From NCBI GenBank assembly GCA_963575745.1, contig CAUYUJ010000081.1, forward strand, positions 496,001-560,000: a stretch of 64,000 nucleotides of DNA, in the 5' to 3' direction. The stretch comes from Prorocentrum cordatum. Its lineage: Eukaryota. The notes below the pieces were generated by a model. That model made no database searches. It was given only the letters and a program-made list of their open reading frames with translations, and was not told the origin of the DNA. Position numbers and translations under genes: made by a program. Positions within the stretch are counted from its first letter, which is position 1. Each line of letters opens with the position of its first letter. Shown here one piece after another: positions 1-64,000 of the stretch.

Positions 1-975
1 ACTGACTTAGCTGCTCGCTGGCGTCGCTGTCTATGTATAGGAGTCGTTCAAAATGCTCTCCTGTCGGGCATTGAGTTTCACACTAGCGCCATGATGTCTT
101 AGATTCCTGTCTCAGCCGACTGGGTCGAGCAGCGATGGGTGGCGAGGCCGCAAACTACGAAGGCGAACGTACCACTAGTTTGACCAACAAGGAGGTTTTA
201 AAGTTTTGGAGAGCCCTTCCTTCCTCGCAAGAACTCCGATTGAGGAGGCTAGAAATGTACCAATCCTGGTGTAGACAGCCTGACCACCACTCGCAGCTTC
301 CAGTGGCGCTGTTCGGCACGTGTACCTTCGACCCGAGGCCGCACTTGGCCCACGCGAAGCCAATGGAGTTTGCCTCCAAATATCTAATCCAGATGTCCGC
401 AGACATGGAGGAAGCAGCAGAGCTTCCCACCTACGAGGCGATCCGTGACATCGCCGCCAACGTGTGCCTTTTTCTCAAATGCGGAGGCCATGGAAGAATG
501 CTTGTGCTATTGGTACGGTAGAGCTTCGCAGCAAGCCTACGGAGTTTGCTATCCACTACTAGAGAGGAAGAGATCGCCGTTCCTCCTCTGACAGCACGAA
601 AAGGAAAAGCAACAAAAAGGGATTGTGTATGCAGGCATAGCAAAAATGGGCAAGAAAGCGGGGCACGATTCTCATCACGGGGGGGCACTATCATTACACA
701 TGAACGGGGCTCATCACATACGCAACGTGTTCTATGTCATAACTCCAAGCAACGAGTGCTTATGTTGCGAGCAAGTATTCTCATCTCAACAATCAGCGAC
801 ACTACATCTGGAGCGTTCACTATTGCGTGTAATGTGCTTGCCAGAAGCAGAGCAGCACTGACCTTAAGCAAGCTAAGCCCTCTCAAAAGTTATCACTGTT
901 TATGTTGCGAGTTCGAGGGTGGCACGTACGACGATGTATGCAGCCATCTAGTCTCGAGCCATCTCCCTGGACATA
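1..975 (+). mobile_element. 3' part of a degenerate non-LTR retroelement ORF (post-RT region plus Cys/His zinc-finger-like motifs), frameshifted
   Basis: ORF 135-521 reads LTNKEVLKFW...ELRLRRLEMYQSW...HSQLPVALFG. It is followed by CxxC...H motifs in other frames (ECLCCEQVFSSQQSATLHL in 625-861; YHCLCCEFEGGTYDDVCSHLVSSH in 546-1631). This resembles LINE ORF2 C-termini; the RT core is not in the window. Confidence 0.5.
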
Positions 976-1129
976 TTGCTCCACCTGTGCAGCCGACCGC
1001 CGACCAGCATAGAGATGCCCGAGGGGGCGATGGAGACATCGAAGGTTATCATGCAGCCAGTCGATGCCAGTCCGCTGGAGGAGAACCCACGATCGCGGGC
1101 ATGGAAAGAATCGCCTACGTTAAGTACCA

Positions 1130-1631
1130 GGTGGGCATCAGCAGCCCGAGCGTGGTTGCAGGCCTGGCCGCGGGCAAGCGCTACGACACCGAGAGCGAGG
1201 AGCTCAAGAAGAAAGCAGCAGCAGGCCAGCCGACCGACCACAAAGCGCGCGGGCCGCCTTTCCTCAGCATCTTCATGTCGGTATTCGGCTATGGGGCGAC
1301 GCGCACGGTTCCAGAGAACGGCAAGGATTCAGAGAAATCACTGGTCAAGGAGATGCCGCAATACATCCAGGGGAAGCTTGCGTCGGCGGAGATCAACGAT
1401 GTGGCGGCGTTAGCCGGGCACTTCCGTATCAAGGCTCACAAGAAGCACGACAATCAGAAGCAGCAGTGCACGGTGATGTGGCACTTCTTCCCGAAGCACC
1501 AGCACTGCGCCCTCGTCGACGGATGGATGCAGCAGCTGATCCAGGCCGGGGGAGGCGTCCGCCTGCACGGTCCAGCGCCTCGCGGCCCGCTCGAGCGGGC
1601 GATCAGCAAGTTCCTGGAAGATCACAAGTAG
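1130..1631 (+). CDS. Hypothetical protein segment ending GPAPRGPLERAISKFLEDHK, probably retroelement-associated
   Basis: Stop-free, non-repetitive frame with strong GC3 codon bias, within ORF 546-1631 and directly after the zinc-finger region. Start not defined. Confidence 0.45.
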
Positions 1632-2520
1632 GAGATGAGTTGAGAAGGTTGCCGCCGTCCCTGCGCAACAGTGATCGCCTTGCCCCTTTGGTGGCGCAAG
1701 GCTTTGTTCCCCCTCGTCCGCCCTCCTGTCCTCGTAATCCTCCTGGCCAACGCATGCCCTGTCCCGATGCCTCGGAGTTGCATGAGGGATCGCAGTTTAG
1801 CATTCAAATCCCCAGACGTGCTCGAGGAGGCAAAGGGAGGAGTGGTCGTAGTGCGAAAGACAAGGGTTCTAGCTCTCGTTTCCCCGCGCCTGAGGCGGGC
1901 CACCCTTCCATGGGGTTGCGCGCCTCGAGGGTGTGCCTGCGGGGCCTGTGCAGCCGCGGGCTGAGAGTGGCCCACATCTCTGCAGTTTCAATCGTCGGCT
2001 TCGTAGGTTAAACCTCCTCTGGGTACAACCTCGGGCGGAGTTTAGAGGTGATGCGGTGCTTTGATGTCGAAGTCAGTGCTGATCCAGTGCTTCGCTTGAA
2101 TCTGGACCCCTCGAGCTGGAAAGAAAAAAAGGCCCTCCTGGGGCTCTCTTGTAAATCCCTTGGGGCCCTTAAAGATCCGTTCTTGGGCCGTCGTGGGGCC
2201 CCCTGGCGCCGTCTTGCAGCCCTGTTGGGCCGTCCTGGGGCCGTCTGGGAGCCGACTTCGGGGCCTTTCGCGCCGTCTTGGGAGGATCCTCTCGCAGCTC
2301 TCGCACACCCCTTGGGTGGGGAGAGGGAGGGGACGACGGGGACGAAGAGGCAGGCGGGAAAAAAAACCTCCTCCCGTCTTCCCAGTCGCTGCCACCAGCC
2401 GGCCTGCTGCCCAACTCGACGGAGGCGTCGCGGGCCCAGCGCGCCCACAGGGGCGAGGGTGTCAGGGCGTCACTCACCAGCTGGCGGGCGGCGGAGGGGA
2501 TGACAGAGCTTGGGTACAGC

Positions 2521-2690
2521 TCCTCCTCCTTCTCCTCCTCCTCCTCCTTCTCCTCCTCCTATTCCTCCTCCTCCTCCTCCTCCTCCTCCTCCTCCTCCTC
2601 CTCCCCCTCCTCCTTCTCCTCCTCCTCGACCTTCCTCCTCGTCTTCCTCTTCCTCCTCATCCTCCTCCTCCTCCTCCTCCTCCTTCTCCA
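2521..2690. repeat. (CCT)n microsatellite, imperfect
   Basis: Read directly from the sequence. Confidence 0.95.
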
Positions 2691-2984
2691 TTGCTTTCCG
2701 TATACACAACTCCTCCCTGTCGCACCCCAGACGAGTCGTTAGGGCGGTCTGGGCGCTTCGCCTGAGAACCCCCCGCAACGTATGATCCTGAAGCTTGAAA
2801 TGTACAATCGTTCCACGGATGGAAGTGGGATCGTTTTCAAAATGTGGCTCGCGCCTCAGGGCCCCCGCACACTCGTCTTTCAACATGTGCAGCAGCTTCA
2901 AAATTCAGCTCTCGCCGTAAAGCCCCGCACATCCGTTTCAAGTTCTTGCAACAATTTCAAGGATGGAAGGCGGCTCCTTGGAAA

Positions 2985-4198
2985 ATCCGCCGGCCCCCTT
3001 ATGGGGCCACCAGGCTGTAGGCGCGGGTTCGCAGTTTCCTGTACCAGTTGTAGCTTGTAGTTTCCAGTGTTACAGTTCTGCTTCTTGCTGGTTACTGTAA
3101 CTAGTTGATTGACCGCGCGAGGGGGGGGGAGGCCCAAACGGGATTTTTAGCACCTCCTGGGCGCGTTGTCTGAATTGCTGGGGGGGCTCGAAATCGACAC
3201 CCCTCACGCAGATCCGCGGGGTCAGGGTCCAAAAACACAGGGGATTTGCCACATTTCTGAAATTCGGTGCCACCCCTCACGCAGATCCGCGGGGTCAGGG
3301 TCCAAAAACACAGGGGATTTGCCACATTTCTGAAATTCGGTGCCACCCCTCACGCAGATCCGCGGGGTCAGGGTCCAAAAACACAGGGATTTGCCACATT
3401 TCTGAAATTCGGTGCCACCCCTCACGCAGATCCGCGGGGTCAGGGTCCAAAAACACAGGGATTTGCCACATTTCTGAAATTCGGTGCCACCCCTCACGCA
3501 GATCCGCGGGGTCAGGGTCCACAAGGGATTTGCCACATTTCGGTGCCACCCCTCACGCAGATCCGCGGGGTCAGGGTCCAAAAACACAGGGGATTTGCCA
3601 CATTTCTGAAATTCGGTGCCACCCCTCACGCAGATCCGCGGGGTCAGGGTCCAAAAACACAGGGATTTGCCACATTTCTGAAATTCGGTGCCACCCCTCA
3701 CGCAGATCCGCGGGGTCAGGGTCCAAAAACACAGGGGATTTTTGCCACATTTCTGAAATTCGGTGCCACCCCTCACGCAGATCCGCGGGGTCAGGGTCCA
3801 AAAACACAGGGATTTGCCACATTTCTGAAATTCGGTGCCACCCCTCACGCAGATCCGCGGGGTCAGGGTCCAAAAACACATGGGATTTGCCACATTTCTG
3901 AAATTCGGTGCCACCCCTCACGCACATCCATCGCAAGGCGTGGTAACCCAAACTGCGAGTACTCCCTCGGCCCTTTAATCCCAAGGTGTGGTAACCAAGC
4001 TCGTACACCGTACACGTCTTACCAATCGCCCTGTGTGGTAACCCCTCTTGTGATCAGTTGGTTTTGCCGATTGCGAATCGGCCTCGCATGAAGTTCCGAT
4101 ACTGCTGCACGACAGCGCCAAAGCCTCATGACTTAGCTCTTCCATGGCCCATTCTCCGAGAGAGGGGGCCGGCGGCAGGGGGCGAAGCCCTTACGGAT
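2985..4198 (+). mobile_element. Non-autonomous element family A, copy 1 (asymmetric IR, 3' hairpin, internal 73-bp tandem array)
   Basis: Starts AT-CCGCCGGCCCCCT (IR 2987-2999). Exact reverse complement AGGGGGCCGGCGG at 4163-4175, then hairpin GGGC-GAA-GCCC (4180-4190), ending ..ACGGAT. A near-identical copy at 53473-54700 with different flanks defines the boundaries. Confidence 0.85.
3198..3923. repeat. ~72-73-bp tandem repeat, ~10 units (CACCCCTCACGCAGATCCGCGGGGTCAGGGTCCAAAAACAC..GGATTTGCCACATTTCTGAAATTCGGTGC)
   Basis: Head-to-tail units with no unique spacers; one internally deleted unit near 3490-3545. Confidence 0.95.
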
Positions 4199-4699
4199 GT
4201 GGCTGTCGCCTTAGCGCCGCGCACATTCGCTTTACAAGTTCGCAGCTGGTTCAAACACTTGTTCAGTCGATTTGACGTCCTGGGACGATCAAAAAGCCGT
4301 CGACAACAACCGATCAAAAAGTCCCAAAATTGGCGTTCTGGCATGATTTGAGAGGGTCGGGAACTAACCGCCGCGTTGAGTCGCGGGGTTGAAGACCAAA
4401 GAACAGCGGCCTGGCACCGCGATTTCGGATTGTCCGGTCATAACAACCAGTTTGATCCGCGTCGCAGGACGCAACCGTCAATATGATCCGCGGCGATGAT
4501 ATCCCAGAAAATGCGGTTTGGCACAATTGAACATTCTCAAACGGTTGCCTTGTAATAGGCCACTTCAGGTAATGACAACAAGTCCTTTCACGGACTGATC
4601 AAAAGTTAACTTAGAGGGAGGATGTGTTGCACAATCGTTGCTGCGACTTGGGTTTAAACTGGCCATGCTCATCCACATGATAGTCCTCCCCTTCTTGAT

Positions 4700-5158
4700 G
4701 ATCATGACCAAGACCATCATCACCATCACCATCATCATCTTCAAAACCATACTCCTAATTCTCATAACCCGCATCATCATCAGTAGCATCATCACCATCA
4801 CCACCATCATCGTCATCATCAGAACCACCATCACCACAACCATCATCGCCACCAACACCATCATCATCATCATCATCATCAGCATCACCATCATCACCAT
4901 CATCATGCTTATTCTCACAATCATCATCATTATCATCATCAGCACCATCGCCACCATCAACATCATCATGATCACGATGAGCATCTTCACCAGCATCTTC
5001 ATCAGCATCATCACCACCACCAACACCATCATCATCACCATCAACAACAGCATCATCATCAGCATCAGCATCATCATCATCATCATCAGCATCAGCATCA
5101 TCATCATCATCATCAGCATCAGCATCATCATCATCAGCAGCATCAGCGTCATCAGCGT
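4700..5158. repeat. Degenerate (CAT/CAC/CAG)n trinucleotide tract
   Basis: Read directly; explains the poly-M and poly-I ORFs. Confidence 0.95.
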
Positions 5159-6789
5159 CGAAGCTCGACGCTGCGAAATGTTCTACTTATCAAGCTGGAG
5201 CCCTCGCCCCCGCCCGTGCTCGCCTCCTCGCCCAAGCAGCAAAGAGTCGCCGGCGGGCGGGCCAGCATCACAACCAAAAGGGAGGGCGGCCCCATGGTGG
5301 AAAGAGAACGCGGACGGGGACGACACGGGAGGACACAGCAACAAAAGGAGGAACTACAGAAGCAAGGAGAAGAAAGAGAGCAGAAAGAACGACGAGGAGG
5401 TACGGGCGACAGGGGGAAGGCGTCCCAGCAAAGAAATGAAACCCTCAAACCAAATGCCACCTCCCGATAGACGCGGGCACACTCCTGACGGGGAACCGAC
5501 CTGAACAGGTCCCAACATGGCGATGTTTGGGGGGGGGAGGGAGCGCTGTGGGGGTCAGCGGGGAGATGGGACCTAGTAGGACAAAATCGTGACAAGTCGC
5601 GCCGTTGGCTCAGTTGCCCTCCACCCCCCAACGCTACCCCCCCACACCGCCCCGCACCACAGGGCGGCAATAGGCGTGCGACGCGGGAGCTGTATCCCAC
5701 GCTCTCGAGGATTAACAGAGGGAAGCGGAGCACAGACAATGCTGCTCAACACGAGTACCCGACACCATATTTTCTATGGAAACAGAAGGGCGCACGCCTG
5801 CTCTTCGGTTGAGGATGGCACTCTGCTGGGAGCATTCGCCGTGATCTGCGGCATCTCTACCTAGCATGCTGCCAGTGGCTTCTCCGTCTGCCCTCTCTAT
5901 CACCGCATCATCGCTTCCACCCCTCATCCATGCCCTCCTCTCTGTTTTCGCATGACCGTTCTACTGTACTGTTCCTCGATACCCTTCGGCGCCTCATGTT
6001 TCATTTTTACGCGGTTTTTACCAAAATCCTGAATTCCGTTCCCTCCTCTCGCCAATCCCCATCAGTTTGTCCAGTACCGTCCACAGCAGCACCCTCATTG
6101 TCAATCAAGTCAATTGTATACCATACCATCGCCGACGAAGGTCCGAGTGAAGGACCCCCCCGGGCCTGATTGCAGGGGATGCTTACGTAAATACAATTAT
6201 ATGCGTGCCCTGGGTGGTACACACGCGGGTGAAATGTGCATGGATGGCAAAACCGAACGCAACACGAGTTACAACACGAAAAATCGCGAATAACGCACGA
6301 ACGAATGTCACTTCTACACCGCACGCTGTCCTCAACCGACCTACTGGTCGTGCACAATCCTTCAACCATTCTGACATCATCCCTATTCTCCACGCCGTCA
6401 CCATGCTCGCGTCGTCCTGGCAGATGGCAGGGACATCGATATTCTTGAAGGCACGGTCGCAGCCAGTGGGGTGCACAAAGGTACTGACACCGCCACTCCC
6501 CGGACCTCTCCCGCGGTGCTCTCTGGCCCGAATGTCGAAGCGAATCCAACGGTAGCGACGGGGGCAAGCAAGGCAAGGCAAGGCAAAAAAGGTCTGCATG
6601 CCAGCTGCGGTGCCGGAGCGGTCCCCTGCAGGGCAAACGAAAATAGCGCAGGATGGGCCAAACGCCGCGTGGGCAATCTGCAATACATGGGCGACATTGT
6701 GCGCATCGCGTCACGAACAAAAGAGGCGGCAAGGGACGGGGAGGGGAAGGAAGGGGGAGAAGACATACGCACGCACAGCGTGTGAAATA

Positions 6790-9040
6790 TACAGCCATCA
6801 CGCCCTCAGCGAGTCTTCCCATCGCAACAACGGTTTGCCGAAGCTTCGTCTGGCATCCGTGTGGGACCACAGCATCCACTCCACAAGTCTTTTGCTTGAT
6901 ATCTTCTTTGTCAAAAATACGCGAGAAACAATCTTCGAATTTCCATCGGATTGGATGGATGGCCACCGTCTGACGTTGAATTTGCTGCAAAGTGATCTCA
7001 ATGCGCGCGCGAGGCGCATCACGTACTCCTCCAAAACGTCCGTATTTCATCTGGTAACGCAAAACATGTTTCGAAACATATCCATCCAAGTAGCGTGTGA
7101 GCAGTCTCTGGCTAGAGCTATAGGGTCTAACGCCTGACCTTCACATCCGCGTAGCGCAACAAGCCTGACAACACTATCGTAACAGTTCAAGCGTTGCCGA
7201 AGCGGGCAAGCAGATGCTAAGTACCGCGAGCGCCCCCAATAAAACCGACAACCGGTGCGTCAGCTCTTTTCACGGACGCCCAAATCAGTAAATTCCGAGC
7301 CTAAGAAACGTTCTACTTCGTCTGTCTGAACGTCAACATCCACGCCAGACACACAGACAGATGAAAGTGCAGTATCAACGATTGTCCATATTTCCGAGTT
7401 TCTCCTAAATGAACCGCCAGACTAGGTTTAGACTCCTCCCGCTGCGAATCCCAAAGCACCTTTCCAACGTCGGCTTCGCATTGCGCCAAAAGAAAGACAT
7501 CGGCAGCGAACCGCAAAATTGTCAAAGGGTCTGCCAACAATTCGATAACAAGCCCATGGAATTGCCCATTTCGTCTATAATTCAAACCAGGCCATGTATT
7601 CTTCAAGTTTCGAAGACAAAAAAAACTTCGATGACTGGCATGAACAATGATGCGGAGATCGGGTCGCCTCGCTTCACTCCGAAAGGAATCCTGAACATCC
7701 CTGACGTCGTGCCTGCGACGGCCACAGCCGTCTGATCTCTGCATCAAAAGCTTCTCCAAAGCCGACGCGTCCAACCCAAAAATCTCGATTTCCCTTCGCA
7801 AGGCCTTCATAAAGCAGCTCCATTGTCAACGAATGGTATACTGTGGAGGACCCTTTTGCGATACGCTTTCTGATCCGGTGGCCTGGTGACTGCGTGAAGA
7901 CGATCGCAGGCTGAAGCCTGTCACACAGAATGCGAACCAACAGCTTGTATAGAAGTGGCAAGATTGCGATTGGCCTGTAACTTTTTGGCAATCGACGGTC
8001 GCCCTCTTTGAATGGAACGACCAGGCTGAGAGCGTCGCTGAAAAGTCCCAACATACGCTGGCGGAAACTAGCGCCCGACGATGTGAAAAGTTTGGAAACG
8101 ACTCCTGCATCGCCCTTGCGTTTGGTTCCGCAATTTGTTGTTCAGAGAACACAGTTTTGTTCTTCGCTTGTGAAACTGCGGCTCTCACTGGCGCCATGCG
8201 CCCCGGCCCGCCCCTCGTGCAACTTTTCATGGAAACGACCAAAACTTCAAAAATACTAGCTTGCTCAACGCGTTCTGACGCCACGTCGCCCTGCACTGGT
8301 GCAACGCGATATGTTTCATGATTCCCGGCGCCGGCCAATCTGGACATCCCGCGAAAATCAAACAACATTAAGCTGATGTGCGCATCCCTTGCGTTTTTCT
8401 CTGCAATGGTGCTCTAAGCCTGGTTCCGCCTGATTGCCCGCATTCTTCGATCAGCACCTCAAGCTCCGCGCCTGACGGGCGAGACGTGTCTGGCGAGCCC
8501 CACAAAAGAAGCACCTCCTAGCACAAACACCATGCACCGCTTGAAAATTTCCGCCGTTTCCGACCGCGACCGCCCTTGAGCCGGACACTGATCGATTTGT
8601 TCGTCCAGCACCCAGCGGAAACGTGTCATATCAGCTGCTGCGATCAATGGCACGCGCCGTCTTGTCTTCACCAGAAGCGTTGGGGCGCGCAAACAGAGTG
8701 GACGGTCGATTGGCAGACGGTCGAAACCAGTGTCGGGTCGAGTGCACACTCGGCGTAGCAACATACCTGAAACGAAGCCAGCGGCCCAACAATATGTCAT
8801 CCAACCGTGCTTTGACAGTCTCAACCATCGCATGCCTGATCCACCTACGGCAAAAGTGGTGGTTAATATGAAATTGCGCGCAAGACATGTACGAAAGGCC
8901 ATGCCCTGGCGCGGCGCTACCAATCTGCATTGGGCCCCAAAACGTCTCCTCGTCGCCTGCACAAGGCCCGCGCGTTGGACTCACGCGCACTTGCGCATTT
9001 GGGGCCCGCGCCACCGCCTGTGAGCAACGAGTTTTCCAGA
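6790..9040 (-). pseudogene. Degenerate LINE ORF2 (APE endonuclease + reverse transcriptase), multiple frameshifts
   Basis: RT motifs KEGDRRLPKSYRPIAILPLLYKLLVRILCDRL (7674-8054) and LTILRFAADVFLL (decayed [Y/F]ADD, 7313-7810). C-terminal RRSFGKPLLRWEDSL (6798-7034). Endonuclease-like LDDILL and IDRP (cf. IDYIL, SDHRP) at ~8690-8810. Confidence 0.85.
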
Positions 9041-9379
9041 ATTGCGCACAAAGCTACCATTTGGCCCGCGCGCTCCGCCGCCCCCCCCCCCCCCCCCCCC
9101 CCACCAATCAAAAAATGAAAAAAGAGTATTTCCTGGTTTACTAAGCTGCAGAATGGCGGCGCGATCACAGACTGACATGAAAAAACTCATACGCGCACCC
9201 ATCGCGCAGAAACATACCCACCTCAATCCTATCTCTGCTCCCACCACATCCGAGCAGCGCGTGCCCGCCGTTCGTGGTGAACGCCTCGTTCGCCTCCTCG
9301 CGCCGCGTCTCTGTAAAGACGGCCAGGTCTCACCTGCGGCCTTACAATTCGAGGAAAAGTGCTCCTAGTCTCTCAGGGC

Positions 9380-10470
9380 ACATCAGAAACAAATGGATAC
9401 TGTAAGCGATGCTGACACATGGAATGGCTACATGTACCCCTGGAGAGGCTAGTGCTTGCGTGATCCTCGTAGCGGTACGCGGCATAGTTGCATGTCGCTT
9501 CCCCAATTCCACCTGCACGCCTGTCGCGCGCTTCCCGTTCCACTCCTCCACGTCCTTTTTTCCATATCCTCCACCATTTCCTCCGAGGATCATCTCGGAA
9601 TCACCCCGTACCCAAGCGACATTCTTGTTGGTGACGCTAATGGACCCACTGTTCCATGCCATCTGGACGTGCCTTCTTTTCAATAAGCCGATGGTTGGTG
9701 CGTCCCGACGTTTTGTCTCACAGGCCCTGCTTGTAGATGCGGTTGCTTGTGCACCACAAATTCAAATTGTCGGACGCCTGCTTGCTCACATTGCGCATCT
9801 TCTTGTAGGACCCGATTGTGGAAACCGCCGCGTCGATTTCGACCACCCCCACGCGCGCCCTGCCGCTAGAAGTGAACACTGTGCTTTTGCTTACCTTGTG
9901 CTGGCGGTGCCGTCTGAGACAAAAAAAAACCCTCGATCACCACTACCTCGTCCCCGTCCGTCCGTTTCCTCCCTGAACCCCCTGACGACGACCTGGATTT
10001 CCCAGCTGTCGTCCATTTCGCTCCCTTCCTCCTCCTGTCAGTCCTTCCTCTCCAGTTCAAGATCGATGTTCATGCCCGCCCCTCGGAACTCTCCCCAAGC
10101 TTCCTAGACCTCTGCTGCTACAATGACTACCACCGCGCGCTGACACTGCTCATTCGTTACATCCAGTCCATACACGCCCTCCCAAAGATTACTGAGTTAA
10201 TCCACAAGATATCCGCATTTGTTGTTTCGCCTCCTCCACCGTCCCCCTTGCCTCTTCCGCATGATTCTTCGCCTCCTTGACCATCTTACGCATCTGGTTG
10301 AACTCCTTTGTAATCGTTTCAAACGTTTTGTTCTGACGATGCCCGAACTGCTTGAACCACTTCGGTGCTCCATCCACCACATCTGTAATTCCGCCAGCTT
10401 CAGCCTGATGCTTCTGGGGTGAGCCCGGATAGTGCGGTGCTGCACTTGTCTGCGCTGGCCGTGCCGTCAA
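9380..10470 (-). pseudogene. Possible LINE ORF1 remnant (coiled-coil-like segment)
   Basis: Upstream of and co-oriented with the RT remnant. 10189-10470 gives FETITKEFNQMRKMVKEAKNHAEEARGTVEEAKQQ. Inferred mainly from position. Confidence 0.35.
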
Positions 10471-12277
10471 GGATCAAAGCGCCAGCCTCCAAGAGGCAAT
10501 GGGAATCAATATACATATATATATACACATGGGTACGATTGCAAGCTCACTGTCGCGCTTGGAACCTCGAGCCACGGTGGCAGGAGGCCCAAAAACGCAA
10601 AAACGAGGCAATAGTAGGGGTCATGCCCTTTCCTCCTCCGGCAGCCGCCGCTGCCGCCATCGCAATCACCACGTCCAAACCGCAGGCGGTCAGTTCCGAC
10701 GGCGGTCGGAGCCTGCCACGCTGGCCGCCGCAGAACAGAGGCCCCCTGCCAGCCCCCCCCCCGCGCCCGCGGCCTGCAGCTGGAACACGAAGTCGTTGTC
10801 CTCGCGGCGCTGCCCCGACCCTGGGATCCTGGCGTCTAAATTTTTCACACTGAGCGTTTTCGCCCAGTTTCGGCCCTGGGACCATCGCAAAGATTGGCTC
10901 CAGGGTTCCTGTTGTGATTTTCGAGATGTTGCAACTTTTTCGCAAGGTCGGATCTCAAGGCAGCGCGAAGGGCAGGTTCGCGGTCAGACCCGCCCGGGGG
11001 GGAGGGGGAAAGAAAATTAGAAGAACTCCCTTCTGGCCGCTGCCCTACCACTGTATGTCACCGTCTTCCCCAGGCTGCAGCCCCACATTATTCTCGGCTG
11101 CCCCACCCGCGCATCCTCCCTGGCTCGAGGAGGAGCAGCGCCGGGCCTGCCTGGCTCGAGGGGGAGAAACAGCCCACGTACGCTGCGCAGCTCCGCTTCG
11201 GAGACCGACGACCGGGCCCTCGCCAAGCTGGTGTGAACTCCTGGCTGCGTCGACCACAGGCAGGAGTGGCCCTGGGCAAGAGTGACCTCCGGTGCGCCGA
11301 GTTACGGGACCACGGGGGGGCAACTCCAAGAGTGCAAGTCAGTGCTGGGAGAGGCTCCGTAAGCCCGCACCAAGGGTCAATCCGGCGAAGGGCCTCTCTT
11401 TGCGGTGTACGCGTAGCCGACTGCGGCAAGATACGACCACCATCCCCTGACAACACCTAGATGCTTGAGCAGTTTCTGGAGGGCACTCCGCCCCGAACAC
11501 CAGACTGGGAATGCAGATCGCCGCTCCGCCCGCGGTACCGGCGCTGCGCATGCGAGGCCAATTTGTATACCCACCACCGCCCGCAACAGTAACTTTCCGC
11601 AAAAAGGGTTAGGGGCAGGGTCATGCCAGACGACGCTGCGACGCCACGGCGAAAAGGGGCGCGGCGCAGCTCGCAGGCGCCGTGGCATGGGGAGTTCCTG
11701 AAGCAGAAACAGCCCTTCTTGGTGGTGGTGTATAAAAATCGTTCCCCTTGGCAACGAAAAATATATACACCACCACCGCGGGTGCTTTGCTGAATTCTGC
11801 TTCGGTCCTTAAGAGAGAGGGGGGGCAGCCCGGTTGCCGCCGGCGGCGGGAGGGGGACTGCGGGCTTTTCACCAGAGCAAAACTGCACCACATCGCATCG
11901 TAGATTATTCTCGATCTTGGTGGTGGTAGTCATATACTGTGCTCGGCTGCCGTCTTTTTCCCGGCCAGAGCCTTTGCAGGTCGCCCGGGCGGCGCTGGCG
12001 CCCCCGCCCTGGCCTTCGGCCCCGCAGGTGCTCCGCCTGCTGGCACGATTGCTACGCGGCCAGTTTCTGACAAGCGGACAACATGCGCGACGCGCAGCCG
12101 CGGGCGCCCGGCAAGGCCCCCGTCAGTCCAGGGCCTGTAGGAGCTGCGGGAGGCGTTGCGCCGCGGGGCGCGCGAAGTCGGAAACGCTGCCCCCAGCAAA
12201 GCGCACCTCGCCCAGGAGTTGTCCTACACCGTTGCTGACACCGTTCGGGGGGGAGCGGGAACCAGCGTCTCATTCAG

Positions 12278-13155
12278 TCGATGTCACATCGATCAAACTC
12301 TCGATCTCACAAGAATTCTCACTATTGATGTCACAATCGATCTCACTATCTCGATCTCACATCAGATCTCCCGATCGATCTCACAGTCGATCTCACGATC
12401 GATTCGACAATCGAACTCACTATCGATCTCACAAGCGATCTCACGATCGATCACACAACAGATTTCACGATCGATCTCCCAATTGATCTCACCATCGATC
12501 TGACAAGCAAACTCAATAACGATCATTCGGTCTCATCATCGATCGCATGACAGTTCTCACTATCGGTCTCACTATCGACCTCCCAGTCGACATCACCATC
12601 GATCTCACCATCGATCTCACGATCTCACCATCGACCTCAGTATGCATCTCGCTGTCGAGTCCACTATAGATCTCACGAGCGATCTCGCCATCGATCTCGC
12701 AACGGATCCGACGATCGATCTCACAACATATCCCAGTATCTGTCACACAACAGATTTCACAATCGATCTCACTATATCGATCTCACATCAGATCTCCCGA
12801 TCGATCCCACAATCGATCTCAAGATCAATTTGACAATCGAACTCACGATCGATCTCACAAGCGATCTCACGATCGATCACACAACAGATCTCCAAATCGA
12901 TCTCCCCATAGATCTCCCAATCGATCTCCCCATCGATCTGACAAGTCAACTCAATAACGATCCGTCTGCCTCATCATCGATCTCACTGTCGATCCTACTA
13001 TTGATCTCACGAGCGATCTCACCATCGATCTCACAACAGGTGTCACTGTCGATCTCACAACAGATCTCACTATCAATCCCGCAACAGATTGTATGATCGA
13101 TCTAACAACAGATCCCACAATCGATCTCACTATCGGTCTCACTATCAATCTCACC
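12278..13155. repeat. Degenerate ~12-bp-period minisatellite (ATCGATCTCACN) with a longer internal duplication
   Basis: Repeated ATCGATCTCAC; block ~12335-12545 recurs at ~12760-12985. Confidence 0.9.
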
Positions 13156-14019
13156 GCCGCGCCAACGACGGGACACCCTGCGCCACCGACGAGACACCGC
13201 CGCGCCACCGACGGGACACCGACGGAACACCACCGCGCCACCGCCCGGACACCCCCGGCCACCGCGCGCAGGGGGGAGGGGGCGGACAACCGGCTCCACA
13301 GCCCCTGGCCTTGGCGGCAGCATTCCTCTCGCGCGCCCACGCTGTCGCCTCGCCCGCACGCACGACACGAACACGAATCCGAAACCGATTTCCGGGGGGG
13401 GGGCTCTCTCCGTTCCACTGCGATCTCACCCCCTCACCTCCGACCCACGTGTCGCTAATCCATTGTTGCCTTCCTCGACAGTGTCGAGCTGAGCTGAAAG
13501 GAACGGAGTTCGGCGAGAAGGCCGAGTCTTCCCCCGACTGGCTCGTCCCATCAGGCACACCCGCACACAGGGCGCCGCCGCGTCTGCTTCCTGCGCGCCC
13601 CTCCACCTTCCAAGAGAGAGGGTGGCAAGCGAGGGGTGGAGGCAAGCTGGATGCGCTCCAGTCACATCTGATATCCTGTCCTCCCTCCCATCCCTTCCCA
13701 TTGCGCTGACTCTTCTGTAACCTCGACGCGTGTCATAGCCGACCTGGAGCCCACAAAAACAGACCCCTATCGTGCTCTGCGCAATCGAAAAGGTGGAGCT
13801 GCGTGCATAGTAGGAGGGGGAGGAGGAGGTGGCGGGTAAGCAGGAGGATGAGCAGGAGGAAAAGGAGGAGGAAAAGGAGGATAATGTGGAGGAAGTGGGA
13901 CGAGGACGACCAGGAGCATCAGGAACTGGAGTGGAAGGAGGAGCAGGAGAACCAGGAGAAGACATAGGAGGTGAACTGCGGTGGGGGCGGCAGCGATGAA
14001 AAAGGACTCGTTTCCAGAA

Positions 14020-16295
14020 CATGATCGACCCGCGAACCCAGGGAAATAATATAGAAGTGTGAGCCATGGCAACGTTTTCAGGACACCTGATTGGGCGACG
14101 GGCACATAGAATGCTGAATGCATCGATCTTAATGTACGAGAGAGCGTGATCCACCGCCGCTCTACTGTGGAAAATTGCCAGCCTTTTCCTCCGGAACCCG
14201 GGGGTCGCCACCCCCCCCCCTCCGAAAATCCCCCCCCCCTGCTGCAAACCCCCTCCCCCCCCCCCTCCCCGGCAAAACCCCCCCGTCCCCTAACCCCCCC
14301 CCCCCCCTCTCGAAAACCGGGGGGGGTCACTACCGGTTCGAACCCCTCCCCCCCCCCCTCGAAAACCGGGGGGGGTCACTACCGGTTCGAACCCCCCCCC
14401 CCTTCGAAAACCGGAGGGAGGGTCACTACCGGTTCGAACCCTCCCCACCTCCCCACTCACCGCCAGCAAACGACTCCCGGTCCCTACCACCGTCCGCATC
14501 ACATCCCCCACTGTTGTTCCCAGCACCACTGTCCTCACCACCACTGTCCCCACTGGTTCCACCACCGTCCCTACTGTCCCCACCAGTGCCCCCACCACTG
14601 TCGCACTGTCCCCACTGTTCCCACCACTGTTCCCACCACGGTTCCACTCTCCCCACTGTCTCCACGGACCCAACCACTGCCCGACTATCCCCACTGTCCC
14701 CACTGTCCCACTGACTCCTCCGCTGTCCCACTGAGCTGTCCCACTGTTCCCACCACTGTCCCCACTGTCCCCACCACTGTCCCCACTGTACCTCTGTCCC
14801 ATTGTCCCACCGCCGTCCTCGCCACCGCCTTCACCACTGTCCCCACCACCATTGTACCCTCCACTGTCCCACTGTTTCCACCTCATTCCCACTGTCCCCA
14901 CACCACTGTCCCCACCACCACCGTCCCCACCACTGTCCACTGTCCCCCCCGTTCCCACCATTGTCCCCACCACTGTCCCCACCACTACCGTCCCCACCAC
15001 TGTCCCACTGTCTCACTGTCCCCACCACTGTCCCGCTGTCCCCTCGCCACTGTCCCCACCAACACCGTCCCCACCACTGTCCGCACCCCCACTCGTTTTT
15101 TCGAGGGGGGGGAGGGGGGCGTTCGAACCGGTAGTGACGCCCCTCGGTTTTCGAGGGGGGGGGGGGTTCGAACCGGTAGTGACCCCCCCCCCTTTTCATG
15201 ATGAACTGGGGGGGGGGGTAGGGGTTCGAACCGGTAGTGACCCCCCCCGGTTTTCCAAAGGGGGGGGGGGGAGGGGTTCGAACCGGTAGTGACCCCCCCC
15301 CGGTTTTCCGCCAGCAGCGGTAGAACACGCTCTTTCTAATGTACCGTGCCGAGGGCTGTGCTGTGCTGCGCCGTGCTGAACTGCGATGTGCCATGCCGCA
15401 ATTGTGCTCTGTAGTGTTGAGGATCGAGTCCTCCTTTGCATCCGAGTCCTGACCGAACTGATCTGGATCTTAAGCTCGAGCTGCCTCAGCACATAGCAGC
15501 TGCCCCAGAGCTAATTGACAGGGGGACATGCCAGGAGGACGCGCCGCGGAACGTCCCAAGGGACGCGCCAGGCGACGTGCCAGGGGACGTGCCATGGGGA
15601 CGCACCGCGGGACGTGCCAAGGGGACGCGCTACGGAACGTGCCAGTGGACGTACCACGGGACGTGCCAGTGGACGCGCCGCGCGACATGCCAGGGGGACT
15701 CGCCACGGGACACGCGCCAAGCGACGTGCGAGGGGACGTGCCATGGAGACGCACCGTGAGACGTGACAAGGGGACGCGCTACGGAACGTGCCAATGAACG
15801 TGCCACGAGACGTGCCAAGGGACGCGCCGCGCGAGGTGCCAGGGTAACTCGCCACGGGACGCGCCACAGAACGTGCCAGGGAACGTGCGAGACATCCACC
15901 TGGGCGACCTGGGGACGCGTGAAGACAAGCGTCTCGCTCGAGACATCCTCAACCAATCCTCATGCTAGACATCTGCCTGGGCAACCTGGACGCGTGAAAC
16001 AAAGCGCCTCGCTCGAGACATCCTCAAGGTCTGGGACGTGAAAACAAGCATTTCACTGGAGAGATCCTGTGAATACTGGTCCCCAGGAGAGAACAAGACA
16101 TAACACAAAACAAGCGTTTCGCTTGAGACGTCCTCAACAGGTTCTGCAAAACAAGCGTTTCGCTCGGGACATCCTCAAAAATGATTCCGCCGGCCCTCTT
16201 CGACCATTTAACACAGAATGCTTCCGCGGCCCTCTTCCCGTCGATTCCCGGGGTAAACCTCTAAAAGAGAATCCTGGGCCGGAGCCCTTTCCAGG
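14020..16295. mobile_element. Family E element copy (interrupted by a foldback element)
   Basis: Conserved start CATGATCGACCC.CGAACCC, GGACGTGCCA-rich unit, conserved end AAAAGAGAA.CCTGGGCCGGAGCCCTTTCC.GG. Confidence 0.8.
14138..15336. mobile_element. Foldback-type TIR DNA transposon, non-autonomous, 8-bp TSD
   Basis: TAATGTAC duplicated at 14130-14137 and 15337-15344. 24-bp imperfect TIRs (GAGAGAGCGTGATCCACCGCCGCT / AGCAGCGGTAGAACACGCTCTTTC). Inverted subterminal arrays of TCACTACCGGTTCGAACCC flank a CCCCACTGT-repeat core. Confidence 0.85.
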
Positions 16296-17382
16296 AAAAG
16301 TGGCCCGCGCAGGGGCGAGAGCGTCGTTCTGCACGACGGGAGCAGAGAACCGATCCGAAAATGAGACCAGAGCTGCAGCGGGAAAACCATGTTGAAACAC
16401 CGGAGCCAATCGGACCTAAAGAAAGTCGAAAGAAATCCGCCACCGTGCCTCGAGGCACGAAGTGGAGATTTCTCCAAGTCATCCTGTGTTCTCTGTCCTG
16501 AACCCTGGATTCTAATATGATCGACCCGCGAACCTGGAAAGGAATATAAAAAGAAAAGGCATGGCAACGTTTTCAAGACACCTGATTGGGCGACGGGCAA
16601 ACGCAATGCTGAGTGTATCAATCTTGATGTACCGTGCCGAGGGCTGTGCTGTGCTGCGCCGTGCTGAATTGCGATGTGCCATGCCGCGATTGTGCTCTAT
16701 GGCGTTGTGGATCGAGTCCTCTCTTGCATCCGAGTCCTGACCGAACTGATCTGGATCTTAAGCTCGAGCTGCCTCAGCACATAGTAGCTGCCCCAGGGCT
16801 AAATGACAGGGGGACATGCCAGGAGGACGCACCGCGGAACGTCCCAAGGGACGCGCCAGGCGACGTGCCAGGGGACGTGCCATGGGGACGCACCGCGGGA
16901 CGTGCCAAGGGGACGCGCCACGGAACGTGCCAATGGACGTGCCACGGGACGTGCCAGGGGACGCACCGCGCGACGTGCCAGGGGAACTCGCCACGGGACG
17001 CGTCACGGACCGTGCCAGGGAACGCGCCAAGTTGCAATGCTGAATAGATGGATCTTGATGTACCGTGCTGAACTCCGATGTGCCATGTCGCGATTGTGCT
17101 CTATAGTGTTGTGGATCGAGAACTCCTTTGCATCCGAGTCCTGACCGAACTGATCTGGATCTTAAGCTCGAGCTGCCTCAGCACCTAGTAGCTGCCCCAG
17201 AGCTAATTGACAGGGGAACATGCCCGGAGGACGCGCCGCGGAACGTCCCAAGGGACGCGCCAGGCGACGTGCCAGGGGACGTGCCACGGGGACGCACCGC
17301 GGGACGTGCCAAGGGGACGCGCCACGGAACGTGCCAATGGACGTGCCACGGGACGTGCCAGGGGACCCATGTGTGTTCAGGC

Positions 17383-17840
17383 TTGTCCCGCCCTGGGGCG
17401 TTAGGAACCATGCGTTTTCACGCATCTCCCGCCCCGAACACAGGTCCCAATACAGACAAATGTATCATGGGGCCTCCTGGGGCCTCCTGGGGGCGGGGTG
17501 GCGAAAAGCGCCCCCCGAACCCAGATCCCATTGCGAACAATGCCTCCTGGGGCCTCGTGGAGCTTCCCGGGGCTTTCTGGGGGCGTTCGGAACCTACGTG
17601 TTGTTGCGTTTTTCCTGCCCTGGTGCGTTAAGAACCCCATGTGTTTTCATGTTTGTCCCGCCCTGGGGCGTCAGGAACCCGTGTTTTCTCGTTTCTCCCG
17701 CCCTGGTGCGTTATGAACCGTGTGTTATCAGGTTTGTCCTGCCTTGGGGCGTTAGGAACCGTTTGTTTTGCTCGTTTCTCCCGCCCTGGTGCGTTAGGCT
17801 TGTCCCGCCCTGGGGCGTTAGGAACCATGTGTTTTCACGT
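17383..17840. repeat. ~43-bp repeat (TTGTCCCGCCCTGGGGCGTTAGGAACCATGTGTTTTCACG); also ~29795-29975 and ~31085-31290
   Basis: Read directly from the sequence. Confidence 0.85.
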
Positions 17841-18690
17841 TTCTCGGGCCTCCTCCTGGGAGGCGGGGGGGGCACGAAAAGCGTTCCCAAAATATATTTC
17901 CCAATGCAGAACATACGTAAAACAATGATGTCACCTGAGACATGTATGCTGGTCCCCAGGACAGAAACAATGTATAACACAAGACGTTTCGCTCGAGACA
18001 TCCTCCACACATTCTGGAACAAATGTTTCGTTCGGGACATCCTCAAAATAAAACTATCCTGGCGAAGGACCCAACCATGCGCAGTTGTGAATACCGCAAG
18101 TATGAACATCATTTTTGCCCGCGCCCCCTATGGGGCGACGAAGCGTGCGAGGGGCGCGCCGAGATGCGCGGCGGGGCACGCCACGCGAGCGAAGAAGATA
18201 GGCCTGCGCGCGATAGACTAAGCGCGAGTGAGTCTGATTGTAAATGAGTCTGCGCGCGAATCAGTCCACGCGCATAAGCGTCGACGCCCATGTCGGCGCG
18301 TTCCTCCCGAGGATCGCGCCCGCTTCCTGCCCGTCCTTTTTCTTCACTCCCTACTAGCCCGCGCGTGCCCACGTTCGAGGCTGCGGGCGCGGCGCCACGC
18401 GGTGCCCCCGCGACGCACGCCGGTCGCCCCGAAGGTCCTGGCGACGCGCGCGGGTCGTCCGCCGCGCGGAGCAGGGAGAGCTGGCTGGCTGATAGCGGGC
18501 AAGGCTGCGGCCGCCAGGCAGAATAACGACGGGGGCGAGCGAGGCTTTGGGCAGAGCGCAGCGCGGATTTCCCGCGACGCGCGCCGGTCGCCCCGAGAGG
18601 GACCCAGCGACGCGCGCGGGATGCCCGCGGCGCGAAGCCAAACAGTCAGACCGTCGAGAGACGGCGAGGCTCGGGCGGGTCGCTTTCAAG

Positions 18691-18975
18691 TCAAGCCTCG
18701 CGGATAAACTCGGTGAAGCCCAGCTCCCTGGCGAGGGCCGTCGCCTCCCTCCTGCGCCGCTTCGCGCGCGTAGCAAACTGCTCCAGCTGTTTCCGCAATC
18801 CCTCCGGCGGCCCTGCCGGGAAGAACTCGATGCGCGGCGCCCGCGTAAGCAGGAGGTCCTCGTGGCGCGTGGCGCGCGAGAGCAGCGCGTAGAGCTCCAG
18901 CCGCCAGTCGTCATCCTCCTTCTTGCCGTTCCCCACCTCGTGGCGGCCGCAGTCCAGGATCACGCCTGGGCGACG
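18691..18975 (-). pseudogene. C-terminal fragment of a PIF1-like (SF1B) DNA helicase
   Basis: PGVILDCGR...DDDWRLELYALLSRATRHEDLLL. YALLSRAT (18868-18891) matches PIF1/Helitron helicase motif VI (YVALSR[AV][TR]). The frame runs to a stop at 18691; the upstream part is replaced by satellite. Confidence 0.65.
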
Positions 18976-19009
18976 TCCCAGGGCGAGAGTCCACGAGACG
19001 GAGGGAAGG

Positions 19010-21620
19010 TTTCCAAAACGTGTGAGGGGCCACGAAACGAGCGAGGGGCGTGCCAGAATAGGGCGGCGCCGCCATGCGGGCAGCGCCGCTGGGGCCTTAG
19101 ATGGAGCTCCCTGCGGGGCCACAAGTGTGAGGGGTGTGCCAAAATGGGGCGGCGCCGCCACGCGGGCTGCGCCACTGGGACCCTAGATGGGGCTCCCTAT
19201 GGGGCCACAAAGCGTGTGACGGGTGTGCCAAAATGAGGCGGCGCCGCCATACGGGCTGCGCCACTGGGACCTTAGGTGGAGCTCCCTATGGGGCCACGAA
19301 GCGCGTGAGGGGTGTGCCAAAATGGAGCGGCGCCGCCATGCGGGCTGCGCCACTGGGACCTAAGATGGAGTTCCCTATGGGGCCACGAAACGTGTGAGGG
19401 GTGTACCACAATGGGGCGGCGCCGCCATGCGGGCTGCGCCACTGGGACTTCAGGTGGAGCTCCCTGTGGAGCCACGAAGCGTGTGAAGAGTTTGCCAAAA
19501 TAAAGCGGCGCCGCCATGCGGGCTGCGCCACTGCAACCTTAAATGGAGCTCCCTATGGGGCCACAAGACGTGTGAGGGGTGTGCCAAAATGGGGCGGCGC
19601 CGCCATGCGGGCTGCGCCACTGGGACCTTAGGTGGAGCTCCCTATAGGGCCACGAAACGTGTGAGGGGTGTGCCAAAATGGGGCGGCGCCGCCATGCGGG
19701 CTGCGCCACTGGGACTTCAGGAGGAGTTCCCTATGGGGCCACGAAACGTGTAAGGGGTGTGCCAAAATGGGGCGGCGCCGCCACGCGGGCTGCGCCACTG
19801 AGATCTTAGATGGAGCCCCCCTATGGGGCCACAACAAGTGTGAGGAGTGTGCCAAAATGGGGCGGCGCCGCCACGCGGGCTGCGCCACTAGGACCCTAGA
19901 TGGGGCTCCCTATAGGGCCACGAAACGCGTGAGGGGTGTGCCAAAATGAGGCGGCGCCGCCATGCGAGCTGCGCCGAGCTCCCTATGGGGCCACGAAACG
20001 TTTGAGGGGTGTGCCACAATGGGGCGGCGCCGCCATGCGGGCTGCGCCACTGGGACCTTCGGTGGAGCTCCCTGTGGGGCCACGAATCGTGTGAGGGGTG
20101 TGCCAAAATGGGGCCGCGCCGCCATGCGGGCTGCGCATGTGGGACCTTAGATGGAGCCCCCTTTATGGGGCCACAACAAGTGTGAGGAGTGTGCCAAAAT
20201 GGGGCGGCGCCGCCACGCGGGCTGCGCCACTGGGACCCTAGATGGGGCTCCCTATAGGGCCACGAAACGCGTGAGGGGTGTGCCAAAATGAGGCGGCGCC
20301 GCCATGCGAGCTGCGCCGAGCTCCCTATGGGGCCACGAAACGTTTGAGGGGTGTGCCACAATGGGGCGGCGCCGCCATGCGGGCTGCGCCACTGGGACCT
20401 TAGGTGGAGCTCCCTGTGGGGCCACGAATCGTGTGAGGGGTGTGCCAAAATGGGGCGGCGCCGCCATGCGGGCTGCGACACTGAGATCTTAGATGGAGCC
20501 CCCTTTATGGGGCCACAACAAGTGTGAGGAGTGTGCCAAAATGGGGCGGCGCCGCCACGCGGGCTGCGCCACTGGGACCCTAGATGGCTCCCTATGGGGC
20601 CACGAAACGCGTGAGGGGTGTGCCCGGGCCGCCATGCGCCTGCCGAGCTCCCTATGGGGCCACGCGTGTGAGGGGTGTGCCAAATGAATGCGGGCCGCCA
20701 CTGGGACCTTAGGTGGAGCTCCCTGTGGGGCCACGAAACGTGTGCCAAATGTGAAAAATGGGGCGCGCCGCCATGCGGGCTGCGCATGTGGGACCTTAGA
20801 TGGAGCCCCCTTTATGGGGCCACAACAAGTGTGAGGAGTGTGCCAAAATGGGGCGGCGCCGCCACGCGGGCTGCGCCACTGGGACCCTAGATGGGGCTCC
20901 CTATAGGGCCACGAAACGCGTGAGGGGTGTGCCAAAATGAGGCGGCGCCGCCATGCGAGCTGCGCCGAGCTCCCTATGGGGCCACGAAACGTTTGAGGGG
21001 TGTGCCACAATGGGGCGGCGCCGCCATGCGGGCTGCGCCACTGGGACCTTAGGTGGAGCTCCCTGTGGGGCCACGAATCGTGTGAGGGGTGTGCCAAAAT
21101 GGGGCGGCGCCGCCATGCGGGCTGCGACACTGAGATCTTAGATGGAGCCCCCTTTATGGGGCCACAACAAGTGTGAGGAGTGTGCCAAAATGGGGCGGCG
21201 CCGCCACGCGGGCTGCGCCACTGGGACCCTAGATGGGGCTCCCTATAGGGCCACGAAACGCGTGAGGGGTGTGCCAAAATGAGGCGGCGCCGCCATGCGA
21301 GCTGCGCCGAGCTCCCTATGGGGCCACGAAACGTTTGAGGGGTGTGCCACAATGGGGCGGCGCCGCCATGCGGGCTGCGCCACTGGGACCTTAGGTGGAG
21401 CTCCCTGTGGGGCCACGAATCGTGTGAGGGGTGTGCCAAAATGGGGCGGCGCCGCCATGCGGGCTGCGCCTGTGGGACCTTAGATGGAGCTCCTTATGGG
21501 GCCACGAAACGTGTGAGGGGTGTGCCAGAATGGGGCGGCGCCGCCATGCGGGCTGCGCCACTGGGACCTTAGGTGGAGCTCCCTGTGGGGCCACGAAACG
21601 TGTGAGTGGTGTGCCGAAAC
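19010..21620. repeat. ~89-bp satellite (GGAGCTCCCTATGGGGCCACGAAACGTGTGAGGGGTGTGCCAAAATGGGGCGGCGCCGCCATGCGGGCTGCGCCACTGGGACCTTAG) with a 342-bp higher-order repeat
   Basis: Tandem units; near-identical ORFs recur at 19910/20252 and 20901/21243 (342-bp offset). Confidence 0.95.
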
Positions 21621-22548
21621 AGACACATGCGGAGAGCAAAGGCAAGGATGGGGAGGAGGGAGCAGGAGGAGAAGGAGGAGGAGGAGGAGGAGGAGGAGGA
21701 AGGCGGGAAGGAAGGAAGGAAGGAAGGAAGGAGACGCGGGCGCTGTCTCTTCAAAACGAGGACCCAACAACACAGGATGGTTGGGAACAATAGAAAACAC
21801 AAAACAATCGTTTCGTTCGACATATTCTCAACACATTCTGAAAAACAACCATTTCGCCAGGGACATCCTCAAAAATGATTCCGCCGGCCCTCTTCGACTT
21901 CGTTATTTACAACGAAAAATTCAGCCGGCCCTCTTCCCGTCATCCCCGGGGGGGAACCTACCAAAAGAGAACCCTGGGCCTGAGCCCTTTCCAAGAAAAT
22001 GGGGCCCCGACCATGCATTCCTGTTCGGGCTCCAATTGGCAGAGCGGCGCTCTGCTAACTTGCCTAAAAGCATGCGCACTCGCTGCTCCTCCCCTCATTT
22101 GCATAGCGCTACTCTGCTAATTGGCCTGAAAGCAGGGTTCCCCATCCTGCTCGGGATTTGGAGAGCGCCGTTGTGCGAATTGGCTTCAGAGCATGTGCGC
22201 GTTCACTGCTCCTCCTCTCATTAGCAGAGCGCCGCTCTGCAATTTTGACTGAGATCATGCGCACTCGCTGCTCATGATTTCTTCGCCCGAGAGGTTCTCT
22301 GCTAATTGCCCTCGCCCTCCTGCCTCGATATAACACGAAAGGCTCAGAGAAGAACACCACGTAACACTCCACGACCACAAGACAGTCCACAAATGACCAC
22401 CACGAGACACCTCAGGAGTAGCCCCGCAAAACACCAAAGATACCTCCAAGAAACTTCCGACAGGCATCCCAAGAAACCCTCATATGTATCTAACAGGCCT
22501 CTGACCAACAAGTCTGGCACGGTGGCGGAAGGGGCCGTAGGCCACTAG

Positions 22549-24095
22549 ATCCGCCGCCCCCTGTCGATTCATCGCAGGGGTGCCTGGCGTGCTACATTAT
22601 TACGGTTTTGGTGCTGGTTCTTTTTCCAAAAGAACTCCCCTGGGGCTTCGGCCCGTCCCGCCGGCCACCTGAAAATTCCCCAATCATTGAAAACATCCGC
22701 CAAGACGGCTCAAGATGGCCTCCAAGATGGCCACGTTGACCCATGATGGCCTCCAAGATGGTCCAAGATGGCCTCCAAGACGGCCCAGGAGAGGAGGAGA
22801 TGCCTTCAAGTCCGTCCAACAAACCTCCAGCACGGCCCAAGACGGCCCAAGAGGTGCCCAAGAGGCCTCCAAGACGGCCCAAGAGGCCTCCGAGAGGTCC
22901 TCCAGGAGGGCCCGAAGGGGCTAAAATCATAGATATTCCAAATGGTGTTTAACAGTTTTTCGTAGTTGCTCCTTTTCGGCTTTCCGACACGGCCCACGTG
23001 GCCCCCACGATCGCCCCCACAGCGCCCAAGAGGCCTCCAAGATGGCCTCAGGACTGTCCAAGAGGCCCCCAAGGCGACCCAAGAGGCCTCCAAGGCGCCC
23101 AAGATGGCCCCGCAGACGGCCCTGGAGCACCCGAAGAGGACCCCAAGTCGGCCCAGAGAGGGCCCCCAAACGGCTTCCGACGGCGTCAGACGGGCCAGGA
23201 GTTCACCAAGATGGCCGAAGTTGGCTCGAAGCTGACCCAAGACGGCCCAAGAGGCCTCCAAGAGGGCCTCCAGGAAAGCCAGAAAAAGCCAAAAACACCG
23301 GTTGTCCTTAGGTGTTTGAAGGATTGTTGCATTTGCCGTCTGTTCGGCCTTCCGACGGCCCGAGACGGCCCAAGAACCCCCAAAGATAACTCGAAGATCA
23401 CCCGAATGGCCTCCAAGATGGCCCCAGAACGGCCCAAGAGACCCCCAAGACGGCCCCAAGAGGCCCCCAAGACGGCCCAGGAGGCTTTTGAGACGCCCAA
23501 GATGGCCTCCAAGGCGGCCCTGGAGCACCCCAAGAAGGCCTCACGTCGGCCCAGAGAGGCCCCCCAAACGGCTTCCGACGGCGTCGGACGGGCCAGGAGC
23601 CCAGCAAACGGACGAAGATGGCCCTAACATGGCCCAAGACGGCCCAAGAGGCCTCCAAGAGGGCCTCCCGGAAGGCCCGAAAAAGCCAAAATCATTGATG
23701 TCCCGTGAGTTGTTGAAGGATTATAGCAGTTGCTTGTTTTCGGCCTTCCGACGGCCCGAGACTGCCCAAGTGCCCCCAAAGATCGCCCAAGAGGCCCAAG
23801 ACGGCCCCAAGAGGCCCCCAAGACGGCCCAAAAGGCCTCCAAGACGCTCAGGATGGGCTCCAAGACGGCAAAAGAGCCCTCCAAGACGTCCTCCAAGAAG
23901 GCCCGAAAGGGTCAAAAAAGCCTCCAGACGGCCAAGATGACCTTCAGGATGCCCACGTGTTCCCCGAAGGCTTTCCAAACTGATTCGGGGAACACATGGT
24001 CCGATAGCTTTTCCAAGCTCTAGCCCAGTTGTCAGACACATAGGCGCGTCCACAAGGGCAGGGGGCGGCGGTGATTCGCCGTAGGCGTCTTAGAT
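22549..24095 (+). mobile_element. Non-autonomous element family B (CCAAGA-rich interior, asymmetric IR, 3' hairpin)
   Basis: AT-CCGCCGCCCCCTG (IR 22551-22563); exact reverse complement at 24059-24071; hairpin CGCC-GTA-GGCG (24077-24087); ends TAGAT. Confidence 0.75.
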
Positions 24096-25162
24096 CTATC
24101 ACCTTGCCATCTTCCGGACGGTGTCAGGGGAGAGAGGAGAGCAGCAGTCACACTGCATAGTTGTAAAGAAAAGAGGCGGCCGACGTCAAAGTTAGGGGCT
24201 GGAGTTCTTACTCCTCATGCCATAGATCATGAGACACATGTGGGCAATAACAACGGATGATGACCAAGTGATAGCTGGAGACTCCCGGCGCGTCCTCAAG
24301 GCCGATCTCGTTGGCGTCACATCTCTGCAGCCCCGCACAGAACGAGCAGACGGATGCGAGGAAGGCCTCCCCCGCTACTGGTACATGTGTCGCAGCTGCT
24401 GCTGTTATGTTGCGCATCCTCTGCCATTCCTTCTCGATCTCATCCTCCTCATCATCGCCGATCGAACGGCGCCAGGGGGGGGGCTCTTGTTATCAACAAG
24501 TTATGACCGTGGAAACGGCAATGAGAAGTCAAGGAGGCAAAAGTGCACTGTGTCGACGAGATGCACGCCAGACCCGATCGGTCGAAATCCGACGCTTGCG
24601 CTGAGGAGATAACAGCAGAAAGAGAGAGAGAGAGAGAGAGAGTGTGGGTGCGTGTGAGGGTGCGAAGAGAACACACAAGCACAAACATACACAATCAAAC
24701 AAAAAAAGCAAACCAACATAAGAAAACATCAGGTTGAGGGGGCCGAACGGTCATTCACTGTCCCTGGGTCCGTGGCTGAAGTGGGATTCCGTGGTGCGGA
24801 TGTTTGTCGTTATTGTGGTTGTTGTCGTTGTTGCTGCCGCTGCTGTTGTCATTAGTAATGCTGTTGCGTTGTCTGTTGTTTGTTGGTTGTTGTGTTTTTG
24901 TCGTCGCCCCACCCGCGACATGGCCCACCTGCGACCTAACCGCGACCCACCCCGCGACCATCCCACTTGCTTTGACGAACAAAGCGGAGCCTGCGTCGGG
25001 CTAGTTGCGGCATAATTGTTTAAAACATCTGCGGTGGCGGGCTTCTTCAGAGCATCGCAAATTGCCGAACACCCCGCCGCCTCCTCACTCTTATCCGAAA
25101 CTGCGGGATGAGCAATGAGAGAAAATAATCAAACGTAAAGAAAACATTCAACAGAACAACAG

Positions 25163-26935
25163 CATGATCGACTCACGACCCCGGAAAGAAATATAGAAAT
25201 GTAAAGCATGGCAACTACTTCAAAGACACCTGATTGGGCGACGGGCAACTGCAATGCTAAGTGTATCGATCTTCATGTACTGTGCCGAGGGCTGTGCTGT
25301 GCTGCGCCGTGCTGATTTGCGGGGGCCCAAAGTATACACCACCACCAGGCGGCCATAGAAAAGGAAAAGATCCTGCGCGCGACGGCACCTACAGGGGCGT
25401 CAAGTACTTGCAACGTGGTCGTGCGTGCAGATGGCGGCCGCAGTCGGCCGTGAATAAGTGGTCCCAAGCACCCTATGGCAGCACGGTGGTGGTGTATAAA
25501 AGCGATGGACCGCCCAGGGATCGTATACATCATCCCCAAATAAGCACCACTAAACAATGTGGTGTTTTACACATGCAACCGCGCGCCAAAATGACGCTGC
25601 ACACGCGACATGCCATTATCGCGAGATTTGGCGCACCCTGCGACCCACCACCGAACCAACAATCCGATCAAACCCCACGACAGAAAACCAGGCCGTGATG
25701 GTGATGTGTATGTGTGGGTCCCCGAGAATTGCGATGTGCTATGCCGCGTTTGTGATCTATAGCGTTGGGGATCTAGTCCTCTTTTGCATCCGAGTCCTGA
25801 CCGAACTGATCTGGAACTTGAGTTTGAGCTGCCTGAGAACACAGTAGCTGCCCCAGAGCTAGTTGACAAGGGGACATGCCATGAGGACGAGCCGCTAAAC
25901 GTCCCCAAGGGACGCGCCAAGCGACGTGCCAGGGGACGTGCCATGAGGACGCACCGCGGGACGTGCCAAAAGGACACGCTGCGGAACGTGCCAATGGACA
26001 TGCCACGGGACGTGCCAGGGGACGCGCCGCGCGACGTGACACGGGGATTCGCCACGGAACGTGCCAAGGAACGTGCCAAGTTGCAATGCTGAGTGTGTCG
26101 ATCTTGTTGTACCGTGCCAAAGGCTGTGCTGTGCTGCGCCGCGCTGAATTGCGATGTGCCATGCCGCGATTTGTCTCTATAGCGTCGTGGATCGAGTCTT
26201 CCTTTGCATCCGAGTCCTGACCGAACTGATCTGGAACTTGAGTTTGAGCTGCCTGAGCACACAGTAGCTGCCCCAGAGCTAGTTGGCAGAAGGACATGCC
26301 ATGAGGACGAGCCGCTAAACGTCCCCAAGGGACGCGCCAAGCGACGTGCCAGGGGACGTGCCATGGGGACGCACCGCGGGACGTGCCAAGGGGACGCGCT
26401 GCGGAACGTGCCAATGGACGTGCCGCGGGACGTGCCAGGGGACGCGCCGCGCGACGTGACAGGGGGACTCGCCACAGGACATCCTCTTGCTAGGCATCCG
26501 CCTGGGCAACCTGGACACGTGCAAACAAGCGGCTCGATCGAGACTTCCTCAACGCATCCTCATGCTAGACATCCACCTGGGACACCTGGTCCAGGTGACC
26601 TGGACGCGTGAAAACAAGAGTCTCTCCCAAGACATCCTCAACAAATCCTCATGCTAGACATCTGCCTGGGCAACCAGGACGCGTGAAACCAAGCGTCTCG
26701 CTCGAGACATTCTCAAGACCTGGGCATATCACCTGAGACATTCTCTGAATTCTGGTCTCGAGGAGAGTGACAATATGTAACAAAACCAGCGTTTCGCTCG
26801 AGAAATCCTCAACAAATTCTGAAAAAAAACAGCGTTTCGCTCGGGACAGCCTCAAACATGATTTCGCCGTCCCTCTTCCAGCCTCGTTATTTCCCGCAAA
26901 TAACGTCGCTGGCCCTCTTCCCGTCGATTCCGGAA
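25163..26935. mobile_element. Family E element copy (end truncated; contains a MITE)
   Basis: E start at 25163 and two ~420-bp units. It stops just before the next E start at 26947. Confidence 0.75.
25321..25723. mobile_element. MITE-like insertion with ~33-bp imperfect TIRs
   Basis: Interrupts the E consensus GTGCTGAATTGCGATG. Ends GGGGGCCCAAAGTATACACC... / ...GTGTATGTGTGGGTCCCC. Degenerate flanking duplication CTGATTTGC / GAGAATTGC. Confidence 0.6.
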
Positions 26936-26946
26936 GTAAAAACCAA

Positions 26947-28368
26947 CATGATCGACCCACGAACCCGGAAAGGAATATAGAAATGTAAAGCATGACAACG
27001 TTTTCAAAGACACCTGATTGGGTGACGGGCAAGTGCAATGCTGATTGTATCGATCTTGATGTACCGTGCCGAGGGCTGTGCTGTGCTGCACCGTGCTGAA
27101 TTGCGATGTGCCATGCCGCGGTTGTGCTCTATAGCGTCGTGGATCGAGTCTTCCTTTGCATCCGAGTCCTGATCGAACTGATCTGGATCTTAAGCTCGAG
27201 CTGCCTGAACACATAGTAGCTGCCCCAGAGCTAATGGACAGGGGACCATGCCAGGAGGACGCGACGCGGAACGTCTCAAGGGACGCGCCAAGCGACGTGC
27301 CAAAGGACGTGCCATGGGGTCGCACCGCGGGACGTGCCAAGGGGACGCGCTACGGAACGTGCCAATGGATGTGCCACGGGATGTGCCAAGGGACGCGCAA
27401 CGCGACGTGCCAGGGGGACTCGCCAAGGGACGCCCCACGGAACGTGCCAAGCGAGCGTGACGTGAATCCTCTGAATTCCTGCGAGCGGGACGTGAAAACA
27501 AGCATTTCGCCTGAGATATCCTCTGAATTCTGGCACCCCACGAGACCCCCGCTCGAGACATCCCCCCAATTTTGCAAAGCCAGCGCTTCGCTCGAGACAT
27601 CCTCAACAAATTATGAAAAACAAGCGTTGCGCTCGAGAAATCCTTTCAAAATCACAAGAAATCCTCGCCAAACAAACAAATTTGTCTAGACATCCTCAAA
27701 ATTCCTGCGCGCGGGACGCGGCACGCGCGAGACATCCTCGGAATTTCTGCGAGCGGAGCGTGAAAACAAGCATTTCGCCTGAGACATCCTCTGAATTCTG
27801 GCAACCCACGAGACCCCCGCTCAAGACATCCCCCCAATTTTGCAAAACCAGCGTTTCGCTCGAGACATCCTCAACAAATTCTGAAAAACAAGCGTATCGC
27901 TCGAGACATCCTATCAAAATCCAAAGACATCCTAGCAAAACAAGCGAATTAGTCAAGACATCCTCGAAATTCCTGCGCGCGGGACGCGGCACGCGCGAGA
28001 CATCCTCGGAATTCCTGCGCGCGGGGCGCTTTTCTGCGTCGCGGTCGGTGCTCCAGACCCCGTTATTTGTCGAGGATTCTGCGAAAAACGCTCCGCACCT
28101 TGTTTTTTTTACGAAGGAAAACGGGGGTCTGCGGACCCCGTTTTTTATCGAGGATCCGAGATGGGGGGCGCATTTTCCACGAGCGGGCACGCACGAAACG
28201 CACTGTTTCAAAAACAAAAACAAAAAAAACACTTTACCTCGTTATTTACGCAGAAGAATTCCGCCGGCCCCCTTCAAGTAAAAACCGGGGGTAAACAATC
28301 TAAAAGAGAACCCTGGGCCCAGGCCCTTTCCGGGAAAAAGAGAACCCTGTGCCGGAGCCCTTTCCGGG
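26947..28368. mobile_element. Family E element copy with duplicated terminus
   Basis: CCCGGAAAGG near the start; CCTTTCCGGG twice at the end (ending 28334 and 28368). Confidence 0.8.
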
Positions 28369-29272
28369 AACAAGAAAGAGACAGGGCGCGAGAGACAAAG
28401 CGCAAGGTGTACACAAACGAGAATTGGGGGTACGGCCACCATGGACAACGGGAACTACGGCTACATTGCTCGAGGTTTACAAGGTCAACTCGGCCAGGTT
28501 ATGACAAGCTGACTCGACGTAGATGGCCTGCCTCAGCTCAAACGCTTAGCATCGGCAAAGGCGGGAGTGGAGGAGCAAAGGGCAACTGGTGACAGGCCGA
28601 CCAACGCGGGTCCAACCCCACCCCACAGAAATCCTAAGCCCTGACCAGGCTGGCCCGTCCTTTGAAAGGTGCCCAAGGGAAGTCTGGCGAGTCTGGTGGG
28701 CCGGGACGGGATGGGGCCCAGTGCTGATCATGCTACTCGTCGTGCTGGTGAGGCTCCTCCTGTCGGTCAACGTGTGTAGCTGTAGAAGTGGGCTGCGCTA
28801 CTGCTATTACTGCGGTTCTTATCTTCTGCTACCAGATGGCTGAGCTGGACGGCCTCGGGGCCAGCACCACTCGGTCGCAAAATTGAACTGACGCCCCTCC
28901 CCCGGACGGAGCGGCTGCTTAACACAGAGCCTGTGAAAGCTGCACACGCACCACCTGGAAACACACTTTGAGCTCTCCGCGAGGCGAAGCCAAACGCAGA
29001 CACTTCTCGGGTACCTGCACCCTCCGAACATGCCATCCGCTCGACGGGGACTGGAGGGCCTCGAGGTAGGCCCAGGCCTCTGGTTCTGTCCCATTCCCTT
29101 TCCAGGCCTGGATCCCACGGAAGAGAAGGACACGAGGACTATGACCCAAACTGAACGAGCAACCGTCGGTGTCGATCAAGGTCATCGTCCATTTTGGTCA
29201 CCGTCAATCCGTGGGTCATCCTCGCGAGGATCGGCGATGGCCGGCATGGACCATGACCAAGACTGGCATCGA

Positions 29273-32200
29273 CATGATCGACCCACGAACCTGGAAAGGA
29301 CTTTGGAAACGCGAAGCATGGCTACGTTTTCAAGGCACCTGATTCGGCGACAAGCAGCTGCAATGCTGAAGGTATCGATCGTGATGTACCGTAACAAGGA
29401 TTTTGCTGTGCTGGGCTGAAACGACATGTGTCATGCCGCGATGGAATGCGTTGTGTTCTATAGTGTTGTGGATAAAGTTGCCCTTGGCATCCGAATCCTG
29501 ACCGAACTGATCTGGATCTTAGGCTCGAGCTGCTTGAAAGAAATGCTAGCCCAGAACTGGTTGCAATCGAAACGTGTTGGACGCTCAATCAGCTCGAGCT
29601 CAAGATCCGACTCAGTTCCGGAGCGGGACGAGACGACACGGGGAGCAAGACGCGTGGACCCGCCACGGAACGTGCCAGGGGCGCACTAGGGGATGCGCCA
29701 GGGGACGTGTCAGGGCATGCGGCAAGGGACGCGCCACTGAACGGGTAGGCAAAACGCCAGGGGACGCGAGGAGGGGGGGGGGAGGGGCATACGCCGTCCC
29801 GCCCTGGGGCGATTGGAGCCCGCGCGTTTTCACGCTTGTCCTGCTCTGCGGCGTTAGGAACCATGTGTTTTCACGTTTGTCCCCCTCTGGGGCGTTAGGA
29901 ACTCAACTGTTTACACGCTTGTCCCGCCCTGGGGCGTTAATTACGAGGCAACATGCGTTCACGCTTGTCCCGCTCTGAATCCCACTTCCCAAAAGAGGGT
30001 TGGGGAGATCATTAACCCAACTACACAACAGCAGAAGACCTTGGAGGTCAGACGAAATGGGGGGTCAGATGGAGGCCAGGCGCCGTGCAAGCGCGAAGCC
30101 CGCACAACATTTTTGCCGCAGAGCCAACCCCCAAAGTCACTCTCGTGTTAGCGCAGCCGCTTCACTCATGCAGTCACGACCGTTGCCAAAAAAACACTCT
30201 CGTACTCGTCCCTTCCAACACTTGTCTCGTATGGGTCGCCCACGAAACTGGATGCAATTTGGCAATCACCTAAACCGTAGCTAGGGTCGCACGCATCCGG
30301 GCACGAAGCCACTCCAAGTGTGCCATAAGCGAACGAGTCGGTGTACGAGCCGTCCTGTTGCCACTTCTACTCCTCCTCCAACTCCATCCGCGAAAAATGT
30401 CATGTGATCCTCACTGCTTCTCATCCTTGCACGGCCTCATGCACCTGCACTCATACTGATCATCTTCCCCCGTCTCCCCTTTCCTCACCCTCATTACGAC
30501 GGGACCGCGCTCCCAAGGCCACGATCTCTCGTAAAGTACGCTGCGTCCGCTCTCCCTGGGCTGCGATCACTCGTTAACTACGCTGCGTCTGCGCTCCCAA
30601 GACAACGATCTATCGCAAACCACGCGGCGTCCGCGCTGCCAGGACCGCGTTTCCTCGTACACAACGCGGGAGTCTCAGCTAGTCGCAGTCGAAACGTGCG
30701 GGGCTCTCAACCAGCTCGAGTTCAAGATCCGACCAAGCGTTTCGCTCGAGACACCCTGCCCAAACCCTCACGTTAGACATTCGCCTGGGCGACCTGGACA
30801 CGTGAAAACAAGTGTTTCGCTCAACACCCTTAACACATCCTCGTGCTAGACATCCGCCTGGGCGACCTGGACACGTGAAAACAAGCGTCTGTCTCGAGAC
30901 ATCCTCAACAAATCCTCATGCTAGACATCTGCCTGGACGACCTGGACGCGTGAAAACAAGCGTCTCGCTCGAGAAATCCTGCACACATCCTGATGCTAGA
31001 CATCTGCCTGGACGACCTGGAGGCGTGAAACCAAGCGTCTCGCTCGAGCCATCCTCAACAGATCCTCATTTTAGACATCCGCCTTGTCCCACCCTGGGGC
31101 GTTAGGAACCATGTGGTTTCACGCGTATCCCGCCCTGGGGCGTTAGGAACCCATGTGCTGCCACGTTTGTCCCGCCCTGGGGCGTTAGGGATCCATGTGT
31201 GTTCACGCTTCTACCGCCCTGGGGCGTTCGGAAGCCATGTGTGTTCACACTTGTCCCGCCCTGGGGCGTTAGGAACCATGTGTGTTCACGCTTTCCGAGC
31301 CTTCTGGGACGTCCGGGGGGGCGGGGGGAAGCGAAAAGCGCTCCCCGAAAACATATCCCAAAACAGCACACACGTGAAACATGGATTCACCAGAGACAGT
31401 CTCTGAAATATGGTCCCAGGGAGGGAAACCATATATAGCACAAAACAAGCGTCTCGCTCGAGGCATCCTCAACACAGCCTGAATAGATACCCCCTGGGAG
31501 GCCTGGACATGTAAAAACACGTGGTTCCAGCTCGGGACAACCATGTTAGATATCCCCCTCGGTGGCCTGGACATTTTAAAACACTGTGTTCCAGCTCGGG
31601 ACAACCATGTTAGATACCCCCCTGCGTGGCATGGATACACTGAATTCGCGCTCTCGCTCGAGACATCCTCGGAATGTCTTCTCTGGAGAGGCCCCAAAAG
31701 CGCCATCCCCTGTCCAGAGCAAGAAAACATATCTTTTCTGTATCGGGATCTGTGTTCGGGTAGCGCTTTTCGGCCCCCCGTGCGTTTCCTGGTATTTTGG
31801 CCTTGGGCCCGACGCCATGTTAGATACCCCCCTGGGCGACCTGGACACGTAAAAACATATGGTTCCAGTTCGGGACAGCCAAGTTAGATACCCGACTGGG
31901 TGGCCTGGACATGTAAAAACACGTGGATCCAGCTCTGGGAAACCAAATGAGATACACCCCTGGGTGGCCTGGACAAGTTAAAACATGTGGTCCTTGCTCG
32001 GGGCAACCATGTTAGATACCCCCTGGGTGGCCTGGACACGTACAATCACGTGGATCCAGCTCTGGGAAACCATCTTAGATACACCCCTGGATGGCCTGGA
32101 CACATTCAAACACGTGGTCCTTGCTCGGGACAGCCATGTTAGATACCCCCCTGGGTGGCCTGGACACGTAAAAACACATGGATCCAGCTCTGGGTAACCA

Positions 32201-32752
32201 TGTTCGATACACCCCTGAGTGGCCTGGACACGTGAAAAACACGCGGTCCTTGCTCGGGACAATCATGTTAGATACCCCTCTGTGCGGCCTGGACACGTCA
32301 AAACACGTGGTCCCAATTCGGAACAATCATATTAGATACCCCACAGGGTGGCCTGGACACGTAAAAACACGTGGTTCCAGCTCGGGACAACCATATTAGA
32401 TACCCGCCTGGGTGACATGGGCCCTCGTGGGGCCTCCTGGAGAGGGCCAATCTACAGGAAGATATGTAAAAGCACACGGATTCGTGCTCTTGGAGAGGGC
32501 CACTATGGGAACACACGTAAAAACACACAGACTCGTGCCCCTGACACAAATGTGTCCCGGACCCTATGATTGATCGATCGGGATTTCAAATACCAGCGTT
32601 TCGCTAGGGACAACCTCAGCTGTTTAATTCGCCGGCCCTACGCGACCTTGTTCTTTATCGCACAAGAAATTCGCCGGCCCGTCGCAAGTAAACCCGGCCC
32701 TTGGTTTACCAACTAATCTTTAAAAGAACCCTGGGAGGACGCCCTTTCCGGG
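29273..32752. mobile_element. Family E element copy, diverged and composite
   Basis: E start at 29273, E end at 32752; internal 43-bp, ~76-bp and ~59-bp repeat arrays. Confidence 0.6.
31480..32418. repeat. ~59-bp tandem repeat (GTTAGATACCCCCTGGGTGGCCTGGACACGTAAAAACACGTGGTTCCAGCTCGGGACAACCAT); also ~43865-44060
   Basis: Read directly from the sequence. Confidence 0.9.
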
Positions 32753-32984
32753 AACAAAAACATGTTCCTACCCGGTGTTTCGACATTGGGCGAAAGGGGG
32801 GGATGGGGGGGGGTCTGGCTCCTGACCTCCTCTTAGCGCGACTATTTGAAACAATGCCTGTGGGGAATCTGAAGGGGGAAACATATAGAGGAGTCCTACA
32901 GAGGAAACCCTCGCGGGGAATCCTATGGGGAACATGGGGAATCCTATGTGGAAGTCCTATGCGGGAATCCGATGTGGGAATCCC

Positions 32985-33742
32985 ATGGGCAAAGAGCCCC
33001 AACCATATGCTGCTGTGAACACCGCAGTCGTGAGTATCATCTTCGGTGGAGCTCCCTATGGGGCCACGAAACGTGTGAGGAGTGTGCCGGAGTGGAAGTG
33101 GCGGACGCATGTAGACGGTGCATCTGGGGCCTTCGGTGGAGCTCCCTATGGGGCCACGAAACGTGTGAGGAATGTGCCGAAATTGGTGTGGCGGACGCAT
33201 GTGGACGGTGTCACTGGGGCCTTGAGTGGAGCTCCTGATGGGGAGACGAAACACGTGAGGGGTGTGCCGAAATATGTGTGGCGGACTCATGTGGACGGTG
33301 CCACTAGGGCCTTCGGTGGAGCTCCCTTTGGGACCACGAACCGTGTTAAGGGTGTGCTGGAATAGGTGTGGCGGACGCCAGAGGAGCTCCCTATGGCGGC
33401 ACGAAGCGTATGAGGGGTGTGTCGAGATGGGTGTGGCGGACGCATGTGGTCGGTGCCCCTGGGGCCTTCGGTGGAGCTCCCTATGGGGCCGCGAAGCGTC
33501 TGAGTGGTGTGTCGAAATATGTGGCGGACGCATGTGGACGGTGCCACTAGGGCCTTCGGTGGAGCTCCCTATAGGGCCACGAAACGTGTGAGGGTTGTGC
33601 CAAAATGAGGAAGGCGGGGGGAGGAGGGGGAGGGAGGGAAGGAGGGGGCAGCGGGAGGAGGAGGAGGAGGAGGAGGAGGAGGAGGAGGGAACGCGGGGAC
33701 CGTCTCTTCAAAACGAGGACCCAACACCACAGGATGGTTGGG
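32985..33742 (-). mobile_element. Family F element copy with ~90-bp satellite variant
   Basis: CCCAACCAT 32998-33006; (GGA)n followed by CTTCAAAACGAGGACCCAACACCACAGGATGGTTGGG ending 33742. Confidence 0.75.
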
Positions 33743-33863
33743 AAAGATCTCGTGGGTGAAATCCCACTACGAATCCCATGGGGACATCCTATGGGAGGGA
33801 CTTCTGGGGGCATCCTTCGAGGGAGCCCGAATCCAATTAGAGTCCATTTGGAATCCGATTGGA

Positions 33864-34705
33864 ATCCGCCGACACCTTGTGAGTCTCTAGGCGTGGGACA
33901 TTCTTCCCCCCCATAACCCTCCCCCTGGGGACCCCATACCGGCAATTTGACCCCCCGCCCCCCCGGGCCGCGGACGGCCCACCCCCGATCTCACCAGGGG
34001 CGGTCCGGGCTCCGCAGGCTCGGTCTGGAACTCCAAGACACCCCGTCAAGCCTCCCAAGACACCCCCAAGACGGTCCAAGAGAGCCCAGACTCGCCGAAT
34101 GATCGATCCAAGATGCCCAAGAAGCCGCGAAGACACCCCTAAGAGGCCTCCAAGAGGCCTCCCAGGAGGCCCGAAAGAAGCCAAAATCGTCAAATTCCAT
34201 TGGGGAACATATATTTCTAGTGTATACGACTTTTCGGCCTGCGCGGCGTTGAAGAGCATCAAGAACATCCAAGAGGCACCAAAAACCGCCCCACGACGGC
34301 CCAAAACCCTCCCACGAATCCCCCAAAACGGCCCCAGAGGGCTCAAAGCCGGCCCCAGAGGCGCCCAAGACGGCCTAAAAGTGCGCCCAGCATGCCCCAG
34401 ACAAGGCCCAAGAGGGGAACCTCGATCCGAAAATTTAAATTTTCTGCCCGAAGAAACTCCCAGGAAGCCCGAAGAGGCCCCCGAGAGGCCCCAAAAAAGC
34501 ATCCAAAAGCCCCCAAAAGCATCCAAAAGCCCCCAAAAAGCATCCAAAAGTCCTCCAAAGAGACCCCAAAACGGCCCCCAAGAACCTTCTAAAGTGCCTC
34601 CAAGAGGCTCGCGAGAAGCTTCCCCACGAAATCCCAACTGATAGCCCCGAGGCTTCATACCCACAACCCAGGCACAGCGGTCGGATGGGCCGAAGGCCAC
34701 GAGAC
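33864..34705 (+). mobile_element. CCAAGA-rich element remnant with ATCCGCCG start and GGCC-GAA-GGCC hairpin end
   Basis: The ends resemble families A/B but do not pair with each other, so this is probably chimeric or decayed. Confidence 0.45.
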
Positions 34706-35774
34706 ACTCTCACGGAGTCCAGCCGTAGCGACAATGCCACCCCAGGCAGTCCGATCCACCGCCTCTATAATAATTTCCTCGATGTTTCCCCTGGCGTAGC
34801 CCTCGGGAACTCGCCTAGGAGCCCGAACGGCACGGGAAGAAGTCGTGAGCCAAAGAAGGGTGATCTCGGAGAGTGTGCCGACCAGGGGCCTGGCCGCCAG
34901 TACCACGGCATACTATATACATGTGCCTCCTGTCCTCCCATCGCGTCCAAGACAGCTCAAAAGGCCCCCAAGTGAGATGCAAGAAGGTTTCCAGAGAAAA
35001 CCTGGAAAGCAGTACCTCGGCAAACAAAACATAAGAAGAGGTTGGCGGATGTGGCGTAAGCTCATGGAATCTCTAAGATCTGCAATTCCAGGGGATCCCT
35101 CAACAATTGGCCACACCCAGGGCTATGTTTTTACGACGCATCCGGCGCCCTGGAGCCCCAATCTAATTCTCCCGAGGGCATCCCCGAGAGCACAAGGCAC
35201 ACATGCGCGAAACCTCGCGTGTCCACCAGGGGGGGGGGGGGCGGGACCCCGTGCTTCTACTCCACCTGCTTGAAGCAGCGCCGAAAACCACCAAGATCTA
35301 CTCCATGGGGGGGGGGCGAGCGAGGGCACACGCCGATCAGCAAAACAATGAAGAAGGAAACGATCATGGTCATCATGTTGTTTGGCGGCGAGCCCGGGGG
35401 GGAAGCGAGAGGGGGGCAGGCCTTCCCAGAAGGAGGCGGGGCTTCTCAGAAGCCCTCGCGCCTTCTGAGAAGCCGCCTGCGTCTTCGGAGGAGGCTTACA
35501 AGGCCTCTTGGACGGTGCGAGGGCTTCTGAGAGCCCCGCCGTCTTCTGAGAAACCTGCCACCTCGCACTTCTGAGGGTCAACGTTAGGGGGGAACTGGCA
35601 TAGGGGGGAGCATCAACCTGGAATCGGCGACACATCGCCGACAGATCAGCAATGGCCCCCGATAGCAAATCCGGACGAGCCTGGGCGGGTTGGGGCTATC
35701 GCGGCCCTGTCGGCGATCAATGGGCGATTGGGGGTCGATGCATCCCCCCCTAAGGCTATCCCCCCCCCTCTCAC

Positions 35775-36313
35775 TCCGCCTCCGCCTCCGCCTCCGACTC
35801 CTCCTCCTCCTCCTCCTCCGCCTCCTCCTCCTCCTCCGCCTCCTCCTCCGCCTCCGCCTCCGCCTCCGCCTCTGCCTCCGCCTCCTCCGCCTCCGCCTCC
35901 TCCTCCTCCTCCTCCTCCTCCTCCTCCTCCTCCTCCTCCTCCTCCTCCTCCTCCTCCTAAGGCTATCCCCCCCTAAGGCTATCGTCGCCCCCTCTCACTC
36001 CCCCCCCAAGCTCGCCGACGAGTTCTCTCCCTCGACCACTGCCCGGGCGCGGCGCGGCGGCAGCACCCCACCCGCCCCTGCCGCGCCCCGAGGGCCAGCG
36101 CTCCCGCTCTCGCCTGGGCCCCGCCGCGCGCGCGCGGCGCGGGCGGGCCGTCCAGGCCGCCGCCGCCGCCCTGCCTCCCTCCTCCTCCTCATCCTCCTCC
36201 TCCTCCTCCTCCTCCTCCTCCTCCCTCCTCCTGCTCCTCCTCCTCCTCCTCCTCCTCCTCCTCCTCCTCCTCCTCCTCCTCCTCCTCCTCCTCCTCCTCC
36301 TCCTCCTCCTCCT
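35775..36313. repeat. (CCT)n/(CCTCCG)n microsatellite blocks
   Basis: 35775-35957 and 36176-36313. Similar (GGA)n/(CCT)n tracts at 38790-38975, 39137-39200 and 51370-51450. Confidence 0.95.
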
Positions 36314-36562
36314 ACGGGAGGGTCGTGTGGTGACGACTTCGGCGCCGGTTTTTCCGACTCTGCGCGGATCGGTGAACCAGGACCGATCAGCGGCGGTCCG
36401 ATCGCCAGCTCGTTCCGCATGGACCGACTCTGGGCCAATGGCGGCGTTCAACCTTGAACGCTCGCGGCGGGGTCGCCGCCGAGTCGGCGCGACACGAACC
36501 TACCTGTGGGCTGTGATGTCCTCGAAGATGGTGCTGATGTTCTGGCGCTGGCCTCACCGGAC

Positions 36563-36720
36563 ACATGGTAGACCCACGACCCAGGACAGGAATGAAGAAC
36601 TATGTGAGGCATGGCAGCGTTTTCAAATACATCTGATTGGGCGACGGGTAAATGCAATGCTGAATGTATCGATCTTGACGCACCGTGCCGAGGGTTGTGC
36701 TGTGCTGCGCCGTGCTGAAT
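36563..36720. mobile_element. Family E start fragment
   Basis: Diverged E start through GTGCTGAAT, then unrelated sequence. Confidence 0.7.
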
Positions 36721-38034
36721 CCCACCAGCCCTCTGGGCGCAGGTGGTTTGAGGAGTTTCCTCTTCCACCCCTCCTTCTTCCCCTCCGGGACAGGGGTTTA
36801 CCCCTCCCCCTACCCCCTCCCCATGGACCTGGACCGGGGGGTTCGCGAGGTGTCGTAGCGTCCAAAACGGCCTCGGCGAGGACATCGGGGAACGAACAAA
36901 CAAACCAACCACCGGTGCAGACAAGTGCCTGGGCTTGGCTCTCCCCCCTCCCCTCCAAAGGAGCCCTCCGCGGATCTCCCTCCTCCCACCGCAGCCCCTC
37001 AGTTGCGCCCTGGATCTCCCTCCCCCTGCAGCTGCTGCTGCTGCTCCTACTTCTCAACCCCTGGCACTCATTACACGGCCTCCTCGACAGCATCCTCGTC
37101 ACGCCGATTGCTGGACTCGATACGTGGTTCCTGCTACATCGGCTAGCTCCCTCCTTGCACCCCCTCGCTCGCCCGCGAGAGGCTCTCTCGCAGCGCTCCT
37201 GAATAACAGTCAGACTGAGCCAATGACCCCAGGCCGACAGACCGAAGCAGAAATGCACATGGGCAAAATAGCAAACCACAGGCGCATTCGCGTCGCTCGA
37301 AATTTCGACTGGCACCGGGTGTGGCAGGCGGCCGCCTGACCCATCTGGGGGAGAACATCTGCCGCCCCACCACCTCAGGGGGCCTTCGACCTGGCTCGCT
37401 ACTCGGCTCGCACAAAAAAACACACACACATGCGCACAGAGGACCAGCCGAACAAGAATAGACCGGACAGGACACATCATCTCTGTGTATGTTTCGTCTC
37501 GATGCCAGTGGGGACGTCCACAATGACTCTCCAAACAAAATCTGTGAATGCACGTATTGCGCGACGTGTTACATTGCCAGTTGTCCCCAAGTCGGTCCAC
37601 GTCGTGCTGTTACATCCTTCCGTGGTACAGGAATACCAGCAGAGGCAAAGTCAACATTTGAAGGACATAGATTGAAAGGGGACCTCGAATTTCGCATCCA
37701 GGATGCATGCTAACACAAAAGCCGTGGGAGGCAAGGGAGGATGGCAACCAGATAATGAATGGGGGCATCATGCAATTGGCCACGGTCCCAGCTGACCTGC
37801 ATGCAGCGTGGTGTGGTACTTCGTAATAATGGGAGTAAAGTAGACTGAACGCCGTGAGTTCTGCAGTAGCAGGTGAATAGCAAGCTGCCGCTTGAGCATC
37901 TGCAATCATGATGTTGATGGCGAGAGCGGTCCCATACATGAACAAACGAGGATGGACAGATGTACAAATCTAACACATGACAACCCCGATGTGGCCATCG
38001 ATGTGATTGGCCTACGTGATTTCAGCTCACAAGA

Positions 38035-38642
38035 ATCCGCCGACCCTGTCGGCGTGTGCGAGGGGCTTGGCTGTTCGAGTCGTCGTCTCCGTCGGTCGTC
38101 GCCTCCGTCGCCCCCTTTCCCTGCAGCTTCCTTCTCAAGCTCGTGAGCGAGAGAAAAATCGAGCAGTGTCGTAATCGAGTCGAAGGGAAGCCCCTTCCCT
38201 TTGATCCCTTCCCCAGGGGGGGGGGGGGTCCCGGGGGGGGTCCCGGGGGGGGTCCCGGGGGGGGGTCCCGGGGGGGTCCCGGGGGGGGTGGGGGGGCAGA
38301 TTCGTTTTTCCTCGGGCGGCCTAGAAACCTCGAAAACACTCCAAATGAGGTCCGAATGCCCAAGATGGCCCCCGAGACGGCCCAAGAGGGCCCCGAGTCG
38401 CCCAAAGATCGGCCGAAAACGCCCAAGATAGCCCCAAGACCGTCCAAGAAGCCTCCAAGACGTCCCAGGCCCCCTCCAAGAGACCCCCAGGAAGCCCCAA
38501 GAGGCCCCCACGAGGCTTCCAAGCGGCCCCTAAGAGCTTCCCAAGAGGCCCACAAACTACCCCCAAGAGGCCCCCAAGAGCGCTCGTCGTCGTCGTCGTC
38601 GCCATTCAGGGTCGGCGGCACCCGCCGTAAGGCCGTCGCAAT
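38035..38642 (+). mobile_element. Non-autonomous element family D (asymmetric IR + hairpin)
   Basis: AT-CCGCCGACCCTG (IR 38037-38048); exact reverse complement at 38607-38618; hairpin GCC-GTAA-GGC (38624-38633); ends GCAAT. Confidence 0.7.
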
Positions 38643-40859
38643 ACGAATTGGTCCCCCGACGTGAATCTCAACCCACCCCTGGACAAACGTGGCCCCCCTG
38701 AAATGAAGCCCAGCACACAAACCGACACGCCAAACTTGTTCGAACTGTCTGTCGACGCGAGGTATAGACTCCTGCTGCTGGGAGTTCAAAGAGGAGGAGG
38801 AGGAGGAGGAGGAGGAGGAGGAGGAGGAGGAGGAGGAGGAGAGTCGGACGCGGCATTACAGCAGTCTGTGTGCCGATAATGGGGTGACCCATCTTTCGAC
38901 AGAGCCAAGGTAAGAACATTACGAGGAGGAGGAGGAGGAGGAGGAGGAGGAGGAGGAGGGGGAGGAGGAGGGCGATGAGGAGGAAGAGGGAGGGTGGAGG
39001 ACAACCAGGTCGGCTCACAACTGAACCGAACTCGCCGCCTGGCTTGGCAGACCTGCCCGATCGCCGCAGGACGCGCGGGAACGGAGCAATGAAGAGCCTG
39101 ACAAGAGATGGAACTCCTCGGGAAACAGAAGACCTGGCCTCCTCCTCCTCCTCCTCCTCTTCCTCCTCCCCCTTCTCCTCTCCCTCCCCTTCCTCCCCCT
39201 CTTCCTGCTCCTGCTCTTCATCCTGGGCCTGGGCCACGGTGCCCAGGCTCCCTTGAGTAGCTGGCCCAGCCCGTGCGGTCTGGACCAAGATTGTCCCAGG
39301 CTTTATACTACAGTGGGCCACCACGCCCTGTAGGGTGGTGACTCCAAGAGACTGGGCCCACAAACGGCGCTAAGGCGTCCCAGAGCCATATTACCTCAAA
39401 GCCTGTTCTCTCTATCCTCTCTCCTCTGTGGAGACTTCCGGAAGCCTCTCCAGAACACCGAAGTCACGCGGAAAACCTCCGAAAATCTTTGAGACACGCC
39501 GAAGGCCTCCAAGAACCACTGGGACCGCTGCGATCCAAGACGGACTCCGGAGGCGCCAGACCTCCCAAGAGCGCCCGGAGACGGCCGAAGGAGCCCCCGA
39601 GAGGCCCTGAGGAGGCCCCCAGAAGGCCCCTCGTGTCACAAGCCGGACACAAGGTGCCACACATGACGAACCCCTTGTGCGCTCCTCGAGCAGTCGCCAC
39701 CCAGAGTGTTGCGCTGCCACGATGGCGGGACCAGCCGCAGGCACCTGGATATATGCACGATCGGTCCCTGCATCTTGATACAAAAAGTCTGTCGAAGTGA
39801 TCGCATCAAAGTCAATTCTTGAGGGGGCGGTGCGTAAGGCGATTGCATGTGACTGTGCCAAAGGTGCCCGTACCACAAGGAAGTGTGACATACCAGTGCC
39901 ATGGTTGTAAGTAGCAAAGGCTGTCACTTAACGATCACACTCCATGAGGCTGTACCAAAGGCCACTGCACCAATGGAAACAGCAACTGCATGGTGGCACT
40001 GCCAAGTGAGTGTGAGATGTCTGTGCACAAGGTGTATGTAGCAAAGGGGGTCAATAAATGATTGCGCTCCATGAGGTTGTGCCAGAGGTCATTGTACCAA
40101 TGGAAACCGTACCGCTGGTGACTGTATGGTGACACCGAGTTGGCACCAGCAAAGGTTGTGTTCAAGATGGGTGCACTAAATGAATGTGTCCCCCTCTCTC
40201 TGTCTCTCTCATTATCTCCCTCTCTCTTTCTCATTGTCTCTCTTTCGAGGGCCCCACGGCTGGGTTAGCCCCTAGAATACCCTAGAACCACCACGTGCCC
40301 CTAAACCCTTGTTCTCCTCCCTCCCCCCTCCTCCTCCCCCTCCCCCAAAGAGAAGGGAAAAAGAAGAGGGTAGGGGACCAACTAGGCATGCTCACGCCAC
40401 ACCTCACGTCCTACTTATCCAACCCATCCCTTCCCATTGTATCAGCCAACGCGTGTCATAGCGGACCTTGAACTCGAAAAAGGACCCCGTCGTACTATGC
40501 GTAATCGGACATAAGAGCTGCGTACAGTTCAGGCGGAGGTGCAGGATGAGTAGGAGCATGAGCAGGAGGATGAGGAGGTGGAAGGAGGAGGACGAGGACG
40601 AGCAGCAGCAGCAGGAGCTGGAGTGGAATGAACGGGAGGAACAAAAGAACCAGAGGAAGGCGGAGGAGGGGAAAGGAGGGGGGGCAATGATGAGGAAGGA
40701 CTCGGATCCCGAAAAGTGGCCCGCGCTGGGGCGAGAATGCCTGTCTGACCGACGGGAGGAAAACGCCGATCCCAAAATGAGGCCCACGACACAAGGCCCA
40801 CTGTGCAGCGGCAACACCGTTTTGGAAGACCGAAAAGGATCATGTTGCATGTTCAGAAA

Positions 40860-42441
40860 CATGATCGACCCACGAACCCTGAAAGGAATCTAGACATGTA
40901 ACGCATGGCAACGTTTTCAAAAACACCTGATTGGGTGACGGGCAAATGCGTTGTTGAGTGCATCGATCTTGATATACCCTGCCGAGGCCTGTGCTGTGTT
41001 GCACCGTGCTGAATTCCGATGTGCCATGCCGCGATTGTGCTCTATAGCGTCGTGGATCGAGTCCTCCTTTGCATCCGAGTCATGACCGAACTGATCTGGA
41101 TTTTAAGCTCGAGCTGCCTCAGCACATAGTAGCTGCCCCAATGCGAATTGACAGGGGGACATGCCAGGAGGACGCGCCGCGGAACGTCCAAAGGGACGCG
41201 CCAGGCGACGTGCCAGGGGACTTGCCACGGGGTCGCACAGCGGGACGTGCCAAGGGGACGCGCTACGGAACGGACCAATGGATGTGCCACGGGATGTGCC
41301 AGGGGACGCGCCTCGCGACGTGCCAGGGGGACTCGCCAAGGGACGCCCCACGGAACGTTCCCAGGAACGTGCCAAGTTGCAGTGCTGAGTGTATCGATCT
41401 TGATGTACCGTGCCGAACTCTGTGCTGTGCTGCGCCGTGCTGAATTCCGATTTACCATGCCGCGATTGTGCTCTATAGCGTTGTGGATCGAGTCCTCCTT
41501 TGCATCCGAGTCCTGACCGAACTGATCTGGATCTTAAGCTCGAGAACACATAGTATTTGCCCCAGAGCTGATTGACAGGGGGGCATGTCAGGAGGACGCG
41601 CCACGGAACGTCTCAAGGGACGCGCCAAGCGACGTGCCAGGGGACGTGCCATGGGGACGCACCGCGGGACGTGCCAAGAGGACGCGCTACGGAACGTGCT
41701 GGGGACAAGCGGTTCGCTCGAGACATCCTGTCAAAATCCTGATGCTAGACACCCGCCTGAGCGACCTGGACACGTGAAAACAAGCGTTTCGCTCAACACA
41801 TCTTCAACACATTCTCATGCTAGACATCCGCCTGGGCGAACTGGACACGTGTAAACAAGTGGTTCGCTCGAGACATCCTCAACACATGTTCATGTGAGAC
41901 ATCCGCCTGGGCGATCTGGACACGTGAAAACAAGCTTATCTCTCGAGACATTCTCGACACATCCTCATGCTAGGCATCCGCCAGGGCAACCTGGACACGT
42001 GCAAACAAGCATCTCGATCGAGACCTCCTCAGCACATCCTCATGCGAGACATCCGCCTGGGCGACGAGGACGCGTGAAACTAAGCGTCTCGCTCGAGAAA
42101 TCCTCAACAAATCCTGGCGCTAGACCTGTGTATGGGCAACCTGGAGGCGTGAAAACAAGCGTTTCGCTCGAGACGTCCTCAAGACCTGGGCACGTGAAAG
42201 CAAGCATTTCACTTGAGAGATCCTCTGAATTCTGGCTTCCTTGGGGGAGGACAATCTATTCGAGACATCCTCAACAAAGTCTGAAAAAAACAAGCGTTTC
42301 GCTCGAGACATCCTCAACAATAATGTCGCAGGCCTTACGCGACCACGTTACTTACCGCTAAGTAATTTCGCCGGCCCTACAGCCGTCAGAACCGCGGGTA
42401 AACGCACTAAAAGAGAACCCTGGGCCCGAGCCCTTTCTGGG
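40860..42441. mobile_element. Family E element copy with ~76-bp internal array (~41705-42180)
   Basis: Conserved E start and end; ~430-bp unit present about 1.7 times. Confidence 0.8.
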
Positions 42442-42985
42442 AAAAAACAGACAGTCCTGTGTAAATAAAGCGTCAGCAGGTCAGGCTGGATTCGAATGGA
42501 CCTCGGAAACTCGCGAAGCGGCACTTGCGGGACGAGGAGGAGCACGGTGACGACAGGGGGGAAGGAGTATCGATCAGCAGAAAGATAAGAGGAGGGGGAG
42601 GAGGGGCGGGAGAGAGTGGAGTGGAAGCGCGAAGGGAAGGACGGAAGAGGGGTATAGGAGGGGCGAGGGAGGGCCACTCCTGCCTCTCCATCTCCTCCTG
42701 CTCCTGCCTCTGACGCCCAGCGGAACCAGAACAAAATACACAGTGGGCACCCTGGCAGAAGAAAGGCGAGCTTGGGTACCTCTCCGACCCGATTGCAAGC
42801 ACCCCGCACATTCGCCCCTGAAGTGGAAGAAGAAAAGACGGCCAAGCATACATGACGGTCGGAAGAAGTAGGTAAGAACATGAAGTAGGAAGGCGGATTA
42901 AGTTGATTGGGTCCAGGCCCCCCCAGAGAATAACAAAACACAGCAAAAGCATGTCGATTATTGAAGTAGGAAGGCGCTTGAAAAA

Positions 42986-44830
42986 CATGATCGACCCACG
43001 AACCCGGAAAGGAATATACAAATGTAAGACATGGCAACGTTTCACTGACACCTGATTGGACGACGGGCAAATGCAATGCTTAGTGTATCGATCTTGATGT
43101 ACCGTGCCGAAATATGTGCTGTGCTGGCCGTGCTGAATTGCGATGCGCCATGCCGCGATTGTGCTCTGTAGCCTCGTGGATCGAGTCCTCCTTTGCATCC
43201 GAGTCCTGACCGAACTGATCTGGATCTTAAGCTCGAGCTGACTGAGCACGTAACTAGTAGCTGCCCCAGAGCTGGTTGACAGGGGAACATGCCAGGAGGA
43301 CGCGCCGCGGAACGTCCCAAGGGACGCGCCAGGCGACGTGCCAGGGGACGTGCCAGGGGGACGCACCGCGGGACGTGCCGAGGGGACGCGCTACGGAACG
43401 TGCCAATGGACGTGTCACGGGACTTGGCAGGGGACGCGTCGCGCGACGTGCCAGGGGGTCTCGCCACAGGACGCGCCACGGAACGTGCCAAGGAACGTGC
43501 CAGGTTACAACGCTGAGTGAGTGTATCGATCTTGATGTATCGTGCCGAGGGCTGTGCTGTGCTGCGCCGTGCTGATCTACGATGTGCCATGCCGCGATCG
43601 TGCTCTATAGTGTTGTAGATCGAGTCCTCCGTTGCATCCGAGTCCTGACCGAACTGATCTGGATCTTAAGCTCGAGCTGCCCGAGCACATAGTCCACATA
43701 GTAGCTGCCCCAGAGCTAATTGACAAGGAAACATGCCAGGACGACGCGCCGCGGAACGTTCCAAGGGACGCGCCAGGCGACGTGCCAGGGGACGTGCCAC
43801 GGGGACGCACCGCGGGACGTGCCAAGGGGACGCGCTACAGAACGTGCTGGGGACAAACGTCGTGTTGGTGGCCTGGACACGTAAAAACTCGGTGCCAGCT
43901 CGGGATAACCATGTTAGATACCCACTGGGTGGCCTGGACACATAAAAACATGTGGTTCCAGCTCGGGACAATCATGTTCGAGATCTCCCTGGGTGGCCTG
44001 AGCATGACAAAAAACGTGGTTCCAGCTCAGGACAGCCATGTTAGATACCCCCCTGCGTGACCTGGATCCGCTGAATTCGCGCTCCCGGTCGAGACATCCT
44101 CGCAACGCCTTCCCTGGAGAGGCCCCCAAAGCGCAACCCCATGTCCAGAGCAAGAGACCAGGATTTTTCTGTATTGGGACATGTGTTTGGGTAGTGTTTT
44201 TCGGCCCTCCGCGCGTTTCCTCATAATTCGGCGTTTGGCCCGACGCCATGTTAGATACCCCAACTCTGCAAAACCAGCGTTTCGCACGAGACATCCTCAA
44301 CAATTTCTGAAAAACAAGCGTTTCGCTTGAGACATCCCCCAACTCTGCAAAACCAACGTTTCGCTCGAGACATCCTCAACAAATATAAAAAACAAACATT
44401 TCGCTCGAGACATCCTGCCAAAATTCAAGGAAATCCTGGAAAAACAAACGAATTGGTCGAGACATCCTGGAAATTCCTGCGCGCGGGACGCGGCACGCGC
44501 GAGACACCCTCGGAATTCCTGCGCGCGGGGCGCTTTTCCGCGTCGCGGTCGGCTCTGCAAAACCAGCGTTTCGCTCGAGACATCCTCAACAAATTCTGAA
44601 AACAAGCGTTTCGCTCGAGACATCCCCAACTCTGCAAAACCAGCGTTTCGCTCGAGACATCCTCAACAGATTCTGAAAAACAAGCGTTTCGCTCGAGACA
44701 TCCTCAAAAATAATTCCGCCGGTCCTACTCCCGCACGTAATTTATCGCAGAATAATTTCGCCGGCCCTACAGCCGTCGAAACCGGGGGTAAACCTCTAAA
44801 AGAGAACCCTGGGCTCGAGCCCTTTCCGGG
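42986..44830. mobile_element. Family E element copy
   Basis: CCCGGAAAGG near the start, CCTTTCCGGG at 44821-44830. Confidence 0.8.
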
Positions 44831-45211
44831 AAGATCGGGATCTGGGAATCCAAAAATACCTACTTTCAACGACCAGCGCGTAAGCACTCGGAGGTCAGCG
44901 CAGATTTCTTGGGATCGCAGCTGCCCCCCCCTCTGGCGCGCGGAGACGGGTGGCGCCAGAGGCGACGCCAGAGGGCCCAGCGCAGATCCAAGGAACACGC
45001 GCGGATCTCCGAAAGTGTTAATGTATACCTCCTAACGTGGTATTTTTAGTGCCAGTCTTCTTCTTCCTACCTAGTATGATCTAGAATATTATTAATTATT
45101 GTCAGTATTAGTAGTGTTGCTTTATCGTCTTATTGTAATGATTAGTATTAATCGTGTTATTCTTCGGCAGCCGCAAGCACCCCACACACTCGCCGCTGAA
45201 CTTGGACACGC

Positions 45212-45278
45212 CTCCGCGTCCAGTTCCGAGATCTTCTCCAGGAGGTCATCGTTCCGCATCTGCGCGTCCTCGAGGCGC
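45212..45278 (-). CDS. Candidate micro-exon (RLEDAQMRNDDLLEKISELDAE, coiled-coil-like)
   Basis: AG|G acceptor, AG|GC donor, strong GC3 bias, unique sequence between repeats. Confidence 0.5.
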
Positions 45279-45380
45279 CTTCGCGTCGCGCTAGAGGGCA
45301 AAGAAAGCAGATGGCCGAACGCTTGCGCTGCCAAAACATGTCGCGCCTTCCTGCCAGCACACGCTTCCACTCCACTGGAA

Positions 45381-46320
45381 CATGATCGACCCACGAACCC
45401 TGAAAGGAATCTAGACATGTGAGGCATGGTAACGCTTCAAATACACCTGAGTGGGCGACAGGCAAACGCAATGCTGAGTGTATCGATCTTGATGTACCGT
45501 GCCGAAGGCTGTGCTGTACAGCGCCGTGCTGAACTGCGATGTGCCATGCCGCGATTGTGCTCTGTAGCGTTGTGAACCGAGTCCTCCTTTGCATCCGAGT
45601 CCTGACCGAACTGATCTGGATCTTAAGCTCGAGCTGCCTCAGCACATAGTAGCTGCCCCAGAGCTAATTGACAGGGGAGCATGCCAGGAGGACGCGCCGC
45701 GGAACGTCCAAAGGGACGCGCCAGGCGACGTGCCAGGGGACGTGCCAGGGGGACGCACCGCGGGACGTTCCGAGGGGGCGCGCTACGGAACGGGCCAATG
45801 GACGTGCCACGGGACGTGCCAGGGGACGCGCCGCGCGACGTGCCAGGGGGACTCGCCAAGGGACGCCCCACGGAACGTGCCAAGGAACGTGCCAAGTTGC
45901 AGTGCTGAGTGTATCGATCTTGATGTACCGTGCCGAGGGCTGTGCTGTGCTGCGCCGTGCTGAACTGCGATGTGCCATTCCGCGAGTGCGCTCTATAGCG
46001 TTGTGCACCGAGTCCTCCTTTGCATCCGAGTCCTGACCGAACTGATCTGGATCTTAAGCTCGAGCTGCCTCAGCACATACTAGATGCCCCAGAGCTGATT
46101 GACAGGGGAGCATGCCAGGAGGACGCGCCGCGGAACGTCCCAAGGGAAGCGCCAGGCGACGTGCCAGGGGACGTGCCACGGGGACGCACCACAAGACGTG
46201 CCAAGGGGACGCGCTACGGAACGCGCCAATGGACGTGCCACCTCATGCTAGACATCCGCCTGGGCGAACTGGACACGTGAAAACAAGTGGTTCCCTCGAG
46301 ACAGCCTCAACACATCTTCA
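45381..46320. mobile_element. Family E element copy, end truncated
   Basis: E start at 45381; 431-bp unit period (45589 vs 46020). Confidence 0.75.
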
Positions 46321-46324
46321 TGTT

Positions 46325-46700
46325 ACGCTGCGCCCGCACTCCAAGGGCCACGATCCCAAGTAAGTTACGCTGCGTCCGCGCTCACAGGGCCACGATCCTT
46401 TGCAAATTACGCAAGGTCCACGCTCCCACTGCCGCGATCCCCCGTAAATAACACTGGGGTCGCGCTCCCAGGGCCACGATCCCTTGTGAATTACCCTGCG
46501 TCCGCGCTCCCAGGGCCCCGATCCCTCGTAACGTACATTGGGGTCGCGCTCCCAGGGCCCCGACCCCTTGTAAATTACGCTGCGTCCGCGCTCCCAGGGC
46601 CACGATCCCTACTAAAGTACATTGGAGTCGCGCTCCCAGGGCCCCGACCCCTTATAAGTTACGCTGCGTCCGCGCTCCCAGGGCCACGATCCCTTGAAAA
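46325..46700. repeat. ~40-bp tandem repeat (TTACGCTGCGTCCGCGCTCCCAGGGCCACGATCC); related copies ~30505-30665
   Basis: Read directly from the sequence. Confidence 0.85.
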
Positions 46701-46709
46701 TTACCCGCA

Positions 46710-47565
46710 GGCGTCCCACGCACACACACACACACACACTTTGGCAGTTTCACCCAACCAATACAGCGCGTCTTCCGCCGAAGGCCCCGGTGCCACTGCC
46801 TGCATGCGTCCCGAAAACCCAGTCTGACAGTTTCACCCACTGGATAAAGCGCTTCGTAGCCCCACAGGGAGCTCCACCGAAGGCCCCAGCGCCACAGTCC
46901 GCATGCGTCCCGAAAACCACATGTGGCATCTTCACCCACCCAGTAGAGCGCTTCGCGGCCCCATAGGGAGCCCCACCGAAGCCCCAAGTGGGACCGCCCG
47001 ACCCCATACAGCGCTTCGTGGCCCCATAGGGAGCTCAATCGCAGCCCTCAGTGGGACCGCCCGCATGCGTCCCACACACCCAATCTGGCACTCTCGCCCA
47101 CCCAGTACACCGTTCCGTGGCCCCATACGGAGCTCCACCGAAGGCCCCAGTGCCACCGTCCGCGCGCGCCCCGTACACCCAATCTGGCACTCTCGCCCAC
47201 CCAGTACACCGTTCCGTGGCCCCATACGGAGCTCCACCGAAGGCCCCAGTGCCACCGTCCGCGCGCGCCCCGCACACCCAATTTGGCACTCTCGCCCACC
47301 CTGTACAGCGTTTCGTGGCCCCGTAGGGAGCTCCACCGAAGGCCCCAATGGCACCGCCCGCATGCGTCCCACGCACTTAATGTGGCATCTCCACCCACCC
47401 AGTAGAGCGCTTCGTGGCCCCATAGGGAGCTCCACCGAAGGCCCAAGTGCCACCGTCCGCATGCGCCCCGAACACCCAATTTGGCACTTTCACCCACCCA
47501 GTAAAGCGCTTCGCGGCCCCGTAGGGAGCTCTGCCGAAGCCCCCAGTGGGACCGCCCGCATGCGT

Positions 47566-47631
<66 letters not shown>

Positions 47632-47866
47632 TTGGCAACGGTTCGCCCACCCAGTAAAGCGCTTCGCGGCCCCATAGGGAGCTCTACCGAAGCCCCCAGT
47701 GGGACCGCCCGCATGCGCCTCACACACGCACACACACACACACACACACGATTTGGCGCTTCACCCACCCAGTACAGCGCTTCGCAGCCCCATAGGGAGC
47801 TCCACCGAAGAATATATTCACAATTGCGGCACCCACAACTGCATATGGTCGGGTCCTTCGCCAGGA
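46710..47866 (+). mobile_element. Family F copy in the opposite orientation (satellite variant with (CA)n); only the hairpin end is visible
   Basis: Reverse-complement satellite units; ATGGTCGGG-TCCT-TCGCC-AGGA at 47845-47866. Confidence 0.7.
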
Positions 47867-47869
47867 TAA

Positions 47870-48200
47870 TTTGCCAGAGTTTCACGGATTGAGCGCGGGT
47901 CGTTTTCAAAATGTGGCTCTCGCCGTGGCGCGGCGCACATTCGTTTTCCAAATTTGCCAGAGTTTCACGGATTGAGCGCGGGTCGTTTTCAAAATGTGGC
48001 TCTCGCCGTGGCGCGGCGCACATTCGTTTTCAAAATTTGCCAGAATTTCACTGATTGAGCGCGGGTCGGTTTCAAAATGTGGCTCTCGCCGTGGCGCGGC
48101 GCAGATTCGTTCAAAAATTTGGAAGAGCTTCACGGATTGAGGGTGGTTCCTTTTCAAAATGTTGCTCTCGCCATGGCGCCGCGCACATTCGTTTTAAAAG
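47870..48200. repeat. ~83-bp tandem repeat, ~4 units (TTCACGGATTGAGCGCGGGTCGTTTTCAAAATGTGGCTCTCGCCGTGGCGCGGCGCAC...)
   Basis: Period 47881 to 47964; related single copy at ~2810-2880. Confidence 0.9.
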
Positions 48201-48242
48201 TTTACAAGAGGTTCATGGGTTCCCCTCATCAACGCACCAACA

Positions 48243-49727
48243 CATGATCGATCCACGAACCCGGAAAGGAATATAGAACTGTAACACATGGCAGCGTTTT
48301 CAAAGACACCTGATTGGGTGACGGGCAAATGCAATGCTGAGTGTATCGATCTTGATGTACCCTGCCAAGGGCTGTGCTGTGCTGCGCCGTGCTGAATTGC
48401 GATGTGCCATGGCGCGACTGCGCTCTATAGCGTCGTGGATCGAGTCCTCCTTTGCATCCGAGTCCTGACCGAACTGATCTGGATCTTAAGCTCGAGCTGC
48501 CTGAACACATAGTAGCTGCCCCAGAGCTAATGGACAGGGGAACATGCCAGGAGGACGCGCCGCGAAACGTCCCAAGGGATGCGCCAGGCGACGTGCCAGG
48601 GGACGCGCCATGGGGTCGCACCGTAGGACGTGCCAAAGGGACGCGCTACGGAACGTGCCAATGGATGTGCCACGGAATGTGCCAGGGGACGCGCCACGCG
48701 ACGTGCCAGGGGGACTCGCCAAGGGACGCCCCACGGAACGTGCCAAGGAACGTGCCAAGTTGCAATGCTGAGTGTATCGATCTTGATGTACCCTGCCGAG
48801 GGCTGTGCTGTGCTGCGCCGTGCTGAATTGCGATGTGCCATGCCGCGGTTGTGCTCTATAGCGTCGTGGATCGAGTCCTCCTTTGCATCCGAGTCCTGAC
48901 CGAACTGATCTGGATCTTAAGCTCGAGCTGCCTGAACACATAGTAGCTGCCCCAGAGCTAATTGACAAGGGGAACATGCCAGGAGGACGCGCCGCGAAAC
49001 GTCCCAAGGGATGCGCCAGGCGACGTGCCAGGGGACGTGCCATGGGGTCGCAACGCGGGACGTGCCAAGGGGACGCGCTACTGAACGTGCTGGGGACAAG
49101 CGTTTCGCTCGAGACATCCTATCACAATCATCCGAATTCCTACGCGCGGGACGCGGCACGCGCGAGACATCCTCGGAATTCCTGCGAGCGGGACACGAAA
49201 ACAAACATTGCGCCTGAGATATCCTCTGAATTCTGGCCCCCCACGAGGCCCCCGCTCGAGACATCCCCCAATTTTGCAAAACCAGCGTTTCGCTCGAGAC
49301 ATCCTCAACAAATTATGAAAAACAAGCGTTTCGCTTGAGAAATCCTGTCAAAACCCAAAGAAATCAAAATTCCTGCGTGCGGGACGCGGCACGCGCGAGA
49401 CATCCTCGGAATTCCTGCGCGAGGAGCGCTTTTCCGTGTCGCGGTCGGCTCTGCAAAACCAGCGTTTCGCTCGAGACATCCTCAACAAATTCTGAAACCA
49501 AGCGTTTCGCTCGAGACATCCCCAACTCTGCAAAACCAGCGTTTCGCTCGAGACATCCTCAACAAATTCTGAAAAACAAGCGTTTCGCTCGAGACATCCT
49601 CAAAAATAATGTCGCCGGCCCTACTCCGTGCGTGCCCGCTCGCAAAATAATTTCGCCGGCCCAAGTCGCAGGGGGGCCGGGGGGTTAACCAACTAAAACA
49701 AAACCCTGGGCCCACGCCCTTTCCGGG
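48243..49727. mobile_element. Family E element copy (both ends well preserved)
   Basis: CCCGGAAAGG 48260-48269; exact reverse complement CCTTTCCGGG 49718-49727; 431-bp unit period (48452 vs 48883). Confidence 0.85.
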
Positions 49728-49736
49728 AAAAATTAG

Positions 49737-51072
<1,336 letters not shown>

Positions 51073-53199
51073 AAAAAACGTTTTGGAAGGATTCAGGATA
51101 TGCGGCTGCAGTTACATTGATTCTCTATGTTGAAATTCTAGGAATGGCGTTCTGGCGCGATTCGAGATCGTCAAGACGCAACACTCAGGTTGATCCGTGG
51201 CGTTGGACTTCCGAGAACCGTGTTTTGGCTTGCTTCAGGGTCTTCAAACTGGTGTCTTCCAACGAGGCAGTTCCATCAATGGAAATCAACCGTTGTATGG
51301 GCCTATGAAGAGGAAGCTTGGAGGGAGGGTTTACTCCAATATCGTTGATGACTATTGGGTTTACACTGGTCCTCCTCCTCCTCCTCCTCCTCCTCCTCCT
51401 CCTCCTCCTCCTCCTCCTCCTCCTCCTCCTCCTCCTCCTCCTCCTCCTCCCCCTGCGCGCGACTGACCTCTGGGCACCCTGGCGCGGCAGTGCCGACGGC
51501 GTGGGCCCTCCGAGGCCCACCCCTGGCCCCGAGAGCCAGCGCGCCGTGGCGAGGAGAGCGCCCTGCTGCGGGCCCATGGGCACCTTGGCGTCGCGATGAT
51601 GATTTTGCCGGCCGGTATGTTCAAAGACTCCTGGGCTCGTCGAAGAGAAGGGCTGGAGAAGAGGAGGCGGGGGGGCGCATCATGGACCGAATCATGTGCG
51701 CGGACGAGGGGGGAGGGGGGGGCAGGGGGCGCGTCGAAAGAAGAGCAAGGGGGCCATGGCATCTGGGAGATGCCATTGCCCCGGCCGTGGTATCCGCTCC
51801 CCCGTCCTCGTCCCCCTTCTGGACGCCCCCATCCGAGACCTGGGCCTCTGGATGCCCGTTCTGGGGCCGGGGGGCGATGGGAAATCGACCCAGGGTTGGA
51901 AACTCCCTGGGGCGGCCGAGAGGTCCAGGATGGAGACGCCACGAAAAGGCTGTGACGTCGGATGCCTGGGCAGGTCGCCCGCGCCAGGGAGCGCGGCTAC
52001 CCTGGGGCATCTCGCGCTGGTCCCGAAGCGCCAAGCGCGGTTGCCTTCGCTCCCCTGCCAGGAGAGGCAGAAACGAGGGGGGCCTTGGTCGGCCGCTGCC
52101 GTGGTCCGCCACCTGGGCTCCCCTCGGCCATCCGCGCGCACAAGCGAGAGGGTGGGGCGAAGGATGGCTTGATGGATGGCACGCTCCTCGGAGCGGTAAT
52201 CGAAAATGTTTCAATCCACCGGCGCCAGGCGGTCCAAGACAGTCAGGCGCCAGTCAGCAAGCAGTGGGGAGCACCGAAGGCGAATTGAGGCACGAAAGCG
52301 AAAAAGAGCGCGAGAGCCAAGAAGAAGCCTGCTCAGACCATGTAAGGCGGCGCGGGGATGCCGAAGGAGAACGCATACGAGCTGCGTACAAGCAGCGGAA
52401 AGTGGAAGCGAAATGAAAATCCAGAAACGTCGGTCTGTCCATGTCTGTTCCAGCCGCCCGCGGCGAGGAGAAGCTGAAGACGACTGCGCCCGAAGGGCCC
52501 GACGGAGCAAACGAAATCAAGCACGAGGGCGCCACACACACGCACGCACACAGCGTAGGGGAAGCCAGGACTGAGTGTTGGGGGCGGCGGGGATGGCAAG
52601 CGGGACACAGGAGACCGAAGCCTTGCACTGAAAGTCCCATAGCGCACGCACCAGAGTCCAATGTTGGCGAAAGCAAATTCTGGTTGCACGCGAGTGATGG
52701 CGCAGACACAGCAACGACATGAGGCATTGAGCCGAAGAAGAAAGAGCAACCGGAAATGAGCTATTTTCCCGTTACCGTGCCACTCGCCATCGCCCCTGCC
52801 CCGAGAGCGCGGTGGACCGACCCAAGGCATCTCTCAGTCCACTGCTTCGTCGTCGTCGCAGTCGTCCTGTGCCGAGGCATGGACAAGGCGCGAGTGATGA
52901 TGACAACGATGACAGATCCCTGACGGGTCTCACAAACCACCACACCACCAAAACCGCGGTCGCTGCTGCAGTGGCGCCTCTTGCGGCAATGGCAACAGTA
53001 GCAGATGCGATAGCGGCACTTGTAGTTTTGCCGCATGCCATTGGGTCAACAACGGCAACAGTGCCAACAGCAGTAGTGACGATACATAGTGCTCAGCATG
53101 GATGCGAAAGCCACAACCACAACGGCTCGCCTGGGAAACAGCGGCGCGTACTGAGCTCGCCAAGAAACGCGATCCACATATATCTGAATATACCTATAT

Positions 53200-55029
53200 A
53201 GATGTCCTACACTCATACATACATTATGTATACATATACGTGTGTGCAGAGCATGTGTAGAAATGTATACACGTGCATATACAAGCATACATACATACAT
53301 ACATACATACATACATACATACATACATACATACATACATACATGCATGCATGCATACATACATATATACTTACTTACATACATACGTACATACATACAC
53401 AAACACATGCATGCATGCATGCATGCATGCATGCATGCATATACATACATATACATACATACATGCATGCATATCCGCCGGCCCCCTTGTGGGGCCACCA
53501 GGCTGTAGGCGCGGGTTCGCAGTTTCCAGTATCAATTGTAGTTTGTAGTTTCCAGTGTTACAGTTCTGCTTCTTGCTGGTTACTGTAACTAATTGACTGA
53601 CCGCGCGAGGGGGGGGAGGCCAAAACGGGACTTTTAGCACCCCCTGGGCGCGTTGTCTGAATTGCTGGGGGGGCTCGAAATCCACACCCCTCACGCAGAT
53701 CCGCGGGGTCAGGGTCCAAAAACACAAGTGATGTGCCACATTTCTGAAATTCGGTGCCACCCCTCACGCAGATCCGCGGGGTCAGGGTCCAAAAACACAG
53801 GGATTTGCCACATTTCTGAAATTCGGTGCCACCCCTCACGCAGATCCGCGGGGTCAGGGTCCAAAAACAAAAGGGATTTGCCACATTTCTGAAATTCGGT
53901 GCCACCCCTCACGCAGATCCGCGGGGTCAGGGTCCAAAAACACATGGGATTTGCCACATTTCTGAAATTCGGTGCCACCCCTCACGCAGATCCGCGGGGT
54001 CAGGGTCCAAAAACACATGGGATTTGCCACATTTCTGAAATTCGGTGCCACCCCTCACGCAGATCCGCGGGGTCAGGGTCCAAAAACACATGGGATTTGC
54101 CACATTTCTGAAATTCGGTGCCACCCCTCACGCAGATCCGCGGGGTCAGGGTCCAAAAACACATGGGATTTGCCACATTTCTGAAATTCGGTGCCACCCC
54201 TCACGCAGATCCGCGGGGTCAGGGTCCAAAAACACATGGGATTTGCCACATTTCTGAAATTCGGTGCCACCCCTCACGCAGATCCGCGGGGTCAGGGTCC
54301 AAAAACACATGGGATTTGCCACATTTCTGAAATTCGGTGCCACCCCTCACGCAGATCCGCGGGGTCAGGGTCCAAAAACACATGGGATTTGCCACATTTC
54401 TGAAATTCGGTGCCACCCCTCACGCACATCCATCGCAAGGCGTGGTAACCCAAACTGCGAGTACTCCCTCGGCCCTTGAATCCCAAGGTGTGGTAACCAA
54501 GCTCGTAAACCATACACGTCTTACCAATCGCCCTGTGTGGTAACCCCTCTTGTGATCAGTTGGTTTTGCCGATTGCGAATCGGCCTCGCATGAAGTTCCG
54601 ATACTGCTGCACGACAGCGCCAAAGCCTCATGACTTAGCTCTTCCATGGCCCATTATCCGAGAGAGGGGGCCGGCGGCAGGGGGCGAAGCCCTTACGAAT
54701 ATACATACATACATACATACATACATGCATACATACATACATACATACATACATACATACATACTTACATACGTACATACATACATACATACATACATAC
54801 ATGCATACATACATACATACATACATACATGCATGCATGCATGCCTACATACATACATACATACATACATACATACATACCTACCTACCTACCTACATAC
54901 ATACATACATACATACATACATACATACGTACATCCATCCATCCATGCATGCATGCATGCATGCATGCATGCATGCATACATGCATGCATACATGCATAC
55001 ATACATACATACATACATACATACATACA

Positions 55030-55060
<31 letters not shown>

Positions 55061-55092
55061 GTACATACATACACACATACATATGTATATAC

Positions 55093-55123
<31 letters not shown>

Positions 55124-55146
55124 CATACATACATACATACATACAT
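53200..55146. repeat. (ACAT)n/(GCAT)n microsatellite split by family A copy 2
   Basis: Tracts at 53200-53472 and 54701-55146. Confidence 0.95.
53473..54700 (+). mobile_element. Family A element, copy 2 (10 x 73-bp array)
   Basis: Same ends and interior as 2985-4198. Confidence 0.85.
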
Positions 55147-56789
55147 AGTGGCTTCGTTTCTCGTTGTGAGAAAGCTGGGAACACCCCGAACTCGCGCTCC
55201 CTGGCCCTCCGCAAGTTCTATGATCTCCCCCCCCCAGAGCCCGTCCGCATCGATTCTCTCGAGCAGCCGTGCGGCTCCCTCGAAATTTCCCTGGACGCCT
55301 CCTTTCGTGCCTCTGAACGCCTCCTTTCGTGCCCCAGGGCCTCCGTCGAGACTTGCGCGAGGAAAACGCCACCACATGACACTTACACAGCACACCAAAG
55401 TGCCAAGCCACATGCAAACCGCCTGATCCCCTGAACCCAAAACAACTGCTCAAAGTAGACCGTGATGAAGCGAGCAAGGCGCCGGTAAGTCGAGAATTCG
55501 GTTGAGCGAAGGTGTCCAGAATCCCAGGCGTCGCGCTTTTGTTTGCGAAAGAAACACTACGGCTCTCGACCCCGCCCCTGGGACCGGATGTTCGTCGCGG
55601 GCCGCACTTTGCTGGCCCCTGGGCCCGAAACTATCCCCGAGCACCAAAAACGCGGAAAAACGCCAGCCGCCCCATTCTTATTTGCGAAGCCTTGAGGCCT
55701 GGCGAAATTGGGCCGTCGGAAGATGGAGTGCGCCGAAGAGGGAGGACGGGAAGAGGGAGGGGGGTGCGCATCAGGGCCCGGCCAGAGAGCGTGCTGAACA
55801 AGGAGACCACAACATCTGGGAAATCTCGTGGCCCCCGCCACGATTTCCCTCCCAGTCCTCACCCCACCCCCCTTTGTGGACGCCCCCAAGGCAGTTTTTG
55901 GTGTGTGGCGACTCGGGTCCAGCAAGCGGACAAGCAAACGGCGGGACGCATCCGTTGCGAATTGAGGCACAATGGCAAAGGCGGGGCGATGGGCGAGGAG
56001 AAAGGCCGCGGGACGGCCGGAGAACCCTCAGATCGTGCAGACCTTCAGGAATTTGCCTGGGAGCAGACTCAGTCACGACACAGCCAGTGCTAACGAACAG
56101 ACCAGGGACATAGACGACGCAATCGAGTGGCCCATGGTAAAGCCAGGAAGTACCGATACCGCTATTCCCTGGACTTCTCCAGGGGTGCGTTCTGAGCAGA
56201 ACTTCGAAGCGAACCCAGCGGTGGCGACGAGGGCCTCCCAGGAGGGCCAAGCAGGCGAAAACGAGGCAATGGCAGCGGTATCGGTACCTTATCCTCATCT
56301 GATGGGGGCGCCCAAAATTGGCACGGACAAAATGGGCACGATGCTCAACAACAGACGCTGTCCAACACCGACGGCGGACGCTGGTGGGCAGACGGCCTTC
56401 TGTCTCAAATGGACGTCCCCGGCGACACCGACAGCGGGTCCTCTTCCAAATGAACGCGACATGCGGTCGGCCTCTGCACACATGATTTGTCAATATAGCG
56501 CCCGATATACCGAGTTATGTGTACGCTGTCTCGTGTATTAGCACAGCTCAGCAGCTTCAGCACAGCATGATGTGTTGCAAGCAGTTGTTTCACATGTCTG
56601 TCACATTGCCATGTGATGTTCAGGGGCCCCCGAGTCAAGTCCGCCGATCCGGCGTGTGCGTTTCTGAGAGCGTGGACTTGAGTTCGCTCAAGCTTCGCTC
56701 TGCAGGGGGGGGGGGGCACGTTATTTCCGACGTCATTTCTCCACGGGGACAGGGGGGTATAGAAAACTCCAATTCCGGAGCCCCGACAG

Positions 56790-57157
56790 CTCGCCTGGGA
56801 GCGCCTGGGAGCATGCCGGGAACGCCTGGGAGCGCCTGGGATCGCCTGCGAGCGCCTGGGAACGCCTGGGAACGCCTGGGAGCGTGCCAGGAGCGTGCCG
56901 GGAGCGCCTGGGAACGTGCCGGGAGCGCCTGGGAGCGTGCCGGGAGCGCTTGGGAGCGTGCCGGGAGCGCTTGGGAGCGTGCCGGGAGCGCCTGGGAGCG
57001 CCTGGGAGCGCTTGGGAGCGCCTGGGAGCGCCTGGGAGCGCCTGAGAGCGCCTGGGAGCGCCTGGGAGCGCCTGGTAGCGTGCCGGAAGCGCCTGGGAGC
57101 GTGCCGGGAGCGTGCCGGGAGCGCCTGGGAGCGCCTGGAAGCGCCTGGGAGCGCCTG
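56790..57157. repeat. 10-bp minisatellite (GGGAGCGCCT/GGGAGCGTGCC)
   Basis: Read directly from the sequence. Confidence 0.95.
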
Positions 57158-57519
57158 ACGGCCCAGGAGCGCCACAAAACGACCCAAGTCCAGAGCCCAG
57201 TTCGCTCTGCAGGGGGGGCCCACATTATTTCCGATGTCATTTCCGACTTTTTTCGGTGCACGGGGACGGGGGTATAGAAAACTCCAATTCCGGAGCCCCG
57301 ACAGCCCAAGACAGCCCAAGAGGAAGCCAAGAGAGGCCCAAGAGGCCCCCTAGACAATGCGAGAGGGCCCCGAATCGCCGAAACATCGCTCGAACCGCCC
57401 ACGATGCCCCGAAGACAATTCCAGAAACCTCCACGACGACCCCAGGATCCCTCCCGACACTCCCCCAGAATGCCCAAAGACTGACAAATAGACCCATCCC
57501 CTGGGGAAAACGAAAGTGA

Positions 57520-60500
57520 AGAAAGCTGTGCTCGACACGTACGGAGCCGAAGCTATGCCCGACAAGCGTGACGTGAAATGAGTGGAGAAGATGCTGGTCG
57601 GTCAGAGCTTGAAGGACGACGTGAACTACACGAACGATTACGAGTGGGAGCGACGCCTGGGCTACTAAGACTCGTACCTGGAGGAGGAAGAGTATGAGGA
57701 CGACGAAGAGTACGACTACGAGGAGCACGAGGAGGCCGACGTTGCGGACGAGCTGTCGCAGGAGGTCGATGAGGCCCAAGTGGCGTGCTACGAGGCCTAC
57801 CTCAGCTTCGTGGATGCGAAGAAGCGTGTGGCGGAGATCGCCAAACCCAGAGGTTTCTACCCGATCGTCGCCCTCGCACCCGAGAACAACTACCAGCGCG
57901 ACGGCCGCGCAGGACCCACGAGAGCGACGAGATCAGGCACTGGCAAAGGCAAAGGACGTGGCAAAGGTAAAGGACGCGGCAAAAGGTTTGGCCCACCACG
58001 TCGAGAAGCTTTCTGGCCCCAGAAGGGAGCGTTTGGAAAGGGTGCGCCATCATCATCAGCGGGGTCGACTGCATCGGGTGCGACCCAGCAGCACGGCTCG
58101 TCATGCACGGGGGCTTCACCAAGCCCGACGACGAGGCACGCGTGGTGGAGGATGTTGAGACGCTGGAGCATACCAACTCAACCGAGAAAATCTTCCTGCT
58201 GACCATAGGCAACGATATCAGCGATGGAGGCGCCACGCGGCCCGCCATGGGCGACAAGGCGTGGGCGCAGTGGGAGGAGCTCCTTCGTTTCAGGCAATTG
58301 CTACACGAGGTCGAGTACAGCAAGAGTGATACACGCTTCCGATTCGGAGACGGTAAGAGTCTGGAGGCTAAGCAAGCGGTGACTCTGACTGCGTGGCCGT
58401 TCGGCGTCAAGTAGCAGATCACGATCCATATCGTCGAAGGTTGGAAGCCGCTGCTGATCGCGCGGCCCTGCATGGAAGAGTGAGCCTTGATCCAGGACTA
58501 CCGAGCTGGAACGTTCACGATGAAGGATCTCCCCGACAAGAGCTGGATGAAGTCCGAGCGCGACGAGCAGGGCCATTTCATGATCGACCTGTTGGGTGGA
58601 ACTGGTCGCGACGCCGACGATGTCATGAACGACGGAGCCCCCATCGATGGCGACGACCGCAGCAGCGACTCGACGGACAAAAACATTAAAGGAGATTCGG
58701 TCAAGGGCGACGACGGCGACGACGGGGACTCGTCGGCGCCTGACCCCGACGCCTTTTACCTTCAGACGCGGACGGAGTTCTACGAGATCGGCAGCGACGA
58801 CGAGACCCTGACCACGGAAGAGGTCATGGGCCCGGAGCGCCACCTGATGGACGCGGACACCCACTCGGACCTGGTCCTGGCGCTGGAGCAGCCGGCGTCC
58901 GACATGAAGGACACGCTGCGCGGGCCGCGCAAGCGGCTGGTCTGAGAGGTCTTCGTGGAGCAGGGGGCTTTGTCGCAGGAACTGCTCGTTTCCGCAGATC
59001 GAGGTGATCCAATTCAAGATCGAGGACGGTTGGGACTTCTCCAAGCGCGCCGTGATCCGCGACTTCCTGAACAAGATCGACAACGACAAGCCCGACGATA
59101 TCTTCTTCGCTCCCCCGTGCAAGCACTGGTGCTCCTGGCAACACGTGAACGAGAAGATCTCTGAGGAGCGCGCCAAGGACATCAATGTTGCCAGAGAGCA
59201 AGAACAGCGGACGCTTCTCAACATGATTATGACGGCGTGTGTGAAGCAGCAGAACGGAAACCGACACGCGCACGTAGAAGGCCCGTGGCAGGGGCTACAC
59301 TGGCGGACGAAGACATGGAAGAAGTTGCCAGGATATCACTGCAGGCTCGATCAGTGCAGGTTCGCAGCAACGTACACGATCCATGGCAAAGACATGCCAT
59401 ACCAGAAACCCACGAGACTGCAGCATCGACCAACAAGGAGTTCATTCAGCACATGACCCTGGCACGCGCGTGCGCGGACGACCAAGTGATCCTGCGGGGC
59501 AAGCTCGCCCAGCAAGCTCGGAACTACCCGAGACCGATGGCGAGGGGGATGGCCTACCTGATCGCCGACCAGGGCATGGCCGACGACATCAGCGACATCA
59601 ACACGGCCGAGGAGGTCTAAAAGGACATCGACGCCATCGAGTACACCGACATGAAGCAGGAGTTGATGAGGCAGTTCAACGCGTCGACGATCCGAGCAGT
59701 CAAGCGTGCACATGTCAGCCTGGGCCACCCTTCGAACGCAGCGCGGGCGGTCGCCATGCAGCATGCGGGTGCTCCAGCAGAGTGGATCCAGTGCGCCAGG
59801 CTCTTCCAGTGCGAGATCTGCCTAGGCAGGCAGAGGCCCCGAGCGGTTCGCGTCGCAGTCCTGCCGAGGGCCAAGAGGTTCAACGAGGTGGTCTGCACCG
59901 ACGTGCACTGCATCACCTGGAAGAAGAAGGCGAGGAAGATCCTGGCCAGTATAGACGAGTTTACACGCTACGAGGTCGACTACCAGATCTCGAAAGAGAC
60001 GTTCCTGAATGAGACGAAACTATGGGAGAAGCTCTGGATCAGCCGGGCCGGCAAGCCTGAGCCGATGCGCATGGACATGGGCGGCTCTCACACGGCCAAG
60101 CGCACGCGCGACTGGATGAGCAAGCACGGCATCAAGCTCGATCTGACCCCGAAAGGTGCGCACCACAGGTTAGGCCCGATGGAGCGGAGCCACGCGGTCA
60201 GCTCAGCAAGTACCATCTGCAGTTACCCGACGACTCGCTCAAGACCGCCCTCAGGATGACCGCCAGCCAGCGGAACACCCTGAGGAACGCGCACGGGTTC
60301 TCGCCCGCGGCGGTGGCGTTGGGGACGCAGCCCAAGATCCCAGGCGCCCTCTGCGACCGCGCTGGTCGACCCCAAGAGCGAGGTGCCCGAGATGATGATC
60401 TGGAGAACGACCGCCGCGACGGCCCTCATCGAGGCCAAGTGCTCGCGCGCCGCGCGATCGGCGCTGCTGGCGCACAGCAGGCCAGCGAGGAGGAACTACG

Positions 60501-63410
60501 AGGTCGGCGAGTGGGTCTACTTCTGGCTATCCGAGCATACGCAGGGGATGGAGAAGTGCCATTGGTACGGCCCAGCTCTGGCGGTAGCAGTGGAGGCGAA
60601 AATCAACGAGGACAACGCGATGCACACCTCGGCGACGCACGGACGCGCGATCTACCCTTGCAGCTTGGAGCAGCTTCGCCCCGAGCTGCCAGGCGAGGCC
60701 CGCGAACGAGAAGGACGCAGCGAGGACCCCGACAGCCCGCTCAGCACGATCGAGAAGTTCAGGCGCGTGCTCAGGCGGACGAAGGGAACCTGCAACTACC
60801 GAGACCTCGCCGAGGAGGGGCGCTTGCCACAGTACGACGACAACATGGACGACATGGGCGAGCAGCAGCAGCCAAGCGCCCAGGCACCCATGGAGGTGGA
60901 CGAGACCGACGGCCCGACAGGTGCAGCTGCCGCGGCGGCCCCTGGAGATCCTCACCCGACGACGGCCCTGCAGCGGCCAGCGCCGGCGCGTCTGGCAGCG
61001 CTGCGCGGGGGCCTAGCAGGTTCCACATCGAGGCGATGGCATGTCGAGGAGGCTGAGAAGCTGGACGGCATCCCGCTGGCCAAAGCCCTCGCCTGTCACG
61101 GGCGAAGCTCGCCCCGCAGAGCGAGGAGGCTGCGCTCGCCGACGAGGTGAACGACGAGATGCTGCTGTTGGAGGAGTCCACAGAGACGGTCTACATGCTG
61201 GCCTTAAGAGGAAAGCCCCCACCATCGTGGAGGGCAGGTTGACGCCCGAGGAGAAGGACCAGTTCTACGCGGCGAAGCTGGAGGCCCTCGAGGCTTTCAA
61301 TCGCAATGACGGCTGGGAGCCCATCAACGAGGCGGATGGGAATCCCTGAGACTGCTCCCCCTACGCTTCCTACTCAAATGGAAAATGAAGGATGGGCAGA
61401 AGGTGGCCAACGCGCGCGTACTCTACCAAGGGTTCAAGCACCGCGACGTCGCCGAGGGCCAGCTCGACAGGTAGGCGTCGACCCTCAGACGGTCATGCTG
61501 TGGGCGTCTCTAAGGAAGTGGAGGCTGTTCAGCGCGGATGTGAAGTCCGCATTCCTGCAGGCTGAGGACGCGGGCGCACGCGGCCTCAAGCTGCGCGCGA
61601 GCCCGACGAAGAAGATTAGAGAGATGCTCTCTCACCAAATCGGCCTACAACCTGGACAACTGCTCAAGATGATCAAGCCGTGTTTTGGTGACCCGCGGTC
61701 GCCCAGGCTTTGGCGCTACCGCTCCGACGAAGTCGCAGAGGTGATCGGGCTCAGGAACCACAAGCTCGAGGATTACCTGATGCTGTCCCTGCGCCCGGCG
61801 AGGGTGGTCGACGACGACCCGCTCGACGCGCGCAGCTTCGAGGGCCAAACCTACGCGGTGGATGGCCTGATCGGCAGGCACGTGGACGACTTCATCGGGC
61901 GCGGCAAGGGCGCGACGAACGAACAGGACCTCTACGCGAAGCTTGAGGGGCCCTCAAAGAGAAGTTCAACTTCGGCAAGTGGGAGCTCGGACCGAGTCTG
62001 ATCTTCACTGGAGGCGACGTGGAGCAGTCCCTGAGCACCTAAAGCGCGACCCTCAAGTTCGAGAAGTACCTGCACGCGGTGAAACCCAACATCGTCGAGA
62101 AGCATCGGAGAGCTGACCCCTTGAGTGTGCTGTCGCCGAAGGAGCCGACGAACTTCAGGACCCTGACTGGACAGCTGCAGTGGCGGGCAGCCCAAGGATT
62201 GATCATAGCAGCGGCTACCGTGTCCTTCTGAGCTTCGGCGACAGGTCGAACACCGTGCAAGGACCTCTTGGATGCGAACAATGCCAACGCGGACGTAGGG
62301 CTGTACTTCGGGTTCGACAAGGCCTGGAGCAACCTGCGAGTTGGCAACTACACCGACGCTAGCTGGGCGAGCCGACATGACTGCAATTTGCAAGGAAGCT
62401 ACGCGATCTCCATCGGACCCGCGGACGAGCTCAACGCCGGCACCCCCGCACCTGTTGTGGCCATGGAACGGGGCTCGCTGTCGGCGGAGGCCCAGGCAGC
62501 AGCCTTGGGCGCAGAGTCGCTGATGTTGGTGAAGGTCTATCTGGCGTGGAGCTTACGACCCGACCTGGAGCTCGAAGAAGTGATGACGTACCTGGGAGAG
62601 TCGCCGTTCATCACGGACGCGAAGTGTCTCTACGACGCGTCGCGCTCAGCGACGGCAGGCCTGGGCATCACGGAGAAGAGGACGGCAATCGAGGTGAAGA
62701 TCGTGAACTAGCAAATGGCGGAGACAGGCGCCACCTAGAAGTGGGTGAACACGCACCAGCAGATGGCGGACGGACTTACCAAGCTCTCGTCCCGCCAGAT
62801 GATGGCAGACGTGCTACGCCGTAGAGTGCATGCGTTGCGCTACGACCCCGACTTCGTAGCCGGCAAGAAGCTCTCCAAGAGGGCCATGGAGCAACGCGAG
62901 AAGGGGCTGGATGAGGCTGGTGAGGCGCTGCACGACACCCTCGAGACACCGCCTGTGACGAAGGCGAAGGAGAAAACGAAGGTCAAGGGCAAGCGCCATT
63001 TTGGCGCGACTGGAGCGAAGCTCGCTGCGGCATTGGCAGCTAGCGCTGGCAGCAGTGCGGCAGGTCAGGTGGTACAGTACACGCCCAGCGGCGTCGAGCT
63101 GTTCAGCCCACCGACGCTGGCCGACTTGTGGTGCCATTATACTGCGGGTTCCGTGTTGGAATATGGTGGACACACTTGACCAAGTAGCTCGAGCACGACA
63201 TGAAGATCGAGAAGACGCGCGAGCCCGAGACAGAGCCGGTGCCCATCAGAGTCACGACGACTGCGACCGGGACCGACCCGAAGCCGACGAAGCAGAAGAA
63301 GATGCGCAGCGTGCTCGTCCAGTCGCAGTGTCGCTACAACCTGGATCTCAGCACGCCGAGGTTCCAGCCGTTGCCCGAGTACGTTCATGGAGCTTTCGTA
63401 ACAGGATGAA
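57520..63410 (+). mobile_element. Degenerate Ty1/copia retrotransposon internal region (gag tail-PR-[MTase]-IN-RT-RNaseH), 5' truncated
   Basis: GKGKGRGKGKG gag tail (~57941). Protease DGGAT...FRFGDG...PLLI (from 58223). Integrase HVSLGH...CEIC, TDV, DEFT, RMDMG, ERSH (59710-60195). RT SADVKSAFLQ, HVDDF (61530-61895). RNase H YTDASWA, SAEAQA, TDAKCLYD, ADGLTK (62349-62785). Integrase before RT is the copia order. Many stops and frameshifts. Confidence 0.92.
58937..59570 (+). pseudogene. C5-cytosine DNA methyltransferase-like domain within the copia polyprotein
   Basis: Ordered motifs: LV*EVFVEQGALS (motif I-like), GWDF, DIFFAPPC (catalytic PC, 59112-59120), HVEGP (motif VI-like, 59271-59285), LDQCRF...QKPTR (motif VIII-like), ARNYPRPMARGMA (motif X-like). 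Confidence 0.7.
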
Positions 63411-64000
63411 GGGGTACCCAGAGGCCGTTTTAGCATGAGGCCAGTTTAGCATGATGGTCGGCAAAGCCGACGTGAGAGACTCCGTCGGCGGAAGCCGACT
63501 CGTACGTGAGTGCTCCGAGGAACACACCTTGTGCGTGTATCTGCACGGCGAAATAGACCGATCGCTGGGCGTGCTGACAAATTAACGTCGCTGTCGCGAC
63601 CGCCGGTGAGTTTCACATTCGAATCAGACTGCCTTGTGCCGGGAACCCGCGGTGTTGGCATAATTGTATCTGTTTTAGTTTCGGTCCTGTTCCCGTTTCG
63701 AGTTTCCTGGTAAAATTCTGGGGGGCCCTGATCTTGGCAATGTGCGTTGTTGAGCGAATATGTGAAAAACAACTATTTGTTCCGCCCGTGTCAATATAAC
63801 CCCCGTTATACCGAGTTATGTGTACGTAGTCTTGTGTATTATCACAGCTCAGCAGGTTCAGCATAGCATGATGTGTTATAAGCAGTTGTTTCACATATGT
63901 CTGTACCATTACCATTTGATGTTCAGGGGCCCCTGAGTCAGGTAAAGGTTGCGTATCTCACGAGCTGATACGATGATCAAGATCATCTGTGATATCGAAC

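Follow-up and report, generated by a model that had tools for sequence, protein, structure and literature searches.

A divergent, minimal domain of probable C5-methyltransferase type in the pol region of dinoflagellate Ty1/copia retrotransposons

The DNA analysed here, referred to as the window, is a stretch of 64,000 nucleotides from the dinoflagellate Prorocentrum cordatum. It contains the decayed remains of one Ty1/copia-type LTR retrotransposon, bounded by a direct repeat (56488-56640 and 63789-63943) that is 87.7% alike over 155 bp. Both repeats begin with TG, and the one on the 3′ side is truncated by the window boundary. The element contains at least 14 in-frame stops; it is a pseudogene, unable to make the protein. 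The features of the element are as follows.

56488..56640 (+): start of the 5′ LTR, beginning TGTCAATATA; its repeated status can be confirmed for the first ~155 bp only (blastn and MAFFT)
56792..57157 (+): tandem repeat with a 10/21-bp unit (CGCCTGGGAG) in the 5′ LTR or leader; 35.6 copies with 80% matches according to Tandem Repeats Finder
57501..57941 (+): gag-like remnant, found by tblastn with P0002 residues 133-277 and P0003 residues 162-267; in-frame stop at 57666
58106..58480 (+): aspartic-protease region, from tblastn and the motifs DGGAT (58223-58237) and LLIARP (58451-58468); in-frame stops at 58412 and 58481
~58560..58936 (+): linker rich in Asp, Glu and Ser that joins the protease to domain X, from the translation of the ORF 58484-58945
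58937..59587 (+): domain X, with homologues in protein libraries and C5-methyltransferase-like by the predicted fold of intact relatives; a dead copy
59621..60259 (+): integrase, with HHCC-type finger and catalytic core; Pfam rve, E 3.4e-10; stops at 59618, 60257 and 60281
59711-59734 and 59810-59821 (+): integrase finger motifs HVSLGHPS and CEIC, respectively
61243..62001 (+): reverse-transcriptase remnant (tblastn), with DVKSAFLQ at 61537-61560, HVDDF at 61879-61893 and several frame changes
62232..62783 (+): RNase H-like remnant (tblastn), with YTDASWAS at 62349-62372 and TDAKCLYD at 62613-62636; stops at 62229, 62709 and 62736
63789..64000 (+): start of the 3′ LTR, repeating that of the 5′ LTR (blastn and MAFFT) and cut by the end of the window

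The order of the pol region, established from Pfam rve and tblastn, is protease, domain X, integrase, reverse transcriptase and RNase H. The integrase lies upstream of the reverse transcriptase, as in Ty1/copia. Relatives of the element carry zf-CCHC, X, rve and RVT_2 in that sequence. The RVT_2 model was matched in the collinear relatives P0026, P0037, P0061 and P0100 at E 1e-11 to 4e-21; P0005 gave E 0.016, short of the cut-off. The Ty1/copia assignment made in an earlier, sequence-only reading of this DNA is upheld by the domain order and by RVT_2 and rve in these relatives. The reverse-transcriptase piece of the window itself has no Pfam match at E<=1. No Pfam protease match was found in the protease region, where DGGAT is, in our own reading, similar to the D-S/T-G-A active site. 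The RNase H-like remnant, likewise without a Pfam match, is assigned from its position and from our reading of its motifs.

Domain X comprises ~215 codons at 58937-59587 (+). As previously described, it follows an Asp/Glu-rich linker (~58560-58936), with the protease motif DGGAT (58223-58237) upstream and the rve match (59621-60259) downstream. All of the motifs listed in the sequence-only reading are present, and in the order given there. The first, LV*EVFVEQGALS, spans 58937-58975 in frame 2 and includes the motif I-like VFVEQGALS inside 58946-58975; its in-frame TGA (58943-58945) falls at a position that is Trp in every relative. GWDF (59028-59039, frame 3) is followed by FFAPPC (59103-59120, with the Cys codon at 59118-59120), VEGP (59274-59285), DQC (59349-59357), KPTR (59406-59417) and NYPRPMA (59522-59542), the last again in frame 2. 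Frameshifts occur at ~58985-58990 and 59424-59425. Searches of the window with the intact proteins P0003 and P0002 by tblastn followed frame 2 to 58990, frame 3 across 58968-59423 and frame 2 from 59426, bearing out the one stop and two frameshifts that had been noted in the domain.

The single-frame piece 58989-59456 gave nine matches at E 5e-69 to 2.8e-24. All nine are P. cordatum polyproteins, and P0008 is the gene model of the window locus itself. In a library of 1.84 billion representatives, 275 proteins matched at E<=1e-3 and 66 at E<=1e-10. A homologue search limited to proteins of near-equal length returned nothing because the relatives are long polyproteins, which the search of longer proteins recovered. 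It was possible to align 34 full-length copies. The domain measures ~215-230 residues. Intact polyproteins from Prorocentrum and from four Symbiodiniaceae genera have it between the protease and integrase; the four, Breviolum, Symbiodinium, Effrenium and Durusdinium, are those named in the 5 clusters, of 30 looked up, that bear an organism name. Uninterrupted ORFs of 2557-2559 aa were seen on 7.9-kb contigs.

Between P0005 and P0061, identity is 29.8% in X, 28.6% in the integrase and 32.3% in the reverse transcriptase. The polyprotein P0100 also aligns collinearly over X, integrase and reverse transcriptase, at 26% identity. X has diverged about as much as the integrase and reverse transcriptase, and appears to be under a constraint like theirs. 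The possibility raised earlier that X is a recent secondary insertion is contradicted by its collinear position in polyproteins which are only 25-30% identical. X has been inherited vertically as an ancient component of a copia lineage widespread in dinoflagellates. A separate search for related loci, using the single protein P0076, returned one metagenome locus, L011.

Searches at the level of sequence did not link X to the DNA methyltransferases (DNMTs). The Pfam DNA_methylase model (PF00145) was absent from the window pieces (E<=1) and from four intact polyproteins (E<=0.1), and it matched none of 16 family members at E<=1 and none of 100 short members at E<=0.5. Sequence-profile searches of the PDB gave no methyltransferase at E<=10, only chance matches to capsid proteins and an RxLR effector at E>=0.086. 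The sole weak Pfam hint on the window piece was to a TRM13 methyltransferase (E 0.05, 13.6 bits), under any threshold. When the 34 members were compared by hhalign with nine true C5-methyltransferases (C5-MTases), the result was not significant: only motif I and strand 2 were aligned, over 19-27 columns (P 0.044, probability 1.2%), and an alternative alignment was out of register. The nine enzymes were E. coli Dcm, two Dcm homologues and six phage enzymes; this DNMT profile is shallow because the Dcm homologue search gave close relatives only. A genome search with PF00145 confirmed Dcm and added no other loci. The Pfam check proposed in the sequence-only reading came out negative, and no sequence method places the domain in that family.

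The predicted fold gives a different result. The model of the P0004 domain (model 1) has a pLDDT of 88.3 and a pTM of 0.84. In a Foldseek search of the PDB, C5-MTases took 42 of the 46 rows listed, the best being EhMeth/DNMT2 at E 4.2e-4. A second model, of P0143 (~21% identical to the protein of model 1), has a pLDDT of 81.7 and gave 54 matches at E<=1e-3; C5-MTases filled 41 of the 41 rows listed, with a best E of 1.6e-5. In the viral library (BFVD), named cytosine or DNA methylases accounted for 21 of 50 rows, some of them ~210-250 aa and hence of the same size as X, with a top TMq of 0.58. Across two programs, three structure libraries and two models, the top ranks were held by C5-MTases and not by dehydrogenases or other methyltransferase classes. 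Their lead is a modest one, as Foldseek TM-scores of the predicted models against the PDB are only 0.3-0.45, and model 1 seemingly lacks one core strand of the C5-MTases. The nearest named cluster in the ESM Atlas is PF00145 (35% of members, score 0.88), which is a lead only. The earlier reading had named the want of a Rossmann C5-MTase fold match as grounds for rejection; such a match was found for both predicted models. By two independent models and three structure libraries, the predicted fold of X is C5-methyltransferase-like.

Residue conservation was counted over 162 rows from 156 proteins. The Cys of a P-x-C motif is kept in 136/148 rows, and the Pro that precedes it by two positions in 139/148; a general loss of this Cys from other copies, another outcome that would have spoken against the domain, is not seen. 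P-x-C, which reads PPC in the window, falls in the loop after the fourth strand of the model (55-58). The Glu of an E-x-P motif, at the end of the fifth strand (111-117), is present in 138/142 rows; it is followed by His in 66 of the 142, by Gln in 46, by Asn in 12 and by Gly in 11. The family consensus of the motif I-like loop, following model strand 2-5, is WE-V-[FY]-x-G-x-G. The Glu preceding it is conserved in 98/102 rows and its two glycines in 68/107 and 78/108. The first Gly is replaced by Asp in 26/107 rows, including the Prorocentrum subfamily, and by Glu in the window copy. Motif I had been said to deviate from consensus, and indeed the window copy and its subfamily read V-E/D-Q-G-A where the family has the glycines.

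In the model, the Gly-rich loop follows strand 1, the Cys follows strand 55-58 and the Glu sits where strand 111-117 ends, the places of motifs I, IV and VI in textbook C5-MTase topology. The mapping suggests that the Gly-rich loop, the Cys and the Glu of the models match DNMT motifs I, IV and VI; it follows the order of secondary structure rather than residue superposition. Other expected elements are missing. No conserved acidic residue was found at the end of strand 2 (motif II), and no conserved Arg pair after strand 6 in the family alignment. Where the Arg-x-Arg of motif VIII is expected, the family has D-Q-C (103/129, 101/128 and 120/127 rows). The listing of ‘DQC.F...KPTR’ among the C5-MTase-like motifs is not supported, as nothing in the canonical DNMT set corresponds to it. 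The target-recognition domain is absent: only ~50 residues, with conserved Cys, Cys and His, separate the strand 6/7 region from the last helix, and the whole domain has ~215-230 aa against ~275-330 for the solved enzymes matched. A reading of X as a Cys-His protease was dropped, since the His of E-H-P occurs in only 66/142 rows and the structure searches returned no protease fold.

The best reading of these data, to which we assign a probability of roughly 60%, is that X, within copia pol, has the C5-pyrimidine (DNA cytosine-5) methyltransferase fold in a highly diverged, minimal form. For X, we infer the homology to DNMTs as well as cofactor binding, catalysis and substrate. The predicted core would be of Rossmann type, with a Gly-rich, motif I-like loop after strand 1. 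The near-invariant P-x-C loop after the fourth strand would supply a motif IV-like nucleophile and the near-invariant E-x-P with which the fifth strand ends would provide a motif VI-like proton donor, while a C-terminal, motif X-like helix would close the fold. Intact copies may bind S-adenosylmethionine. The Cys would then attack C6 of cytosine and the Glu protonate N3, and the methyl group would be transferred to C5 of a nucleic acid handled by the element itself. This could be freshly made cDNA, inside the particle or the pre-integration complex, an option suggested by the position of X directly before the integrase zinc finger. Another candidate, by analogy with DNMT2, is an RNA or tRNA. 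It is put forward only tentatively that X is an active minimal C5-methyltransferase without a target-recognition domain which, on or with the integrase, methylates the nascent cDNA, genomic RNA or tRNA primer of the element.

An unlikely alternative is that X is a Rossmann-type domain with another job, such as nucleotide or NAD(P) binding, another class of methyl transfer or a thiol enzyme, and that its likeness to C5-MTases is that of a generic three-layer alpha/beta fold. This would agree with the failure of Pfam, PDB profiles and hhalign to find a DNMT link, with the missing motif VIII arginines, motif II acid and target-recognition domain, and with the conserved features peculiar to the family (GWDF, DQC, KKPT and Cys177 with a His), which lack a DNMT counterpart. 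It is at odds with the rank of the C5-MTases, which lead every structure search with both programs, all three libraries and two models that share only ~21% identity. The alignments to DNMTs also cover ~180 residues of the model, from the first strand to the last helix, compared with ~150 for dehydrogenases. Moreover, among the polar residues a Cys and a Glu are the best conserved, and they stand in the places and order of the C5-pyrimidine methyltransferases.

It is rather improbable that X descends from a C5-methyltransferase and is no longer catalytic. Such a protein would resemble DNMT3L in serving as a scaffold, in binding nucleic acid, or in recruiting or blocking host DNMTs as their partner. 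Loss of the target-recognition domain and the motif VIII arginines would fit this, as would the change of the first motif I Gly to Asp in the subfamily of the window. The element also shows no CpG depletion as a footprint of methylation: observed/expected is 1.07 within it and 0.89 elsewhere in the window, a result that argues only weakly in either direction. In a pseudo-enzyme, however, the Cys and Glu would not be expected to rank among the most conserved residues of a family whose members are only 20-30% identical, and G-x-G is kept in most members. The stop and two frameshifts might suggest that the resemblance is accidental, in dead-element DNA that is non-coding or read in the wrong frame; this is refuted by intact-frame relatives matching at E 5e-69, the 275 library matches and the high-confidence models.

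No description of X was found in searches of open-access papers and the main texts of bioRxiv preprints. On the predicted fold, X is probably an undescribed, highly divergent and minimal C5-methyltransferase-like domain of dinoflagellate copia elements. If it is a DNMT-derived enzyme, a large, old copia lineage in at least five dinoflagellate genera would carry a methyltransferase-like module. X would then represent a natural C5-methyltransferase core without a recognition domain, with bearing on target choice and on the origin of dinoflagellate methylation patterns. Should the domain also be active, the retrotransposons that are most abundant in dinoflagellates would come with a methylation enzyme of their own and could add to the unusual genome-wide methylation of these algae. 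X would in that case be a new branch of the DNMT superfamily, invisible at sequence level and possibly related to viral proteins of ~210 aa.

Compared with the enzymes of PF00145 (DNMT3A/B/C, M.HhaI, DNMT1 and MET1), X shows 9-15% identity and no Pfam or profile match. The canonical C5-MTase motifs are the P-C nucleophile, E-N-V and the R-x-R arginines, whereas X has P-x-C, E-[HQ]-P and no R-x-R. The top Foldseek match of both models is EhMeth/DNMT2 (3qv2; E 4.2e-4 and 1.6e-5). DNMT2 and EhMeth are tRNA(Asp) cytosine-5 methyltransferases, so the DNMT fold can act on RNA; an RNA substrate for X is not implied. DNMT2 keeps all ten motifs and the recognition domain.

The best viral structural matches are short putative cytosine methyltransferases of ~200-250 aa, the size of X (E 6.4e-5 to 5.7e-4, TMq <=0.58). 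They comprise the unnamed protein A0A0A0RJX0, A0A2P0VN45 of Tetraselmis virus 1 and C3U2K5 of Lactococcus phage P087. These share 14-18% identity with X and are free-standing phage or giant-virus proteins of putative function, not domains of a polyprotein. The ESM Atlas also points to a viral cluster of 222 aa, part of which carries PF00145.

Among dinoflagellate Ty1/copia elements, the heat-activated Ty1-copia-like SmTCL elements of Symbiodinium microadriaticum have been described with reverse transcriptase, integrase, RNase H and LTRs, and that account describes no extra domain (Chen et al. 2017, PMC5776459). An S. microadriaticum protein named ‘Copia protein’ falls in the same 90% cluster as the family member P0117. 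DNA methyltransferase domains have been acquired by the DAM-LTR and ‘EpiLTR’ LTR retrotransposons, in a preprint whose main text does not contain the word ‘copia’ (bioRxiv 10.64898/2026.05.21.726589). Those domains are prokaryotic-type adenine methyltransferases, and in some of the elements pol closes at its 3′ end with a canonical DNMT (10.64898/2026.05.21.726589).

The closest precedents are the retrotransposon-borne DNMTs of SymbioLINE-DNMT, SymbioDIRS-Dnmt3 and KnitGypsy-Dnmt3, two of the three from dinoflagellates (de Mendoza et al. 2018, PMC5890265). Self-methylation of cDNA was proposed for those elements, and the Copia superfamily of Symbiodinium was stated in the same paper to lack ‘any DNMT domain’ (PMC5890265). 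If X is truly a DNMT-derived enzyme, transposon-borne methyltransferases would extend to the copia group, and the statement would be true only as far as Pfam detection goes. As in the SymbioDIRS and KnitGypsy elements, a domain of cytosine-methyltransferase type would be located in pol (PMC5890265). Their DNMTs are recognised by Pfam and belong to known DNMT clades (PMC5890265), whereas X is matched by no sequence model and has no target-recognition domain. The carriers differ as well: the earlier cases are LINE, DIRS and Gypsy elements (PMC5890265), and here it is a Ty1/copia element in which X is placed between protease and integrase.

The element in the window is an old, dead copy of the Ty1/copia type, with the integrase upstream of the reverse transcriptase. 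It is judged old and dead because, set against the related polyprotein P0003, it shows 14 or more in-frame stops and no fewer than seven frame changes. It occurs once within the 64-kb window, and its 3′ LTR is incomplete, continuing past the window end. A domain of ~215-230 residues, here called X, lies between its protease and integrase.

Features of the copia-type copy (window positions)
56488 and 63789, LTR starts (direct repeat of 155 bp beginning TGTCAATATA, 87.7% identity)
57501-57941, + strand, gag-like remnant
58223-58237, + strand, DGGAT of the protease region
Between the protease region and X, + strand, acidic linker
58937-59587, + strand, X, from translation and motif reading
58937-58975, + strand, frame 2, LV*EVFVEQGALS, with an in-frame TGA at 58943-58945
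59028-59039, + strand, frame 3, GWDF
59103-59120, + strand, frame 3, FFAPPC
59274-59285, + strand, frame 3, VEGP
59349-59357, + strand, frame 3, DQC
59406-59417, + strand, frame 3, KPTR
59522-59542, + strand, frame 2 again, NYPRPMA
59621-60259, + strand, integrase (Pfam rve, E 3.4e-10)
59711-59821, + strand, integrase finger, H-x4-H and C-x2-C
61879-61893, + strand, HVDDF of the reverse-transcriptase remnant
62349-62636, + strand, RNase H-like motifs

The sequence-only reading had described these X motifs, in this order, as a cytosine methyltransferase-like domain broken by one stop and two frameshifts. The motif set and its order are confirmed on re-reading 58937-59587 with coordinates. The breaks are borne out when intact relatives are compared with the window by tblastn, which places X in frame 2 to 58990, frame 3 across 58968-59423 and frame 2 from 59426. 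The window's own reverse-transcriptase piece has no Pfam match; collinear relatives match RVT_2 (E 1e-11 to 4e-21), rve and gag zinc knuckles. The CpG observed/expected ratio is 1.07 in the element (57500-63400) versus 0.89 in the window's other 56 kb, and thus the element is not CpG-depleted. As weak evidence, the CpG content of the dead copy gives no sign of methylation-driven decay.

The public gene model of this copy, P0008 (58484-62700, 1125 aa, 'unnamed protein product, partial'), contains predicted introns that skip over stops and frameshifts, and reads X partly in the wrong frame; it is therefore an annotation artefact. A 10/21-bp tandem repeat (CGCCTGGGAG, ~36 copies) occupies 56792-57157, within the 5′ LTR or leader, and the similarity of the two LTR starts stops ~150 bp short of it. 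Just upstream of the element are three tandem arrays, at 50000-50841 (90-bp unit, 9.3 copies, 94%), 53685-54431 (73-bp unit, 10.2 copies, 98%) and 54701-55147 ((ATAC)n, ~112 copies). A stretch of the element leader, 57336-57480, is repeated ~19 kb upstream at 38358-38502 (147 bp, 75.5% identity), where a piece of a related element may lie.

Homologues of X were sought with the single-frame piece 58989-59456. No protein of similar length matched; nine longer polyproteins did (E 5e-69 to 2.8e-24), all labelled Prorocentrum cordatum and including the 100% identical P0008. A HMMER scan of the 155-residue window piece against 1.84 billion representative proteins returned 275 at E<=1e-3, 66 at E<=1e-10 and two at E<=1e-30. 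From the 156 X-family sequences retrieved, 34 contain the domain end to end and well aligned. The position of X, after the protease region and before the integrase, is the same in all the long polyproteins, and X is collinear with integrase and reverse transcriptase across relatives (polyproteins P0100 and P0005 align over residues 182-1538 at 26% identity). Identity between P0005 and another relative, P0061, is 29.8% in X, 28.6% in integrase and 32.3% in reverse transcriptase. X has changed roughly as fast as the core enzymes, so it is no recent insertion. Organism names are attached to 5 of the 30 clusters examined, all dinoflagellates; the named hosts are Breviolum minutum, Symbiodinium species, Effrenium voratum and Durusdinium trenchii. 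The Symbiodinium proteins are annotated 'Copia protein' or 'GIP'. Intact copies exist, since contigs of 7.9 kb carry ORFs of 2557-2559 aa without interruption. Judged from these sequence comparisons, X is a real domain. Members also occur in environmental assemblies, as a 2171-bp metagenome contig (L011) encodes, at 117-734, a domain 98% identical to that of the X-family protein P0076.

The methyltransferase label was not recovered by Pfam. DNA_methylase gave no match in window pieces (E<=1), in four intact polyproteins (E<=0.1), in any of 16 aligned members (E<=1) or in any of 100 short X-family proteins (E<=0.5). The sole Pfam hint, to the TRM13 methyltransferase in a window piece, was not significant (E 0.05). 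Profile searches of PDB sequences with X yielded chance matches only. A small C5-cytosine methyltransferase (C5-MTase) profile combined E. coli Dcm and two of its homologues with six phage enzymes. With hhalign, the 34-member X profile aligned to it over motif I and strand 2 only (19-27 columns; P 0.044, probability 1.2%), and the alignment next in rank was out of register. X falls outside PF00145 by sequence, which is why it has gone unnoticed until now.

The fold suggested by the sequence-only reading was the one best matched by two predicted structures. The AlphaFold2 model of the domain from the polyprotein P0004 (16-sequence alignment; mean pLDDT 88.3, pTM 0.84) retrieved C5-MTases in 42 of the 46 Foldseek/PDB matches listed. 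The best was the DNMT2 homologue EhMeth (E 4.2e-4), the only match at E<=1e-3, and TM-scores were 0.3-0.45. The replicate used P0143, the most divergent full-length member (~21% identical to the P0004 domain), with a separate 25-sequence alignment (pLDDT 81.7). It gave 54 matches at E<=1e-3 (best E 1.6e-5), and all 41 listed were C5-MTases. In the viral structure library BFVD, 21 of the 50 matches listed bear the name of a cytosine or DNA methylase and four more are other methyltransferases, the best being small proteins with TMq up to 0.58. The nearest Pfam-named ESM Atlas cluster, which is viral (222 aa, PF00145 in 35% of members, score 0.88), is a lead only. The methods agree on the predicted C5-MTase-like fold, which leads generic Rossmann folds by only ~2 Z. 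It is possible, if unlikely, that X is a Rossmann domain with another function. The closest viral structures are phage and giant-virus proteins of ~200-250 aa, some named cytosine methyltransferases; these may belong to a 'recognition-domain-less' branch akin to X, or X may have come from such proteins.

Conservation was counted over 162 domain rows from 156 proteins. The sequence-only reading had singled out Pro-Cys, Glu and Arg as residues to follow. The P-x-C loop retains Cys in 136/148 and the preceding Pro in 139/148, and E-x-P retains Glu in 138/142 and Pro in 136/141; the Arg-x-Arg of motif VIII is missing. Other conserved positions are the Glu ahead of the first, Gly-rich loop (98/102), an Arg in the long helix (134/148) and K-x-T (107/113 and 104/109), with the Trp of GWDF and D-Q-C after strand 6 also nearly invariant. 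The first-loop glycines are less constant (68/107, with Asp in 26, and 78/108). In the P0004 model, strand 1 leads into the Gly-rich loop, in what we take to be the place of motif I, the cofactor loop. The P-x-C loop follows strand 55-58, presumably as motif IV with its nucleophilic Cys. The Glu of E-x-P ends strand 111-117, where we assume motif VI and the Glu protonating N3, and the closing helix 199-210 would take the place of motif X. From the model, we infer that X residues map onto motifs I, IV, VI and X. The conserved acid ending strand 2 and a normal-sized recognition domain are missing, and one core strand seems absent. With Cys and Glu kept, a DNMT-derived pseudo-enzyme appears rather improbable, although the missing Arg-x-Arg would fit one. 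In place of the recognition domain are ~50 residues with Cys177 (99/100) and a His (90/100), which together with the Cys of D-Q-C (120/127) could form a putative small metal site; the window equivalents are DQC at 59349-59357 and the stretch 59426-59520.

The preferred reading, at a probability of roughly 60%, takes X for a minimal and highly diverged C5-MTase-fold domain and a long-standing component of a dinoflagellate copia lineage. Chance resemblance is scarcely credible. Under the C5-MTase reading, X in intact copies would probably still perform Cys/Glu-dependent methyl transfer, with nucleic acid handled by the element as the predicted acceptor. Only ~40 codons separate the end of X from the integrase zinc finger, so X may travel with integrase and act on cDNA. 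RNA or tRNA, in a DNMT2-like manner, would be an alternative substrate on a par with cDNA.

De Mendoza et al. 2018 (PMC5890265) write of the Copia superfamily in Symbiodinium that it 'lacks any DNMT domain'. The word copia is absent from the main text of a preprint from 2026 that deals with LTR elements carrying adenine methyltransferases (10.64898/2026.05.21.726589), and the accessible part of a 2024 review adds nothing further on DNMT-type domains in copia elements. No description of X was found in the literature accessible to the search. By its consistent predicted fold, X in copia would be an undescribed addition to retrotransposon-borne DNMT-type domains. PMC5890265 reports DNMTs carried by retrotransposons of the LINE, DIRS and Gypsy types, the same carriers that the sequence-only reading had named, whereas here the carrier is Ty1/copia and the domain is DNMT-like by predicted fold. 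The Symbiodinium Ty1-copia-like elements of Chen et al. 2017 (PMC5776459) are described, in the text accessible, with LTRs and no domain beyond reverse transcriptase, integrase and RNase H, while the present lineage has X in addition.
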